In this document: in pieces, positions 1 to 64,000 of the stretch
Layout: each line of letters begins with the position of its first letter
Numbering within the stretch: the stretch's first letter is position 1
Virus record (IMG/VR): IMGVR_UViG_3300048930_000409
Coordinates: 12,212-76,211 of that record
Direction: 5' to 3' (one strand)
DNA length: 64,000 nt
Source of the DNA: a virus
The notes under the pieces: model-generated
The model's database searches: none
What the model saw: the letters and a program-made list of their open reading frames with translations, nothing else
What the model was told of the DNA's origin: nothing
Translations under genes and position numbers: made by a program

Positions 1-252
1 TGGAAATACGAGCTCGACGTCACGGACATCCAAGCGGTGCCCATGCCCGAGGGCGCTGTCATCCGGCACGTCGGACAACAGAATGGCCAGCTGTGCGTGT
101 GGGCAGAAGTCAACGCGTCAGCCCCGTCCGTCGATCTCCTGTTCGAGATCATCGGCACGGGCAACCCGATGCCTGCGCGCAATCGCACCTACCGCGGAAG
201 CGTGCAGGTCGGCATCTTCGTGTGGCACGTCTACACGGTGGACGGCCGATGA
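1..252 (+). CDS. 5'-truncated small phage hypothetical protein
   Basis: Frame open from base 1 (WKYELDVTDIQAVPMPEG...FVWHVY); ATGA overlap with next gene. Confidence 0.7.
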   Translation, partial: WKYELDVTDIQAVPMPEGAVIRHVGQQNGQLCVWAEVNASAPSVDLLFEIIGTGNPMPARNRTYRGSVQVGIFVWHVYTVDGR

Positions 253-602
253 AGATCAGAATCAAGAAGCCCGCTGCCGCCCCGGCGCCTGCGCCACCGC
301 GAGGCATCAAGCACTTGCCGGCCAGGACGGACGCCGAAGGGCTGAAGAACTACCATCGGAAGCCCCCGGTCGACAAGCGCATTTTGCTGCCGTCAGCCGG
401 AGAAGTTCACGACATGTCGGCAGAACACCTGCTGCTCTGGAGCACGCTGACGTCGGAGTTCAACCGGGCGCTGCGCTTGGAGCGCGCTCGGCAACAGGCC
501 ATCAAGGAAGAAAAGCACGCATTGGCAAAGGTCGAGGCCGACACGCGGGACTCGGCCCTGGTCTACTGCTACGACAAGTACTCGGACTACATCCCGTTCT
601 AG
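249..602 (+). CDS. hypothetical protein with basic N-terminal tail (MKIRIKKPAAAPAP)
   Basis: ATG overlaps upstream stop; plausible codon usage. Confidence 0.65.
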   Translation: MKIRIKKPAAAPAPAPPRGIKHLPARTDAEGLKNYHRKPPVDKRILLPSAGEVHDMSAEHLLLWSTLTSEFNRALRLERARQQAIKEEKHALAKVEADTRDSALVYCYDKYSDYIPF

Positions 603-723
603 TCGCACGTTTGCAGTATACACCGAACCACTGGCGGTTTATCATTGGTTCATTGGATGCGGGCACGACGTCGGCATCTGACACGAACGGTTCGGTGAGA
701 ACCTGAACACCACGGAGGACATC

Positions 724-1293
724 ATGAAGCTCGGCATCGTGAAGAAGGCGGCGGTCAAGACCCCCGCACCGGCGAAGAAGAAAGTGGCCGCGAAGGCCAA
801 GACCACCGACATGGTGACGGCCTCACTCGAGAACGCCGCCCCGGCCCCGGACGAGGCGTCCGCCCCCGCCGCCAAGGCCGACAAGACGGCCAAGGCCGAG
901 AAGGCCCCCAAGGCGCCCAAGACCCCGAAGGAGAAGGCGCCGTCGAAGTTCGTCTCCCGCGACGCCCACGCGTTCACGCTGCCGAACGGCGACAAGTTCA
1001 ACGACCGCCTGCGCGTGTCCGAGTTCCAGGACCTGACGTTCTACCAGAACGGCACCAAGAAGCTCACGGACGCCCAGCTGGTCGAGCTCTGGCAGGAGCA
1101 GTTCCCGACCGCGTGCGGCGGGGCGTTCAACGTCTTCCACGTCAAGGGTGCCCGCCGCGACTACAACGCGGGCAAGCACTCCAAGATGTTCGACGGCGTC
1201 AAGACCGGCGACCGCGTCTCGGTCGAGTACGACGCCACCAAGGCCGTCGTGCCCGTCCGTGGCAAGGCCGCCCCCACGACCGCGACGGCGTAG
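724..1293 (+). CDS. putative DNA-binding protein: H1-like Ala/Lys/Pro tail plus conserved HTH-like domain (paralog 1)
   Basis: GGAGG RBS; core FQD...KLTDAQLVELWQEQFP...HV..AR.DYN.G shared with 7004-7537 and 61915-62592. Confidence 0.8.
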   Translation: MKLGIVKKAAVKTPAPAKKKVAAKAKTTDMVTASLENAAPAPDEASAPAAKADKTAKAEKAPKAPKTPKEKAPSKFVSRDAHAFTLPNGDKFNDRLRVSEFQDLTFYQNGTKKLTDAQLVELWQEQFPTACGGAFNVFHVKGARRDYNAGKHSKMFDGVKTGDRVSVEYDATKAVVPVRGKAAPTTATA

Positions 1294-1315
1294 GCCCTCC
1301 GACTCCGTCGTCGCG

Positions 1316-1359
1316 CCCGGTGTGCCTTCCCCTCCCAGTCGAAGGCACACCGGGTTTTT
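1316..1359 (+). terminator. intrinsic terminator
   Basis: 14-bp stem CCCGGTGTGCCTTC/GAAGGCACACCGGG followed by T5. Confidence 0.85.
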
Positions 1360-1373
1360 CTCTGGAGATATGC

Positions 1374-1604
1374 ATGGCCCTCAAGTGCTGCCCCGCGATG
1401 GTGGTCACGGTGCTACCTTCACACACGCCGCTGCGGTCGCGCACCATCGAACGCTTGTGCGGTGAGCCGCTCAATCCTGGGGAAGAGCTGTGCGAGCACC
1501 ACCGGGCCGAGCAGGCCGAACTGAGCCGAAGGATTGCTCGCCGTAACGCCCAGAAGTTGCAGGATTACATGAAAGGCAAAGCCCGTGCCAAGACGGACGT
1601 TTGA
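1374..1604 (+). CDS. small Cys/His-containing hypothetical protein
   Basis: GGAG RBS; MALKCCP...LCG...LCEHH. Confidence 0.55.
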   Translation: MALKCCPAMVVTVLPSHTPLRSRTIERLCGEPLNPGEELCEHHRAEQAELSRRIARRNAQKLQDYMKGKARAKTDV

Positions 1605-1869
1605 CATCCAGGGTCATACGACAGAAGTCGTGCGCCTGCCGTTCTTCGCGGGTCCGGATGGACACCTCGCGATCGAGGCGCACTTCATGAACAAGTGTCT
1701 GTCCGTGTTGAAGATGGTCTCGTCCAAGGCCGGTGATTCCGATACGGTCATTCACTTGACCGACACACGGCTCATCTACGGGATAGAGTGTCTGGATTCA
1801 CTCATTCTCGGGTTGACGGCGTTCCGAGAAGAACTGCAGAAGAGAGCCAACCGTGGCGACATCCGATAG
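1585..1869 (+). CDS. hypothetical protein
   Basis: ORF tiles within the early operon. Confidence 0.55.
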   Translation: MPRRTFDIQGHTTEVVRLPFFAGPDGHLAIEAHFMNKCLSVLKMVSSKAGDSDTVIHLTDTRLIYGIECLDSLILGLTAFREELQKRANRGDIR

Positions 1870-2059
1870 TGGCATTTGCCCGCGCTGCGGCGAACCGATG
1901 CCCCAGGGCGAAGCCGACCACGCCACGGCGTGCATCTACGAGCCGTGCAACGAAGTCTCGTGCAAGGCGTTGCGGAATCCGCTGACCTTCGATCAGATGA
2001 CCGACGCCCAGCTGCACTTCCGCTACCACAAGATCGTCATCCCCCGGAGGCGTCCATGA
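1853..2059 (+). CDS. small zinc-ribbon hypothetical protein
   Basis: CPRC...C...C...C; overlaps neighbours. Confidence 0.5.
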   Translation: MATSDSGICPRCGEPMPQGEADHATACIYEPCNEVSCKALRNPLTFDQMTDAQLHFRYHKIVIPRRRP

Positions 2060-2265
2060 CCGTGACTGAATTACATGAACACTTGGAGTCGATGATGGCT
2101 TGCAACCCGGCCATCGCCGAGCTCCCCGTCCGCGTGGTGCGCCCGAACGAAGCTACTCCCGCGACCCCGGTGGACGGGATTGCCTACCACGCGTTCCTCG
2201 GTGAAGTCGTACTCGTGGCCCAGGTCCCGTACACGGTCGTCGAGCGGGCGAAACCCGGCCTGTAA
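2056..2265 (+). CDS. hypothetical protein
   Basis: GGAGG RBS, ATGA overlap. Confidence 0.6.
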   Translation: MTVTELHEHLESMMACNPAIAELPVRVVRPNEATPATPVDGIAYHAFLGEVVLVAQVPYTVVERAKPGL

Positions 2266-2268
2266 CAT

Positions 2269-2345
2269 GTTCTGCAGGACACGCATGGCCCGGCCCGGCC
2301 CGTGGTATGGGCGGCGCCCCGTTCGTGTCCTGCAGGACCCCTAAG
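2269..2345 (+). promoter_or_regulatory. CTGCAG-box element E1 (putative promoter flanked by palindromes)
   Basis: GTTCTGCAGGAC 2269-2280 and GTCCTGCAGGAC 2327-2338 around CCCGTGGTATGG; related to 25657-25748 and 45626-45707. Confidence 0.65.
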
Positions 2346-2359
2346 CCACGGAGGTGGCC

Positions 2360-2611
2360 ATGTCCGACGCCCCCATTCGTACCGTCACGCGTCGTTTCGG
2401 CTTTGACCGCGACGACCTGCAAGCCATCGCCGCCTGGTGGGTCGAGTCCGGCCAGGAACGGTGGGACAAGTCCGCCGAGGCCACGACGCCGGCTTGCGAG
2501 ATGGAGATTCAAGACTTCCTGGATGCCTGTGTCCGAGGCAACCTCGCGGCCATCAAGGCAGAGCTCGCTGCCCGTGAGCCCCAGAAGATGAAGGTCCGCA
2601 TCAAGCGGTGA
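2360..2611 (+). CDS. hypothetical protein ending in KMKVRIKR
   Basis: GGAGG RBS directly after E1. Confidence 0.65.
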   Translation: MSDAPIRTVTRRFGFDRDDLQAIAAWWVESGQERWDKSAEATTPACEMEIQDFLDACVRGNLAAIKAELAAREPQKMKVRIKR

Positions 2612-2692
2612 TTTTGCAGGTGACACCCGCCCCGCCTTTCGACGACGATGGGTGTGGGCGGATGGACCGCCCGACCCACATCGGAGGATGTG

Positions 2693-2974
2693 ATGCGAGA
2701 CGGAATTACGGTACACCCTGGCGGTGGCATGACCATCGAGGGCCCCATCCACATCGAGCTGTACCGGTTGATGGCGACCCGGTCGGCGCTGAAGCTGGAA
2801 GTCCGAACGGGCATGCAGATGTCCCGTGGCCGGTCGGCGGCCTCGGTCGCCCGGACCATCGTCGCGCTGCCAAAGCGCAACAAGGCCGAGCTGCTCGCCC
2901 AGCTGGAGGCGTACATCGAGACGTTTTGCGCCAACAACGGTCTCTCGGCCCCGTCGTGGGTGGGTGAGCGATGA
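2693..2974 (+). CDS. hypothetical protein
   Basis: GGAGG RBS; ATGA overlap with next gene. Confidence 0.65.
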   Translation: MRDGITVHPGGGMTIEGPIHIELYRLMATRSALKLEVRTGMQMSRGRSAASVARTIVALPKRNKAELLAQLEAYIETFCANNGLSAPSWVGER

Positions 2975-3369
2975 GCAACATCGAAGTTTGCCCCAAGTGC
3001 TACGGGGCCAAGGAGATCACCATCTTCCGCCAGACGAAGACGTGCGGCATGTGCGGCGGGCGCGGCTTCGTCGTCTATGGCACACCGCCCCCGGACGGCG
3101 CTTACGTCCTGCGCGCGACACCGGCGCCCCCGGACAAGCAAGGCTACCCGCTGGCGGCCGGGGGGTTCGACTTCACCCTGACCATCGAGGAGTACGCGGA
3201 CGCGGACCTCGGCCCCGGTCTGCATGTGCGCGTCTGGATTCACCACCCGAACGAGGCCTTTGACTGGAACGGCACGCCCATCGGGACGTTCCAAGACCTC
3301 GAGCACGCGGCGCGGGCGTGCAATACGCTGTTCCCCGCGTATCCCCCTGCATTCGTCACCACGTCGTAA
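2971..3369 (+). CDS. hypothetical protein with DnaJ-like CxxCxG zinc motifs
   Basis: CPKCYG...CGMCGGRG. Confidence 0.65.
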   Translation: MSNIEVCPKCYGAKEITIFRQTKTCGMCGGRGFVVYGTPPPDGAYVLRATPAPPDKQGYPLAAGGFDFTLTIEEYADADLGPGLHVRVWIHHPNEAFDWNGTPIGTFQDLEHAARACNTLFPAYPPAFVTTS

Positions 3370-3376
3370 GGAGCGT

Positions 3377-3829
3377 ATGGACACCTCACACACCATGCCA
3401 CTGGCGGACGCCATCGAGTTGATGGGCCGCGATTGGAACGACTTCACTCCCTGGTACACGGCGCTGGCCGAGAGACATCCGGCCGCATTCCCGTTGGCGC
3501 AGGCACCTATCCGCTGGCTGATGGCCATGCGCGGGTGGAAGTACCTGCGCGACGTCCCTCCGGGCCTGCCGACCCAGACCGGCGTGCCCCAGGACGCGCA
3601 ATCCTGGTACGAGCTCAACATCACCGAGCGCCCGTTCCTGGTCATCGTCGGCGAGGTCGTGACGATCCTGTTCCTCGCCGAACTGCACTACGAAGCGTAC
3701 GAGTTCATCCGGCGCGTGCGCGACCTGATCGCGTGGCTCGGCGAGAACGACGACTACGACGAAGGCCAACTGTTCCACATCGTTCAGGAGTACGTGCGGC
3801 CGACAACGGCCATGCGCGAACTCTCGTAG
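3377..3829 (+). CDS. hypothetical protein
   Basis: AAGGAG RBS, operon tiling. Confidence 0.65.
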   Translation: MDTSHTMPLADAIELMGRDWNDFTPWYTALAERHPAAFPLAQAPIRWLMAMRGWKYLRDVPPGLPTQTGVPQDAQSWYELNITERPFLVIVGEVVTILFLAELHYEAYEFIRRVRDLIAWLGENDDYDEGQLFHIVQEYVRPTTAMRELS

Positions 3830-3836
3830 GAGACCC

Positions 3837-4082
3837 ATGCCGCCGAAAAAGCTCAACCCCCGCACCAACGTCGAAGCCGCCATGGATTCCTTGCTACTCG
3901 CCGGACAAGCACGGCTGTGCATCGTGGCCACGTTCGACGTTCGGAAGTTGAAGACGTCTGACGTGCTCCAGACCGTCACCGAAGCTCTCGACGCCCTTCG
4001 GAATCAGGGTAAAATCGAGGCCGCCACCATCGAGTGGCCCCCGACCGACCCCCACGTCGAGGACGTCACACACCTGAACTAG
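3837..4082 (+). CDS. hypothetical protein
   Basis: AGGAG RBS. Confidence 0.6.
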   Translation: MPPKKLNPRTNVEAAMDSLLLAGQARLCIVATFDVRKLKTSDVLQTVTEALDALRNQGKIEAATIEWPPTDPHVEDVTHLN

Positions 4083-4090
4083 AGGAGCCC

Positions 4091-4381
4091 ATGCCACACG
4101 ACATCGTCACAGCCCAGATGTCCCCCACCCAGCGGGACACCATGTACCGACTGGCGAACACCGTCGCAGAAAGCTTGATCGCGGCGGGCGGCAACGAAGA
4201 CGTTCGCATCTCGACGGTCGCGCTGCTGCGCGTCATCGCGGCCGTCATGGCGCGAAATCCCTGGGGCCGAGATCCGGTGACGCAGGCGCACATCAGTGAG
4301 CTGTTGCCGCTGTACGTCCGCGCCGCCATCGAGTCCAACGACGGGAGTCGCATCATCCGACCGTTTTCCAAGTTGGTGTAG
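4091..4381 (+). CDS. hypothetical protein
   Basis: GAGGAG RBS. Confidence 0.6.
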   Translation: MPHDIVTAQMSPTQRDTMYRLANTVAESLIAAGGNEDVRISTVALLRVIAAVMARNPWGRDPVTQAHISELLPLYVRAAIESNDGSRIIRPFSKLV

Positions 4382-4469
4382 CCCCGCAAGACAGGCACAC
4401 GCCCATCGCTTGACGGTATGATGGGTGTGTGCCGTGGACGGACCCCGGCCCGCATCGGAGGATGCGACG

Positions 4470-5195
4470 ATGAAGAACACGCCCGACCCGATTGCCGCCC
4501 GCATCATCAAGCTGTTCAACATGGCCACCCATGCCAACTCGAATCCCTTCGAGGCGGAGTTGGCCATGACCAAGATGCGCCAGATGATGGCGGAACACGA
4601 CCTGTCGCTGGCCGACGTCGAGGCCGCCGCTGGGCGCACCGCCGAAAAGCCCCGCATCGAGATCGTCAAAGTCACGTCCTACACCCGCAAGGGGTTGTTG
4701 GCCCGCTATGACCACGCCATCGCCAACGCGGTCGCCACGCTGACTTCGACGTCCGGGTGGCTTCAGACCCGGTACCAGGGACCGCACAAGTGGCAGTCCA
4801 TGCAGTTCATCGGCACCCCGGCCGATGCCGAGCTCGCCGCCCAGTTGTTCCACGTCTTCATCGGCGCCGCCCGCCACTACGCCCGGCTGGCCTACGGCGG
4901 CACGTGGAAGGTCAATCACTCATCCTTCGTGTACGGGTTCGGTAACCGCCTGAACGAGCGGGCCAAGGACTGGATGTCCGTGGTCGAACCCGCCAAGCGA
5001 GCCCAGTACGGCATGATCTTGGTCGGCAAGTCGGCGGCAATCGATCAGTACAAGAATGAGTTGCTCGCCCCGTTCAAGGATCAGAAGAAGAAAAAAGTCC
5101 GGGACGTCGCCATCAACACCGAGGCGTACTTCAAGGGCGTCGACCGGGCCAACAACACCGACCTACTGAAGTCGGCCAAGATCGGCGGCCGGTGA
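4470..5195 (+). CDS. DUF2786-like protein
   Basis: N-terminal RIIKLFNMA...NPFEAELAMTKMRQMMAEHDL pattern; SFVYGF and AYFKG motifs typical of the family. Confidence 0.75.
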   Translation: MKNTPDPIAARIIKLFNMATHANSNPFEAELAMTKMRQMMAEHDLSLADVEAAAGRTAEKPRIEIVKVTSYTRKGLLARYDHAIANAVATLTSTSGWLQTRYQGPHKWQSMQFIGTPADAELAAQLFHVFIGAARHYARLAYGGTWKVNHSSFVYGFGNRLNERAKDWMSVVEPAKRAQYGMILVGKSAAIDQYKNELLAPFKDQKKKKVRDVAINTEAYFKGVDRANNTDLLKSAKIGGR

Positions 5196-5464
5196 TGGGG
5201 TGGCTTCTCCTGGCGTTCGTCGCGGCCATCGTGGCGGCGTTCTTAGCGGGCTGTTTGGCCACGGCCGGGAACATGCCCGCGCCCCCGCCCCCGGACATCC
5301 TGCAGGAACCGCCAGCCCCCCGGAAGGGGTGGGTCATTGTGACCGGGCGGGGCAAATCGGCCAAGACGTGGAATTTCCCTGTGGACAACGAAGGCGTGGC
5401 CATTGGATTATTCACCCAGAAGGGCGGCAATCTGGCCGCCATCACGGATTCGAGGCCTGCATGA
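5195..5464 (+). CDS. small membrane-anchored protein
   Basis: Hydrophobic N-terminus; TGATG overlap. Confidence 0.55.
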   Translation: MGWLLLAFVAAIVAAFLAGCLATAGNMPAPPPPDILQEPPAPRKGWVIVTGRGKSAKTWNFPVDNEGVAIGLFTQKGGNLAAITDSRPA

Positions 5465-5559
5465 AAATCATCCGGTCGTACCGCGAACTCGCACTCTGGA
5501 CGGTGGTTCTGGCGCTGGTACTGACGTGGGTCGCTGCTGTGCTGACGGAGCACCTGTGA
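5461..5559 (+). CDS. very small membrane peptide
   Basis: Coupled overlaps on both sides; one hydrophobic helix. Confidence 0.4.
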   Translation: MKIIRSYRELALWTVVLALVLTWVAAVLTEHL

Positions 5560-5807
5560 TGCCGGGTGCTCCGCGCACGTACGAGCCAACGCAGTACCCC
5601 ATCCCCGGTCAGGATGGGCCGGGCGGCTTCAAGCACCGGTTGGCGCAGTACATCAAAGACCTGCCCGACCACCTCGAGATCGAATACGTACGTCAATGGT
5701 TACCAGGCGAGGAACGGTTCACCGTTGATTGGCGCGAACAGGCCCGCCGCATCCGGGAGGGTGCCCCCTATGAGCTCACGATTACCATCCGTGACCGTCG
5801 GCGCTGA
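5559..5807 (+). CDS. hypothetical protein
   Basis: TGATG overlap, GGAG RBS. Confidence 0.55.
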   Translation: MPGAPRTYEPTQYPIPGQDGPGGFKHRLAQYIKDLPDHLEIEYVRQWLPGEERFTVDWREQARRIREGAPYELTITIRDRRR

Positions 5808-6069
5808 CCGGCACCCCGGTCCGTACTACGTCCGCGTCGGTTCGCTTGGGTGGCTGGCCTGGGACAAAACGGTCACCGACAGCCCCTTGCGTTCCGAAGT
5901 CGCCGCGTTCGAAGACAAGACAGAGAGCTTGATCGCCGCGATTTCGGCAACCCTTCAGACACGGCAAACCGTGTCGGTGTGTGTGTGGGCACGTGGAACG
6001 CCCACTGCAGGGGACTTACAGGGCTTCATGACGGTGGCGTGGTACACTCCGGGTAAATCGGGGGCTTAG
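5791..6069 (+). CDS. hypothetical protein
   Basis: ORF tiling; start uncertain. Confidence 0.45.
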   Translation: MTVGADRHPGPYYVRVGSLGWLAWDKTVTDSPLRSEVAAFEDKTESLIAAISATLQTRQTVSVCVWARGTPTAGDLQGFMTVAWYTPGKSGA

Positions 6070-6313
6070 GGTAAATGGGGACGGAAACTCTGCATCGCAC
6101 CCCCCACACACCCCATGTCCCCACCCCGCCATCACCCCTTTCCCTTTCTTCCTTTTTCTAACTTGATGTAAATGTGTAATATATGGAAATAAAAAAGAAG
6201 AAAGAGATACGGCGTCCGGGCGTGGGGGGTGGGGGCACCGGGGGGGTGGACTCCAGAGATTCCGTCCCCATTTCCCCGAAACACCCGACAGACCCGAAGA
6301 CCCCGAATTCCCC
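6055..6313. other. origin-like quasi-palindrome A
   Basis: 14-bp inverted repeat 6073-6086/6260-6273 enclosing C-rich, AT-rich and G-rich blocks; related to 61434-61670. Confidence 0.55.
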
Positions 6314-6872
6314 GGACGCGCCACGGCCCTTCCTGGCCAACGTGGACAAGCACCGGCAACGGTTCCACGGGGGGAAGCTGTTCTTGCGGGAACTGACCTA
6401 CGCCATCCAGCTGGACCAAGCTGAAGACAAGCTGGTGCTGCCGAGGTTGCGCCTGGAAGTGCGCGACGACCTGCCCACGTGGGTACCCCCGCGTCGACGG
6501 CGCAGACCCCGGCGGTCGCCCATCCCGAACCTGTCGCGGAAGAAGTACTTGCATTCCGTGCAGCTGAAGCAGTGGATGAAACGCATCATCGAAATCCTGG
6601 CCGGCGAGCGCCAACACATGCGCGTGCTGCTGGTGCAAGATCCCGAGGCCGCCCCGTTGGAATGGGAGGGTCAGTGTGAGACGTGCGGGGCGACGTTCTC
6701 GGTCCGGGGCATCTGGTCCGACCGGGACCGCTTGCCGGACCTGGGAGGCACGGCGTTCCTGGACAACTGTGGCGCCCCGGACCGCGCCATCCTGGAGCGC
6801 GTGATCATCCCCAGGAAGTCGCCGCAACGGCGGAATTGGCTCCGCATCAAGCGCATTGCGCCCCGGCGGTAA
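6183..6872 (+). CDS. hypothetical protein (start uncertain; 5' part overlaps origin-like element)
   Basis: 229-aa ORF, CETC motif, basic C-terminus WLRIKRIAPRR. Confidence 0.55.
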   Translation: MEIKKKKEIRRPGVGGGGTGGVDSRDSVPISPKHPTDPKTPNSPDAPRPFLANVDKHRQRFHGGKLFLRELTYAIQLDQAEDKLVLPRLRLEVRDDLPTWVPPRRRRRPRRSPIPNLSRKKYLHSVQLKQWMKRIIEILAGERQHMRVLLVQDPEAAPLEWEGQCETCGATFSVRGIWSDRDRLPDLGGTAFLDNCGAPDRAILERVIIPRKSPQRRNWLRIKRIAPRR

Positions 6873-6901
6873 AAAAACAGGGGGCAGACGCCGAATTAGT
6901 G

Positions 6902-6930
6902 TTGCAATGCATTTGCTGAGTGTGGACAAT
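6902..6930 (+). promoter_or_regulatory. sigma70-like promoter
   Basis: TTGCAA-N17-GACAAT upstream of the 7004 gene. Confidence 0.6.
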
Positions 6931-7003
6931 GGATATCGGCGCGTGGGTCGCATGTAGCGACCACGTAAGGCATCCCCCCTAGGGATCAAGGAGCACGAAC
7001 ATC

Positions 7004-7537
7004 ATGGCAGTCGAGACCACCCCCACCCGAAAGCTCGGGTCCATCAAGACCGTCGCCAAGAAGGCGGCCCCGGCCCCCGCCCCGAAGACCAAGGCCAAGA
7101 AGGTCGCCCCGGCCGCCGCGCCCGCCGTCGAGGCCAAGGCCGCCAAGACGCCGGCCGCGCCTCGCGAGCGCAAGACCGAGGGTCCGCGCGGTGCTCGCGG
7201 CATGGTGGGCGTGACGTCCGGCCTGTCCATCGCGGCGTTTCAGAACGAGTTGATGCGGAAGAACTTCCGCGCCAAGCTCACCGACGCGCAGCTGGCCGAG
7301 GCCATGCGCGTGGAGTTCCCGAGCGCCATCGCCTACACCGAGAAGCACGTGGCGGGCATCCGCTCGGGCTACAACACCGGCGCCCGTGGCAACGAGAAGC
7401 CCGACACGCCGCTGCCGCGTTTCGGCGAGGACGGCAAGCCGGTCACGGCGCGTGGCAAGGCGCCCAAGGAGCCCAAGGCCGAGAAGGCCGAGAAGGCGCC
7501 GAAGGCGAAGGTCACGACCAAGACCAAGAAGGGCTAG
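7004..7537 (+). CDS. putative DNA-binding protein: H1-like tails plus HTH-like domain (paralog 2)
   Basis: AAGGAG RBS; FQNEL...KLTDAQLAEAMRVEFP...HVAGIRSGYNTG. Confidence 0.8.
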   Translation: MAVETTPTRKLGSIKTVAKKAAPAPAPKTKAKKVAPAAAPAVEAKAAKTPAAPRERKTEGPRGARGMVGVTSGLSIAAFQNELMRKNFRAKLTDAQLAEAMRVEFPSAIAYTEKHVAGIRSGYNTGARGNEKPDTPLPRFGEDGKPVTARGKAPKEPKAEKAEKAPKAKVTTKTKKG

Positions 7538-7571
7538 CGCGGCGGCGTCCTCCGTGACGCGTTGGCACTCG

Positions 7572-7608
7572 ACGGCCGGGATGGACGAAAGTCCCCCGGC
7601 CGTTTGTT
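7572..7608 (+). terminator. intrinsic terminator-like hairpin
   Basis: ACGGCCGGG..GGAC-GAAA-GTCC..CCCGGCCGT then TTGTT. Confidence 0.65.
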
Positions 7609-7622
7609 CAGGGAGATACTCC

Positions 7623-7802
7623 ATGACCCTCGATGAACTGATTACCCAGCTACAGGAACTCCGAGCCGACGCCCCGGAATACGGACCCCGCGACGTCAAA
7701 ATCGAGTGGACGTGGATGCAGGCATCCATCGAAGACGTCGATGCTGGAACAGGACGGTTCGGGGACCGTGTCATCGTCATCAAGGCAGACGTCGACGAAT
7801 GA
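7623..7802 (+). CDS. small hypothetical protein
   Basis: GGGAG RBS; ATGA overlap with helicase. Confidence 0.55.
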   Translation: MTLDELITQLQELRADAPEYGPRDVKIEWTWMQASIEDVDAGTGRFGDRVIVIKADVDE

Positions 7803-9235
7803 AAACCTTCTGGCCCCATCAAGAGAAGGCGATGGCCTACGCCGCGCCCCGCGACCGCATCGCGCTGTTCATGGAAATGCGCTGCGGCAAGACGCCTGTG
7901 GCCATCCGCTGGATGCGGAACAAGCTCCCCCAGGGCGGCACGATCCTGGTCCTCGGTCCGACCGAGGTCCTGGACGATTGGATCGACGAGCTCCGGGACG
8001 AGGGCGAGACACGCATCCTGATGGCGGCGGGGATGAAGCCCGCCGACCGCGAGTCCCTGGTCGAAGAGATACGCAGCTACACCGGGTCATCGCGTATCTG
8101 GGTGCTGTTCAACTACGAGGCCATCCGCGCATCGCAGGCCACGTTCCTCGAACGCGTGCCGACGTGGGACGGCATCATCGCAGACGAGTCGACCAAGCTC
8201 CGGAACCCGAAAGCCAAGACCACAAAGCTGGTCACGAAGCTTGGTGCCCGCGTCCGGTACCGGGCTATCCTGACGGGGTTACCCAATCCGGAAGGCCCCG
8301 AAGACTACTTCAGTCAGTTCGTGTTCCTCAACGGGCAGTTCATGGGGTCCGACAATTTCTGGCTGTGGAGAGAGCGCAAGTTCTTTCAGCCCGTCGGATT
8401 CCAAGCATGGAAGTGGGCCGCCCGTGCGACCACCGTCACCGAGATCAAGACCGAGGTCGCCCGCGAAGCGTTCCGCATGACGCGCAAGCGGGCCAAGATC
8501 GGCGGCGCCCTGCTCCAGAACCGATGGATGGTCGACCCCACCGAAGAGCAGGTCAAGGCGATGAAGTCAGTGATGAAACACTTCAGCGTCGGCGACCATC
8601 AAACGCAGTGGGCCACGGTACGCGACGTGTGGCTGGCCCGCATCGCTGGAGGCTACCTCCCAGAAGCGGGGCCGGTCGATGAGGAGACCGGTGAGCCGAC
8701 GACGACGTACCGGATGATCTCGGACCGGAAACATCAGGCATTGTTGAACCGCCTGCAGACGGACTTAAGGGGTGAACCGGTCGTGGTGTGGTTCCGGTTC
8801 AACCGGGAACTGTACGACGTCCAACGCGTCCTGCAGGATGCCGGGATTGATGCGCGGGCGATTACCGGCATGACACCCCGCGTCGACCGGGTGAAGATCC
8901 GCACGGCGTTCAAGGAGGGGAAGTTCAACGTCATTCTCATCCAGCTGGCCACGGGGCTGTATGGGTTGAACCTCTCGAGAGCGTCGACCGCGATCTACTT
9001 CTCCAACAAGTACGATTTGGAAGTGCGCGCGCAATCGCAGGACCGCATCATCCACGGCATGAAGACATCGGCCTCGCACGTCATCGATCTGGTGTGCCGG
9101 GGGTCCATTGACGAGGCCGTCTCCAAGGCGTTGCGGAAGAAGTGGAACAACCAACAGGCCTTCGACATGGCCCTTGCGTCCGAGTGGGGCGCCCAATTCC
9201 AGAGGATGTATGGCAACGCTAAATCGCGACAGTGA
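7799..9235 (+). CDS. SNF2-like superfamily 2 helicase
   Basis: WPHQ Q-motif, MEMRCGKT Walker A, IADES Walker B, LTGLP motif III, GLNL, QSQDRI motif VI. Confidence 0.9.
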   Translation: MKTFWPHQEKAMAYAAPRDRIALFMEMRCGKTPVAIRWMRNKLPQGGTILVLGPTEVLDDWIDELRDEGETRILMAAGMKPADRESLVEEIRSYTGSSRIWVLFNYEAIRASQATFLERVPTWDGIIADESTKLRNPKAKTTKLVTKLGARVRYRAILTGLPNPEGPEDYFSQFVFLNGQFMGSDNFWLWRERKFFQPVGFQAWKWAARATTVTEIKTEVAREAFRMTRKRAKIGGALLQNRWMVDPTEEQVKAMKSVMKHFSVGDHQTQWATVRDVWLARIAGGYLPEAGPVDEETGEPTTTYRMISDRKHQALLNRLQTDLRGEPVVVWFRFNRELYDVQRVLQDAGIDARAITGMTPRVDRVKIRTAFKEGKFNVILIQLATGLYGLNLSRASTAIYFSNKYDLEVRAQSQDRIIHGMKTSASHVIDLVCRGSIDEAVSKALRKKWNNQQAFDMALASEWGAQFQRMYGNAKSRQ

Positions 9236-9785
9236 GTATCACTGGAAGAACTGGCCGGAGCACGACGACGCCTACCCGTGGCTGCTGTCGGTTGACCCTG
9301 GCTTGAACTCGTGCGGGTGGGCGCTGTGGTTCGATGGCCAGCTCGTCAAGGTCGGCGTCGTCAAACCCCGAAGGTCTGGTACACTGGGGGACCGTATGTC
9401 CACCATCCTGAATGCCATTGGAGAGGGGACAGCCGGACATCACACACTCCCGGGAAACAGGTACAAGTTCATCACGTCCGAGCCGCGCATCCACTGCGTC
9501 ATCGAGATGCCGCACTACCAGGAAGGCTCGGCCAAAGGATCGTTTGGCTGGAAAACGGGTGACTTGCAAAAATTGACGTTGCTCGTAGGATTCCTGGCGG
9601 GGCATGATTGGGGGGCCGTGACATTGGCGACGCCGCGCGATTGGAAAGGCCAATTGCCCAAGGACGTTGTCATTCGTCGGGTGACCGCTCGACTGGGAAA
9701 ATCCCGGTGCGAGCAGCTGGACATCAAAGCTGACGCGTGGGATGCGGTCGGCATTGGACTGTGGGCGTTGACGGGAAAGGTGTGA
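9210..9785 (+). CDS. RuvC-like Holliday junction resolvase
   Basis: LSVDPGLNSCGWA, VIEMP, PRDWKG, DAWDAVGIG catalytic pattern. Confidence 0.8.
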   Translation: MATLNRDSEYHWKNWPEHDDAYPWLLSVDPGLNSCGWALWFDGQLVKVGVVKPRRSGTLGDRMSTILNAIGEGTAGHHTLPGNRYKFITSEPRIHCVIEMPHYQEGSAKGSFGWKTGDLQKLTLLVGFLAGHDWGAVTLATPRDWKGQLPKDVVIRRVTARLGKSRCEQLDIKADAWDAVGIGLWALTGKV

Positions 9786-9788
9786 TAC

Positions 9789-9968
9789 ATGCCTGAAGAA
9801 GAACGAATTCTGCATTTCTACTGGCTGCCTACGAATGCGGTGGCTTGCGGACGTCCGGGGCAGACGCCCATCGCATTCAGTTCGGCATTGGCCGAGCGCG
9901 TGACGTGCGAATCGTGCCGGATGACCGAGCTCTGGAAGTACGTCGCTCGGACGCGGGGTGTCCGGTGA
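9789..9968 (+). CDS. small zinc-binding hypothetical protein
   Basis: AAAGG RBS; H...ACG...VTCESC. Confidence 0.5.
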   Translation: MPEEERILHFYWLPTNAVACGRPGQTPIAFSSALAERVTCESCRMTELWKYVARTRGVR

Positions 9969-10363
9969 CATGGATCGCGCCGTGGTACCAGCGCCAGCGT
10001 GAGTACCATCGCTCGGCCGAGTGGGGGACCGCCGCCGTCGCACGGGTGAAGTTCGCAGCGGGGGAGGCGTGGTCCGCCGAGGATTACGCCGACCTGATGC
10101 CGCCGATGCCTGATCTGTCGACGCACGCCACGCGTCAGCGGTCCGTCGTTCACATCAGGGACTGGCGGACCGGAGACGTGACGTACATCTGTCTTGGCGA
10201 CATGACGGTGGACGCGATTCTGTTTCAGCAAGGAAAGCTGCGGCCCGACCGGACCGCGTTTGATGAAGCCTGGCATACCGCCTACGATCAGGAGCTCGAC
10301 TACCGTGCCCAAGTCAGTGCCTACGAAACGCAAACCCACGGCCGCTACGACGGCGCAGGTTGA
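9965..10363 (+). CDS. hypothetical protein
   Basis: GTGA overlap; about 100-nt overlap with next gene. Confidence 0.45.
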   Translation: MTWIAPWYQRQREYHRSAEWGTAAVARVKFAAGEAWSAEDYADLMPPMPDLSTHATRQRSVVHIRDWRTGDVTYICLGDMTVDAILFQQGKLRPDRTAFDEAWHTAYDQELDYRAQVSAYETQTHGRYDGAG

Positions 10364-11360
10364 GGAGGCGTTCTACATTCTGGAACGCGACGGCATCACG
10401 TTCTCGCTGCTGTCGACGTTCCGCGACTGCCGGTGGAAGGCCCGCAACTACATGAAGGGCATCACAAAGATGTCCATGGGCTTCCCCATCGTCTTCGGCA
10501 ACATCGTCCACGCCGCGCTGGAACACGCCTACCAGGGTGTCCGCGACGGCGAATGGGAGGGAGTCATTCCCCGGCCCGTGTTGGGTAATCTGCTTGACAC
10601 GTTGGAGGGAACGTTCAAGAAGGAAAACCCTCGGATGAATGCCGAGTTGACCCAGGACCTCGAGCTCACCATGCTGATGACACAGCAAGTGTTGCCCCGG
10701 TATTTTTCGTTCTGGTGGGAACGGGATAGCGAGCTCACGTGGCTCGAGACCGAGCAGGAGTTCAAGTTGCCGTGGGCGATCACCTTGCCTGCGGTGTCGG
10801 TGAACGGTATCTGGCAGCCCCGCGTGGTCAAGACGTACTTGCGCGGGAAGATCGACGGGTTGTTCGAGCGTGCGTCCGGGGTCGGGTCGTTCGAGACCAA
10901 GACCAAGGGCCGTGTCGAGCCGGGCAACCTGATGTCCATGTTGCCGTACAATCTGCAAGTCATGATCTACTTGCTGGCGGCCGAGATCCTGTACGGCAAA
11001 ACGCCGACGTCAGTGATCTACAACATCGTGCGACGCCCGCAACTGCGACAGAAGCAGTCCGAGAACCTGGCGCAGTTCGCGCAGCGCATCGGTGAAGACA
11101 TCGATGATCGGCCCGACTTCTATTTCATGCGGATCAACATGGACCTCGAGCCGAACGACCTGAAACGGGGTCGGGCGAACCTCGACGACTTGCTCCGTGA
11201 CTTCGTGCTGTGGTGGATCGGCGAGGGCGGGCACTACCCGAACGACAACCACTGCGAAAACAAGTACGGGACGTGCGAGTTTCTGAACTGGTGCGACGGG
11301 AGCATGCGGAACCAGTACTACATCCGGCCGAAAATGTTCAGCGAATTGGGGGACGTATGA
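10263..11360 (+). CDS. PD-(D/E)XK (RecB/Cas4-like) exonuclease
   Basis: FGNIVH, EQEF, GKIDG, ETKT, QVMIY; N-terminal Cys plus C-terminal C..C..C cluster. Confidence 0.85.
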   Translation: MKPGIPPTIRSSTTVPKSVPTKRKPTAATTAQVEEAFYILERDGITFSLLSTFRDCRWKARNYMKGITKMSMGFPIVFGNIVHAALEHAYQGVRDGEWEGVIPRPVLGNLLDTLEGTFKKENPRMNAELTQDLELTMLMTQQVLPRYFSFWWERDSELTWLETEQEFKLPWAITLPAVSVNGIWQPRVVKTYLRGKIDGLFERASGVGSFETKTKGRVEPGNLMSMLPYNLQVMIYLLAAEILYGKTPTSVIYNIVRRPQLRQKQSENLAQFAQRIGEDIDDRPDFYFMRINMDLEPNDLKRGRANLDDLLRDFVLWWIGEGGHYPNDNHCENKYGTCEFLNWCDGSMRNQYYIRPKMFSELGDV

Positions 11361-11854
11361 GCAATGAAACGCCCGTGTTGACGAAAGAACAGCGAGAGAG
11401 ATTGACGAGAATCGCTCGCAACTCCATGGTCGGAGGAGACCTCCAAGCGGTACTCGCTGCCCTCACCGCCGCCGAGCAGCAGGTGACGGAGCTGCGGCGG
11501 GAGCGGGCCGACCTTGGCGCTCAACTCTACGCGCAGACCGAGCGGGTCAAGCACCTGCTCGACACCATCGACGTGGAGCGCACTGGGCGCAAGGAAGCCG
11601 AAGCCGCCCGCGACGTCGCGCGGGAGGAGGCCGAAAAGTGGCGCACTGCCGCCCGCGTGCTCTGTGGTGCCCATGTTGGCGTTCCGCAGGCGACGTGCCC
11701 GGTGTGTGACCTCGCAGCCGCGCGGGAGGAGACGGCGAGGCTGAGAGGTGCGCTCGAGTTCTACGCTACTCACCACAGCGGCTACGGCGCAACGGCCAGA
11801 GCTGCCCTCACCCCCACCCCGCCCCAGCCCGCGGCGCGGACGGAGGAGGGGTAG
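11357..11854 (+). CDS. coiled-coil hypothetical protein (cassette gene)
   Basis: Ends in repeat-encoded QPAARTEEG. Confidence 0.65.
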   Translation: MSNETPVLTKEQRERLTRIARNSMVGGDLQAVLAALTAAEQQVTELRRERADLGAQLYAQTERVKHLLDTIDVERTGRKEAEAARDVAREEAEKWRTAARVLCGAHVGVPQATCPVCDLAAAREETARLRGALEFYATHHSGYGATARAALTPTPPQPAARTEEG

Positions 11855-11857
11855 ATG
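11825..11857 (+). repeat. cassette junction repeat copy 1
   Basis: CAGCCCGCGGCGCGGACGGAGGAGGGGTAGATG, containing RBS, stop and start. Confidence 0.9.
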
Positions 11858-12070
11858 ACAGTTGTAACGATTGATTGCGGCGGCGGTTGCCGCTACGAGG
11901 TGCCTGTGTATCTCATCGCTGAAGTGCATCACGGCTTTGGCGGATGGGGCTCCAGTGGCGTACGCCGCGTGACGCTCACGACCGGCAAGGTGTACACCGA
12001 AGTCGAGAACCTCGATGAGATTCGACGTGCCATCGCCGAAGCACCGGAGCCCCCGGCGGTGCCCCGATGA
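11855..12070 (+). CDS. hypothetical protein (cassette gene)
   Basis: Starts at the repeat ATG. Confidence 0.6.
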   Translation: MTVVTIDCGGGCRYEVPVYLIAEVHHGFGGWGSSGVRRVTLTTGKVYTEVENLDEIRRAIAEAPEPPAVPR

Positions 12071-12438
12071 CCCGCGAAGCCGCCCAGTCCGCGGCCCGCG
12101 CCCTGCTCGACGCGATGGCGGGGACGACGCCAAAGGGATGCTCTTACACAGCCCCGACATTCGGCGCGAATTACCCGGATGGCGTGTGTGTCGAGGGCTA
12201 CTTGTGGGATGCCGACTCCGGCGACTCAGACGGAGATGGATGGGTTTACACGAGCGGCGGAGAGATCCCGTGCCCGTTCTGTAACCGAGGCGCGGCCATC
12301 GAGGCGTGCGCGGAGGAGATGGCTTTCGACAGCCCGAACGAGCGCCACAGGTCGCACCACTTCAGGAAGCGGGCCGAGAAGCGCATCGACACGCACCTGC
12401 ACGACATGCAGCTTCGCTACGGACCGTTCAGGCGATGA
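12067..12438 (+). CDS. hypothetical protein with Cys motifs
   Basis: FGANYPDGVCVEGYLWDADS...PCPFCN; ATGA overlap. Confidence 0.65.
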   Translation: MTREAAQSAARALLDAMAGTTPKGCSYTAPTFGANYPDGVCVEGYLWDADSGDSDGDGWVYTSGGEIPCPFCNRGAAIEACAEEMAFDSPNERHRSHHFRKRAEKRIDTHLHDMQLRYGPFRR

Positions 12439-12511
12439 CAACCAAATACATCGCCCGCGCCTGCCCCGCCCGCCTCGGGCCGGTGCTGCGGGCGCTGATG
12501 GGGAGGACTAG

Positions 12512-12736
12512 ATGAGCACCGTTGTGATCAACCCGAACGACACCGCGGATGCCGTTAAGCGAAGGTATCAGGCAGTGTACGGCGAGGACGCCTACGACCG
12601 CCTTGGCGACGATGAAGACGCGTGCCAGGACGAACCATACGGGTATCGGGCGCGTCTGCTGGCGAAGGCGCACGCGTTGCTCCACCGCGAAGAAGGCCGA
12701 AGCATGTACGGAGAGCCGCCCGAGGCCCCTCGATGA
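12512..12736 (+). CDS. hypothetical protein (cassette gene)
   Basis: GGAGG RBS. Confidence 0.6.
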   Translation: MSTVVINPNDTADAVKRRYQAVYGEDAYDRLGDDEDACQDEPYGYRARLLAKAHALLHREEGRSMYGEPPEAPR

Positions 12737-12777
12737 CCCGCCCACCCGACTTCGACTTGGGGACGGCGGAGGGGATT

Positions 12778-12801
12778 GCGCGGACGGAGGAGGGGTAGAT
12801 G
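12778..12801 (+). repeat. cassette junction repeat copy 2 (24 nt)
   Basis: GCGCGGACGGAGGAGGGGTAGATG. Confidence 0.9.
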
Positions 12802-13029
12802 GCCTGCACAGGAATCTCCGCATCGTGGTGCCCTGAGTGTGGCAACTGCACCTGCCCATACGACGAGGCGGTCGGCTACATCGGCGACAGGGACACGCCA
12901 GGATGCCCGCTCCATGACCCGAACTCGCCGCACGCCGAGTGGAAGTTCTTCTGCGGTTTGGAGCAGGCCGAGTCAATGCCGCCACTGGTAATGCGAAACC
13001 AGCCCGCGGCGCGGACGGAGGAGGGGTAG
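12799..13029 (+). CDS. Cys-rich hypothetical protein (cassette gene)
   Basis: Bounded by repeat copies 2 and 3; WCPECGNCTC...CPLH. Confidence 0.65.
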   Translation: MACTGISASWCPECGNCTCPYDEAVGYIGDRDTPGCPLHDPNSPHAEWKFFCGLEQAESMPPLVMRNQPAARTEEG

Positions 13030-13032
13030 ATG
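13000..13032 (+). repeat. cassette junction repeat copy 3
   Basis: Identical to copy 1 over 33 nt. Confidence 0.9.
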
Positions 13033-13317
13033 AGTTCTTGGATACAGCATGTCTCGCGACCGGCGCCGCACGTCCCAGTGCCGTGCTCGTATTGCTCGAC
13101 GCCTGCGATGTCGCGCACATCGAACTGTGTCTCATGCGGCGGGCCCTTGGTGTGGCCCGACATCGTCGAGGAATACATCGAGCGCCGCATCGACATCAGC
13201 CGTGATATTCTCGACGTGACGAGCATGGGTGACACGTTTCAGACGTTTCAAGTAGGAAAAAAAACCGCCATTTTGTCAGAAACCATCGTGCGGTCGTCTG
13301 TGCAAAAAACCAGTTGA
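13030..13317 (+). CDS. zinc-ribbon hypothetical protein (cassette gene)
   Basis: CSYC...CVSCG; starts at the repeat ATG. Confidence 0.55.
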   Translation: MSSWIQHVSRPAPHVPVPCSYCSTPAMSRTSNCVSCGGPLVWPDIVEEYIERRIDISRDILDVTSMGDTFQTFQVGKKTAILSETIVRSSVQKTS

Positions 13318-13343
13318 CGCAGGGTGTGGCATGTTCCATGATG
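13314..13343 (+). promoter_or_regulatory. sigma70-like promoter for the modification/replication operon
   Basis: TTGACG followed at normal spacing by CATGAT-GG, preceded by an A-tract. Confidence 0.55.
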
Positions 13344-13462
13344 GTGTTCCACCGGGCGGGGAAACACGCAGTGGATGGGCACGCGGACGGTCCTCGAGGC
13401 ACTCCGATACCCACGACCTGATGATGCCCGCCCGGTGACTGTTCGAGATACTCGAGGACTTC

Positions 13463-14320
13463 GTGAACTATACTGAAGAGATCGTCATCATCGGCGGCGG
13501 CATGGTCGGGCGCGTAGCCCAGCGATACATGCCGGATGCCTTGATTCTGGATTGGGGGCCGCCCCCGGTCGCCACGCCCCGGCCACAGACGTACGGCGCT
13601 ATCTACTGGTGGGAGCCAGTTGCCGACCTGCCGTGTGTCCAGTTCCAGGTCCTGACCACCATCGACGGCGAGACGCCCACCCCCGAGGGCATTCGCGCGT
13701 ACAAGGAACGCGTGGGCAAGGGATTCGAGGTCCAGACCCGGCCCGATGCCGTCGCCCGGCAGTTCCAGCCGCTGTCGCACGGGTATGCGCCGACGTCGTT
13801 CCCAGCGCCGTCCCGCATCATGTACCGCGCCAGAGTCGAGCGTATCGACCCCGACGTCCGCATGCTGCACATGGTGAACGGGGACACGTACCTGTACACA
13901 CACCTGGTGTCGACTATCCCGCTGCCGGCGCTGCTGAAGATGCTGCCGTTCGACGCCGTCGATCAGTTCGAGCATATGGAGTTCCGGTCGCGCCCCATCT
14001 TTGTCACGGTTGCTCCTGACGACCATGAAGCCCGCACCGTGCTCCAGGTCAACTACTCGACGACGGGCAATGCTTACCGCGAGACGCGGCATCTGGACGG
14101 GTCCACCCATCGGGAGTATGCTTCGGCGCCGATGTACACCGAGTTGCCCGTGAAAAAGCTGGTGCCGGGGCGCATCTACGACGCTTTGCAATCCGCCGAA
14201 CTGTTGCTGCACCTGCGTGGGATGGCCATCCACAGCTTCGGCCGCTATGGTCGGTGGGACTCGGACGAGTTGCTGCACATGACCGACGCCCAGCTCCGGA
14301 CGTTCGCGTCACTTCTCTAG
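13463..14320 (+). CDS. FAD-dependent oxidoreductase-like protein (HemY/UDP-galactopyranose mutase-like fold)
   Basis: IVIIGGGMVG Rossmann motif, YTHLVSTIPL, C-terminal FGRYGRW. Confidence 0.7.
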   Translation: MNYTEEIVIIGGGMVGRVAQRYMPDALILDWGPPPVATPRPQTYGAIYWWEPVADLPCVQFQVLTTIDGETPTPEGIRAYKERVGKGFEVQTRPDAVARQFQPLSHGYAPTSFPAPSRIMYRARVERIDPDVRMLHMVNGDTYLYTHLVSTIPLPALLKMLPFDAVDQFEHMEFRSRPIFVTVAPDDHEARTVLQVNYSTTGNAYRETRHLDGSTHREYASAPMYTELPVKKLVPGRIYDALQSAELLLHLRGMAIHSFGRYGRWDSDELLHMTDAQLRTFASLL

Positions 14321-14328
14321 GAGACATC

Positions 14329-14463
14329 ATGAAGATACTTCGTGCCCTTTGGCGCCTGATCGTCAGCGACGACAAGCCATTCAGTCAGGAATGGATGGAT
14401 TCCCTCAAGTACGACCGCCAGGGATGGGCGGACGCCCCCTCATGGAAGAGGCTGGGACGATGA
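14329..14463 (+). CDS. small hypothetical protein
   Basis: AGGAG RBS; ATGA overlap. Confidence 0.5.
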   Translation: MKILRALWRLIVSDDKPFSQEWMDSLKYDRQGWADAPSWKRLGR

Positions 14464-15431
14464 GCGAGTGGGGAAAGATCTGGCACGACCAGTACGGGTT
14501 CAATCGGAAGTTTCGGCCCGACCCCGAGACGGACGCGGAACGAGCCGAGCAGGTCAAGGACATTGCCCTGTTGATGCAGTCTGAGATCCATGAGTTGCTC
14601 CAGACCGTGGCGTGGAAGAAGCATCGGAAGGACACCCGGCACCGCCCGAACATGGCGCATAGCCATGAAGAACTCACGGACATCTTCAAGTACTTCGTAA
14701 CGCTGTGCAACCTGTTTGATGTCACGCCAGAAGCGCTCCAGCGCTTGTACTGGGCTAAGTCGGCCGTGTGCGAGCAGCGATATGTCGAAGAGTGGGTGTC
14801 CGACTACGCGCGGGGCAACCTGCGGGCCAAGGTGGCCATCGTCGACCTGGACAACGTCATCTTTGACTACATCGATCACTTCGGCAACTTCCTGTACCTG
14901 CAGCCCCTGGGCGACGACGTACGGCTGACTCTGATTCGCCTGATCGGCGAACGCAAGTGGATCAGCGCCGAGTCGACAGGCATTCCGGTGTCGGTGTTCG
15001 AGGCGTACAAGCACATGTACCGGACCAGCGGCGCGAAGGCGCACCTGCCCTTGATGCCGTACGCCAAGGAATTTATGCAGGCGCTTCGCGGGTTGGGATA
15101 CGTCATCATCGTTGTCACGTCACGGCCGATTGACCGCTACCCGAACCTGATGATGGACACGATTGCCAGTCTGAACCGACACGGCCTGCCGTACGACCAC
15201 GTCTGGCACGGCCCGTCAAAGAAAACCGTCCTCGTCGAACGGCTGTCGCCGATGCCGTCGCAGATCTTCGCGATCGACGATGACCCGAAGTATGTCCAGG
15301 AATACGTCAGCCTGGGCATTCCTGTCTTCCATGTGTTGAACGGAGGGACGACCCCGCTGACACAGACGGTCGGGCGCGTACCCGTCGCCGACCTGGAAGA
15401 TGCGTTGAACTGCCTGCACCTGATCGGATAG
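14460..15431 (+). CDS. all-alpha dNTP pyrophosphohydrolase (dimeric dUTPase/MazG-like) fused to a HAD 5'-nucleotidase-like domain
   Basis: SEIHELL..VAWKKH...EELTD; then DLDNV, VTSR, IDDD HAD motifs. Confidence 0.85.
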   Translation: MSEWGKIWHDQYGFNRKFRPDPETDAERAEQVKDIALLMQSEIHELLQTVAWKKHRKDTRHRPNMAHSHEELTDIFKYFVTLCNLFDVTPEALQRLYWAKSAVCEQRYVEEWVSDYARGNLRAKVAIVDLDNVIFDYIDHFGNFLYLQPLGDDVRLTLIRLIGERKWISAESTGIPVSVFEAYKHMYRTSGAKAHLPLMPYAKEFMQALRGLGYVIIVVTSRPIDRYPNLMMDTIASLNRHGLPYDHVWHGPSKKTVLVERLSPMPSQIFAIDDDPKYVQEYVSLGIPVFHVLNGGTTPLTQTVGRVPVADLEDALNCLHLIG

Positions 15432-15436
15432 CACCC

Positions 15437-16591
15437 ATGCCTGACTACGCTGACGCGGGCCACCGCCCGCACGCCGACCACCGGGGGGAGACCCCTGACT
15501 TCAAGATCACGAATGGCCCCGAGTCCATTTCCGTGACGCTGGACACCTGGGGGCCTCGCGACTACTACTCCGCGATGTTCGACTACCTCCAGTCGAACTG
15601 GGGCGGGGCGCCGTCGCGGATTCAGGAGGCGTTGGACCACCCAGAAATTGACGTCGACCACGATGTCGAAGTGTACCTCGACGCGTGCTTCGGCGGGCGC
15701 ACACTCCAGCAAGTGTTGGAGGGCATCACGTTCTGGTTCACCATCGACGGCGTAACTCGCGCCATGACTCATGAGATGGTGCGTGCTCGGTTCGCCGCGT
15801 TCATGCAGCATGGCGGGCGCGACAACGACTGGCGCCATCGGGACTGGACCATGCCCGAGACGATCCGCCGGGCCTCAGGCGCTCGCATGCCGCCGCATCC
15901 CACAGCGCCCTGGGACGGCAAACGAGGAAAAGACCGAGTCGACGCCAAGAACCAGTGGCTGAGAGAACAGCTTGACGCCGACCCGACACTCCGGTGGACG
16001 TGTATCACCGACCACCAGCCTGTCGAAGCGCTGCTCGGCGCCTACGACGAAATCCTGCCCGATGACCGGTTCGGGTTGCAGGATGTCATCGAACACCACC
16101 TCCGTGAAGGCAAGCGCATCTACGCCGCGCTGGTCGACGCAGGCATACCGTGGCAGGACGCGCGGCGGCTGCTGCCCATCGGCACGCAGACGTACATCCA
16201 CGGGATTTACAACTTCATTTCGTTGCGCGACTTCCTGGCCAACCGGATGGAGTTCATCATGGACTGGGAAATCAACTGCGTCGCGCAGCTGATGTACCGC
16301 GAGATCCTGATGAAGTGCCCGCCTCTCATCGGCAAGTACCTGGGGTCGCACTCCGACCGCCAGGGCCGTGCCGCGTTCGCCGGACTGGACTCGTGGCCCC
16401 CGGACATGAAGTACCAGCCCACGTTCGAGCAGGAAGACCCCGTGCTGACGCCGCGCCAGCATCGCCGTGAGCAGATGCCGTTCTGGGTCCTGGCCCAGTC
16501 GTCGTTGGACGGCGGGCCGGTGAAGTGGATTCCCACGAACGGCACCTACCCCCACGACCATCCCGACGCCCCCAAGCCGAGGACTCGGTGA
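15437..16591 (+). CDS. divergent ThyX (flavin-dependent thymidylate synthase) family protein
   Basis: FTIDGVTRAMTHEMVRAR, GIPWQDARRLLP, FLANR..WEI match the ThyX fold; RHRx7S signature altered to RARx7G. Confidence 0.8.
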   Translation: MPDYADAGHRPHADHRGETPDFKITNGPESISVTLDTWGPRDYYSAMFDYLQSNWGGAPSRIQEALDHPEIDVDHDVEVYLDACFGGRTLQQVLEGITFWFTIDGVTRAMTHEMVRARFAAFMQHGGRDNDWRHRDWTMPETIRRASGARMPPHPTAPWDGKRGKDRVDAKNQWLREQLDADPTLRWTCITDHQPVEALLGAYDEILPDDRFGLQDVIEHHLREGKRIYAALVDAGIPWQDARRLLPIGTQTYIHGIYNFISLRDFLANRMEFIMDWEINCVAQLMYREILMKCPPLIGKYLGSHSDRQGRAAFAGLDSWPPDMKYQPTFEQEDPVLTPRQHRREQMPFWVLAQSSLDGGPVKWIPTNGTYPHDHPDAPKPRTR

Positions 16592-16714
16592 CCGTGCGGC
16601 GGGTCCACCCCCTGAACGCCTGGTTCCTGGGGGTGTTGGAGAAGCACCACGGGGCTGACCTGGACAGCCTCGCGGGATACGGTGACGACCATCAACGAAG
16701 TGACGAGGAGTACA

Positions 16715-17614
16715 ATGGCGAAAGTGAAGCGCATGCCCCCGAAGAAAGCCGGCGACGTGTTGGCCAAGGCCCCCAAGGCCAAAGCCGACGACGCCCCGGC
16801 GTTCGCCCTACCGACTGACCTGTCGGAGCCGTCCGATTCGTTGCAGGATTACAGCATCCTGCTGTACGGCGCGAAGAAGATCGGCAAGACCACCTTGGCG
16901 TCGATGTTCCCTGGCGCCTACTTCCTGATGACGGAGCCGGGCGGCCGGGCGCTCCGCATCTACCAGACGCCTGTCACCACGTGGAAGACGGCCAAGGACG
17001 CGTTGCGGGCGCTGGAGAAGAACCCCGGCAAGTTCCGCACCGTCGTCGTCGATACGGTCGACATGCTGTACCAGCTGTGCTTCGCGCACGTCGGCAAGAT
17101 CGAGGGGTGGGATCACCCGTCCGAGGAAGCGTGGGGCAAGGGATGGGCGGCGCTCCGCAAGGAGTTGTCCGACTACATCACGCGCCTGATGGCGTTGCCG
17201 ATGGGCGTCGTGCTGATCTCCCATGCCACGGAGAAGGAGGTCCAGAAGAGGGACGGCACGAAGTACGACCGCATCCAGCCGACCATGTCGGGCATGGCCC
17301 GCGACTTGGTCGAGGCCATGGTCGATATCTGGATGTACTACGACTACGACGGCGAGGAGCGCGTGTTGCTGCTCCAGGGAGACGACCACATCGCGGCGGG
17401 CCACCGCCTGCAGGAACACTTCAGGGCACCGGACGGCGTCCGGTATGTGCGGTCGGTCCCCATGGGGAACGCGCCTGAAGTGGGGTTCAAGAACCTGATG
17501 GCGGCCTTCGACAACACGTTGCCGGTCCCCGACGACGTCGACGAGCCGCCGCCCGCCGTCGCGGCCCCGAAGGCCGTGAAGAAGATGGGCGTCAAGAAGA
17601 AAGCGAAGGCGTGA
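16715..17614 (+). CDS. AAA_24/Sak4-like phage ATPase (recombinase)
   Basis: LLYGAKKIGKTT, VVVDT, WGKGW, LISH. Confidence 0.85.
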   Translation: MAKVKRMPPKKAGDVLAKAPKAKADDAPAFALPTDLSEPSDSLQDYSILLYGAKKIGKTTLASMFPGAYFLMTEPGGRALRIYQTPVTTWKTAKDALRALEKNPGKFRTVVVDTVDMLYQLCFAHVGKIEGWDHPSEEAWGKGWAALRKELSDYITRLMALPMGVVLISHATEKEVQKRDGTKYDRIQPTMSGMARDLVEAMVDIWMYYDYDGEERVLLLQGDDHIAAGHRLQEHFRAPDGVRYVRSVPMGNAPEVGFKNLMAAFDNTLPVPDDVDEPPPAVAAPKAVKKMGVKKKAKA

Positions 17615-17760
17615 TGGCGACATCGACCAATCCCCGTGACTGGAAAATCGAGTTGGCGTTGCTGCTCCGCGAGTTGACCGAGATCGCCAAGGTCGCGCGG
17701 GCCAGTTTGGAACAGGAAGCCGAGCACGCTCGGAAAATTCGGGAACGGTCCACGCGATGA
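17614..17760 (+). CDS. small coiled-coil protein
   Basis: Coupled overlaps on both sides. Confidence 0.5.
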   Translation: MATSTNPRDWKIELALLLRELTEIAKVARASLEQEAEHARKIRERSTR

Positions 17761-18671
17761 AGGTCAGCGTCAAGCGCGTCGGGTCGCGGCCGGTCGACCA
17801 TCCGTCCGAGGACCGCCCACAGCTGTGGCAAAAGTCCATGGCGGTGTGCATCCCGTCCTCGGGGCGGCCCGCGCTCTTGGCTAAGACGCTGCACACGCAA
17901 CCGTTCCTGAACGACCGGTCCACCTTCATCGGCGTGGCCACTCACGAAGCCGCCGAGTACCGGACGATGCTTCGCACGGTCGCGCCGTCAGTCCGACTGG
18001 TGACGTACGACAACCCCGAGGGGTCTATTGCGGTCTGCCGTGAGCACTTGCGACAGGCCGCGTTGGACGCCATTCCTGGCGGCCGGATGGACCGCTTCTG
18101 GGTCGTCGTCACGGACGATAACGCGTCGTACTCGTACACGGCGCTCCAGACCTTGGTCGGGGTCGCGTCGTCGTGGCGGGAGCAGCCCTGCATCGTCGCA
18201 GGGATGCACGGCACGGCGGCGCACTTCGACCGTCACCGCATCGGAGAAATGGAGGTGCATGCCGGGTATCGATCCTATCCGCAGGTCGCCATGATCTTCC
18301 AAGTCTACCCCGCGTCGATGTACGCGGACTACGCGTATCCCGCTGATGCGTATGGACTGGATGACCGGCACCTGGCGTTTTGGGCCATTGCGAAAAAAGG
18401 TTTGACCCGTAGTCAATTCCGCGTTGCAATGGACGCACCGTTTCGGAAGTCGCGGTACCAAGCTGGCGGGCAAGGCGACGCGAGGAAACGGGCACGAAAG
18501 ACGGGGCTGGCCATCGCACGGTTGGCCCTGGACTTCCCTGAATTGGTCGGGACACGCGGCACGTTCCCGACTCCATGGCAAATCATCTTTGCCCTTGCCG
18601 AGGGCAAGCAGGTTGACCGGTTGGCGGCCGGCAGCATGCGTAGTGAATCCGCCTTGATCCACCAGGAGTAG
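17757..18671 (+). CDS. GT-A fold glycosyltransferase, TET-associated (TAGT/GREB1)-like DNA base glycosyltransferase candidate
   Basis: VCIPSSGRP, R-helix, VVVTDDN, LDD, AGG motif order. Confidence 0.7.
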   Translation: MKVSVKRVGSRPVDHPSEDRPQLWQKSMAVCIPSSGRPALLAKTLHTQPFLNDRSTFIGVATHEAAEYRTMLRTVAPSVRLVTYDNPEGSIAVCREHLRQAALDAIPGGRMDRFWVVVTDDNASYSYTALQTLVGVASSWREQPCIVAGMHGTAAHFDRHRIGEMEVHAGYRSYPQVAMIFQVYPASMYADYAYPADAYGLDDRHLAFWAIAKKGLTRSQFRVAMDAPFRKSRYQAGGQGDARKRARKTGLAIARLALDFPELVGTRGTFPTPWQIIFALAEGKQVDRLAAGSMRSESALIHQE

Positions 18672-18673
18672 TC

Positions 18674-19573
18674 GTGGCCAAGAAGACCGCAGCACCCCAG
18701 ACCGATTTCCAGAAGGCTCTCAAGAAGTCCGGCGCCAACTGGGACTCCGCGCGTGAGAAGGCCGCCACCAGCAAGGGCGGCGCCTACCAGGAATTCGACG
18801 ACGGCAAGTACCTCGCTCGCGTCCAGAAGATGGAGCCCGGCGTCAACACCAAGGGCCCCTACATCATGGTGATGTTCAAGTTCGTGGACGGCGACTACGA
18901 GGGCCAGACCAAGCCGCTGTTCCAGAACCTCCAGACGGACGAGAACCTCTTCCACGCCGCCAAGCTGATCGGTTCCTTCGGGTACGAGATCCCCGAGAAC
19001 ATCGCCGACATCGAGAGCATCTGCGAAGCCATCACGGCCGAAAAGCCGCTCTGCAAGATCACCATCAAGACCAAGGGCGAGTACCAGAACGTCTTCCTCG
19101 ACAAGGTCATCTCCAGCGACGAGGGCGACGAGGACGCCGAGGAGGAGGACGGCGACGAGGACGCCGAGGAGGAATCCGCCGAGGCCGAGGCCGAGGACGA
19201 GGACGAGACCGAGGAGGCCGACGAGGAGTCCGAGGAAGAGGAATCCGAGGACGAGGACGAGGACGAGGAAGAAGAGGAAGACGAGGAGGAGGCCGACGAG
19301 GACGACACGGCCGAACTCGAGATCGGCATGCGAGTCGAGGCCGAGACGGCCAAGGGCACGCGCCAGGGCGTCGTCCACAAGATGGACCCCGCCGCCGAGA
19401 CCGTCAAGATCCGCGATGACGCGGGCAAGATCTTCACGGTGCCCGCCTCGGCCGTCTCGCTTCTGGCCGATGTCCCCGACGAGCCCGAACCGCCTCCGGC
19501 CAAGCCGAAGGGCGTGAAGAAGCCGGCCGCCCCGGTGACCCCGGCGCCGACGACCAAGAAGAAGACCAAGTAG
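18674..19573 (+). CDS. DUF669-like single-stranded DNA-binding protein with long acidic tract
   Basis: DDGKYLARV...FKFVDGDYEGQ...YQNV; about 65-aa D/E tract; near the Sak4-like gene. Confidence 0.75.
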   Translation: MAKKTAAPQTDFQKALKKSGANWDSAREKAATSKGGAYQEFDDGKYLARVQKMEPGVNTKGPYIMVMFKFVDGDYEGQTKPLFQNLQTDENLFHAAKLIGSFGYEIPENIADIESICEAITAEKPLCKITIKTKGEYQNVFLDKVISSDEGDEDAEEEDGDEDAEEESAEAEAEDEDETEEADEESEEEESEDEDEDEEEEEDEEEADEDDTAELEIGMRVEAETAKGTRQGVVHKMDPAAETVKIRDDAGKIFTVPASAVSLLADVPDEPEPPPAKPKGVKKPAAPVTPAPTTKKKTK

Positions 19574-19603
19574 CACTGCCCGGCCCCGACCGGGTGTAGG
19601 ACC

Positions 19604-19640
19604 ATGCGGGGGCGGGCGCGATGCCTTCCCCCGCATTTCC
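19604..19640 (+). terminator. possible terminator hairpin
   Basis: ATGCGGGG...CCCCGCAT followed by TT. Confidence 0.45.
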
Positions 19641-19657
19641 TGTCACGGAGGACACCT

Positions 19658-20038
19658 ATGTCAGACATGCCGTCATCGTTCGCCGAATTGTTGCGGGGCC
19701 TGCAGGACCCTCCAGCGGACCCGCCCGTGCCCCCGGACCCCGACACCATGGACGTCGGCGAGTCCCGCCCCGTGACCCTGCAGGAGGCGTTGTGGGTCGA
19801 AGAGATCCGGGCCATGGCCGAACCATCCGCCAAGATCCGGGCCATCACCGCGTTGCTGCATGTCCGGTCAGGCGAGACGGTCAAGCATGAGCAGTTGGCC
19901 ATCATGCCGCTGGAAGACTTTCACCGGGCCGTGTCTCGCATGATGGCGGACCTGATGCCCAAACTGGAGAAGGCTCAGCACCTCGCGTCGATGCTGAACT
20001 TGTTCCGTCAGACGCCGCCGAACGGGAGCGGACATTGA
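19658..20038 (+). CDS. hypothetical protein
   Basis: GGAGG RBS. Confidence 0.65.
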   Translation: MSDMPSSFAELLRGLQDPPADPPVPPDPDTMDVGESRPVTLQEALWVEEIRAMAEPSAKIRAITALLHVRSGETVKHEQLAIMPLEDFHRAVSRMMADLMPKLEKAQHLASMLNLFRQTPPNGSGH

Positions 20039-20307
20039 AGGCCCAGCTGAACGACGGCCCACAGGTGTGGTTCTGGTGCGCTGGGTGCGAGACGCATCAT
20101 GCAATCGACCCAACCAAGTGGACATGGAACGGCGACACTGAACGGCCAACGTTCCGGCCATCGGTACTCGTGACCTACACATTCGGGGTCGAGCGCACGC
20201 CCAAGCGTTGTCACTCGTTCGTAACCGACGGGCATATTCAGTACCTCGACGACTGCACACATGCGCTCGCCGGGCAGACCGTGCTGTTGGAGGATGTCGA
20301 GCTATGA
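20035..20307 (+). CDS. DUF6527-like Cys/His protein
   Basis: CAGC..HH..WTWNG..PTFRPS..CHSFVTDG.IQYL.DCTH.LAGQTV. Confidence 0.75.
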   Translation: MKAQLNDGPQVWFWCAGCETHHAIDPTKWTWNGDTERPTFRPSVLVTYTFGVERTPKRCHSFVTDGHIQYLDDCTHALAGQTVLLEDVEL

Positions 20308-20939
20308 ACCCCAGGAAGTTCACCGCGCTGGTCGGCCGGTTCTTCCAAGACTGCATGGGAGTCATGGCCCCGAAGAATTCAGACTACAATCCGGACGCCG
20401 CCGTTCTACTGGATGTGTTCCGGGCGGCCTGTGAAGAAGGGTATCCCCCGGAAACGGTGCTGCGCGTGTTTCTCCGCAAACACTGGACTGTCATCCGGGG
20501 ATGGACCCAGGGGCACGTGCATCTGTCCGAGGGACTGGACTCCCGAATGCATGATGCCGCGAACTACATCGGCATGCTGTACATACTGTCCGTCCCAGAA
20601 TATCGGGACGAAATCTTCGCAGGTATCTTGAAACTCGAGGGGCAAGCATGCGCGTGCGGGTGCGTCGGACAGCTGGCAGTCAGGGAGTCATACGACGGGA
20701 ATCGAGTCAGAGACGAGCTCCTGTTGCCCCCACGGTGCGAACACGGCGCGCTGTTCCTGTGGCTACTGAGATTGAAAAGTACTTTGGATTCGAGTCCCGC
20801 GTCGTGGCCCATGACACGGAAGGTACTGGACTCGTTCCGTACGGCCCAGTCAGCTATTGGGGCTACGCCCCCGCCCGACCGTTCGCCTTCGCGTACTGCG
20901 ACGCCACCGGCCGCACGGCCTACGTCCGATACACCGTAG
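20304..20939 (+). CDS. Nmad1/DUF1599-like nucleotide-modification-associated protein
   Basis: KNSDY...SEGLDSRMHDAANY; GGAGG RBS. Confidence 0.65.
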   Translation: MNPRKFTALVGRFFQDCMGVMAPKNSDYNPDAAVLLDVFRAACEEGYPPETVLRVFLRKHWTVIRGWTQGHVHLSEGLDSRMHDAANYIGMLYILSVPEYRDEIFAGILKLEGQACACGCVGQLAVRESYDGNRVRDELLLPPRCEHGALFLWLLRLKSTLDSSPASWPMTRKVLDSFRTAQSAIGATPPPDRSPSRTATPPAARPTSDTP

Positions 20940-23113
20940 ACCCGTATACGCGCAAGCCGCTGATCGAAAACGACGAAGACTGGGACCACATCGTCGCGCT
21001 GCACGCCAGCGAGGAGTTCATCAAGGTCGGCCACAACATCGGCTATGACATGCGGATGGATCGGATGGTCGGGGCGCCTATTCTGGGCGATATCCACGAC
21101 ACGATGATTCTGGCGCACGTCATCACGGGCGGCGACGAGCTGATGTACGGCTTGAAACCGTTGGCCAAGAAATACTTGGACTACCCGGATGACGACGAAA
21201 AGATCCTCGAGGCGGCCGTCAACATGGCCCGCCGTGCCGCCAAGGCACAAGGGTTTTTGATTGCCGGGGGCAAGAAAGAGGTCGAGCGCGGCGACCATGT
21301 CGTGTTCGCGGGCAGCAAACCGGCCAAGGCCGACTACTGGCTTGGTCCGGAAGAGATGTGCGAGGAGTACGCTGTCGGCGACGTCCGGCGCACCATGCTG
21401 ATGTTCCTGCTGTGGTTCGAGCGTCTGATGCGCGACCAGCGAGGGGCTGTCACGTACGCCCGAGAGATGCAGTTGTTCCGGGCTCTCCGTCGGATGGAAG
21501 ACCGGGGTACGCGGGTCGACCCCGTGCATGCGGCGAAGCTGGTGAAGTGGTACAACGCTTACGCCGCCCGCATGCGCCGATGGGCCGATGCCAACGGGGC
21601 CGAGGGCGTGAACTTCCGGTCGCCCAAGCAGCTGTGCCGCATCTTCTACGATGAACGTGGCCTGGAACCGGCGTACACTAAGAAAGGTCACGAGAAAATC
21701 GAGCTCGCCCGCGCCATGGGCGAGGAACCCGATTGGGAGGCGTTGAAGAAGCATAGGTCGTTGGGCAAGGACCAGTTGGCCGAATGGGGCGGCAAAGACG
21801 AACTGACCGACACGTACAAAGACGAGATGGCCAAGGCCATCTTGGAATGGCGGGCGGCCAAGCAGAGCATCAGTTCGTTCCTGAACATTTACGAGAAGTT
21901 CTGGTATCCCGAGGGGCCGGTGTACCAGACCGAAGAAAATCTCGCCGAGTACAACCGGCGCCTCACCCTGTCGCCCCAGGAGAAGGTCGAATGGGAAAAG
22001 GACGAGTGGGTGTTCGTCCTGCACCCGAACTACAACCAGACCGGGGCCGTGACTGGGCGTATGACGTGCTCCGACCCGAATCTGCAGCAGGTCGCCTCTG
22101 CGACTACTGGTTTGCGCAAGGCCGACATCCCGAGCCGACCGAGAGAATGCTTCGGCCCGCGACCCGGATGCATCTGGTATCTACCCGACTACTCGCAGGT
22201 GGAAGTGTGGCTCTTCGCGTTCCTCTCCGGGGAACCGAACATGAAGGGCCTGCTCTTGTCTGGACACGATTTCCACAGCGGAGTCGCGTCAAAAACGTTT
22301 ACCTCGCGACCGGACTACGAAGAGCGGAGCAAGTATTACCGGAAGCTGGCCAAGCTGATCATGTTCGGCAAGCTGTATGGTGGTGGTGTTGGTTCACGGG
22401 AGAAGCCGGGCCGCATGACCAAACTGCTCCAGATGCCGTTCGACGAAGCGAAGGAGTTCATCGAGTCGTTCGATGAGGAGTTCGCCCAGGCCACCGCGTT
22501 CATGAAGCGCATGGCCAAGGACGCCAAGCGTACCGGCGAGGCGTTCAACATCTTCGGCCGGCGCTACGTCCTGGGCCCGGACTGGGCCTACAAGGTCGTG
22601 AACTATCTGATCCAGGGTGCCGCGGCGGACATCCTGAAGAATGCCACCATCCGGCTGGACTGGATGTTGCAGACGCGCTGGGAGATCCTCGACCCCCGGT
22701 GCCGCATGATCAACTCCATCCACGACGAGTTCATGGTCGAGGTACCGTACACCGTCCATTCACGGCGCCTGATGTACGAGATTATCTACACGATGCAGAT
22801 GGATTCCGCCCTGGCCGGGTTGCCGGTGCCGCTGCCGATTGGCATCAAGACCGCCAAGAAGCGATGGTCCCACACCACGGACGTGGACATTCCCGACTGG
22901 GTGAAAGGTGGCGTGCCGCGTGGCCCGGAGGGCACTCGATACTTCCGTGATCTGGAACGACATATGCAGGATTGCCCGTATACGGAATCCTATGCCGGGG
23001 CGCAAGCCCAATTTGCCCGCACGCGAGCTGCTCTTGATTTACGCGACGCTGAGCGCGAGCCAGAGCCAGATCGGGCTGCTCCGCGACGAAATCGAAGAAG
23101 AACGGCGGCTTAG
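20759..23113 (+). CDS. family A DNA polymerase with 3'-5' exonuclease
   Basis: DTE, HNIGYD, YAVGD exonuclease motifs; TGRMTCSDPNLQ, DYSQVE, KLIMFGKLYG, IQGAAAD, IHDE; start uncertain. Confidence 0.95.
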   Translation: MATEIEKYFGFESRVVAHDTEGTGLVPYGPVSYWGYAPARPFAFAYCDATGRTAYVRYTVDPYTRKPLIENDEDWDHIVALHASEEFIKVGHNIGYDMRMDRMVGAPILGDIHDTMILAHVITGGDELMYGLKPLAKKYLDYPDDDEKILEAAVNMARRAAKAQGFLIAGGKKEVERGDHVVFAGSKPAKADYWLGPEEMCEEYAVGDVRRTMLMFLLWFERLMRDQRGAVTYAREMQLFRALRRMEDRGTRVDPVHAAKLVKWYNAYAARMRRWADANGAEGVNFRSPKQLCRIFYDERGLEPAYTKKGHEKIELARAMGEEPDWEALKKHRSLGKDQLAEWGGKDELTDTYKDEMAKAILEWRAAKQSISSFLNIYEKFWYPEGPVYQTEENLAEYNRRLTLSPQEKVEWEKDEWVFVLHPNYNQTGAVTGRMTCSDPNLQQVASATTGLRKADIPSRPRECFGPRPGCIWYLPDYSQVEVWLFAFLSGEPNMKGLLLSGHDFHSGVASKTFTSRPDYEERSKYYRKLAKLIMFGKLYGGGVGSREKPGRMTKLLQMPFDEAKEFIESFDEEFAQATAFMKRMAKDAKRTGEAFNIFGRRYVLGPDWAYKVVNYLIQGAAADILKNATIRLDWMLQTRWEILDPRCRMINSIHDEFMVEVPYTVHSRRLMYEIIYTMQMDSALAGLPVPLPIGIKTAKKRWSHTTDVDIPDWVKGGVPRGPEGTRYFRDLERHMQDCPYTESYAGAQAQFARTRAALDLRDAEREPEPDRAAPRRNRRRTAA

Positions 23114-23163
23114 GTTGGCGGCCGAAACAGAACTACGTCGCTTGACTGCTCAAGAGGACACAC

Positions 23164-25317
23164 ATGGCATCCGGTAATCCGCTTCCGCTGTTCGAGGCAC
23201 ACGGGGTCCAGTTCGAAGGGTTCACCGACGATCAGGCCTACGGGACGTGTCCGTTCACCGGCAAGAGCAAGAAGTTCTACGTCAACAAGACCACCGGCCT
23301 GTGGGACTCCAAGAACACGGGCAAGTCGGGGAACATCCCGCAATTCCTCTCAGAGATGGCCTTGCAGTACGCGGCGGCGATGACGCCCGTGCTGCTGAAG
23401 AAATTGGCCGCCGACCGGGGCGTCGACCCTATTGCGTTCGAGGGATGGAGCATCGGATGGAATGGGTCCGAGTACACGGTGCCTGCGTCGGGCCCTGATG
23501 GACTGGTGACCGATATCCGGTTCTACACCCCCGGTCGGAAGATGCGGTCGACTACGGGCGCCAAAACGAACCTGTTCGGCGCCCACCGGTTGAAGGAAGA
23601 CAACACGGGCATCGTCTTCGTGTGCGAAGGCGAATGGGATGCCGTGGCCTGGGCCTGGGTGCTGAAGACCGCCAACAAAGCCGGGGCGGTTGTCGGCGTG
23701 CCGGGTGCGGCCACGTTCAAGCCTGAGTGGGCAACGTACCTGCGGAACAAGCGGGTGTTCGCCATGTACGACCACGACAAGGCCGGGCGCGAGGGACTGC
23801 AGTTGTGCGCCGAACGGTGCGCCAACACGGCGACGAACGTCTCAGGGCTGACGTGGCCTGACGACACCCCAGACGGGTGGGACGTCCGCGACGAGGTCAA
23901 GGCCAACTCGTCGAACATCCTTCGCATCAATACACTGGTCCGCACCTTGATGGGGCGGTTCGAGCCGGTGACGGTGGCCAAGGGCATGAAGAATGCCAAG
24001 CCGCCCGTGGCCCCGCCGCCCGCCTCCCGCAAGGGTGAGGCAAACACGTTGCCGCCTCCCGGGGCCAGCCGCGTGTCCACGTTCAAGGCTCCGTCGCTGG
24101 AGAAGGTGGAGGAGACGTTCCGGAAGTGGTTGTTCCTGGACAACACAGACGCTCTGCGTATCATGCTGGCGTGTGTGGTATCCCAGCAAATCGACGGGTC
24201 GCCCATCTGGGTCTTTCTGGTGGCGCCGCCCGGCGGGTCCAAGACCGAACACCTGAATTCGCTGTCGACGGTGGCCCACGTCATGATGACGTCATCGCTG
24301 ACGCCGCACTCCCTGATTTCGGGGGCGAACTTCAAGAGCAACGAAGACCCGTCGTTGATTCCACAGCTGGACGGCAAGGTCCTGGTCATCAAAGACTTCA
24401 CCGCGATCATCGGCATGCGTGATGCCGACAAGGAAGAAATCTTTGCCATCCTGCGCGATGCGTACGATGGCCACTGTGGGAAGGTATTCGGCAATGGCAT
24501 TCAGCGCAAGTACGACTCGCGCTTTACGATTCTTGGAGCAGTTACACCACGCATTTATGACCTTGGCTCCAACCACGCTGCCTTGGGAGAACGGTTCCTC
24601 AAATTCACGCTCGGAGATAACCTCGACCACGTTGCCGAGGAAGACATCATCCGGCGAGCCATTACCAATATCAATCGCGAGACGTCCATGCGGGCCGAGC
24701 TCGCGGACGTCGTCAACGCGTTCCTGACCCAAACGGTCAAGACCGACGTGGTGCCCACCATCCCAGAAGAGATCATGAAGCTGATCATCAATCTGGCGCG
24801 GTTCGGTGCCCGCATGCGGGGGACGGTCTCCCGCGATCAGTTCCGCCACGACGTCATGACGTCGCGGCCCTCGGCCGAGGTCGGGTCACGTCTGGGCGTC
24901 CAGATGGCGAAGTTGGGGCAGTCGTTGGCTATGGTGGCCGGGCGCACCGAAGTCAACATGGACGACTACCGGCTGATGAAGAAGACGATGTTGGATACCA
25001 TCCCCCAGCGACTGGAGGACATGGTCCGACTGATGTACCGGGCGTGCCCAACCCGTAATCACTACATGTCGGCGCGGGAACTGGAGATGGTGACCCGGTA
25101 TCCCTCGGCGACGGTCATCCGGTTGTTGCAAGATTTGATCGTGCTGAACGTCGTGCGGCGGGAGGTCGGTGAGGGCGCCGTCGCGGCCAAGCCCCGGTAC
25201 ACGCTGTCGGATTACATCCGCCGCGCCTTGAACCAAGCGCACCTGTACATCACGGAAGAGGAATATGCCCGCAAGTCGGCTATCGCCATGCGGATCAAGC
25301 GAAAGAAGGTTTCGTGA
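23164..25317 (+). CDS. TOPRIM primase fused to AAA+/MCM-like helicase
   Basis: CEGEWDA and DHD TOPRIM motifs; APPGGSKT P-loop, LVIKD, LRDAYDG, GERF; C-terminal wHTH-like region. Confidence 0.85.
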   Translation: MASGNPLPLFEAHGVQFEGFTDDQAYGTCPFTGKSKKFYVNKTTGLWDSKNTGKSGNIPQFLSEMALQYAAAMTPVLLKKLAADRGVDPIAFEGWSIGWNGSEYTVPASGPDGLVTDIRFYTPGRKMRSTTGAKTNLFGAHRLKEDNTGIVFVCEGEWDAVAWAWVLKTANKAGAVVGVPGAATFKPEWATYLRNKRVFAMYDHDKAGREGLQLCAERCANTATNVSGLTWPDDTPDGWDVRDEVKANSSNILRINTLVRTLMGRFEPVTVAKGMKNAKPPVAPPPASRKGEANTLPPPGASRVSTFKAPSLEKVEETFRKWLFLDNTDALRIMLACVVSQQIDGSPIWVFLVAPPGGSKTEHLNSLSTVAHVMMTSSLTPHSLISGANFKSNEDPSLIPQLDGKVLVIKDFTAIIGMRDADKEEIFAILRDAYDGHCGKVFGNGIQRKYDSRFTILGAVTPRIYDLGSNHAALGERFLKFTLGDNLDHVAEEDIIRRAITNINRETSMRAELADVVNAFLTQTVKTDVVPTIPEEIMKLIINLARFGARMRGTVSRDQFRHDVMTSRPSAEVGSRLGVQMAKLGQSLAMVAGRTEVNMDDYRLMKKTMLDTIPQRLEDMVRLMYRACPTRNHYMSARELEMVTRYPSATVIRLLQDLIVLNVVRREVGEGAVAAKPRYTLSDYIRRALNQAHLYITEEEYARKSAIAMRIKRKKVS

Positions 25318-25673
25318 CGCCTCACAAACGAGCCGGGTTGGTTGGGCTGGTCGCGTTGTTCTTCATCGCGTCCGTCTACGATGCGCGACAGTACAAGTGG
25401 GAGCGGGATGAACTGCGCCGGATGCTGGACGAGTCGTATGACATGAACTGGCGACTGATGCAGGACTGCCCGTCGGTGGCACCGTCGGGATCGCTGGCCG
25501 GGGAGGGCGTGCGATTGGAAAAGCCGTCCTGCCCCGAGTCCGGATGGTTTCTGGTTGACGGCCGTCTGGAGGGACGTGACTGCGAGGGAAAGGTTACGGT
25601 TGTGTTCGGACCGGGGGATGTGGGCGTCGGACGTGTTCCCGCGATGCCGGTCTTACGTCCTGCAGAACCCTAA
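25314..25673 (+). CDS. membrane-anchored hypothetical protein
   Basis: GTGA overlap; N-terminal hydrophobic helix. Confidence 0.5.
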   Translation: MTPHKRAGLVGLVALFFIASVYDARQYKWERDELRRMLDESYDMNWRLMQDCPSVAPSGSLAGEGVRLEKPSCPESGWFLVDGRLEGRDCEGKVTVVFGPGDVGVGRVPAMPVLRPAEP

Positions 25674-25748
25674 GGGCGACGTTCGGGGGTCCGGACATAC
25701 CATGGGGGCGGCCCCCACCCCCGCGCCCCGCATATGCGTCTGCAGGAC
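25657..25748 (-). promoter_or_regulatory. CTGCAG-box element E2
   Basis: GTCCTGCAGAAC-CCTAAG...TCGGGGGTCCGGACATACCATGGG...CGTCTGCAGGAC. Confidence 0.65.
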
Positions 25749-25751
25749 GAA

Positions 25752-25858
25752 TGAACGTACGGGGGGACGGCGGGCACCCGGCCACGGGCAAGGAGCAACA
25801 GACGCGGCCGGGACAACGGTGGCGAAGCGCTGGTGCCCGCCGCCCCCTCGTACGTTCA
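25752..25858. terminator. long inverted repeat where the two gene arms converge
   Basis: 27-nt arms 25752-25778 and 25832-25858 with 2 mismatches. Confidence 0.6.
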
Positions 25859-26371
25859 CTTGGCAATGTCCGCGATGCGGTTCAGCCAGCCCTTCAAATT
25901 CGCCCGCTGCTTGGGCAACCGCCGCACCTCATCGTGACAGTGCCGCTCCCATTCGGCCCGGTACATCCGCCGCATGGCTACAGGGTCCGTAGCGCGATTG
26001 ACGGCGCCCGCCGTGACCGGACCCACGACCCCGTCGACCGCGACGCCCACGATTCGCTGCAGACCGCGTGCCGCATCGTCGGGGCCGGACATCACGCCCC
26101 AATGCACGGCCATCTCAGCCAGGGCGGCATCCTTCAACAACGAGAACCCCGGCCCCCGGATGTACCACGCCCGGTAGATCCGGATAGCCGTATCCCGTGT
26201 CAACGCCTGCATGTCGGCAAGGGTTGCGGTGCGCCTCAGCCACTTGGAGTAGGTGCGCCACGTGATGCCCCACTTGGTCAAGCCACCGAGATCCGTCGCG
26301 TGATTTGTCAGCTTCCCCGTCTCCCACCGGAGCACGGATTCCAGGATGGCGGATTCCTCGAGGTCGGTCAT
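25856..26371 (-). CDS. endolysin, glycoside hydrolase family 108
   Basis: E..L.NHATDLGGLTKWGIT, LQRIVGVAVDGVVGPVT, KGWLNR. Confidence 0.9.
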   Translation of the reverse strand: MTDLEESAILESVLRWETGKLTNHATDLGGLTKWGITWRTYSKWLRRTATLADMQALTRDTAIRIYRAWYIRGPGFSLLKDAALAEMAVHWGVMSGPDDAARGLQRIVGVAVDGVVGPVTAGAVNRATDPVAMRRMYRAEWERHCHDEVRRLPKQRANLKGWLNRIADIAK

Positions 26372-26736
26372 GGCGCCGCCACCTCCTCACGGGACTGATG
26401 CTGGGAGCGAAGTTCCGCGCGAACGTTGCGTGTGGTCTGCACAACGAGCAGGAAGGCAAACGCCGCCAGCACAGACTCCTTTACTAGAATCAAGTTGTTG
26501 GCAGGCATCGGGTATCGGAGCGCGATGGCGCTGAGCACGATGATGGCGCCGCCGAAGTACCGCACCATAACGTCGCCAGTCTTTGTCATTGCGAGCCACG
26601 CCCACGGGCGCGTCGCCGTATACCGCCGCGCCATCAAATAGCTACGGCGATACTGCAGCATCAACCATGTCTGCAGCGCAAACGATGTCGATACGCACAC
26701 CACGACACACACAAACAGCAAAGTTTCAATCGTCAC
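26368..26736 (-). CDS. three-TM membrane protein (holin-like candidate)
   Basis: Three hydrophobic segments; adjacent to the endolysin. Confidence 0.55.
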   Translation of the reverse strand: MTIETLLFVCVVVCVSTSFALQTWLMLQYRRSYLMARRYTATRPWAWLAMTKTGDVMVRYFGGAIIVLSAIALRYPMPANNLILVKESVLAAFAFLLVVQTTRNVRAELRSQHQSREEVAAP

Positions 26737-26917
26737 GGCTTGGATCCTTCACATAGATGCCGGAGACCACGCGTGCTTCCATGCACAGAGCATGGACACG
26801 GTGTTTCAGTTCGTCCAGTTCTCCGGCGTCACGCCGCTCGGGTACCGGGGGAAAGCGCACATCGTCGACAGGCTTGCTCGGTCGGAACGGGGCCGGGGTA
26901 CGATTCAGGCGGTCCAT
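26726..26917 (-). CDS. small hypothetical protein
   Basis: AGGAGG RBS. Confidence 0.5.
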   Translation of the reverse strand: MDRLNRTPAPFRPSKPVDDVRFPPVPERRDAGELDELKHRVHALCMEARVVSGIYVKDPSRDD

Positions 26918-26925
26918 GGAGCCTC

Positions 26926-27363
26926 CTACTCTGGGGAGATTTCTGGACGGCCAGCACGGTTCCATTCGGCGACGGCGCGGTGCCGGTCATACATCGCCCA
27001 GATGCCCTTGGTGATTGACGCGACAGCAATGATGATGACGCTGATCCGGTTCGAGTACACGGACGCCAAGATCATGTCGGCATGCTCGGTCGTGTGATTG
27101 GCGATCTGGATCAGGGGCGGCGGAGATGTCAACACGCCCCGCGTACCCTGCTGAAGAATGGCCAACGCCTGAATCAGCCGGAGGACGGCGGTCCGGTTGC
27201 CCGACATCGCCAGGATGTGGAGGAACCGGTACTTCCGCCAGTGCGACCGTCGAAATGCGGAGTAGCGCATCATGACGTCCCAGCACTCGACGGCATGCAC
27301 CACGACCATCAGGACGCCAAGGGCCAGGGCCCACCACTCGACCGGGTATGCGTAAAACGTCAT
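26926..27363 (-). CDS. membrane protein
   Basis: Two to three hydrophobic segments; lysis module. Confidence 0.55.
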   Translation of the reverse strand: MTFYAYPVEWWALALGVLMVVVHAVECWDVMMRYSAFRRSHWRKYRFLHILAMSGNRTAVLRLIQALAILQQGTRGVLTSPPPLIQIANHTTEHADMILASVYSNRISVIIIAVASITKGIWAMYDRHRAVAEWNRAGRPEISPE

Positions 27364-27587
27364 CGGGACTTTCCCTTCATCCGTTCGTGAATCAAGAAAT
27401 TGTGGGCATCCCACAAGATCGGCGCCAGCTGGTTGCGTAGCGCGTGCAATTCTTCACGGTGGTCGGGTTTCGGCGGTAGGGGTGCGACGTCCAACGGGGG
27501 CGGGGCCTCCACGCGTCCAAAGCGCCGAATGAACTGCACGACCCGGTCAATCACGGGGTGCTTCTTCCTTCTTGGCTTCAATGACAT
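27360..27587 (-). CDS. small basic hypothetical protein
   Basis: Tiles between membrane genes. Confidence 0.45.
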   Translation of the reverse strand: MSLKPRRKKHPVIDRVVQFIRRFGRVEAPPPLDVAPLPPKPDHREELHALRNQLAPILWDAHNFLIHERMKGKSR

Positions 27588-27849
27588 GCTTGGTGACCCC
27601 CATCAGCTGGTACACCAGTTTGCGCGTTTCCCGGAGTTCAACGTCTTGTTCGGCGATACGCTTGTCGCGGATGTCGATGGCCTCTTTGGCAGCCTTCTCG
27701 ATGACAGCGACGATACGCTCGTGCGACGTGGCAAACAGCCACCACGGCTTTGCTTTCCACCCGCCATACAGGATGGCGAGCAACAAGGCGCCGATTGACC
27801 CGCCGCCGATAGCTTTGAGAATCAGATCAAACGACGGGTCAGTCGGCAT
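27547..27849 (-). CDS. holin-like membrane protein (TM plus coiled coil)
   Basis: GGGSIGALLLAILYGG TM followed by a charged coil. Confidence 0.6.
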   Translation of the reverse strand: MPTDPSFDLILKAIGGGSIGALLLAILYGGWKAKPWWLFATSHERIVAVIEKAAKEAIDIRDKRIAEQDVELRETRKLVYQLMGVTKHVIEAKKEEAPRD

Positions 27850-27853
27850 GGCA

Positions 27854-28207
27854 TTACTTCTTTGGAGCGGGGGCCTTGACCAGCACCATCTTCTGGAAGT
27901 CCCACGAGTCAACGTCGGGGTCGCCCTTGGCTTCCGTGATCAGCCGACGCGTCAGCGCCTGGGTCTGCGTCTTGGAGGCCGCCTCGCGCATGGTGGCGTT
28001 CTCGGCCAGGAGTTGAGAGATGAGCGCATCTTTCTGGGCGAGCTGTTCCTGCATTCGCAACAGCGCTGCTTCGAACTGCCCAGCCTTCTGTTCTGCGGTC
28101 AAGGTCGCCCCGACGGTCAGGGCGTTCGGGGCGGTCGTCTGGCCGTAGGCCATCGTGCCGAGGATCAGCATCGTGGCCGTGAGTGTTCCGAAGATGAACC
28201 GAATCAT
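27854..28207 (-). CDS. exported coiled-coil protein
   Basis: AAGGAG RBS; signal peptide ending AYG|Q. Confidence 0.65.
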   Translation of the reverse strand: MIRFIFGTLTATMLILGTMAYGQTTAPNALTVGATLTAEQKAGQFEAALLRMQEQLAQKDALISQLLAENATMREAASKTQTQALTRRLITEAKGDPDVDSWDFQKMVLVKAPAPKK

Positions 28208-28285
28208 GTGTGCTCCTTGCACGTCACCGGTAGCGGTGACTCGTTAAAGGGGGAATCGGCGCGGAGCGACCGCGCCGATCCAGGG

Positions 28286-28747
28286 TTACCGGCGCACGGC
28301 CCGGACGAAGGCCCCGGTGCGCTGGTTGATGCCGGTCAGGTCCGTGCGGCCATCGCCGTCCAGATCTCCGGCCGTCCAGACCATGTTCGGGCTGAGGCGT
28401 ACCCACTCGAACTGCTCCCAGACACCCATGGCGGCGTAGGGCGACGTGTAGCCGAACGGCGTCGACTTCACGAGCAGGTGCCATTCCGAGTCGGCGTTGT
28501 AGATCAGGATGTCGGCCGTGGGCTTGACGCGCACGGGGACCGCCGGACCGTAGACGTTCAGGTGTGTCGGCGGCGCGTAGGCATCGTTCAGCACCAGAAC
28601 CTGGCATCGGCAGATGCCACCGGGGTCCGACTGCTCGACGAACGTGGACCCGTTCGCGGCAGGGAAGGTACGGTCCTGCGCTTCGGCGGGCGCCGCCAGC
28701 GTGGACATCAGGAACAGCATCATCAGGGACCACAGAAACTTCGTCAT
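28286..28747 (-). CDS. exported protein with FG-GAP-like Ca-binding loop
   Basis: Signal peptide AEA|Q; GDLDGDGRTDL. Confidence 0.7.
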   Translation of the reverse strand: MTKFLWSLMMLFLMSTLAAPAEAQDRTFPAANGSTFVEQSDPGGICRCQVLVLNDAYAPPTHLNVYGPAVPVRVKPTADILIYNADSEWHLLVKSTPFGYTSPYAAMGVWEQFEWVRLSPNMVWTAGDLDGDGRTDLTGINQRTGAFVRAVRR

Positions 28748-28842
28748 GTTCTCATCCTCAAGGGTGGGCGTCCGGATCGACGCGACCCCCGAATGGTACC
28801 GCGACACGGGGGCATATCCCCTGCAAAGTCGCGGTACTGGTA

Positions 28843-29097
28843 TTAGGTCAATGACTCGCGTACGTCGATCTCGTCCATCATGACTTGCGTGCTCGTCGGC
28901 GTACGCAGTCCGGCGAGCATGCCCCCGAACGACACAGGCACGGTCGCCGCGATGGGGAACCCCGGCTTGCCCGCCGCAATGTTCGCAGCGACGAGCGTGT
29001 TGATGGCGTTGACGTCGGTACCCAGCGCCTGCGCGGCAAGCGCCTTTGTCAGGTAGTAGTCGCGGAACTGCAAGGCGCGAATCTCGTAGACCTTCAT
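28843..29097 (-). CDS. hypothetical protein downstream of the tail fibre
   Basis: AAGGAG RBS. Confidence 0.6.
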   Translation of the reverse strand: MKVYEIRALQFRDYYLTKALAAQALGTDVNAINTLVAANIAAGKPGFPIAATVPVSFGGMLAGLRTPTSTQVMMDEIDVRESLT

Positions 29098-29109
29098 GTA
29101 GTCGTCTCC

Positions 29110-32100
29110 TTACGGGCAGAGCCCTGAGTAATTGACAATCAACCCACCAGACACAATCAAATTGCACGAAGCCGTAACAGCAAGCGTCCCGCTCCAGCCG
29201 GGGGTTGATCCTGCGTAGTATTGCGTCGCGTACATAGTGTCCCACGGGTTAGACGCTGAACCGATACGGGATGTGCTTGTCGCTTCCCCGGACTCGAAGG
29301 CGTACGATTGCCCAGACACCGCCGGCACACCGAGGTAGAGCGTCTGAACACCTGACACAACGCCTAGTTGAAGGTGCGCCGAACCGCCACGCATGTTCAG
29401 GTAGTCGCCAGTGGCGTTGCCCCAAATAGATGCGTCAGGAGATCCTGCTGTGCCCCACGAGATCGCCTTTGCTGCTGCGTAAGTTGACGTGCCTGCAACG
29501 AAGTTCAGGCCGTTGTTTTGCGTCAGCGCGAAGTTGCCCGTGCTCGTAACGTTGCCGCCCGTCGACAGTAGAATGCTGCCCGTGCTGGTGATATCGCCTG
29601 AATTGCCGTCGAACTCGAGCGTACAGCCAACTGCTGTCTTACACAGCCGGAAGTAGCGGTCAGTAATCTGCACGTACCCCTTGGCGCCGACGCCCGAATG
29701 CCAATCGCCGAGCAACCACCCGTTCGCCGCACTCAACGACGCATAGAGTGTGCCTGCAGAGTTGTATGCCTCGATAGCGCCGCCGTACGTGATCTGGAAT
29801 CGTTCATTGGACACCGACCCGAACTTCGCCATTGACGCATCGAGGATAGTTCGTGCCGTGCCGGCCGTGTCGTTGATCTGCACCTGCGTCGAGTTGACGA
29901 CCACGCGCTGCGTTGTGCCGACGCGGAACAACGCCTGCGTGCTATCGATGTACAAGTTCTCCTGTCCAGCACCATCCTGGCCAATGAGCACCGCGCCCGT
30001 CGAACGGTCCACATAGAACCTCCGTTCGGCCGCATCGTCGTACATCTGGATGCCCGGAGAAGACAACGTGATCAAGGGGTTGGTGCCCCATCGCAACGCG
30101 ACGACCCCAGGATCGATGTACGTGTTGGCCTGCCCCGCGCCTGACTGACCCAGCAGAATGCTCGCATCGGGTGCAAAGCGAGCGTTCTGCGTCGTGCCGC
30201 TAGTCATGAAGCGAATGCCGTTCGTCGTGTCGATACCGAGCCACCCACCTGAAGGGTTGCCGAACGCGGCGCCCCATACGGTGGAGGCGCCATAGTCGAA
30301 CAGCCCCTTCATGTTGCCGAGCGCCCATCGCGTCGACAGGGCGTTGTACGTCGTGCTGGTGCGCTCGTATCCCTGAATGGTCGGCCCCTGCTCGCCACTG
30401 CCCTTGATCGACTGGATAGCGTACATGTTGATGCCGCCATCCCCCGTCGTGCCAGTGTTCGCCAACGCGACGCCGCCTGCCCACGCGCGGGCCGGGAACA
30501 CGCCACCGTAGCCGCGCGTCACGTCGTAGGAATACGGCGTCAGACCGATGCCCACAATCTCGACGGTCACACTGCGCCAATTCGCCGATGAGATCGTCAG
30601 GGGCGAGGACGCGGCCACCGACGTGGCCAGGATCGGCCCATTGCTGTCGAAGCTGGCCGATTCCGGCACGGCGGTATTGTTCGAGCGCAGGGTGTACCCC
30701 GAAGGAGCGTTCTGGATGTTCGTACCTGCCGACGACATCGCCGCCCGCGCGACCCAGGAACTGTAGTCGGATTTGGACAGCGTCAGCGACGGGTACGACA
30801 GCGACGTACTGGCGGCGCCGTTGTCGTGGCTGCACGACACAGGAATCGGCATGGTGCCCGCACTGCTGCGATACACGGACGACATTACACTGGTTGCGTT
30901 CGTCCACGTGCCCGACGCGGTACCCGCGCCCGAAGCAATCAGGTATCCCACGCGTACACTGGTACTGCCCCCGCTCTGCGTACACAGCGTGGTCCACCCG
31001 CCGCCCGGCAGAGAAGGCGCCGTCGCAGCGTTCCGGAACGCGAACACCAGCAACAGGTCGCCCGCCTGATGCGTGGGCAGCGTGACGCTTGTGGCAACCG
31101 CTTCGGCTTCTCCCACGAACGAGATACTCGACGCCCCGGCGCGTGGCCCGCCCGTCACCTGCACGAACTCGGTCTGCAAGTTGTCATTAATGTAGGCGAT
31201 GTCATTGACCGCCATCTCGTTGTGCGTGGTCAGGAACGTGGTGGCTCCCGAGGAGACCGCCGCTTCCAGCTTAGTTGTCGGCGTGACCAGTACGGCACCG
31301 CCGACAGTCGAAATGGCATCCTGCGCGACCAGCGTCGTCGCGAACAGGCTCCGGACCCACAGGTTCGCGTACTGACTGGCGTAGACTCCCAGGTCCGTCG
31401 TGAAGTCCTGGTCCGGCCCGACCTGACGCACACCGGGGCCAAAGTACAGGCCATTGGCGATGCTGGCCGCTGCCGTCGACCGAAACAACGTCGACCACGA
31501 CGACCCGGCATCGTTCCCGGCCTCGAACCGGAAGTTGCCCCCGACGATGCCAGCACGCCAGTTGCGCGACCCCGAGGCATTACCCGTCGCGTTGTACTCC
31601 CAGTAGGCGTTCGTGCCCGTATTGCCGATCCAGGTGCGCCCGCTGTCATAGGCACGAAGCAATGCGGTCGCGCCTGTGGCTGAGTCATAGACCGTGAACG
31701 GATCGGCCGACCCGCGATAGCCAGTGGCCGTGACCAGGTCATTGACCGTCAAGGGCTCAACAAACGTGATAGCCGTATCCCCGAACTGCGCGACGTTGGC
31801 GCTGTCGGCGACGTTGCGGATGTCGACGGTCCCACTACTGGTGCGAATCCCTCCGGTGCCCGTGATCAGGTCGTTGGCCCCGGACAGAGACAGGTTGGCG
31901 TTGACCGTGGTCGCGCGGTTCAGGGCAATCGCCGAGTCGCCAATCGTCGCGGAGTCCGACGAATCGGCGACGTTCCGAATCACCACGCTGCCCGAGCCTG
32001 CGCGAATACCGCCCGTCCCGACGATGAGGTCGTTGGCGCCGCCAATTGTGAGCGCGCCATTGCTGGTCAACCCTCCGTTGAAGATCGCGGTCGCCGTGAA

Positions 32101-32391
32101 GGTCTGGGCCGGCACCCATGTCTGGGCAGTGTCGGTGAAGCCCGTCACGCCTGGCAGGTCCGTCTTGGCCAGAGCGCGGCGGACCACCTCGAAGTTCGAC
32201 GTCCCGATCAGGAGCACCTGCGTGCCGCCCGAAGTGCCTAGGCCCTCCAACCGCACGGTAGACCCTGCAGGCGGCGCGTACGTGCCGACCGACAAGGCAC
32301 CCGCGACCTGGTTCGGTTGTGCCTGTAGCGTCCCTGCAGACGCCCACAGGGCCATCCACACGACCATCATCACCATCCATCGGTGCATCAT
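29110..32391 (-). CDS. tail fibre/receptor-binding-like protein with N-terminal signal-peptide-like sequence
   Basis: About 1090 aa, G/S/T/A-rich, internal repeat GANDL.TGTGGIR...IRNVADS; located after the hub gene. Confidence 0.75.
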   Translation of the reverse strand: MMHRWMVMMVVWMALWASAGTLQAQPNQVAGALSVGTYAPPAGSTVRLEGLGTSGGTQVLLIGTSNFEVVRRALAKTDLPGVTGFTDTAQTWVPAQTFTATAIFNGGLTSNGALTIGGANDLIVGTGGIRAGSGSVVIRNVADSSDSATIGDSAIALNRATTVNANLSLSGANDLITGTGGIRTSSGTVDIRNVADSANVAQFGDTAITFVEPLTVNDLVTATGYRGSADPFTVYDSATGATALLRAYDSGRTWIGNTGTNAYWEYNATGNASGSRNWRAGIVGGNFRFEAGNDAGSSWSTLFRSTAAASIANGLYFGPGVRQVGPDQDFTTDLGVYASQYANLWVRSLFATTLVAQDAISTVGGAVLVTPTTKLEAAVSSGATTFLTTHNEMAVNDIAYINDNLQTEFVQVTGGPRAGASSISFVGEAEAVATSVTLPTHQAGDLLLVFAFRNAATAPSLPGGGWTTLCTQSGGSTSVRVGYLIASGAGTASGTWTNATSVMSSVYRSSAGTMPIPVSCSHDNGAASTSLSYPSLTLSKSDYSSWVARAAMSSAGTNIQNAPSGYTLRSNNTAVPESASFDSNGPILATSVAASSPLTISSANWRSVTVEIVGIGLTPYSYDVTRGYGGVFPARAWAGGVALANTGTTGDGGINMYAIQSIKGSGEQGPTIQGYERTSTTYNALSTRWALGNMKGLFDYGASTVWGAAFGNPSGGWLGIDTTNGIRFMTSGTTQNARFAPDASILLGQSGAGQANTYIDPGVVALRWGTNPLITLSSPGIQMYDDAAERRFYVDRSTGAVLIGQDGAGQENLYIDSTQALFRVGTTQRVVVNSTQVQINDTAGTARTILDASMAKFGSVSNERFQITYGGAIEAYNSAGTLYASLSAANGWLLGDWHSGVGAKGYVQITDRYFRLCKTAVGCTLEFDGNSGDITSTGSILLSTGGNVTSTGNFALTQNNGLNFVAGTSTYAAAKAISWGTAGSPDASIWGNATGDYLNMRGGSAHLQLGVVSGVQTLYLGVPAVSGQSYAFESGEATSTSRIGSASNPWDTMYATQYYAGSTPGWSGTLAVTASCNLIVSGGLIVNYSGLCP

Positions 32392-34382
32392 CACTGGTTC
32401 TCCAACGAAGACATGCCCACGAAGCCAGACGCCGTAGCGGCCGACATGTTCATTTCCAACTGGTAAACCCCGTCCACGGTCACCACCGGGAGATTGTGAA
32501 CAACCTCGGACACATTGGGTGCCGCGACAGCGCCGCTGCTCGCCGAGGCTGTGCCCAGAATGGTCGTGCCATCCGTGTAGTTCTTCATCCGGAACTGGCA
32601 CGTCAAGGCCCCGTTGCTGGATGAGAAGTAGGTGCGGAACCGCAACGCGTTCGGGAAGTCGGCTGCCTTGAGCAAGACCGGCACCGCATTCGGCACCGGG
32701 CGCCAGCCCGTCGTGTTGACCGGTTCGGAGTTGTTGCCGCCCAGCAGGATACGGACCGGGCCAGCCGTCGTGCCGCCCCCGCCTGTCGATCCACCCGTGC
32801 CCGGCGTCGCAGGAATCACGCCGCCCGGCGACGACGGCGCCGCCGCGCCCGACGACGACACGGCAGCGGCTTCGTTGTCGGGTGTCATCTCGCGCCAGAA
32901 GTCAATGAACCGCTCCCGGTACGAATTGCCGAGCGCCATTTCGATGACGTACTTCAGCGTGTAGGAATCGTCATCCACGCCCGACACGGACAGCACGACG
33001 AAGTTGACCGTCGACAAGCCTCGGTTCGGCAGGTTGACCGGCACACGGGCACCTACGACGGCGTACGTCTCGTCATAGGTTTCCATGGTCAACATGGTCT
33101 GTGGCGCTTGCCCGTACCGCGTGATCAGTTCGTCGGCATACGCCTGCGCGACTTCCTTGACCGAGGTCTGGGGGTAATCATCTGACCGGCTGAAGAACCC
33201 GTACGTCGAGACCCCTGTCGGATTGCCTGCGCCGACTACCAGCGGGAACTGTGTGACATACTCCACCAGAAGAAAATCGTTGCTGTCCAGCAGCGTTTCG
33301 GACACGTTCTGAACGATGCGGTTGTTCGCGGGGTCGTACTCGTACGGAGCGCCGGACCCCAACGCGCCCAAGACCTTGGTCGCATCCACGGCGCCAGGAT
33401 TCGTGGTCACGACAACTTGGCCGATGTCCTCGACTGGGTCGACCACGGGGAACGCGAACAGCGGGAAGTATCGCGTGACGCCGTCGCCGTAGATGTAGTC
33501 CGCGAAGTAGCCCTGGCCCGTGCCTCCGAAGAATACCCGCTGGTCGTTGCGGTAGTCGTCGAAGTTGCGTTCAATCTCGATGGTGCCTTCCAACGGCGTT
33601 GCGCTGGTCATGGTCGGCAACGTGACCGTCGAGGGCGGGTACGCGCGGAAGACATTGTCCGGCGTAATGGTCCAGATCCATTCCTCTTTCTGGACAAGGC
33701 GGTCCGTTGGCTCCATCCCTGGGCGCCATGAATAGCTGAGCAGCGATCCAATCGCGGACCCGGCCGGCATCGCGGGGTCCAAGCGCGTGCCGAACGCGAA
33801 GTTCAACGTCTGCTGAATGACCGTCAACGCGTCCTTGGTCGTCACGGACGGCAAGAAATACGTGTTGATCAGGATGCGGTTGATGTAGGAGTTGTAGTCC
33901 TGACACGTGACGGTGAACCGGTGGCCCGAGTCGGCCGAGAACGGTGACTCCCCCAGACGCGTGATGAACCCGCCCCACAGCCACTTGGCCAGAATGGACG
34001 ACGACGACACGGCGGCCCCGGCCGGGAACTCCAGCGTCCCCGCCGTGGATGAGCTCCTGGTCATGATTCGGGCGATCAGGGTAATGCCCGGCCCGCCGCC
34101 GTTCGGGATGGACAGGACGCGCCCGACGTCTGTCGTGTTCAAGGGCCCGCCCGCCGTCACGGTGAAGTTGACCGATCCGTTAACGGTCTGGATTGTCATG
34201 GTGCGACGGTCCTTGACCAGCTGCACCGTGTGGCCAATGACCGGCCGATACGACCCGTCCGTCGAGATCAGCGAGCACGTCAACGTGCCCTGCTCCTGGA
34301 CCGTGGACTCGTACTCCAACGTCCCCGGCACTAGGTGCAGGTTGCGGTCGGCGTTGTTGATGTACAGCGTCAGGACGTCCAT
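32391..34382 (-). CDS. minor tail (baseplate hub-like) protein
   Basis: 663 aa immediately after the tape measure gene. Confidence 0.75.
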   Translation of the reverse strand: MDVLTLYINNADRNLHLVPGTLEYESTVQEQGTLTCSLISTDGSYRPVIGHTVQLVKDRRTMTIQTVNGSVNFTVTAGGPLNTTDVGRVLSIPNGGGPGITLIARIMTRSSSTAGTLEFPAGAAVSSSSILAKWLWGGFITRLGESPFSADSGHRFTVTCQDYNSYINRILINTYFLPSVTTKDALTVIQQTLNFAFGTRLDPAMPAGSAIGSLLSYSWRPGMEPTDRLVQKEEWIWTITPDNVFRAYPPSTVTLPTMTSATPLEGTIEIERNFDDYRNDQRVFFGGTGQGYFADYIYGDGVTRYFPLFAFPVVDPVEDIGQVVVTTNPGAVDATKVLGALGSGAPYEYDPANNRIVQNVSETLLDSNDFLLVEYVTQFPLVVGAGNPTGVSTYGFFSRSDDYPQTSVKEVAQAYADELITRYGQAPQTMLTMETYDETYAVVGARVPVNLPNRGLSTVNFVVLSVSGVDDDSYTLKYVIEMALGNSYRERFIDFWREMTPDNEAAAVSSSGAAAPSSPGGVIPATPGTGGSTGGGGTTAGPVRILLGGNNSEPVNTTGWRPVPNAVPVLLKAADFPNALRFRTYFSSSNGALTCQFRMKNYTDGTTILGTASASSGAVAAPNVSEVVHNLPVVTVDGVYQLEMNMSAATASGFVGMSSLENQ

Positions 34383-34385
34383 GGA

Positions 34386-37300
34386 CTATCGCCTCACCAC
34401 GCCACGGTCGCGGAGGTACCGGGCACCGTGCCGCATGCTGGACCCGCCGATCTTCCGCCCGTCCAACCAGACATCGACGTTCGGCTGCGTGCTACCGGAC
34501 CGGTGCATATCGTCGCGCAACGGCCGCACGACCTCGGCCTCACGCTCGCCAATCATCGCCAACGTCGGCTTGTACACGATGCCGCCTGTTGCTAGATGCG
34601 GGACATTGAGCGTGGGGTCCGGGCGTTCCGACGCCGGCAGTTCCGGACCATCGCCTTGCTGCTCGAACTCGTACGGGATCTTGAGCGTCGGCATGTTGCG
34701 GAACTGGTTCGCAATAGTGTCGGGCAGCTCTCCGGTCTTGTTCGTGATCTCGTTGATACCACCCTTGGCTTTGTCGACAAACCCCTTCCACGCGGCAGGC
34801 ACTTCGCCCCCGAGGGCCGTGATCAGCGCGGCCAGTCCCGACATCAGAATGTTGTTCAACGACAGCTGCTCGTCCTTGATGACGCCCGTGGCAATCCCCT
34901 GCGCAATCAACTTGGCGGTCGCCTCGTCGATGGGGATGCCCATCTGATGGTGCGCCTCGTACACGTTCTGGAGATACCCCTGCATCAATCGGAGCGTCTC
35001 GTTCTCCGTGAATCCGGCGGCGATCAGGGAGTCGTACGTCTGCATCCCCTGGGTCTCCATATCGGCCAACGACTCGGCGTTCAAGGCTCCGGTGATCGAG
35101 GCCGCCATCATCATGGTGTTCAAGGCACTGGCCGAATCCACGAGCTCCCGGTTCTGATTAACCCGGTCACGGAACTCGGCCAACCCGGCGACGGCCGTCC
35201 CCTCCATCGACAGGCCCAGGCCCTGGTACATGCTGATCAGGGAATCGAGCGCTGGTCCCATAGCATCCAGTGCCGCAATCGTCCCCATGCCGCCCTGTTC
35301 GGCGGCGACGAACCCGGCCAGCGCAAGGCGCCCCATTCTGGCGAGTTCGTCTCCGGCGGTGGCGGCGCCCTGGGCCTGCTTGGCCATCAACTCGGCCAAT
35401 GCCTTGTTGGCTTCCTGTGCAGCCTTTCGGTTGGCGTCCGAGTCGTCGTCCTTCAACGCGGTCTGGGCATCCTCGACGGCTTTCCGCGCCGCCTCCATGT
35501 CCGTCTTCAACGTGCCGTACTGCTTGGACAGGCCGCCGAATACGCCGGTGAGGGCCGTGGAGTACTTCGTCGTCTGCTCGGCCAGTACCTTGTACACGTC
35601 AGCCGACCGCACGCCCATGGATTCGTTCAGGGCGATGATCTCGGCAATGACGGGCGGCGCGATGCGGCCAGTCGTCTCGACGGCCGTGACGATGTTAGCG
35701 AAGTTATCCTTGAGTACCTTGGCGGCATCAGCCGCGTCGAAGATGCCCCGCTCCAACATGACGAAGACATCGCGCAACTTGCCGATCTTGTCAAGGTTAG
35801 CATCCCACCCGCCAACCTCGCCGACGATGTCCGACATGTTGTACAGGCCAGCGGCCACCTGATCGCCGAACTGCTTCTTGCTCTTCTTGATTTTGTCGGC
35901 CAATCCCTTGCTGATGTCGCCGCCCCACTCCTGGCCGACATCTTCCATGATAGACCGCGTCTCGCGTCCACGCCAGTAGGCGACCATGATGCCGACGATA
36001 GCGCCCGCGACAGCGCCCCAGACACCGGCCACCATCATGCCCTTGCCCATGGAGGCTGCAATGCCCGCGCCGATGGCCCCGCCGTACATCGCCCCGGTCG
36101 AGGCACCGCCCAACATGTTCTTCATCAAAGAATCGCCCGACGTCGCCTGGGCCAGTGCCCCGACCCCGGCCAGCATCCCTGACGCCAGGCCCATCATCCC
36201 ATCCATCATCATCTGGCCGCCGCCAGCGACTTTTTTCTTCATCATGTCCCAGCCCTTGTCGAACTGGGCAAACCCTTCGGAGAACATGTCCCCGGCCGTC
36301 AAGGCGGCCTGTCCCGCGCCTGCGATGCCTGCGATGAACGACACCCAAGAATCCGCCCCGGCACCGACCGTCTGGGCAATCTGCTGGAACTGCTGGGTGA
36401 GGGTCGCCAACGGCGCCCGCCACGCGCCCAGGAACTTTCCGCTCATGGCAATTTGCGCGTCGTACATCTTCTTCCACGCTTTTCCGATGGACTCGGCGCT
36501 GAACTTGCCCGAATCCGCCATCTGCGTGAAGTCGGTCTCCGCCCCGTCGGCTGCTTCCTTCATGGCCTCGTTGGTCAGGATACCGGCTTCCCTCATGCGG
36601 AAGACGATGGTGTCTGCCGTGCGGTTGACGACGTCGATGCGGAACTGCGCCTCGGCATTGATGGCCGTGACCGCCTCGGCATACGCCCCGGCGTTTTCCG
36701 CCTTGGTCTGCTTCAGGCCTTCAATCTTGGCCTTGCGTTCGTTCTCGATTCCCTGAATCGTAGCAGCGACACGGGACGATTCGGAGTCCTGAATCGCCAG
36801 ATTCGACGCACGGGCCACCTGTGCGAGTGCTTCATACTCGTCGCGGGTATCCTGCTGGAGCTTGTTCATGTACGCGAGGTCCGACGTGTCCAACGTCATC
36901 TGTCCGCTGGCCGGGTCGAACATCGCAAACGCGTTCTTGTTGTTCAAGGCCTCCGACGCGTCGGCAACGCTCTTCAAGTTGCCGATCATCTCGATACCCC
37001 AGGCCCGGCCCGTGACGCGCAACTTGTCGATCTCGCTGCCCCACGCTTCGAGGACCAGCGGCATCGGCGTGTTCTGCGACACGGCCTCGTTAACGGCCTC
37101 GGACATGTCATACAGGTCCAGCAGGAACGCCGTCATCAGTGATTTGCGCGTCCGCTCGTACGGTTCCCGTGCGGCGCGGTCGTCGGCCTTGGGCGTCGTT
37201 GGCGGACCCGTCTCGGGCGGCTTGCCAGTCGGCTCGCCTGCAGGCGCCCCCGGTACCGGCGTCGACTTGCCCAACTGAATGTCCCGGTTCTTCACCCCCC

Positions 37301-39578
37301 AGCCGAGGTCTGCCATCGTCTGGTTGATTTGCTTGATACGCTCTTCGAGGGCGTTGGCCTTTTCGATTTCTCGGGCAATCGCTGACTCGCGATCCTCTTT
37401 CGTCGCACGGCGCCCACTTACGCCTGCAATGATTTCCGTGCCGTCCCCGATGGCCTTGGCACGGCGACGAAGAGTCTCGGCGGCGAGCGCGGCCTTCTCC
37501 TTCTCGATCCGCATGTCCTGCACGTTGAAGGCCAACTGCTCCTTCGCGGCCTGGATGTTGTTCCACCGCTGCGCCGCCTGCAGCTTCAACGAATCCAGGA
37601 GCTCGTTGGACCGAGCCGTCTCGTTCTGGAACCCCTCGGCGCTGTACCCCGTCCACTTAGCCAACTCTTCCGTGGCACGGCGCAAGTTGTTCTTTTCTTC
37701 CTTGGTCAAGTTGACCTTCTTGGAGAGGTCGTCGTATACCCGAATGACCTCGGCCAACTTGGTTTCCATCTTCTCCAAGGATGCGGAATTTTTCCCCATC
37801 TCGGCGACGGCCGCCGTGTTGTCTGTCTTCCACTTGTACAGCGCGATGCCTGTCGTCACGATGGCCGTTGCCAGCATGCCCCACGGCCCCGCCAGCCTAG
37901 GCAGGAAAGATGCCAACGTTCGGCCAACGTTCAGCATGCCAGTCCATGCGGCAGCCATCTTGCCGGTCCCCGTGACCATCACCGGCACCGTGTTCTGGGC
38001 AATCATCTTCCCGGTATCGGCGAACGAGTACATCGCGCCCCGGAGGCCCAGGATGGATGACGATGTCGTGGCCGATGCCACGGTGGTAGCCATCATCCCT
38101 GCAGACGCCGCCTTGGACCAATTGTTCCAGGCCGCGACCCCAGATGCCGCCGCCGATGCCGCGTTGACTACAGTGCCTGCCACGGTGCCCATGGCCCGTC
38201 CGTACACGACCGTAGCCGCGTGCCCGACCGTCAGGTAGTTCGTCGCCAGGTGGACCGCCGTCCCGAACGTCGAGATCGCCCGCAGCGGCACCGCGACCCC
38301 CGCCCCCAGGGCACTGAGTGCCGACAGCATACCGCCCATGACATAGACGGCCGGACCCAACACGGCCAAGAATGCCGCCATGCCGAGCGCGGTCGACTTG
38401 ACCGGACCAGGCAGCTGCGCGAACATCTTGAATACTTCACTCAGTACGCCGACACCAGTCTTCAGTGTCGGGAGCAAGTCATTCTTGAGAATAGGCAAGA
38501 AGTCCTGGAACAACTGAATACCAAGAATCTTTGCCGACTCCGTCACCTGCTTCAGCTGATTGGAGAACGCCTCCATCTGCTTCTTGGCGACCCGTTCGGC
38601 CGTTCCCGCCACATCGCCCAGGATGCCTTCGAACCGCTGCATCTCCGGTCCCATGCCCAACAGGGCCTGAATCGCGCCCCGGCTCTTGTCCTGGAATCCG
38701 AGCAACGAGATCGCGGCGAACTTTTGCTGGGCGCTCATGCCCTCCGTATAGCGAGCAATGTCGTTGATGACTTCGCCCATGGAGCGCAAGTTGCCTTCGA
38801 GGTTGTAGACCTCGATGCCTTCCTTCTTCCACGTCTCGGCGTTCTTTACGGACGCTTTCTGCATGTCGCGCAGGGCGATGTACATCTGCTCGCCGGCGCG
38901 CTGACCCTTGATGTTCTGCGATGCGAACGCCATCAGGGCACTGACGCCCTGTTCGATGCTCAGCCCGTACTGGTTGATGGCACCACCCGCACGGGTGGAG
39001 ATCGCCTTGGCGAAGTCTTCGACCGTGCCGAGCGCGGAGTTGTTGGCGGCGGTCAAGATGTCGGCCATCTTGGCCATACCCTCGACCTTGCCCGTCGTCC
39101 CGAGCGAGGCATCGCCGACCGCCGTCACCGCGCCGGCCAGGTAGTCGCCCGCGTCGGACAACTTCATGACACCGGCCTGTGCGAAGTTGGCAACGGTCTG
39201 CAACGACCCCATCGAGTCTTCAGCCGACAAGCCCGCCGATGCCAAGTCGTAGTACGCCTCGGCGGCCTCGGTCGCGCCGAACTTCGTGGACCGCGCGACC
39301 GTGAACGCCGTTTCCTCCATCTGCTTGCGGAGGGCGTCGTTCATGTTGCTCATGATCGAGGTGGACTCGGTCATGGCCTTGTCAAAGTCGGCGCCGAACT
39401 TCCCAATCGCCCCGAGGGCGCCGGCCAAGGGTGCGGACACCCCGAAGGTGATCCGCGACCCCAGGCTGGCCAGGCGATTGCCCATCGCGTCGAACGTCCG
39501 CTCGACGCGGCTAACGTCGCCGGCGAGTGACCCGCTCTGGATTCCGACTCGTACGAGGATCTCTCCAACGGTAGGCAT
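34386..39578 (-). CDS. tail tape measure protein (TP901-type core)
   Basis: 1730 aa, Ala-rich helical; TKFGATEAAEAYYDLASAG; C-terminal LATGGIV.KPTLAMIGE. Confidence 0.95.
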   Translation of the reverse strand: MPTVGEILVRVGIQSGSLAGDVSRVERTFDAMGNRLASLGSRITFGVSAPLAGALGAIGKFGADFDKAMTESTSIMSNMNDALRKQMEETAFTVARSTKFGATEAAEAYYDLASAGLSAEDSMGSLQTVANFAQAGVMKLSDAGDYLAGAVTAVGDASLGTTGKVEGMAKMADILTAANNSALGTVEDFAKAISTRAGGAINQYGLSIEQGVSALMAFASQNIKGQRAGEQMYIALRDMQKASVKNAETWKKEGIEVYNLEGNLRSMGEVINDIARYTEGMSAQQKFAAISLLGFQDKSRGAIQALLGMGPEMQRFEGILGDVAGTAERVAKKQMEAFSNQLKQVTESAKILGIQLFQDFLPILKNDLLPTLKTGVGVLSEVFKMFAQLPGPVKSTALGMAAFLAVLGPAVYVMGGMLSALSALGAGVAVPLRAISTFGTAVHLATNYLTVGHAATVVYGRAMGTVAGTVVNAASAAASGVAAWNNWSKAASAGMMATTVASATTSSSILGLRGAMYSFADTGKMIAQNTVPVMVTGTGKMAAAWTGMLNVGRTLASFLPRLAGPWGMLATAIVTTGIALYKWKTDNTAAVAEMGKNSASLEKMETKLAEVIRVYDDLSKKVNLTKEEKNNLRRATEELAKWTGYSAEGFQNETARSNELLDSLKLQAAQRWNNIQAAKEQLAFNVQDMRIEKEKAALAAETLRRRAKAIGDGTEIIAGVSGRRATKEDRESAIAREIEKANALEERIKQINQTMADLGWGVKNRDIQLGKSTPVPGAPAGEPTGKPPETGPPTTPKADDRAAREPYERTRKSLMTAFLLDLYDMSEAVNEAVSQNTPMPLVLEAWGSEIDKLRVTGRAWGIEMIGNLKSVADASEALNNKNAFAMFDPASGQMTLDTSDLAYMNKLQQDTRDEYEALAQVARASNLAIQDSESSRVAATIQGIENERKAKIEGLKQTKAENAGAYAEAVTAINAEAQFRIDVVNRTADTIVFRMREAGILTNEAMKEAADGAETDFTQMADSGKFSAESIGKAWKKMYDAQIAMSGKFLGAWRAPLATLTQQFQQIAQTVGAGADSWVSFIAGIAGAGQAALTAGDMFSEGFAQFDKGWDMMKKKVAGGGQMMMDGMMGLASGMLAGVGALAQATSGDSLMKNMLGGASTGAMYGGAIGAGIAASMGKGMMVAGVWGAVAGAIVGIMVAYWRGRETRSIMEDVGQEWGGDISKGLADKIKKSKKQFGDQVAAGLYNMSDIVGEVGGWDANLDKIGKLRDVFVMLERGIFDAADAAKVLKDNFANIVTAVETTGRIAPPVIAEIIALNESMGVRSADVYKVLAEQTTKYSTALTGVFGGLSKQYGTLKTDMEAARKAVEDAQTALKDDDSDANRKAAQEANKALAELMAKQAQGAATAGDELARMGRLALAGFVAAEQGGMGTIAALDAMGPALDSLISMYQGLGLSMEGTAVAGLAEFRDRVNQNRELVDSASALNTMMMAASITGALNAESLADMETQGMQTYDSLIAAGFTENETLRLMQGYLQNVYEAHHQMGIPIDEATAKLIAQGIATGVIKDEQLSLNNILMSGLAALITALGGEVPAAWKGFVDKAKGGINEITNKTGELPDTIANQFRNMPTLKIPYEFEQQGDGPELPASERPDPTLNVPHLATGGIVYKPTLAMIGEREAEVVRPLRDDMHRSGSTQPNVDVWLDGRKIGGSSMRHGARYLRDRGVVRR

Positions 39579-39789
39579 TCGTATCGACCTCGTCGAATTT
39601 CGGTCCCATCATGCGGCCCAAAATCTTTTCGGGCCGCATCGCGCCACTCTTCGGTCGCCCGTTGATCAGGTAGGAGACCGCAATTGCCCGAACTTCTTCT
39701 TCGCGCCGCTGCCGGTAGATATACCCCAACAGCAACCAGTTGAACTCCGTTGGCGTCAGCCGATAGAATTCATCGGGCTTCAACGCCAA
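39511..39789 (-). CDS. tail assembly chaperone, downstream (T-like) ORF
   Basis: LKPDEFYRLTPTEF motif; frame stays open upstream across the G stop. Confidence 0.65.
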   Translation of the reverse strand: MALKPDEFYRLTPTEFNWLLLGYIYRQRREEEVRAIAVSYLINGRPKSGAMRPEKILGRMMGPKFDEVDTNAYRWRDPRTSRNPERVTRRRR

Positions 39790-39869
39790 CGGGCCGAACG
39801 CGGTCGGTAGGGCGCGGACAATCCACTCGGTCCAAGAAAGGTTCTCTTCGGCCCGAGGTGTGAGCGCTT

Positions 39870-40325
39870 CTACTGACCCTGGGACGGGACGTCGGACGGG
39901 CTCAGGACGTGGCCCTCGATGTCGTCGTGGCTCACGGGCGCCGGACCGACCGCCTTCGGACCGGCTGCCGCCAGGGCCTTCTTCCTGAAATCCTCGGCAC
40001 GTCCGAACGCGCCGTGCTCCTGGGCCACCTCATACGCGAAGGCCAGCAGCTTCTCGATGCCGTTGTCGGGACGCGCCTCGTCGGAGACGTACTCCTGGAT
40101 CAGGTCACCGACCTGCCGCACGGTGATACGCCGGTCTTCGTGCTGAAACCCGGCCCACAGCAGCCCGCGCACCACGGCGAAGATCGCCTTCTGCTGCATC
40201 AGCTGGCCGAAGCCCATGCCGGTTTCCTGCTCGAAGTCGCTGAGTGCGTTCATGTCGAACTTCAGCGTACGGACGTGGCCCTCGTAGGGCTCGAAAAAAG
40301 TGAAATTCCTTGCCTGAATGGCCAT
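39870..40325 (-). CDS. tail assembly chaperone (G-like)
   Basis: LKFDMNALSDFEQETG..LLWAG; between the tail tube and tape measure genes. Confidence 0.75.
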   Translation of the reverse strand: MAIQARNFTFFEPYEGHVRTLKFDMNALSDFEQETGMGFGQLMQQKAIFAVVRGLLWAGFQHEDRRITVRQVGDLIQEYVSDEARPDNGIEKLLAFAYEVAQEHGAFGRAEDFRKKALAAAGPKAVGPAPVSHDDIEGHVLSPSDVPSQGQ

Positions 40326-40409
40326 GGTGAGCTCCTTGCTCTTCTGGGGGTGTTTCGGGACCGCCCCCGCCCGGAGACGGCCCCGCCCTGATTGCCCGAC
40401 GGCCGCTGG

Positions 40410-40838
40410 TTAGGCGACAGCCCGCGTCAGCACGTTCGAGGCGCCGCCGCCCGCACGGAACGTGCAGGACGTCATGCCCAGGGTGCCGACCTCGCCCGCG
40501 ATGGGCGAGTAGTTCTCCAGCACGGCGTTGCCCGAGTACATCGGGTTGGTCGCGCTGGTGGCCGAGCCCTTGACGGCCTTGGCCGTCACCGGGAACGACG
40601 CGGCGCCGATCAGCGGGAACAGCGTGGCGTCGACCGACCCCGCCGCGAAGTCCTGCGTGAACTCGACCTCGAGGCTCCAGTTCTTGAGCCCCGGCTTGGA
40701 CGACCGCGTCCCCGACGTGCCCATGACGGTGTCGTCGAGCATCTCGGCTTCGTAGTTGAGGGTGAGCGACTTGACGTGGTCGCTGAGGTCGATCGAGTTG
40801 ACCGTCAGCAATGCGTCGGTATAGACGAGTGTGGGCAT
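40410..40838 (-). CDS. tail tube protein
   Basis: 142 aa; D.T.MG....PGLKNWS motif; synteny. Confidence 0.8.
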   Translation of the reverse strand: MPTLVYTDALLTVNSIDLSDHVKSLTLNYEAEMLDDTVMGTSGTRSSKPGLKNWSLEVEFTQDFAAGSVDATLFPLIGAASFPVTAKAVKGSATSATNPMYSGNAVLENYSPIAGEVGTLGMTSCTFRAGGGASNVLTRAVA

Positions 40839-40850
40839 GATGATCTCCCG

Positions 40851-41576
40851 TTACTGGATCCCGAGGACCAGGAACGCATTGAAGACGGGCGAGGTACCGG
40901 AAATGGTCCAATCGACCCGCCAGTACTGGTCGGTCACCGGACCGGCCAATTCCAGCCACTGGGCGCCGATGGCGGTCGCCGGAGCGAACGTCAGGCGCGT
41001 CGTCGGCGACCCGAACCCGACGACGGTGGCACTCTTGACGGTCACGGTCATCGAGGGCGTCGTGCCCCCGGCTTGCGTGACATGCAGTGCTGCGTAGACC
41101 CGCTGCGTGGACAGCGCGGCGCCCAACTGCTGCACCGTGCCGGTCCCCGTGGCGGTCTTGGTCCCCGGTGCCAGCATGACAATCCCGCGCACCAGCGGCG
41201 TGTTGGAGCTCATGCCCGAGAACTCCGACGCCATCAGGGCGCCGACTTCACCGGAGAGCGGGTTGTACGTGCCGTTGACGGCTCGCACGGAGTAGCCTCG
41301 GTCGCCGATGATGTTCCCATCCGGTGAGAACGACATGACCTCACGCGCGGCGCCGATGCGGTTGTAGACGACGGCGTCCACGTCCGTGTCCCAGAAGATC
41401 GAGCCATTGAACTCGAACCCCTTGAGACCGGGCTTGGACGACCGGGTACCAGACGTTCCGAAGACCGTGTCATCCAGCATCTCGGCGCTGTACGACATGT
41501 CGATGGAGTTGTGGTACCCAGACAGGTTGTACCCGCCGAGGAACACCTTGCAGTCCAGGAGCGTCTGGGTCGCCAT
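40851..41576 (-). CDS. tail tube paralog with C-terminal extension
   Basis: Shares AEMLDDTV.GTSGTRSSKPGLK with 40410-40838. Confidence 0.7.
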   Translation of the reverse strand: MATQTLLDCKVFLGGYNLSGYHNSIDMSYSAEMLDDTVFGTSGTRSSKPGLKGFEFNGSIFWDTDVDAVVYNRIGAAREVMSFSPDGNIIGDRGYSVRAVNGTYNPLSGEVGALMASEFSGMSSNTPLVRGIVMLAPGTKTATGTGTVQQLGAALSTQRVYAALHVTQAGGTTPSMTVTVKSATVVGFGSPTTRLTFAPATAIGAQWLELAGPVTDQYWRVDWTISGTSPVFNAFLVLGIQ

Positions 41577-41579
41577 GGG

Positions 41580-41834
41580 TTACTTGCCCTTCTTGTCCGA
41601 GACCTCGGCGATGACGCCATCCACGGCGGCCGAGGCGGCCGGGCTGACTTCATCCTGCGGAGTCCGCGTGACCTTCAGGAACCCGTACTGGCGGACGAGC
41701 CAGTCCTCGCGCTCCGGGTCGAGGGCGAGAGGCACCGACACTTCGCCAGCGGCGATGATGTGGGCCTCGCCCGTGTCGACATCGCGGACATGGATGTCCT
41801 GCGTGCCGATGTTCTTGTAAACCTTCTTGCTCAT
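41580..41834 (-). CDS. hypothetical protein
   Basis: GGGGAG RBS; ATGA overlap. Confidence 0.55.
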   Translation of the reverse strand: MSKKVYKNIGTQDIHVRDVDTGEAHIIAAGEVSVPLALDPEREDWLVRQYGFLKVTRTPQDEVSPAASAAVDGVIAEVSDKKGK

Positions 41835-42097
41835 CCGATCGTCTCCCCGCATTTCTTGCAGTAGAACCGGTTCACGTGGCCCATGGACGGGCTGCTCACA
41901 CGGGCATCTTCCGGATGCGTACATCCCTGGACGCCCTCTTCGGACCCTTCCGGGTCCGCTTCTGGATCGGGTTCGAGTTCGACGTCCTCCTTGAGAAATT
42001 CGAGAAAGTGGCCAATCGCCAAATCGACGGCGGCACACTGCGCTCGAATGGCTTGGAGCAGCAGCACCAGCATGCGAAGACGGGCGTTGCCGTTCAT
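41831..42097 (-). CDS. small zinc-ribbon hypothetical protein
   Basis: CTH...YCKKCG. Confidence 0.55.
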   Translation of the reverse strand: MNGNARLRMLVLLLQAIRAQCAAVDLAIGHFLEFLKEDVELEPDPEADPEGSEEGVQGCTHPEDARVSSPSMGHVNRFYCKKCGETIG

Positions 42098-42504
42098 GGA
42101 TTCTTGCGCCTCACGTGGAGGTTGAATGCGTACTGCATGAGCCCGTCGTTCTCCGTGACCCCCATGGACCAGGGCGGCTGAATCGCCTCAATCAAGAAGT
42201 ACCGGGTGCCGAGCACTTCTCCCTGGAAACCGTCGAACCGATCGTGCAAGTCCAGGGCGACGGATTCGGCCACTTCAGGGTCCGTCCGCCGTACGTAGAC
42301 TTGTACGTGCGGTTGATGGTACACCGTCGCGGCCTTTCCGACACCCATAGTCTTCTCGGCGCGTCGGCCCATGGTCGGAATCAGGGCGACGATGTTCGCG
42401 GGCTTGCCCGTCCACCGGCCCAGCTGAATGGTGGCGATGGGGCCGGACATCGTCCCGTGGCCCCACAGCTGCACCAACGACCCGAGCTCTTGAAGCATTC
42501 CCAC
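42094..42504 (-). CDS. tail terminator/minor capsid-like protein
   Basis: QPHVQVYVR...IEAIQPP..G..EN....FN; synteny. Confidence 0.7.
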   Translation of the reverse strand: MGMLQELGSLVQLWGHGTMSGPIATIQLGRWTGKPANIVALIPTMGRRAEKTMGVGKAATVYHQPHVQVYVRRTDPEVAESVALDLHDRFDGFQGEVLGTRYFLIEAIQPPWSMGVTENDGLMQYAFNLHVRRKNP

Positions 42505-42505
42505 G

Positions 42506-43195
42506 TCAGCCCTCCGTCTCCGATTTGAAGATCTCGGCGATCTGTTCTGCCTTGCTGCCCGACGGCGGTTCCGGTTCGTGACGAATGGTTACCGCTCTGG
42601 TGGCACCGCCTGACGACGTGCCCTTCTTTACGAGCATGGGCGGGCGTCCTGACGGGCTCGAGGACACCGTCGGCTGGTTGGCCAGAAACTTTCGAATTTC
42701 GTCCCCCACGATGTCGACGTAATCGGCGCTGACTTCCGCGGCGGCTTTTTCCAGAAATTTTGCCTGCCTGCCTCGATCCGACGGGGGGATTTCCTTGAAC
42801 CCTGGAAGTGTCTCCCCTGGCTGGCGAAACTTGACCCATGTGGACTCGTGGATCTTCCAGGCATACTCCGTGTCGTAACTGATCGTGTACTCTCCGACGG
42901 ATGACGACCCGAAGTCTTGCGTGCCTTTGCTGACCTTTCCGGAGTCCCTCGTGTTCCCCGTCCGATGGGGGACCATGTCATTTGAAAACTTCAAGATTCG
43001 CGCCGCTGCGAAGTAGGCGCCGTGCCCCGCGCGACGGCGAAAGTTTCCCGTGAACGTGCCCCAGTACTTCTTCAGTTCAGGAAGACCCGCGATCTCAAAG
43101 TCGAACAGCATCGGGTAGGAGCCATTCCCACCCTTTGTCCATTCGTCATCCGGTTGAGGAAGTCGCCGGAATTTGGTCCCTGCGCTGAAGGCCAC
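42506..43195 (-). CDS. neck protein (HK97 gp10-like)
   Basis: VPHRTGNTRDS, YAWKIHE, QAKFLE. Confidence 0.7.
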   Translation of the reverse strand: MAFSAGTKFRRLPQPDDEWTKGGNGSYPMLFDFEIAGLPELKKYWGTFTGNFRRRAGHGAYFAAARILKFSNDMVPHRTGNTRDSGKVSKGTQDFGSSSVGEYTISYDTEYAWKIHESTWVKFRQPGETLPGFKEIPPSDRGRQAKFLEKAAAEVSADYVDIVGDEIRKFLANQPTVSSSPSGRPPMLVKKGTSSGGATRAVTIRHEPEPPSGSKAEQIAEIFKSETEG

Positions 43196-43235
43196 GTTAT
43201 GCGCTCTGACGGTGGTACGGTGGTACCATACCGGT

Positions 43236-43661
43236 ATGGACCCACACTGGTTTTACAACCGAACTACCCAAACCCCCACTTGCTGGGAGTGGAAAGGATG
43301 CCGAGCGAGAAACGGATACGGCAAATTGAAGTACAAAGGAGAGGTGCTGTACGCACATCGGAAATCCTTTGAACTCCATAACGGACCGGTCCCTCCGGGA
43401 AAATCGGTTCTTCACACTTGCGATAACCGAGCGTGCGTGCGCCCATCCCACTTGTACCTTGGCACTCAACAAGACAACATGACCGACCGAGTTGTAAGGG
43501 GACGGCACCCTAACACTCGTTTGACCCTCGATGAAGTTCTTGAAATTCGACGGCTGTACGGCACCATGAGTGTCTCCGCCATTGCTCGCAACTACCCTCA
43601 CATGACCAGGGCAGCTGTGTACGACGTTGCGGTACGACGCTCGTGGAGTCATGTTGCTTAG
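43236..43661 (+). CDS. HNH homing endonuclease, antisense insertion
   Basis: CWEWKG, GYG, AHR, VLHTCDNRACVRPSHLYLGTQQDN, C-terminal HTH. Confidence 0.9.
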   Translation: MDPHWFYNRTTQTPTCWEWKGCRARNGYGKLKYKGEVLYAHRKSFELHNGPVPPGKSVLHTCDNRACVRPSHLYLGTQQDNMTDRVVRGRHPNTRLTLDEVLEIRRLYGTMSVSAIARNYPHMTRAAVYDVAVRRSWSHVA

Positions 43662-44059
43662 GCAGACTGTCTATGGTACATGAAGCCGCACTGAATCAGG
43701 TAGTGGTGCAACCCCTGTTCATCGGGATAGCGCCCTACCGAGAAAATCTCTGGTTCCTGGTCTTCCCACCGGACGTCCGGGGGCAACACCAACTTGTCCT
43801 GGATCGTGAAGATGCCGATGGACCCGCCCTCTAGCGGGCGCCGATCCTCGTCCACGGGCACGCCATCCGTATAGACGTCGTAGATGACGGCACTGTCTTC
43901 GTTCAACGCCCGCCGCAACGCCACGCCCCGGCCGACAATCCGCGCCCGGTATCGCTGCACGGGGCCGAACGTCTTGCGCAAGAAGGCGTCCGTGCCCGTG
44001 TACGGCGCGACCGTGACCGTGTCGGTCATCATCGACAGGAATTCGTTGTCGAAGGCCAT
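43658..44059 (-). CDS. head closure-like protein
   Basis: Size and synteny. Confidence 0.6.
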   Translation of the reverse strand: MAFDNEFLSMMTDTVTVAPYTGTDAFLRKTFGPVQRYRARIVGRGVALRRALNEDSAVIYDVYTDGVPVDEDRRPLEGGSIGIFTIQDKLVLPPDVRWEDQEPEIFSVGRYPDEQGLHHYLIQCGFMYHRQSA

Positions 44060-44463
44060 TAGTGGTCGTGCATCCCTTTGCGGAATGCCCCCTGGATCAG
44101 ATCCGACCGGTTGCGGGCCGTCTGGTTCTGGATGACGTACACGCCGCCTGCCGTGGGGATACCGCTGATCGCGGGGTCACCGCCGCCCACCTGCAACGTG
44201 GTCTTCAACTTCACGAACTGTTCGTACCGCTGACTGGCGAGGATTTTGAGATCGCCGACCCACTTGTCGACCTGCCGGGCGTACCGCGCGATCAAGGCGT
44301 CCACGGCCAGGACCGACGCGGCACGCGGTGAGCCGCCCACCGACGCCAGCAGCGCCACGATCTCCTCGTCCTGCATTTGCGGATCTTCGGAGTAGATGTC
44401 TCCAATCATGAAGCGCACTTGGTCGAGGGCCGTTTGCTGCGAAGCGTCGTACGAGAAACTCAC
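44059..44463 (-). CDS. head-tail connector (adaptor)
   Basis: DQVRFMIGD...MQDEEI motif. Confidence 0.75.
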   Translation of the reverse strand: MSFSYDASQQTALDQVRFMIGDIYSEDPQMQDEEIVALLASVGGSPRAASVLAVDALIARYARQVDKWVGDLKILASQRYEQFVKLKTTLQVGGGDPAISGIPTAGGVYVIQNQTARNRSDLIQGAFRKGMHDH

Positions 44464-44472
44464 CGCGGCCTC

Positions 44473-44727
44473 CTACTGGTCGGGGTCGGAGTACAGCGCG
44501 TCCCGGTCGGCCTGTACGTCGGCCAGGAACTGGTTGGCGCGGGCCTTGAGCAGTTCCGCCAGCTGCAGCGTCGTCAGCTCGGGGTACGGCGTGGGGTCCG
44601 GAGCGTTGGCGCGGAACGTGTTGTACAGCGCCAGAATGCCCGCGATCCCCATGCCCACCTTCCCAGCCAGCGGGGAGATGAAGTCGAGGACCGAGTTGAC
44701 CTTGTCGAGGTTCTGCTGAAGGGACAT
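44473..44727 (-). CDS. hypothetical protein
   Basis: AGGAG RBS. Confidence 0.6.
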   Translation of the reverse strand: MSLQQNLDKVNSVLDFISPLAGKVGMGIAGILALYNTFRANAPDPTPYPELTTLQLAELLKARANQFLADVQADRDALYSDPDQ

Positions 44728-44734
44728 GATGCTC

Positions 44735-45544
44735 CTAGGCGACGGGCGCCGGAACCGGGGACCGGAACAGGTCACGAATGGCCTGCAGTTGCTTGATCAG
44801 ATCGTTGACCTTGACGGCTGTCTCCCCGATGCCGGGCGAGATGTTCGGCAACACGGATTCCAGCGACGTCAAGATCGCCTTGGCCTGCGTGGCCAGCGTC
44901 TGCTGCTCGGCGACGGTCGTGGCCACCTCGTACGCGATCAGGACGTCGGCCAGCTTGCCGATTTGCGTCCCGGCCGTCTCGAACACGTCGAGCAGGGTCT
45001 CGTACTGCTTCTGGTCGAGCGTCTTAACGGCGTACGCCTCCTTGGCGAACGACCGGGCTTCCTGGAGGATAGAGACCGCCCGGAGTCCCTCGGCCGAGAT
45101 ACGCCGCTGTGCCACGTCGGGCGACACGTCGACCGCCCGGCCCGCACACCCCGCCATCAGACCGAACGCCAGCAGCGCGGCCATCAGTTTCCGAACGGAG
45201 TTCGAGTTGGTCATCTCGACCGGACCGGGGTCCGCGACGTCGGGCGCCTTCATGTCGGCCGCCGCTCTCGTGAGGGCCATGGACGGCGTCACCACCATCG
45301 GGTTCGAGGCTTGGTTGGCCAGGTACCGCTGGAACAGTACCGTGCGGTTCTCCTTGACCCACGACGCGACCGCCGAGATGCCCAGGATGACGAGGCCCGT
45401 AGCGAACTCCGCGAAGTTCGACACGGCCGGCGTCCAGTCACCTTCGGTCACGATGCCCTTGGCGATCAGGAAGCCGCCCAGGATGGACAGCAGCTTGATG
45501 AATCCCGACTTGAACAACCGTTCGTACAGTACCCGTTCCAACAT
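44735..45544 (-). CDS. membrane protein: holin-like 2-TM N-terminus plus internal lipobox and helical domain
   Basis: AAGGAG RBS; RKLMAALLAFGLMAGC. Confidence 0.65.
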   Translation of the reverse strand: MLERVLYERLFKSGFIKLLSILGGFLIAKGIVTEGDWTPAVSNFAEFATGLVILGISAVASWVKENRTVLFQRYLANQASNPMVVTPSMALTRAAADMKAPDVADPGPVEMTNSNSVRKLMAALLAFGLMAGCAGRAVDVSPDVAQRRISAEGLRAVSILQEARSFAKEAYAVKTLDQKQYETLLDVFETAGTQIGKLADVLIAYEVATTVAEQQTLATQAKAILTSLESVLPNISPGIGETAVKVNDLIKQLQAIRDLFRSPVPAPVA

Positions 45545-45625
45545 GGTCTCTCCTTGGTTTTGGGGGGTCATACCGTCGCCGTGCCGTTTCGGGGCAACCC
45601 CACGCCCCCGGACGGCCCCTATTTC

Positions 45626-45707
45626 GTTCTGCAGGACGCTAAGACGGGCGATCGGGGGTCCGGCCATACCACGGGCCACCCCCGGCGTCGCAAACGTCCT
45701 GCAGGAC
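45626..45707 (-). promoter_or_regulatory. CTGCAG-box element E3
   Basis: GTTCTGCAGGAC-GCTAAG...TCGGGGGTCCGGCCATACCACGGGCC...GTCCTGCAGGAC, intergenic upstream of 45544. Confidence 0.7.
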
Positions 45708-45717
45708 CGGAAACCCA

Positions 45718-46095
45718 TCATGCGCCCACCCGCCGGAGTTCCTGGACATAGAACACGATCAGGCGGTGCAACATGCCGCCCCCGGTGTAGGCCACCTTCA
45801 ACGTCATCCACCGCTTCTGAATCCGGGCGGCCCCGACCGCGACCGTGTCCAACGGGCCGAGGCGCACTTCGAACCGGTCGGCATAGAACGCCCCGCCGTT
45901 CACGTTGAAGAAGCTCTGGTTGTCGCGGTCGTTGATGATGGCCTGCGTCGCGGCATCCTCGAGCGTGATGGAGGCCGAGACGACCTCCTCGGGCTGGAGG
46001 ACGTCGCCGTTCTCCTTGACGATGGCGGCCGTGTACAGGACGGACCCGCCCTCGGGCACGGGAACCGTGAATTCCTTGATCGCGTAGTCCGGCAT
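45718..46095 (-). CDS. putative virion protein (beta-sandwich-like)
   Basis: GAGG RBS; structural module. Confidence 0.6.
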   Translation of the reverse strand: MPDYAIKEFTVPVPEGGSVLYTAAIVKENGDVLQPEEVVSASITLEDAATQAIINDRDNQSFFNVNGGAFYADRFEVRLGPLDTVAVGAARIQKRWMTLKVAYTGGGMLHRLIVFYVQELRRVGA

Positions 46096-46103
46096 GGCCG
46101 CCT

Positions 46104-47804
46104 CTACAGACTGTCGAACAACTGTTCCTGCGTGACCGACGTCCGTCGCAACACTTCTTGAACCACTTCTGGGGTGAGGAACGATTCACCCCGGACGCCT
46201 GCGGTCCGCATGGCTTCGTTCAAGACCCAGACGATATAATACGTCACCGGGACATTGACGACGACCAAGTCTCCGTTGATGGCCCACACCATCGCCACGG
46301 TGCCCTGCGCGTGGATGGCGGTCGACAACGCCCCGGTCAGTCCCAAGGACATCGCGGCGGTGCCGACAAGGGCGGCGGATGGCTTGAACAGGTCGCCGGT
46401 CACGCCCACGCTCACGGGCAAGGTGCCCCCGAGGGCGATGGCCGTCGACAGGTCGCCGGTCACCCCCACCGTCAGCGGTGTCGCCCCGGCCAGCGCCAGC
46501 GCTGTAGCCAACGCCCCGGACACCTGCACCGACATCGGCGCGGCCCCGCCCAGCGCGATGGCCGTCGACAACGCTCCCGATAGGCCGAGGACCATGTCCG
46601 CTGCGCCGGCCAGCGTACTGTTCCCGAGCAGGGCGCCCGTCACGTCCCACGCCATCGGCAACGCGCCAGCGAAGGAGATGACGGTCAGCAACTGCCCGGT
46701 ATTACTCACCACGACAGGCAACGCGCCGGTCAGGGCAATCGCGGTCGACAGGTCACCGGTCAGGGCAAACGCCGCGCCCAGGTCACCCGACAGCCCGGAC
46801 CCGACGACCAGCCCGCCCGTCACGCCGAACACGGCCCCAACGGAGGCGGCCAGTTGAATCTGGGTCGTCAGGTTTGCTGACGCAGCTATCGCTATCGGAA
46901 CGGACCCGCCGAGTGCGATACTGGTCAGCAGATCGCCGGAGGCGGCCATCGCCATTGCGGCATTGCCATTCAAGGCAATCGCGGTCGACAGCGCTCCCGT
47001 CACGCCGAACGCGGACGCGGCCGACCCAGCCAGCGCGATCTGCGTCGACAAGGCGCCTGTCGCGGCCACCGATGCTGCCATCGCGCCCGCCATGGTGATC
47101 TGCGTCGACAGCGCGCCAGTCAACGAAGCCGTAACATTCAGGGCGCCGTCGAATGTCGCGGGACTGCCGCCTGACACGAGCGGAAACGCCACCATGCACG
47201 CGTAGGCGAACCGCGCCGTTCCGATGTTGGTGAAGTTGCCCCGCTGATCGGACTCTGCGGATATCGAATTCCGCCATCCAAAATACTGCTGGTTGCCTCC
47301 GACGGTGCCCTTTGTCCAACCGGCGCCTTCGACAGTGCCGCTGTTCGATCCGCTGATGCGGCCGATTACGAACATCAGTGTCGGACCGGTTGTGTCGACA
47401 TCCCCGACCGCGCCCGCGTAGTGATCGCCGTCGTTGATACCGTCGTAGAACGTTGACGCAATCGGCGTCGCCAACGGATCAAGTCCCGTACACTCGAACG
47501 CCGTGCAGAACATGTTCTGCGCCGTGCCTGTAACTTGCGCGATGCTGATGTCGTGATTGCCGGCGCTCACGCCGAACTTTACGAAGATGTATTGCGGGAA
47601 CGACCCGAGCGACGGACGACTGTCGCCCACCAACACAAAGTCTCCCGCGTCCAGGTTCGTCGTGATGATGTACTCACGCGACGCCGACGACTCGCGCCCG
47701 ATCAGCACTACAAGGTCGCTCCCGCCCGCCACCCCTAGAAGCTGCAGGAGTGACGGGCCGGGAGTGCCGCTGTAGACGTTGCTCTGCTGAATGGGCGCGG
47801 CCAT
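46104..47804 (-). CDS. repeat-rich fibre-like virion protein
   Basis: About 12 copies of a 21-aa repeat (TG[AD]LSTAIAL.G...). Confidence 0.7.
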   Translation of the reverse strand: MAAPIQQSNVYSGTPGPSLLQLLGVAGGSDLVVLIGRESSASREYIITTNLDAGDFVLVGDSRPSLGSFPQYIFVKFGVSAGNHDISIAQVTGTAQNMFCTAFECTGLDPLATPIASTFYDGINDGDHYAGAVGDVDTTGPTLMFVIGRISGSNSGTVEGAGWTKGTVGGNQQYFGWRNSISAESDQRGNFTNIGTARFAYACMVAFPLVSGGSPATFDGALNVTASLTGALSTQITMAGAMAASVAATGALSTQIALAGSAASAFGVTGALSTAIALNGNAAMAMAASGDLLTSIALGGSVPIAIAASANLTTQIQLAASVGAVFGVTGGLVVGSGLSGDLGAAFALTGDLSTAIALTGALPVVVSNTGQLLTVISFAGALPMAWDVTGALLGNSTLAGAADMVLGLSGALSTAIALGGAAPMSVQVSGALATALALAGATPLTVGVTGDLSTAIALGGTLPVSVGVTGDLFKPSAALVGTAAMSLGLTGALSTAIHAQGTVAMVWAINGDLVVVNVPVTYYIVWVLNEAMRTAGVRGESFLTPEVVQEVLRRTSVTQEQLFDSL

Positions 47805-47810
47805 GTCGAG

Positions 47811-48170
47811 TTACACGCCAGCCTTCTGCGTGCCAGACAGGGCGCCGAGATCGATCATGCCCTGCTCGAGAGCGCTCTGCGCGGCTGCAATCATCGCCGC
47901 AACGGCCGCCAACGCTCCGGCGTTCATCTTCACTCGAGCCAGGAAGTTGAGTCGTTCGACATCGATTTCGAGGATACCTCCACTGATGTGATACCGCGCG
48001 TCCAGTACCGGGGCATCGGGACTGGTCGTCGACGTCATCTTCCCCAGACCGTTGATCGTGCCGCGATCCGTGTCGTACACGATCTGGCTCAGGTAGAACT
48101 TGTCGTATGCTGTAGACCCAGCCCCGCCGAGGACGGTCTTCAGCTGCGGAGGAGTTGAAAGCGTGATCAT
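47811..48170 (-). CDS. hypothetical protein
   Basis: AAGGAG RBS. Confidence 0.6.
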   Translation of the reverse strand: MITLSTPPQLKTVLGGAGSTAYDKFYLSQIVYDTDRGTINGLGKMTSTTSPDAPVLDARYHISGGILEIDVERLNFLARVKMNAGALAAVAAMIAAAQSALEQGMIDLGALSGTQKAGV

Positions 48171-48179
48171 GACTGCTCC

Positions 48180-48614
48180 TTACGTCAGCGACGCGGTCAG
48201 CGTGCCAGCCGGGAACGACGGGGCCGGGTCGCTGTTGTTGATGGTCTTGGGCGCGTTCAGCGCCCCCTGCATCGCCACGCTACCGCCCGTGGGGGCCGTC
48301 ATCAGGGCGAAGTGCGTTGCGGTGCCCCAGTTCGCCGACGGCACCGGGAACGTCACCGTCAGCAGGTTCGAGGTCGTGCCGGTCGTCCCGCTGCTGGCGC
48401 CGGTACCCGAGTTCTGGGTGTTGCGCCAGTTCGTGGAATTGCATGGCACCTGCACGCGGGCGTAGCTACCGCCAGTGATCTCGGTGCCGCCGCCCGCATC
48501 CGACGGAGCGCCCGTGAACAGCGCGACGTACCAGTCGGTCGGGGCCGTGTGCTGGATACCCCGGAACAGGTGATCGATGAGAAGATTCTCGAGATAGTCG
48601 GTAGCTGCAGACAT
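48180..48614 (-). CDS. conserved phage structural (head/tail fibre base-like) protein
   Basis: DYLEN.LID...YVALFT.APSDAGGGTE..GGSYARV...WGT.THF. Confidence 0.75.
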   Translation of the reverse strand: MSAATDYLENLLIDHLFRGIQHTAPTDWYVALFTGAPSDAGGGTEITGGSYARVQVPCNSTNWRNTQNSGTGASSGTTGTTSNLLTVTFPVPSANWGTATHFALMTAPTGGSVAMQGALNAPKTINNSDPAPSFPAGTLTASLT

Positions 48615-48623
48615 TGGGTCTCC

Positions 48624-50180
48624 TTACCGTACGCGGAACGCGACGGCCTTCATGTTGTTGCTGTCACGCCGCTCGTCGAGGACTTCGACGCCCGGTCCCT
48701 TCACGAAACTGCTGATATCCTTGTCGGCGCGGATCGGAAACATCACGCCCCGATTGCCGACACCCACGGCACGGAAGGCCCCTCGGCCATCCTGGATGAA
48801 CTTCTCCACAGCACGGACGTCGTCCGTCGTCGGGAAGGCATCGGCACGGAAGGGCGCCTCGGCCCAGTGCCCGCGCCACACGCGGTCGTCACTCATCGGA
48901 ATGGCGTCCAGGCCTGCGTTGAACGCATCCAGGCAGCGGTCCGTGTCCGGCCCCCACCCCATGCACCACAGCCCATCGTCGTGGTGGAAGCACATGACAT
49001 GCTTGCGGGCGCGGCTGTGCGCGGCAGCGGCAAACGCCGCCATCTCGCTCTGGCAGACATCCCCGTTTCGGCCGTCGCGGCGGAGGTCGCCGAAGTTGCA
49101 CGGCTCGCCGGAATCGAACGGCATGTCTTCCAGCTGGTGATGGTCGCGGTTCATCTCCTTGCTGTCGATGACGGCGGCCTCGCCCGAGCGCTTGATCCAC
49201 TCGGTCCAGAACACTCCCGTGTCGCGGGAGATGTGGGCCGAGACGTACGTCGCCGGACGGCGCGAGAACTTCGGGTCGTGCCAGTCGGCGCCGTCGATGC
49301 CCGACAGGTTGACCATGGCATCAGGGTCTTCACGGCGGATCATGTCCACCACACGCCACAGGAACGCTTCACTGCGGGAGAAGCCGATGTTCTTGAACTC
49401 GTTCGCCACTTCCCAAATGACGTTGTTCTCGAACGTCAGGGCACGCACAAACGTCTCGGCGTACCGCATCAGCGCCGTCTGCCGGTGCGGATGGCCATCG
49501 ACCACGTCGCGGCGGTCGCGCCAGTCCTCGAACGAGACGGCGTCCGCATCGGGCAGCAGTTCGTGCAGGTCGCCGAAGATGAACCAGCGCACCTTGAGCC
49601 CGTGGCGTGCCGCCTCCTGGGTGAGTTCACGCGCGGCCGTGAACGTCTCGGGCGTGTTCGGAATGGTCAGGTCCAGGCCCGTCAGGGCGCGGGCCGTGTC
49701 GGACCAGTATGGACCGCCCAGACTGCCGGCGCACCGAAGAATCGTCACTCGCTTGGACGCCGCCCGCGCCATCCACGCGGAGACATGAGACTTGCGCCCC
49801 TGCATCCAGTGGGACAGCAGGCTCATGGCGGTGAACTCGCGCCAATCGAACAGGCCCAGGTCTGTCATGAACCAGCGCTTGCTGGGCGATACGCGGAGCG
49901 GAAGCGTCGTGTCCGGACGCGCGGCCGGGGGCGGCGTCTCCGGCTCATCCGGCACGGGCACCGGCTTCGCGTGCATGTCCTTGTATTCCTGGGTGGAGTG
50001 CCACCAGGCGACCAAGGCTTCCTTGGAGAGCGTGCGGTTGGCTTCGAGCGACGCGAACGCCGTCAGCCAGGCCGCCATGAAGTCCGCGTCCGCCAGCACT
50101 TGCGGAAACGGACGCCATGGCGCCTCGGTTCGGATGATGTCGACGATGGTGGCCCACTCGTGGGACTGGTAGGGTCGCAT
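48624..50180 (-). CDS. glycoside hydrolase clan A (GH5-like) TIM-barrel protein
   Basis: EAARHGLKV, NVIWEVANE acid/base motif, DSGEP, FHH. Confidence 0.6.
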   Translation of the reverse strand: MRPYQSHEWATIVDIIRTEAPWRPFPQVLADADFMAAWLTAFASLEANRTLSKEALVAWWHSTQEYKDMHAKPVPVPDEPETPPPAARPDTTLPLRVSPSKRWFMTDLGLFDWREFTAMSLLSHWMQGRKSHVSAWMARAASKRVTILRCAGSLGGPYWSDTARALTGLDLTIPNTPETFTAARELTQEAARHGLKVRWFIFGDLHELLPDADAVSFEDWRDRRDVVDGHPHRQTALMRYAETFVRALTFENNVIWEVANEFKNIGFSRSEAFLWRVVDMIRREDPDAMVNLSGIDGADWHDPKFSRRPATYVSAHISRDTGVFWTEWIKRSGEAAVIDSKEMNRDHHQLEDMPFDSGEPCNFGDLRRDGRNGDVCQSEMAAFAAAAHSRARKHVMCFHHDDGLWCMGWGPDTDRCLDAFNAGLDAIPMSDDRVWRGHWAEAPFRADAFPTTDDVRAVEKFIQDGRGAFRAVGVGNRGVMFPIRADKDISSFVKGPGVEVLDERRDSNNMKAVAFRVR

Positions 50181-50333
50181 GGTCAGGTTACCTGCACTGG
50201 AATTCGATGGGAACGACGACCGGGGCCACGCCCGGCGGAATGTTCGGCTGATACCAATTTGTGACGGTGGCCCCGCACTTCACGAGGCCGCCATCACACA
50301 CCAACTCGCCGAACGCCATGACCTGCATGCCCG

Positions 50334-50954
50334 CTACTTCGGACTCGGGGAAGAGGTCAGCGATGCGGATTTCCCAGGCAGCGCCTGGTTCGACAAGCTG
50401 AGCCCATGTTCGGCGCCGACCGTCAGTGAAGACGAACGCAAGCTCGACGCGAGTGGCTCGATCACGTGAGTTGAACCCTCCCACATACGAATCAAGGAAT
50501 CGTCCGTCACGTCGCCAGATCCCGGCTTGCCCGATGACGCCTGCGCCTCCGCGACGACACCCCGGAAATTCCCCGGTGCTCCCGGTGGCGTCGCTCTCCT
50601 GAAAAGCAGGGAGTTCGAGTGGACCGACTTCAGCGTCCCGGAGATGGCACGGAGCGAGGCGTAGAAGTTCTTGACCGATGGCATCTCCGACACGGTCACT
50701 TCCAGGCTCACGGCATTCGGGTCGTTGATCGCGATGGTCTTCAGCACTTGGCCGGACACCCCCTCGCCGGTCTGGGCCGTGTTGGCGAAGACCACTTCGT
50801 ACCCCGTCACGGGGTCGCCGGTCGTGGGCTTGTCCCACCCCAGCTGCACGGACGTCGCCGACGGGAGCAGCACGATCTCGGGCGGGGCCTGCGCCAGTGC
50901 GACCGTCGAGGTCAAGCACAGCATCAGGAACATCATCAAGACTCTCATGGACAT
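50334..50954 (-). CDS. exported fibronectin type III-like protein (possibly extended by frameshift to 50188)
   Basis: Signal peptide ALA|Q; LGWDKP..VTGYEV...SN..PGAPGNF. Confidence 0.65.
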   Translation of the reverse strand: MSMRVLMMFLMLCLTSTVALAQAPPEIVLLPSATSVQLGWDKPTTGDPVTGYEVVFANTAQTGEGVSGQVLKTIAINDPNAVSLEVTVSEMPSVKNFYASLRAISGTLKSVHSNSLLFRRATPPGAPGNFRGVVAEAQASSGKPGSGDVTDDSLIRMWEGSTHVIEPLASSLRSSSLTVGAEHGLSLSNQALPGKSASLTSSPSPK

Positions 50955-51038
50955 CTCCTTGCACGTAGAAGAAACGGCCCGCACATGCAACACGTGCGGG
51001 CCGAGTGACCTCGATCGTTGGTGTCGAGGGCGAACCGC

Positions 51039-51455
51039 CTACTTCTTCGCCGTCTTCTTGGCCTTGGCCGGGGCCTTCGTCTTCTTGGCCTTGGCCGGCT
51101 TCACCGGGGGCGGGGGAGGCGCGTCATCTTCTTCCTCCTCGTCATCCTCGGTCTCGGTCTCGTCGACGTCGGCATCGTCGTCTTCGGTCACATCGACCGC
51201 GTCGGATTCCTCCTCGTCCTCGACGGACTCCTGCGCGGCAGCGGCCTTGCGACCACGTGCCAGCGGGGCGGCCTCGGCGTCGAAGGAAGACGTCAGGCCC
51301 ATGGCCTCGGCGTACTCCTCCGGCGTCGCAGGCCGAATCATGCGCGTAGACGTCATCGCGGCTTCGTTGCGGAAGCTGCCCGTGTCCACGAGGTCTCCCC
51401 GTTCATACGCCTCGCCAAAGGCGGTGAAGGGCTTGACCACTACAGAAATCGCCAT
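51039..51455 (-). CDS. hypothetical protein with acidic tract and Lys-rich tail
   Basis: AAGGAGG RBS; follows the capsid gene. Confidence 0.65.
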   Translation of the reverse strand: MAISVVVKPFTAFGEAYERGDLVDTGSFRNEAAMTSTRMIRPATPEEYAEAMGLTSSFDAEAAPLARGRKAAAAQESVEDEEESDAVDVTEDDDADVDETETEDDEEEEDDAPPPPPVKPAKAKKTKAPAKAKKTAKK

Positions 51456-51482
51456 GTCCGTTCCTCCTTGCTGGTGGACGGG

Positions 51483-52481
51483 TTATCCGACGATGTTCTC
51501 GATGAACACGCCGAGGTCGGGCGCCACGGCCTTGTTGTCGAACGCGACCTCCATCTCGTACCGCGTCGACTTGGTCAGCGGCACCGGGATGGTCGCCACG
51601 CCCGCGCCGAGGCCGAGGCCACCGGACACGCCGGTCCAGCGGAACGTGTAGCCCGCCGACGGAGTCAGTCGACCGGGGTTCGCAGCCACGTGCCCGAACC
51701 AGGCCGACTTGCCGAAGATGAACGACACGGCCTTGGTCGCGCGCTCGGGCGCCGTGTTGACGACGGCCTTGGCGATCAGGATGCGGTCGATCTCGAGGAA
51801 CTCCTCGAGCATCCGCAGCGTGACCGACTCGGTCGACGTGTACTTCAGGCGCTCCTTGAAGTCCGGGTGACGGCGGAGCTTCCGGTAGGCCTGGTAGCCG
51901 ATGACGAGCGTGTTGTTCTCGAGACCCGTGCTCGTGAGCGACCGCTCGCGGATCAGGTCGAGGTCGGCTTCCGGGTCCGACGCCACGTCGTCCCAGCGGA
52001 GGAACTGGTTGCCGGTCGGACCCGACGCGACGCCCGCGTAGTCCGTGCCCCAGACACCGGTCTTGAAGAAGTCCGCCGCCCACTGCCGCTCCTGGCGCAG
52101 CGCGAGGCGGGACGACACGAAGTTGACCGTCGCTTCCTCGAGGTTCAGGCCGTCGTCCGCGTTGGCCAGCGTCTGGTTGTCCAGATCCTTGTGGAACGCC
52201 CAAACGTCGGCGTTGTAGCTGTCGGTCGACAGCTCGAACCCGCTGCCCGCCGACTCGGTGTGCGGCGCACGCTTCCGCGCTTCGTCGCGGAGCCATGCGT
52301 CGGACGGCCACGTCCAGTAGTTGTCCTTCTTGTGTTCCACATCCAGGATGGGGAACACGTTGGGGTAGATGAAGTCCTGCGTCGTCTGGAAGTACGCGAC
52401 GCCGATGTTCGACAGCGTACCCGAGATGTGGACGTCTTCGAGACTCGGCTGACCACGCCGAACCGGAACCAATGCGCTCAT
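51483..52481 (-). CDS. major capsid protein
   Basis: 332 aa; LSNIGVAY...FIYPNVFP, C-terminal VAPDLGVFIEN; synteny. Confidence 0.85.
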   Translation of the reverse strand: MSALVPVRRGQPSLEDVHISGTLSNIGVAYFQTTQDFIYPNVFPILDVEHKKDNYWTWPSDAWLRDEARKRAPHTESAGSGFELSTDSYNADVWAFHKDLDNQTLANADDGLNLEEATVNFVSSRLALRQERQWAADFFKTGVWGTDYAGVASGPTGNQFLRWDDVASDPEADLDLIRERSLTSTGLENNTLVIGYQAYRKLRRHPDFKERLKYTSTESVTLRMLEEFLEIDRILIAKAVVNTAPERATKAVSFIFGKSAWFGHVAANPGRLTPSAGYTFRWTGVSGGLGLGAGVATIPVPLTKSTRYEMEVAFDNKAVAPDLGVFIENIVG

Positions 52482-52517
52482 GTGCTGCTCTCCCTTGTTT
52501 CTGGGTTCGGGTGGACG

Positions 52518-52898
52518 TTACGAGATGGCCGTGGCGTACGGGCGACGGCAGTCGAAGGCGATGGACCCCAGCTGGTCCGCGCCCGTGGTCGTGTCCAGGG
52601 CCTGGCCCACGGACTTGGTGGCCGCACCGACGCCGCGACCGTTGGCACTGACACCGACGACGGCGCCCGCCGCGATGGCCGCGCTGGTCTTGTACTTGCT
52701 GATGCCGGCCATCCAGACCGTCGCGGATTCCCCGGCGCCGGGCTTGTTCTGGAGAATGCCGATCGCCTGGTCGGTCGTGGCCGCGATAGCGACGACCTGA
52801 CCGCTGGAGTTCAGCTTGACGAAGTGGTACTGCAGTGCCGAGAGGTCAGCGCCCGCATCGAACGAGAACTCCGAGGCGCCTGGGGCTTCGAAAGCCAT
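52518..52898 (-). CDS. capsid decoration/cement protein (DUF2190-like)
   Basis: AGADL...FVKL..IGILQNKP..G; synteny. Confidence 0.75.
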   Translation of the reverse strand: MAFEAPGASEFSFDAGADLSALQYHFVKLNSSGQVVAIAATTDQAIGILQNKPGAGESATVWMAGISKYKTSAAIAAGAVVGVSANGRGVGAATKSVGQALDTTTGADQLGSIAFDCRRPYATAIS

Positions 52899-52939
52899 GT
52901 GATTTGCTCCTTCTGACAGGTGTCAGGGGTCTGTTGATG

Positions 52940-53956
52940 TTAGGCCTGGCGACGGCCAGTCCGCTTCTCTTCCTCGACGAGCTCCCGGTACTTCTTCGGG
53001 TGCATCTTGTAGACCTTCGACAGCGCGACGGCCTTGACGGTCACCTTCGGGTCGGCCGCCATCAGGTCGGTCGCGGCCTTGTCGAAGAACTGCACGAGCT
53101 CCGACCCCTCGACCGTGGCGGTGGCGGTGTTCTCGCTGACGCCCTTCTCGATGGTCTGCGACGTCATCGCGGCGCCACCGGCCTTGATGAGGTTGAACGC
53201 CGCCGTGTACTGCTCCGGCGTCAGCGACTTCGCCATCGCGAGCAGGATGGCGCCCTTCTCCTCGGCCGTACCGGGGAGGTGTGGGATCTCGGCCTTGGCG
53301 ATGGCCGTGTATTCGAGCGTCTCACGCTTCTCGGTCTCGACCAGGCCCGCCGCGATGGCGCGGTCGGCGGCATCCTGGGCGGCCTTGGCCGTGGCCATCG
53401 CGGCCTCGGTCTGCGCCTGCTGCGCCTTCAGGAACGCCTGCACGTTGGCGGGCAGTTCGGCGAGGTTGATCTCGACGGCGGGCGGAGTCTGTTCGGCCGC
53501 TGCCGGGGGCGTGGCAATCGTCTTGCTCATCGTCTGGGGCTCCTGGTTGAAGAACCGGGCAAACACGCCCTCGGCCTTCTTCAGTACCAGCTGCTTGGCG
53601 ACATCGGCGTCGCCGTCGAGCGTGTTGCTGTCCATCGCGTCAAGCAGCTGATTGACGTACGCGCTGAACTCTTTGACCGACTTGCGAATGTCGGCAGAGG
53701 GGTTGTCGGCGTGGATAGCCGAGTACATGGCGTCCTGCATCGTGTAGATGGAGTCCGCCAACTTGTACAGGGCCTTGCGCCGCTGTTCGGCCAGCAGGAT
53801 GTCGTTGAACGTGGCCTTCTCGACGGTGTCCACGGCGACCGGCACCGGGGCGTGGGTGGCGTCGGACTTGTAGAACGCGATGTGCGCGTCGGGGTTGGAC
53901 CCACGCGGGACGAGCGCCACAGCGGTCACCGACAACTGCTTGAGTTTCTTGGCCAT
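52940..53956 (-). CDS. head scaffolding/maturation-associated protein
   Basis: VALVPRGSNPDA N-terminus, helical body, HPKKY C-terminus. Confidence 0.65.
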   Translation of the reverse strand: MAKKLKQLSVTAVALVPRGSNPDAHIAFYKSDATHAPVPVAVDTVEKATFNDILLAEQRRKALYKLADSIYTMQDAMYSAIHADNPSADIRKSVKEFSAYVNQLLDAMDSNTLDGDADVAKQLVLKKAEGVFARFFNQEPQTMSKTIATPPAAAEQTPPAVEINLAELPANVQAFLKAQQAQTEAAMATAKAAQDAADRAIAAGLVETEKRETLEYTAIAKAEIPHLPGTAEEKGAILLAMAKSLTPEQYTAAFNLIKAGGAAMTSQTIEKGVSENTATATVEGSELVQFFDKAATDLMAADPKVTVKAVALSKVYKMHPKKYRELVEEEKRTGRRQA

Positions 53957-54349
53957 TTACTCCTCGACCGGGATGGCCGTGCCCTCGATCGAGAACATGG
54001 CGTATTCGTTCTTCTTGATCTTGGACCACGCGGTATCGTCCTCGACGTAGAAGCCCACCCACCACCCCTGGTCCACGGCGTTCTTGGCCAGGCCCAGGGC
54101 CAGGCACTTCTCGGGGGTGAACATCATAGACTCGACCAGTTGACCGAGGACCGGTTCCGTGTGGTCGGCGTTCATGTCGCGGAACGACAGGACGAAGTTG
54201 TAGGCGGCGTTCTCCAGATCGTCGGGGTCGATCTGCTCTTGGTGGGAATCGGTGACCTGCTCGCCGGTCTTGCGGATGGCGACGTTCGCCCATCCGAACA
54301 CCAAGCGACGGTCGTCATCGACTTTCACCACGCTTGCTTGAGTTGCCAT
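53957..54349 (-). CDS. XkdF-like prohead serine protease domain protein
   Basis: RLVFGWA, DSHQE, H, VES, WWVGF, FSIEG. Confidence 0.8.
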   Translation of the reverse strand: MATQASVVKVDDDRRLVFGWANVAIRKTGEQVTDSHQEQIDPDDLENAAYNFVLSFRDMNADHTEPVLGQLVESMMFTPEKCLALGLAKNAVDQGWWVGFYVEDDTAWSKIKKNEYAMFSIEGTAIPVEE

Positions 54350-54699
54350 GCAGATTCCTAGTAGAAGAGGCGGCATTCCAGGGACATCGGTCCGAGGATT
54401 GCCGCCTCCACGCCTCTGACGGTCGAGCGTTTAGTTGAGAGTGCCCCCAGCGGGTGCCGAGTCCGCCGGGGGCCCTGCCTGCGCACCCCTACGCATGTCC
54501 TACCACCGAGGGGGATTATGCGGGCTCGCGGGGAAGGTGTCAACCCCCCAGGTCGGATTCGGTCTGAACCGAGACCAAGACCGCCCGAATGCGATTCCCC
54601 GCCCCGAACTTCACGACGACGTTGACCTCGCGCAACGTCTGGCGGTCCAGCACGGCGCCCCATTTCTGGAGCTCGATGCCCACGACGTCCGTGATGGCT

Positions 54700-56127
54700 C
54701 TACTCCTGGTCCTCGGTGTCGGGATCGGCGGGGTCGGCGGCGGGGTCGTCATCTTCACTCTCCTGGGCCTCGCGGGCCGCATCCACAGTCAACTGCGTAT
54801 TCGGGTCGACGTTGTCCCGGCCCAACTGAACGCCTTCGGTCGGCAGGTCGGCCAGCGCCAGAATCGCCTTCTCGATCTCGATGTTCGGGAAGATCTTGAA
54901 CCCGGCCTGGCTCAAGTTCTTCATGAAGATCGACATAGCCTCGAGGTCGGGCAGCATCAACCCCTTGGGGCGGAAGGTCGCCATCTCGTCCATCGGCCAT
55001 GCGTTGTACGCATACAGCTTCGTCAACGCGATACGGTTGATGACGTCGGCGATGCTCTTGGCCCACCCGGTGATGGAGTGCTGGAACATAGCGGTCTTGT
55101 TGCCGGCCAGCGCCTTCGACCCGTAGCGGTTGTTGTGGCCCAGGATGATGAAGTCGGCCAGACACGTCATGGCGATGGCGTTCGCATACCGCCCGATGAC
55201 CTGCGTCGTGTCGACGGACCGCGACCCCTTGGCCGACAGGAGTTCGAGTTCCCACCCGTACGGCTTGACGATACCCTCCTGCTCGTCGCGGCGGAGGTTG
55301 CGGACGACCGTCTCGGCCATGCGGAGGTACTCGGCGGCCTCCCCGTCCGACGCGTCCCAGATGTTGACGCCCTCGGGCGTGGTCATGACGGGCACGCCGT
55401 TCATGTCTCGCTCGATGCCGATGGCCTCGATCTCTTCCAACCGCTTCTTGAAGTACCACGGCCGGAACGAATTGCGGAGGATGGACCGCCCCTCGGGGTT
55501 GTCCTTGTGCGTGGACGTCCGGAACAACAGCCCTTTGTTCAGGGGCATGATGGCCTTGCGCCCCTCGCCATCGGCCTGTTCAAACCCGGTCACGCGGAAC
55601 TGGGGGTCACGAATCCACTTGACCAGGGTGTCCTGCCCACGGATGGCCATGTTCTGCCAGCCGATGACGCCGTCCTTGTACCGAGACGTCAGCGGATCAT
55701 CGGCGTGGGTGTACCCGGCGCGATTCTTGTACGTGACCTCCAGGAACGACCACCCGTAGGGCAACATGGACAGGATCTCGGACAACACGTCTGACCATGT
55801 CGTCGTCATGTCGTCCAGCATGGTCCGAATCGCTTCGGCCTGCTTCATGTGGACGTTCTGATCGCTGAACGGCTTGACTTCCCATTCGCACTGGCGAATG
55901 AGCATCGAGATAGCGAACATCACGGCGCCGACGATGGGGTCGTTGGACTCCATCTCGCGAATGACCTTCATGCCCTTGGCACCGCGCAACTCGGGCAAGA
56001 ACTCTTCGTCGACGCGTCCACCCCGGATCTTGATCCCGGTGAAGCCGACGTTCGACGTCCGCATCTTCTGTTCCTGCGAGGTCCGGTACTTCCGAACCGA
56101 CTGACGTGCTGGCTGACGACGCGCCAT
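54700..56127 (-). CDS. portal protein (DUF935-like)
   Basis: DNPEGRSILRN..PWYFKK..EIEAIGIERD; follows terminase. Confidence 0.9.
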   Translation of the reverse strand: MARRQPARQSVRKYRTSQEQKMRTSNVGFTGIKIRGGRVDEEFLPELRGAKGMKVIREMESNDPIVGAVMFAISMLIRQCEWEVKPFSDQNVHMKQAEAIRTMLDDMTTTWSDVLSEILSMLPYGWSFLEVTYKNRAGYTHADDPLTSRYKDGVIGWQNMAIRGQDTLVKWIRDPQFRVTGFEQADGEGRKAIMPLNKGLLFRTSTHKDNPEGRSILRNSFRPWYFKKRLEEIEAIGIERDMNGVPVMTTPEGVNIWDASDGEAAEYLRMAETVVRNLRRDEQEGIVKPYGWELELLSAKGSRSVDTTQVIGRYANAIAMTCLADFIILGHNNRYGSKALAGNKTAMFQHSITGWAKSIADVINRIALTKLYAYNAWPMDEMATFRPKGLMLPDLEAMSIFMKNLSQAGFKIFPNIEIEKAILALADLPTEGVQLGRDNVDPNTQLTVDAAREAQESEDDDPAADPADPDTEDQE

Positions 56128-57773
56128 TAGGCCGCCCCTTTCCAATAGGACTTCTTGGTGAGTGTGCCGAGGGTCTTCGGCCGAACTGGCGGTCGGTACA
56201 GTCTGGGAGCCAGCCCGCTGACCGCGTCAGGCCCGTCGTCATGGTCGGACGGGAACTGGTCATACTGCGCGAAAAACTCTGGATGGGTCTTCCGAAGGTG
56301 CCGCGCAAAGCGGATATGCCGGACCACGGGGTCCATCAGAGCCGGCTGCGAGTTCAGGATGCGCGTCATCTTCGAGACGGTATTGTCCACCGTATCGACC
56401 CGCACGGCAACTTTCTGGTTGAGCGCCTTCTTCCGCAACGCGTCGCCGTACAAGTTCTTGTACATGTTCTCTTCGACGGTCACCCGCGCCATCGTCCACT
56501 TGACGACCTCGATGATAGTGTCCATCTGCCGGTCGGGGGCGAGCTTGTGCATCTGGATGTCAAAGATCTCCACCCAGTTGTCTTTGGTCAAGCCGCCCGT
56601 CACCATGCAGAAGTAGTCCCGGTTGCCGCGCCGCATCTCACCGGGACGCTCGCCCCCGGCCGGGTCGACGTACGCCTTGACGAACCGGTACTCCTTCATC
56701 CGCGAGGCGTCCCAATCGATGTACTGGAACTCGTCGGTGCGGAACTCGATGTCCTCGGCGTTGCGGGCGAAGTTCAACATTTCTCGCGCAAAGGACAGGT
56801 CGCCCACCGTGGGGTCGGCTCGCAACTTGGCCAACTTGTCCAACGGCCAGACATCCGGCCACAACGCGGAGCCGTCATCCGTCCGGTTGCCCAACGGGAA
56901 CCGTTCTTCCTTCAACCGCATGTTGATGGCCCGCCACAGCAAGCCATCCCATTCCTCGGACGAGACCAGCGTGGCGATCAGACAGTCTTCGTGTGGAAGA
57001 TTCCCGATGACGAAGATGTCCCAATTGTCAGCGCCAAGGCCGATGAACGTGCCGCCGAACCACCGCTTGTGCTTCTGGCGCTTGTGGAACGTGTCGGCGG
57101 TTTCGGGGGACTCGGGGTCATCCAGAATCGCGAGATCAGGGCGGTGATTCTTAAACTTGACCCCGCGCATCTTGGACCCCATGCCCTTGGCCAAGATGGT
57201 GGCACCGGACTTGAAGACCAGCTGGTGGTCGGTCCATTTTGTGAACTGACCCTTGCGGTCGATAGCGGGAGCCAGATGAGGAAAATCATGTCGCAACTTC
57301 TCATTCTGCTCCAACTCCTCGATGATAGACTGCAGGTTGGCTTGGGCCGACGGCAACGACTCGCCGACCATCAACACAAACCATTTCTTCTTGTACGCCA
57401 GCTTCCACAGCGGCAGCGCCAGTCCGTACAACGTGGTCTTGCCGAACTTGCGGGGCGCGATGCGGGCCACCCGCTTGGCGACGCCAGGGTCTTCGGCGCG
57501 GTCCAGCAGGTCATCGTGCATCTCACAGAAGCCTTTGTCGAAGTGATGCGACAAATACTGTGCAATGAACGCCCTGAACGAATGTTCGGCGGCGGCGGCA
57601 TGCGCGGGGGGCGCCCATCGTTTGACACGGACGCGCAACGTCCTGATGGCGCCCTCCAGGAACTCCGCGCCCGTCGGCGGGTCCGGGGTCGGGGTCGCCG
57701 ACGGTCGGGGCACCACGCGCACTGCAGGACGTCCCATCAACGCCCCGCCCATCATGTCCTTAAGAAGCATCAT
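56127..57773 (-). CDS. terL: terminase large subunit
   Basis: APRKFGKTT, LAILDDPE, YVDPA, HDDGPDA; start uncertain. Confidence 0.92.
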   Translation of the reverse strand: MMLLKDMMGGALMGRPAVRVVPRPSATPTPDPPTGAEFLEGAIRTLRVRVKRWAPPAHAAAAEHSFRAFIAQYLSHHFDKGFCEMHDDLLDRAEDPGVAKRVARIAPRKFGKTTLYGLALPLWKLAYKKKWFVLMVGESLPSAQANLQSIIEELEQNEKLRHDFPHLAPAIDRKGQFTKWTDHQLVFKSGATILAKGMGSKMRGVKFKNHRPDLAILDDPESPETADTFHKRQKHKRWFGGTFIGLGADNWDIFVIGNLPHEDCLIATLVSSEEWDGLLWRAINMRLKEERFPLGNRTDDGSALWPDVWPLDKLAKLRADPTVGDLSFAREMLNFARNAEDIEFRTDEFQYIDWDASRMKEYRFVKAYVDPAGGERPGEMRRGNRDYFCMVTGGLTKDNWVEIFDIQMHKLAPDRQMDTIIEVVKWTMARVTVEENMYKNLYGDALRKKALNQKVAVRVDTVDNTVSKMTRILNSQPALMDPVVRHIRFARHLRKTHPEFFAQYDQFPSDHDDGPDAVSGLAPRLYRPPVRPKTLGTLTKKSYWKGAA

Positions 57774-58473
57774 CCGTCAGCACCTCGGCATCGATGGCGT
57801 CATCGTCGCGCCCCTTGCGTGCGGCCTGCTTCGGGTCCAGGGCGATGTGGCCCCAGGCGGTCTCGATCTTCTTGATGACCTCGGGGTCCTCGACATAGGT
57901 GGCCACGGCCAGGCCCATCAACTCCACCGCACGGCGGAACACGGCCAGCGACACGGTCCCGGTCTGGTTGATAGCATGCGCCCGCGAGATGAGCTTGCCG
58001 ACGCCGTCAATCAACTTCTGGACGTCGAACAAATCCGGCAACCGGGCAGGCATCGGGGCCTTCTGCCCCTGCTGCATGCGGGCGTGCCATTCCAGCAACG
58101 CCTCCTTGACGGCGTCGTAGTTGTCGACGTAGTCCAAAATCAACGCCCGCATCAACTGCGCCTCGGGCATCAGGTCCATCACGTCGGTGTCGGACGCGGA
58201 TACCTGATTGAGCCGCTCCCGGAGCGAGTGCCGCTTGATGGCGCTGTACCGGTTGGTGGTGACGCGGAGGTCGATTTCTGGAGGCTGTCGGACGAGCGCT
58301 GTGCTGCGAGCCGGGCTTCTTTCTTCTTTCGGAAGAACGCGGGGCTTCGCAGGCGCCACGGGACGCGCGTCCCGCGCAACGACGGCGGGGGCCACGCGCT
58401 TCCCAGGCTTGGGTGCCACCGGTGTTTTGCGGCGTTTGACTGGTCGATAGCCGTCGCGTCCGTCCACTGCCAT
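57760..58473 (-). CDS. probable terminase small subunit
   Basis: Directly upstream of terL; basic N-terminus, helical core; start uncertain. Confidence 0.6.
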   Translation of the reverse strand: MAVDGRDGYRPVKRRKTPVAPKPGKRVAPAVVARDARPVAPAKPRVLPKEERSPARSTALVRQPPEIDLRVTTNRYSAIKRHSLRERLNQVSASDTDVMDLMPEAQLMRALILDYVDNYDAVKEALLEWHARMQQGQKAPMPARLPDLFDVQKLIDGVGKLISRAHAINQTGTVSLAVFRRAVELMGLAVATYVEDPEVIKKIETAWGHIALDPKQAARKGRDDDAIDAEVLTDDAS

Positions 58474-59441
58474 GAGTTCGGGTCCAGGGTATAGAGAATC
58501 GTTGACGTGTAGGGTACACCATCGGCCCCGACACAGGGATACCGTTCCACCGGGTAACCGCGCACCATGATACGCCCGACGCGGAGCTCCCAGACAATCC
58601 ACGCAATCATCGCCGACGAGACGCCCAACGACGTCGCCAACGAGCCGTAAGTCGGCCACCGGTCGCGCGTCTCGGCATCCATCTCGACTTTCTGGATGGG
58701 TTGGCGCATGGTCCACCACGCCACGAGCGCGACCGTGTCGGGCCAGGCCCGGACCTGCACGCCCATGCCCTTGGTCGAGACCAGGATGACGCGCTGACCC
58801 TCCTCGGTGTAGACCCACGTCACCGCGCCGTACTCGGGCAGGCCCAGCCCTTTCCGGAACCGCGACCGCCACGCGGACCACTGCGCCCGCCCCGTCGCAA
58901 ACTGCGCCGAGCGGTCCGTCCGGGGGTACGCGGGCGGCGGCGTCAGGACACCGACCGGCCGGTCATTCAACAGCTTATGCTTGACACACCACGGCGAGGC
59001 CATGAACACCCCGACGGCATCCGGGGGGACCCAGGACGGGGTATGGGTGCCTTGCGGGGCGTCCTTCTTCTTCACCACGCGCACGGCGTTGGGGCACCCC
59101 GGCACCGTGCATCGAGGCCGCACGCTGTGGGGCAGGGCAATCGGCTTCTGCGACGTGGGGGAATGGTACCGGCGCAGGTCGCGGCACCGCCCGCACTCGG
59201 TGCGGTACCGGGCGACGCCGTTTCGGATTTCCTTGAACTGGGCGGGGCGGCCGCACTTGCACGCGGGCCGGGCCTTGCCTCCGCGGACCGTCGGCGTCAG
59301 GACAGTCGCGCGGGGCTGGTTCGGGCGAATGGGGGGCGGCGGCTCCCGCAACGGCGTCAGCACGTTGGGGAGCACGCCATCCAGCAACGCTTTCAACGGC
59401 GACGGGTACGCGGCCCGTGACGCCGGAGTCCGGCGCTTCAC
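58179..59441 (-). CDS. hypothetical protein with tandem zinc-finger-like motifs and possible HTH
   Basis: CKC..CGRC; CTVPGC..WCVKH; 3' end overlaps the TerS candidate. Confidence 0.5.
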   Translation of the reverse strand: MKRRTPASRAAYPSPLKALLDGVLPNVLTPLREPPPPIRPNQPRATVLTPTVRGGKARPACKCGRPAQFKEIRNGVARYRTECGRCRDLRRYHSPTSQKPIALPHSVRPRCTVPGCPNAVRVVKKKDAPQGTHTPSWVPPDAVGVFMASPWCVKHKLLNDRPVGVLTPPPAYPRTDRSAQFATGRAQWSAWRSRFRKGLGLPEYGAVTWVYTEEGQRVILVSTKGMGVQVRAWPDTVALVAWWTMRQPIQKVEMDAETRDRWPTYGSLATSLGVSSAMIAWIVWELRVGRIMVRGYPVERYPCVGADGVPYTSTILYTLDPNSWQWTDATAIDQSNAAKHRWHPSLGSAWPPPSLRGTRVPWRLRSPAFFRKKKEARLAAQRSSDSLQKSTSASPPTGTAPSSGTRSGSGSIRYPRPTPT

Positions 59442-59662
59442 GCGGTCCGCTCCGGGGGCGGGACGATTTCATCAATCTGACGCGCCAGCGAGGCCGACGC
59501 AACGCGAGGCCACTGTACGATGGTCGGGCCGGTCAGCACCTCGTGAACGCCGCGCAAGAACTTCTCCAACTCCTGGACGCGGGTTTCGAGATCGCGGATC
59601 TTTTTCTCCGCGGAACGGTGCTGTTGCTCGGCGGCGCGGTACATAGCGGATTCACTGTCCAT
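59438..59662 (-). CDS. small coiled-coil protein
   Basis: AAGG RBS; overlap coupling. Confidence 0.55.
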   Translation of the reverse strand: MDSESAMYRAAEQQHRSAEKKIRDLETRVQELEKFLRGVHEVLTGPTIVQWPRVASASLARQIDEIVPPPERTA

Positions 59663-60152
59663 CGGGCACCTTCACTTTGTGTCCCGTCATCGGGAAGATA
59701 TGCTGACAGTTGGGGCACTGCACGCGCCGATGCCGGTTCGTCGTGCCTCCGGTGCGGTCCTTGTTCTTGCCATACGTCGATGGCGGCGGATGTTGCGCGA
59801 AGTAGCGCTCCAGTTCGCCGGACGTCCATCGCTCGGCGATGGCCCGTTCCAGGACGCGGTCCCGCAGGTCGAGGTCCTTGATCCGCAACAGCATCTTGTG
59901 CGTGATCCAGGCCAGATGCGGCGCGGCTGGGCCCTCGGGGAAGGCTACGGCTACATCGTACAACGCGTGCAGGTGACTGCGACTCCGGCCCGTGATGCGG
60001 CTGGACGCCTTGAATCCGGGGTCCAAGGACCACCCCTGACCCCGGACCAGCCAGAAGCCTAGGTCCCAGGACGAGACGTCGTTGCGCCGCGCGTACATGC
60101 GGCCTTCTTCTTCCCACGCCGCGAACGACGGGCCAGGGTCCGGGCGCATCAT
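59652..60152 (-). CDS. LmbU-like DNA-binding regulator with C-terminal zinc ribbon
   Basis: SSWDLGFWL, VAVAFP, WITH, LERAIAERWTSGEL; CPNCQH. Confidence 0.6.
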   Translation of the reverse strand: MMRPDPGPSFAAWEEEGRMYARRNDVSSWDLGFWLVRGQGWSLDPGFKASSRITGRSRSHLHALYDVAVAFPEGPAAPHLAWITHKMLLRIKDLDLRDRVLERAIAERWTSGELERYFAQHPPPSTYGKNKDRTGGTTNRHRRVQCPNCQHIFPMTGHKVKVPDGQ

Positions 60153-60460
60153 CCTGGCAGAACTGAGCCCGGCAACGTCGGACCCGGATGCCGGGGCCAC
60201 TCCGGCGGCAGCGGCATCCACTCCACGATCCGGGCCGTCAGCGGCGCGTACTGCACGCCGTTGAACGTCAGGAATTGGCCGTGGAGGTCGCTCCACACGG
60301 CGACCGCGACGAACAGCTGGTTGGTCCGGCGCGACCAGGCCTTGACCAGCACCGGGTCGGCTGGGCTCGGGCCGTGGGGAATCGAGTGGGCGTCGTGCCA
60401 GACCAGGATCGGTGATTGGAGCCAGTCGGCGTGTCGAATCGGCAAGGGTTCGGTAGGCAC
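60149..60460 (-). CDS. DUF551-like hypothetical protein
   Basis: W...P...PVLV...EWMPLP. Confidence 0.55.
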   Translation of the reverse strand: MPTEPLPIRHADWLQSPILVWHDAHSIPHGPSPADPVLVKAWSRRTNQLFVAVAVWSDLHGQFLTFNGVQYAPLTARIVEWMPLPPEWPRHPGPTLPGSVLPG

Positions 60461-60715
60461 TCACTTATCCTCCGTGGGGTCATGCTTGGCCACCTGTGCG
60501 GCCCGTTGAATCAGGGCGCATGCGGTGCCAATCAACCGGCGGTACAAGGCCTCTTCGCTGAAATTCTGTTTTTTCGGAGGGGCGCCCCCGGATGTAAAGA
60601 TGATTTCCTTGTCCGTCACCGCATCGAGAAGCAGGCGCACTTCGTTGTCGGTGTACGGCCCGTTGGCCTCCATCTCGGTCAGGACGTCCATCCAGACACG
60701 CGTTGGGATATCCAT
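60461..60715 (-). CDS. hypothetical protein
   Basis: TGATG coupling. Confidence 0.55.
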   Translation of the reverse strand: MDIPTRVWMDVLTEMEANGPYTDNEVRLLLDAVTDKEIIFTSGGAPPKKQNFSEEALYRRLIGTACALIQRAAQVAKHDPTEDK

Positions 60716-61386
60716 CAGTACTCAACCCATCCCTGCGGCGTTTTCTTGACGCCTTGGGCTTTCAGTTGCCTGGGCGTCATCGCCTCGTACTTGGCGATCA
60801 TGTGCTCATTCGTACACAGGTAGACTGGCGCGGACGCGGCTTTCGCGGCGGGCTTCTGCGGAACGGCTTTCAAACGGCGCCTCGGTGCCGGGGTGGGGGC
60901 GGGTTTCTTGACCTTGCGGGGTGGGCGGGGCAGCACGGGGCGCGGCGGGCGTTCGGCGGCCAGCGCGGCAACGTGCGGGTTCGTCAGGGAGGGGATGTCC
61001 GACTTCGCGTGGCGGTGGCACGTCAGGGCGTAGCCGGGGGTGGCGGGGTCGGGCGGGCCGTAGATGTCGTAGGCATCGGCCTGCTCGGGGGTCATGTCCT
61101 CGATGTCCATCGAGGCGGGCATCCGGAGGGGATAGCGCCGGGCCACGCGACGGCAGCCGGGGACAGCACAGGTCGGCTCCTCCGTGGAGCGCGGCGGGGC
61201 TGTCATCGGATGCGGGGACTGCAAGGGATGGTTGCAGTGCCACGAGCACCACTTGCGGTACGAGGACACCACGGTGCCATCGGCGCGGGTGTAGCGCGAG
61301 CCAAGGGAGCGCGGGGCCGTACAGTTGGGGGCCTGGCACGGGGGGCGGTCATCGAGCGTCAGGGGGCGTCCATGCATATGCGGCAT
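60715..61386 (-). CDS. hypothetical protein with two Cx4C...Cx2H motifs
   Basis: CQAPNC..WCSWH; CAVPGC..TCHRH. Confidence 0.6.
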   Translation of the reverse strand: MPHMHGRPLTLDDRPPCQAPNCTAPRSLGSRYTRADGTVVSSYRKWCSWHCNHPLQSPHPMTAPPRSTEEPTCAVPGCRRVARRYPLRMPASMDIEDMTPEQADAYDIYGPPDPATPGYALTCHRHAKSDIPSLTNPHVAALAAERPPRPVLPRPPRKVKKPAPTPAPRRRLKAVPQKPAAKAASAPVYLCTNEHMIAKYEAMTPRQLKAQGVKKTPQGWVEY

Positions 61387-61433
61387 TATGCACCGTAGTG
61401 GTGGACGTGTCAACCGGGGAATATGTGGAATAA

Positions 61434-61670
61434 GGGGGGCGTTTCCGATTCGGTCTTCGCCCCCTACCCCCCCCCGCCACCCCCGGACCGCCCCGTTCCT
61501 TTTCTCTTTCTTATTCTATATATACCATTTTTACATTAAGTCTTTAAAAAGAAGAAGAAGGGAGGGGAAAAAAGAAGGAATGTGGGGGGGTCCGGACGGG
61601 GGGAGGGGGGTGTAAGGTTTGTGGGAAACGCCCCCCATTTACCGAAGGCACCCGAAGACCCCCGATTTTG
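61434..61670. other. origin-like quasi-palindrome B
   Basis: 13-bp inverted repeat 61434-61446/61624-61636 around C-rich, AT-rich and G-rich blocks. Confidence 0.55.
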
Positions 61671-61914
61671 CCGTAAAACTCAGGGTTTCGTGAAACTGCC
61701 TTAGGAAAATCGCGAATTGTGGGGGTAAAAATCCAGGCGTTTCAGGCCTGTCCGGGAGTGATATACCCCAGAACGGGCTGGTCATCGACCAGTGACCAGT
61801 GCCGGATTTTTGCTTAAGGTCCGAGGCAGGTGCTAATGGTGTACCGGGCGCCGCGACGGCCCCGGACGCAAAAACGGTCACCGGTGGGTGACCCCAACGA
61901 ACGGACACCGCATC

Positions 61915-62592
61915 ATGGCACGCGCCACCACCCGCACCCGCACCACGACCACGACCCCGGCCATCATCGACACCACGCCCGACGTGTCGGTCGACGTCGC
62001 CACCCCGACCGCCGTCGTCATCGCCGACCCCGTCGACGTCGTCGCGACCACGGCCGACGTGGTCCCGTTCGCCGACGGGTACCGGTTGGCGGTCGTCACC
62101 GCGACCCGCACGGTCGGGGACGCCGTGGAACCCCGGTTCACCCCGGACATCGTCGCGGCGTTGACGACCGCGCCGATGATCGCCATCGCCGCCGGCATGG
62201 ACGCCGTCCGCGACGTCGTCCGGACCCCGGCCGACATCGACGCCGCCGTGACCCGGTTCGACGCGGCGGCCGCCGCGTACCACGTGCCGACGTCCGCGAC
62301 CACGGTCAACGTCGGGCGGTACACCGGCCGGAAAATCATGGACGGCCAAAACGTGATGTACGCCATCGCCGCCATCGTCGGCGCACCCGACGCGGCCATC
62401 GCCGTGGCGTGGCGGGCGGAATGGCCGGGCGCCCGGTGCAATTTCGCGGTCCGCAACGACCACGTGACCACGACGCGCCCCGTCGTCAACCGTGGCGCCC
62501 ATGGGTGGACCAACGGACACGGCGGCACGGCCGACGTGGTTCGCGCGTGGGGTGGCCCGTTCCGGTGCCACGACGTGAAACCGAACGCGTAA
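61915..62592 (+). CDS. HTH-like paralog 3, encoded without any AG/CT
   Basis: VGRYTGRKIMDGQN...PDAAIAVAWRAEWP.A...HV..TR..VNRGAHG aligns to paralogs 1 and 2; followed by a hairpin. Confidence 0.75.
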   Translation: MARATTRTRTTTTTPAIIDTTPDVSVDVATPTAVVIADPVDVVATTADVVPFADGYRLAVVTATRTVGDAVEPRFTPDIVAALTTAPMIAIAAGMDAVRDVVRTPADIDAAVTRFDAAAAAYHVPTSATTVNVGRYTGRKIMDGQNVMYAIAAIVGAPDAAIAVAWRAEWPGARCNFAVRNDHVTTTRPVVNRGAHGWTNGHGGTADVVRAWGGPFRCHDVKPNA

Positions 62593-62604
62593 CCGTTCGG
62601 TGAC

Positions 62605-62636
62605 GGGTGGGGGCCGCGCGGCCCCCGCCCATGTTC
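62605..62636 (+). terminator. GC hairpin after paralog 3
   Basis: GGGTGGGGGCCG-CG-CGGCCCCCGCCC; similar hairpin at 62887-62910. Confidence 0.55.
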
Positions 62637-62659
62637 AACACGTAACCATCCGGTGATCC

Positions 62660-62879
62660 ATGCCCACCCCCGTTCCCGACCACGCACGTCGTGTTTACCG
62701 TCATCGATGCCGATGGCACCACCACCAAATCGTTCCCGACCACCGATGGCACGTTCGCCGCATATGGCGCCATGGCCGAATGGGCATCCGAACACGCCGC
62801 AGCCCGTGACACGTTTGTCACCGTGGTGTCTCCCATCGGGATCACGTTTACCGTGCCCAATCCGTACAATTACCGATGA
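62660..62879 (+). CDS. small hypothetical protein, apparent +1 indel near the start
   Basis: ATG 62660 joins ORF 62691-62879 if one C is removed from the C5 run. Confidence 0.4.
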
Positions 62880-62936
62880 CCCATTCGGGCGGGGGCCGCC
62901 CCCCCCGCCCATTCCGCAGTCCACGGAGCGCCCATC

Positions 62937-63044
62937 ATGAAGATTCAGTCCCCCGCAGTCCCCGGTCGCGCAGGCGACGGATGTCTCTCGGTCCTCTTCC
63001 TTGCTGGCTTTCTGGTCGCCCTCGGCCTCGGGATACTCGCATGA
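62937..63044 (+). CDS. small membrane peptide
   Basis: GGAG RBS; hydrophobic C-terminal half. Confidence 0.45.
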   Translation: MKIQSPAVPGRAGDGCLSVLFLAGFLVALGLGILA

Positions 63045-63202
63045 GCGACCAGTACTATCAGCACCTTGCCGAGGGCATGCAGGCCGCCGTCGAAGCTGCT
63101 CAGCGCAGACACGCGCAGATGAGAAAGGAGATGGCCGAGGAAGCCGCAGAAGACGAGGACCTTGGCGAGGACGACCCCGCCTGCCGAGATCCCCGAGCGT
63201 AG
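63041..63202 (+). CDS. small acidic hypothetical protein
   Basis: ATGA overlap; terminator follows. Confidence 0.5.
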   Translation: MSDQYYQHLAEGMQAAVEAAQRRHAQMRKEMAEEAAEDEDLGEDDPACRDPRA

Positions 63203-63207
63203 GACAG

Positions 63208-63234
63208 GAGCGAGCCCGCAGGGGCTCGTTCTTT
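63208..63234 (+). terminator. intrinsic terminator-like hairpin
   Basis: GAGCGAGCCC-GCAG-GGGCTCGTTC-TTT. Confidence 0.6.
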
Positions 63235-63246
63235 CGCGCTCACAGC

Positions 63247-63751
63247 CAGGGAAAGCTCTTCCTGGGTGCAGGCACCGCCTGGATTAGCGCAGCGACAAGG
63301 CCCAGCGCAGCCACAGTCAGCCGCAGCGCTTGCCCAGCCACAGCCAGGGAAAGCTTCCCCTATCGCCAGCGCCGTTCAGCCCCTCCAGGACGCGCGATGC
63401 GCCGCCCGTACGCCGGTATGCGCCCCGTGCCGTTCGTCGCTCCAGGACGCCCGCAGATGCCCGCAGGCCACGCCTTCCCGGCCGTCGGCCGACACCCCGA
63501 CACCCCGCCCCGCGCAGGGAAAGCTCTCCCTCCCGACCAGGGAAAGCTCTCCCTCGGCGCCGCCGCAGCGCGTGGAGCGACGCCTCCGCAGTCCACCTGA
63601 GGAACAGCTCTGCCTCGGCCGCAGTCGGAGGGCAGGAGCGAGGCCTCGGCGACGAAAGAAGCGAAGCCTCGCGGGAAAAGTCTTGGGTCCGCCGCTGCCG
63701 CCGCGTCGGAAACTTTCTATCTAAGCTAAGTCTAGATTCAGGGAAAGCTCT
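63247..63751 (+). repeat. CAGGGAAAGCT(CT) direct repeats
   Basis: Copies at 63247, 63345, 63515, 63538, 63739; degenerate copies near 63599 and 63671. Confidence 0.85.
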
Positions 63752-63889
63752 ATCTTAGTTAGGTAACCAGCGCTACCAATGCGTAATCGAGCGTTAACGT
63801 ATAGAATATTGTTCAAAGTGGTGAGTTAACGGTGTTAACCGAGATTATGCAGCCATCTGTTTTAGGAATGGCGGTTAAATAGGTTACTA

Positions 63890-63905
63890 CGTTCCACGTG
63901 GAACA
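63890..63905. promoter_or_regulatory. parS: parS site (15/16 match)
   Basis: CGTTCCACGTGGAACA. Confidence 0.8.
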
Positions 63906-63930
63906 ATCGGTGTGGTACGGATGAGGTGGA

Positions 63931-63946
63931 TGTTCCACGTGGAACA
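63931..63946. promoter_or_regulatory. parS: parS site (perfect palindrome)
   Basis: TGTTCCACGTGGAACA fits the bacterial chromosomal parS consensus. Confidence 0.85.
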
Positions 63947-64000
63947 ATGATGGGTAGGGCTTGTTCTGCAGAAGCTGCCTGACCATCCGTGTTGGCGGGG

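Follow-up and report, generated by a model that had tools for sequence, protein, structure and literature searches.

An almost complete purge of the AG/CT dinucleotide step from a two-gene unit of a tailed phage

Avoidance of short sequence motifs is a phenomenon of a known kind. Messages that lack ACA escape MazF, RegB of phage T4 cuts at GGAG, and the leading end of T7, with gene 0.3, is a unit whose reading is expected to come first. In T5-like phages, resistance to restriction requires that the region of DNA transferred first lack sites (PMC10644984). Two-letter contexts are read, with near-full occupancy, in phages whose DNA is hypermodified: thymidine is modified at TG/TC (PMC6449724, PMC13458397), and glycosylated 5hmC occurs in a GpC context (bioRxiv 10.1101/2023.12.21.572611). 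A complete purge of a two-letter step, limited to one unit and made at the expense of the protein, is undescribed in the literature searched, in which no dinucleotide-free gene unit was found. The locus analyzed here carries such a purge, of AG and its reverse complement CT.

The window is a stretch of 64,000 nt, positions 12212–76211 of a 76,211-bp viral record that CheckV rates as complete. Its contig ends share ~110 nt, as those of a circular assembly would, and inside this overlap (63891–63948 of the window and 1–110 of the genome) lie two GTTCCACGTGGAACAAT words, 41 nt apart and parS-like. The phage is tailed: the minus strand encodes the tape-measure protein, large terminase and portal, and the plus strand encodes the helicase, DNA polymerase and primase. 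Among cultured phages the closest terminase is only 27% identical. A GH108 endolysin is present, a type typical of phages of Gram-negative hosts. The purged unit lies between leftward packaging-side genes, the last of which ends at 61413, and rightward early genes that continue over the contig junction. About 220 bp upstream of the unit is an imperfect palindrome of ~140 nt (61470–61612), with one arm almost pure C/T, the other pure A/G and an AT-rich center containing TTTTACATTAA; folded as DNA it reaches −37 kcal/mol (z = −3.3), and its conservation extends to all four relatives. The palindrome is a possible origin or packaging site. An Rfam search of the region returned sub-threshold plant miRNA models only, which reflect the palindrome (at 61432–61638).

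An earlier note on this DNA, made from its letters, had reported a 966-nt stretch at 61835–62800 with neither AG nor CT, where composition would predict on the order of 100 sites. The count bears this out to the nucleotide: AG = 0 and CT = 0, against 98.4 sites predicted from local base composition, with the preceding CT starting at 61833 and the following AG at 62801. Between the promoter-like box and the second of two hairpins (61834–62918; 1,085 bp) only two sites remain, one AG (62801) and one CT (62830), compared to 113 expected from composition. The reversed steps are untouched, as the same note had observed: GA and TC occur 56 and 54 times in the core vs. 51 and 48 expected, that is, at or above expectation. 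AC, GT, CG and AT are raised, GG/CC and AA/TT are not enriched, and the GC content of the purged stretch is higher than that of the genome.

A search for rival deserts, which the note had proposed, found nothing comparable. In the whole 76,211-bp genome the next longest AG/CT-free gaps measure 88 bp (62830–62918, adjoining the desert itself) and 69 bp. Under a geometric model the longest gap is expected to be ~97 bp, and the probability of a 968-bp gap is ~5e-37; the AG/CT-free cores of other promoter-like elements, 54–67 bp long, at 2276–2330, 25673–25740 and 45642–45699 are thus within the range of chance. Sliding windows over the genome approach zero AG/CT only at the purged unit and reach their highest density directly downstream of it. 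No other dinucleotide pair has an outlier gap anywhere in the genome, and no other three- or four-letter word is missing from the purged stretch. The banned word is a non-palindromic step of 2 bp, not a restriction-enzyme site of 4–8 bp. General avoidance of palindromes is ruled out, because GTCGAC and GACGTC are present and no longer word is absent. Strand symmetry, together with the lack of any longer missing word, suggests that what is avoided is the AG/CT step of duplex DNA.

The purge operates on three layers: the amino-acid make-up of gene 1, its choice of codons and the junctions between codons. Five amino acids are nearly absent (each at most 1%). Compared to the proteome, Leu falls from 7.7 to 0.9%, Ser from 5.5 to 0.9%, Glu from 5.8 to 0.9%, Lys from 4.7 to 0.9% and Gln from 3.4 to 0.4%, while the shares of Thr, Ala and Val are doubled; Ser thus joins the four residues that the note had singled out. 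Where the rare residues remain they are written, as it had also claimed, with a single codon each: TTG for Leu (2), GAA for Glu (2), AAA for Lys (2) and CAA for Gln (1), with TAA as the stop. Elsewhere the phage prefers CTG, GAG, AAG and CAG. Back-translation of the actual protein with the codon usage of the phage gives 24.7±3.9 sites, with a minimum of 10 in 20,000 trials. Shuffling of synonymous codons within gene 1 leaves a mean of 10.5 sites at codon junctions, always at least three, and zero in none of 20,000 trials. The observed zero thus stands against composition- and codon-aware nulls alike. Approximately 250 nt of non-coding sequence (leader, spacer and hairpins) are likewise without AG/CT. 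Even the ribosome-binding site conforms: the GGAG type, present in about 30 of the 109 predicted genes, is absent from the unit, where only a GGA core precedes the ATG. The unit-wide ban on AG/CT overrides the composition of the protein and even the Shine-Dalgarno sequence.

Analysis of the organization of the unit places the start of the ban in a promoter-like box on the plus strand, at its downstream hexamer (61810–61837: TTGCTT, a 16-nt spacer, GCTAAT). The box is conserved in the alignment of relatives and holds five AG/CT sites in 28 bp; a scan with the sigma-70 consensus did not call it, and it is treated here as a putative promoter. An untranslated leader (61838–61914) follows, in which two GC-rich hairpins flank an invariant CGCAAA motif ahead of the GGA core. 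The leader folds are supported by covariation: in 7 of 12 pairs, both sides have changed and the pairing is retained (hairpin 2 is at 61876–61893). Read on the minus strand, this second hairpin is followed by GTTTTTGCG and is terminator-like, with a run of A that is invariant in the relatives; it could serve to end antisense transcription across the unit. Gene 1 (61915–62592, plus strand) encodes 225 aa, without a match to a known family or fold and with an HTH-like domain at residues ~129–197. Beyond it lie a predicted GC-rich hairpin with an 11-bp stem and no U tract (62605–62630), and ORF2 (62691–62879; 62 aa, no known family). The desert extends over most of ORF2, as the note had stated, and both of the unit's AG/CT sites fall within this ORF. 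A second predicted GC-rich hairpin, with a 9-bp stem (62887–62910), closes the unit, and normal AG/CT density is back 8 nt later.

The flanks are rich in the banned step: the 420 bp upstream contain 38 AG/CT sites, and the 882 bp downstream, the richest part of the genome, contain 133. Between 62990 and 63800 the ratio of observed to expected sites reaches 1.57. This block, non-coding from ~63200, contains five copies of CAGGGAAAGCTCT and many CCGCAG words, and the same words lie 3′ of the purged unit in one relative (L010, below). If the box and the hairpins mark the start and the ends of a transcript – as we suppose – then the ban covers only the part that is transcribed: with five sites in the promoter-like box itself, it is confined to the presumed transcript. 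Three wastewater runs labelled as RNA-Seq each yield a contig of ~1.1 kb (depth 21–60) from a relative ~95% alike, covering just 61804–62611; this variant of the unit also keeps zero sites. Among the sequencing runs none was listed as an RNA holder, and since these contigs reach upstream of the promoter-like box, and their flanks are too diverged to map, they may derive from RNA or from DNA alike.

Eleven close homologs of gene 1 were found, and DNA was available for five of their loci (L005, L006, L008, L009 and L010). The gene in L005 is 91% identical to that of the present genome at the DNA level and lies in an empty stretch of 979 bp; in L008, L009 and L010 identity falls to 67–79%, with empty stretches of 774 bp in L008, at least 400 bp in L009 and 767 bp in L010; two of the three reach a contig edge. 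In all four, as here, the gene contains no AG/CT site. AG and CT disappear together, from the same point, in the present genome, L005 and L010, and avoidance is on both strands in these three and in L008. The comparison with related phages that the note had called for thus agrees in four of the five loci; the fifth, L006, has 12 AG and 36 CT in the gene.

If the absence of sites were a matter of chance, then divergence should have restored them, as a site would arise from one in three of the possible single-base changes in the gene. Yet none of the 57 differences from L005 creates one, for which the probability is 9e-11, and the probability is far smaller for the other pairs. At the positions where L006 has sites, the purged genes carry varied replacements: GT, CG, TT or CC in place of CT, and AC, CG or AA in place of AG. 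Zero sites in diverged relatives and replacements this varied point to site-by-site selection on the transcription unit rather than to chance or to hypermutation of a single type. The latter (A to G, or C to T) is ruled out by the dinucleotide excesses and by the spectrum of replacements. Judged from these comparisons, the purge is maintained by selection in the diverged relatives.

The ban is not tied to one protein. The counterpart of ORF2 in L005 is 86 aa long and greatly diverged, with likeness limited to short C-terminal stretches aligned by eye. It is nevertheless purged, which makes the ban a property of the unit and not of a single protein family. L010 lacks ORF2, and there the ban stops just past a hairpin equivalent to that at 62605–62630, which closes the purged stretch, where a small membrane ORF starts.

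The exceptional locus is informative in its own right. L006 (5861–6642) is diverged to the same degree as the others, and its 91-nt leader is still free of AG/CT, the longest gap of the locus. Within the gene CT is not depleted (36 vs. 25.3 expected from its protein), whereas message-strand AG (CT in the copied strand) is reduced to 12 vs. 22.4±2.9 expected from the protein. With CT normal or raised and AG low, the two halves of the ban are separable, and the asymmetry suggests that copied-strand CT carries the greatest weight. In the tree the L006 protein sits among proteins of purged make-up; its relaxation is for this reason probably secondary, with amino-acid make-up taken as a proxy for the purge.

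Gene 1 has a GC3 of 0.92, and neither it nor ORF2 has a match in Pfam, PHROGs or NCBIfam. Disorder and a high content of Thr and Arg mark the N-terminal 46 residues of the protein, and the remainder is helical. With the AlphaFold model (pLDDT 74, pTM 0.71), Foldseek found nothing below E = 1 in PDB and BFVD, and a wide VIA-align search peaked at Z = 3.5; several small HTH domains aligned over residues 130–220 at Z 2.2–2.6. ESM Atlas returned unnamed or weak rows only. No cultured relative was found among 50,697 phage records by megablast and tblastn, for which the queries were the region, the protein and two distant members of its family. Within the genome, residues ~129–197 are related to the products of genes 724–1293 and 7004–7537 (pairwise E of 3e-4 each). 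These two paralogs match each other at E = 5e-11, and what they have in common with gene 1 is the HTH-like domain (~65 aa) only. Both are written normally, with 57 and 56 AG/CT sites, and both carry lysine-rich (Lys/Ala/Pro) tails resembling histone H1. The product of gene 1 would be an HTH-like regulator. A profile search of 1.84 billion representatives found 44 distant relatives. In about 12 of these Leu, Ser, Glu, Lys and Gln together make up 7–12% of residues, as in the purged genes, and in others 25–34%. Viral-contig scans (P0018, P0026 and P0012), the A3 alignment and two genome-contig scans found no DNA of further family members, so that for the distant ones amino-acid make-up serves only as a proxy for a purge.

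A unit free of AG/CT in this phage and in diverged relatives, at the sacrifice of five amino acids, means that some agent in the infected cell must read the AG/CT step; the pattern fits a unit that needs to work while something does so. The earlier note had proposed a bootstrap gene that must be read from incoming virion DNA, the agent being either a hypermodification of phage DNA or a host enzyme that attacks DNA. The groundwork of that proposal stands: the purge is real, it is held by selection in diverged relatives, and it covers what appears to be one transcription unit, the first rightward one after a divergent control region. No enzyme known to read a sequence context in DNA was found in the genome. 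No TGT/DpdA (PF01702), N6/N4 methyltransferase (PF01555) or C5 methyltransferase (PF00145) is present in the genome, and no kinase, pyrophosphorylase or transglycosylase for DNA hypermodification was found in it; many of its ORFs are without family assignment. Against a DNA-cutting agent stand the AG/CT sites of the promoter-like box and of the 420 bp upstream. One cluster (13463–16591) contains a family-less ORF that has a weak flavin amine-oxidase match (E = 0.08), and a weak dUTPase_2/MazG-HAD fusion beside a divergent ThyX of 384 aa that aligns with solved ThyX only over residues 195–298. The cluster may represent a pyrimidine pathway of an unusual kind, or its ThyX and dUTPase genes may simply supply dTMP in the ordinary way.

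The explanation that we favor, with confidence somewhat short of even, is that the unit is exempt from a mark or lesion placed on DNA in an AG/CT context, one that hinders host RNA polymerase. An agent in the infected cell would mark or damage DNA at the AG/CT step; the likeliest is a context-specific base hypermodification of the phage's own, and a modification imposed by the host is less likely. Such marks would hinder elongation by unaided host RNA polymerase. A unit with no AG/CT from +1 to its terminator would stay ordinary DNA and could be transcribed immediately from incoming virion DNA, before all other genes, and its HTH-like product would then act on the remaining program. Several observations accord with this. 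The concerted ban on both strands fits double-stranded DNA. The AG/CT-rich box and flanks argue against a DNA cutter and favor an agent that acts where polymerase or RNA runs. Depletion of AG only, as in L006, is what a mark on the template-strand pyrimidine would be expected to leave. Hypermodification in two-letter contexts is established in phages, and the divergent ThyX beside the weak dUTPase/HAD fusion, as well as the HTH-like domain with its two normally written paralogs, also count in favor. We infer a reader that acts on DNA, through base modification. Besides the failure to find a modification enzyme with a known DNA context, three points weigh against it. First, the published thymidine enzymes read the base 3′ of T, whereas here it would be the base 5′ of T (in CT), or else A or G in AG would be marked. 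Second, a mark on one base together with a pure block of the template predicts a ban on one strand, so that one more assumption is required for the full two-strand ban seen in four lineages. Third, the conserved AG/CT sites of the promoter-like box would be marked as well.

An agent that acts on RNA is the alternative that survives best, although we consider it unlikely. The transcript would be spared by one or several enzymes with AG and CU as targets, either endoribonucleases or modifiers of RNA – a host abortive-infection toxin, or a phage enzyme that shuts off messages – and the first regulator could thereby still be made or persist. The limits of the ban, from the downstream hexamer to a point past the hairpins, are the limits of an RNA if promoter and terminators are such; the box and flanks are AG/CT-rich, even the GGAG ribosome-binding site has been removed, and the depletion that L006 keeps is of message-strand AG. 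However, AG and CU are reverse complements of each other: that both should be targets is a coincidence for single-stranded RNA and natural for duplex DNA. The GC-rich stems, which would be shielded from a single-strand-specific enzyme, are also without both words, and no RNase known to us combines two such two-letter specificities.

That the unit avoids a DNA-cutting defense, as the first DNA to be injected, with a product that protects the remainder in the manner of T5, seems improbable. The arrangement bears some resemblance: the unit comes just after the conserved 140-nt palindrome between packaging-side and early genes, and, after two small ORFs, it is followed by a repeat-rich non-coding block of ~0.8 kb, which recalls a pre-early segment and stop region. 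Nevertheless, with AG/CT sites throughout the upstream 420 bp, within the box and in the downstream block, a cutter would sever the promoter or detach the unit. The overlap of the contig ends is such as a circular assembly would give, and no bacterial nuclease that reads a 2-bp word is known to us.

Quite improbable, too, is a transcription-coupled mutator, in which damage at AG/CT followed by error-prone repair exhausted the motif with no selection at individual sites. AID-type hypermutation provides a precedent, reading a short word on both strands of transcribed DNA. Here also the word is short, both strands are hit and the limits match the presumed transcribed unit, and continued mutation would hold the sites at zero. 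Such a process is difficult to reconcile with replacements that are diverse and include transversions, with the lack of enrichment of GG/CC and AA/TT, and with GC above that of the genome, not below it. The core of the protein is strongly conserved (65 invariant columns), and L006 has regained 36 CT and retained the gene.

Avoidance of CRISPR PAMs is very improbable. Most type I-E interference PAMs contain AG; a unit without AG/CT has no AAG-type PAM on either strand and would be neither sampled nor targeted, and strand symmetry is what PAMs would lead one to expect. Yet targeting elsewhere in the genome, where AG/CT is normal, would still kill the phage, loss of one trinucleotide would suffice, and the limits match the presumed transcription unit rather than a DNA end. 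Last, a ban on codons whose tRNAs are cleaved or scarce during infection would account for the absence of every codon that contains AG or CT, and it can be given next to no credence, as it is contradicted by the purged codon junctions and by the empty ~250 nt of non-coding sequence.

Five amino acids and a ribosome-binding site have been stripped over ~1 kb, across lineages in which a third of the DNA has changed. Selection that strong implies that each single AG/CT carries a cost, and among the described processes of bacteria or phages none explains so fine-grained a cost within a single transcription unit. A host defense, were that the agent, would be of a new kind, with two-letter specificity. 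Should the agent be a DNA mark, the purged step predicts the sequence context before the chemistry and names a gene to test. A broader proposition – that phages of many lineages keep an exempt, first-read regulator cassette that lacks a step occupied everywhere else by an undescribed AG/CT-context DNA mark, either of the phage or imposed by the host – we hold to be doubtful. Were it true, the purged step would read out, from sequence, the context of an unknown DNA modification or of a dinucleotide-reading defense, and the gene 1 family would be a factor that lets transcription proceed on marked DNA.

How, then, does the locus compare with known systems? It resembles the ACA-less messages that evade MazF in that a short word has been wholly removed from one message by synonymous recoding. 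There, however, the word has at least three letters and is avoided on one strand, whereas here both strands are affected, along with non-coding and paired segments. It resembles the first-step-transfer region of T5 and BF23 (PMC10644984) in being a small, presumably first-read unit free of a word that an agent reads and that the remaining genome contains. The T5 words are host-enzyme sites of 4–8 bp, and the region there is set by DNA entry; here the word is a step of 2 bp, the limits are those of a presumed transcription unit and the flanks are rich in the word. From the hypermodified phages, both the TG/TC type and the GpC type (bioRxiv 10.1101/2023.12.21.572611), it differs in the step itself, AG/CT, and in that enzymes of a modification pathway are absent among the matches; no purged, exempt gene unit in a hypermodified phage was found in the literature searched. 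With both types, the former including the thymidine phages M6, ViI, phiW-14 and SH-Ab 15599 (PMC6449724, PMC13458397), it shares a two-letter context, both strands, and nearly every copy affected, marked there and removed here. Dinucleotide-context hypermodification is the only established process that reads phage DNA genome-wide at two-letter resolution.
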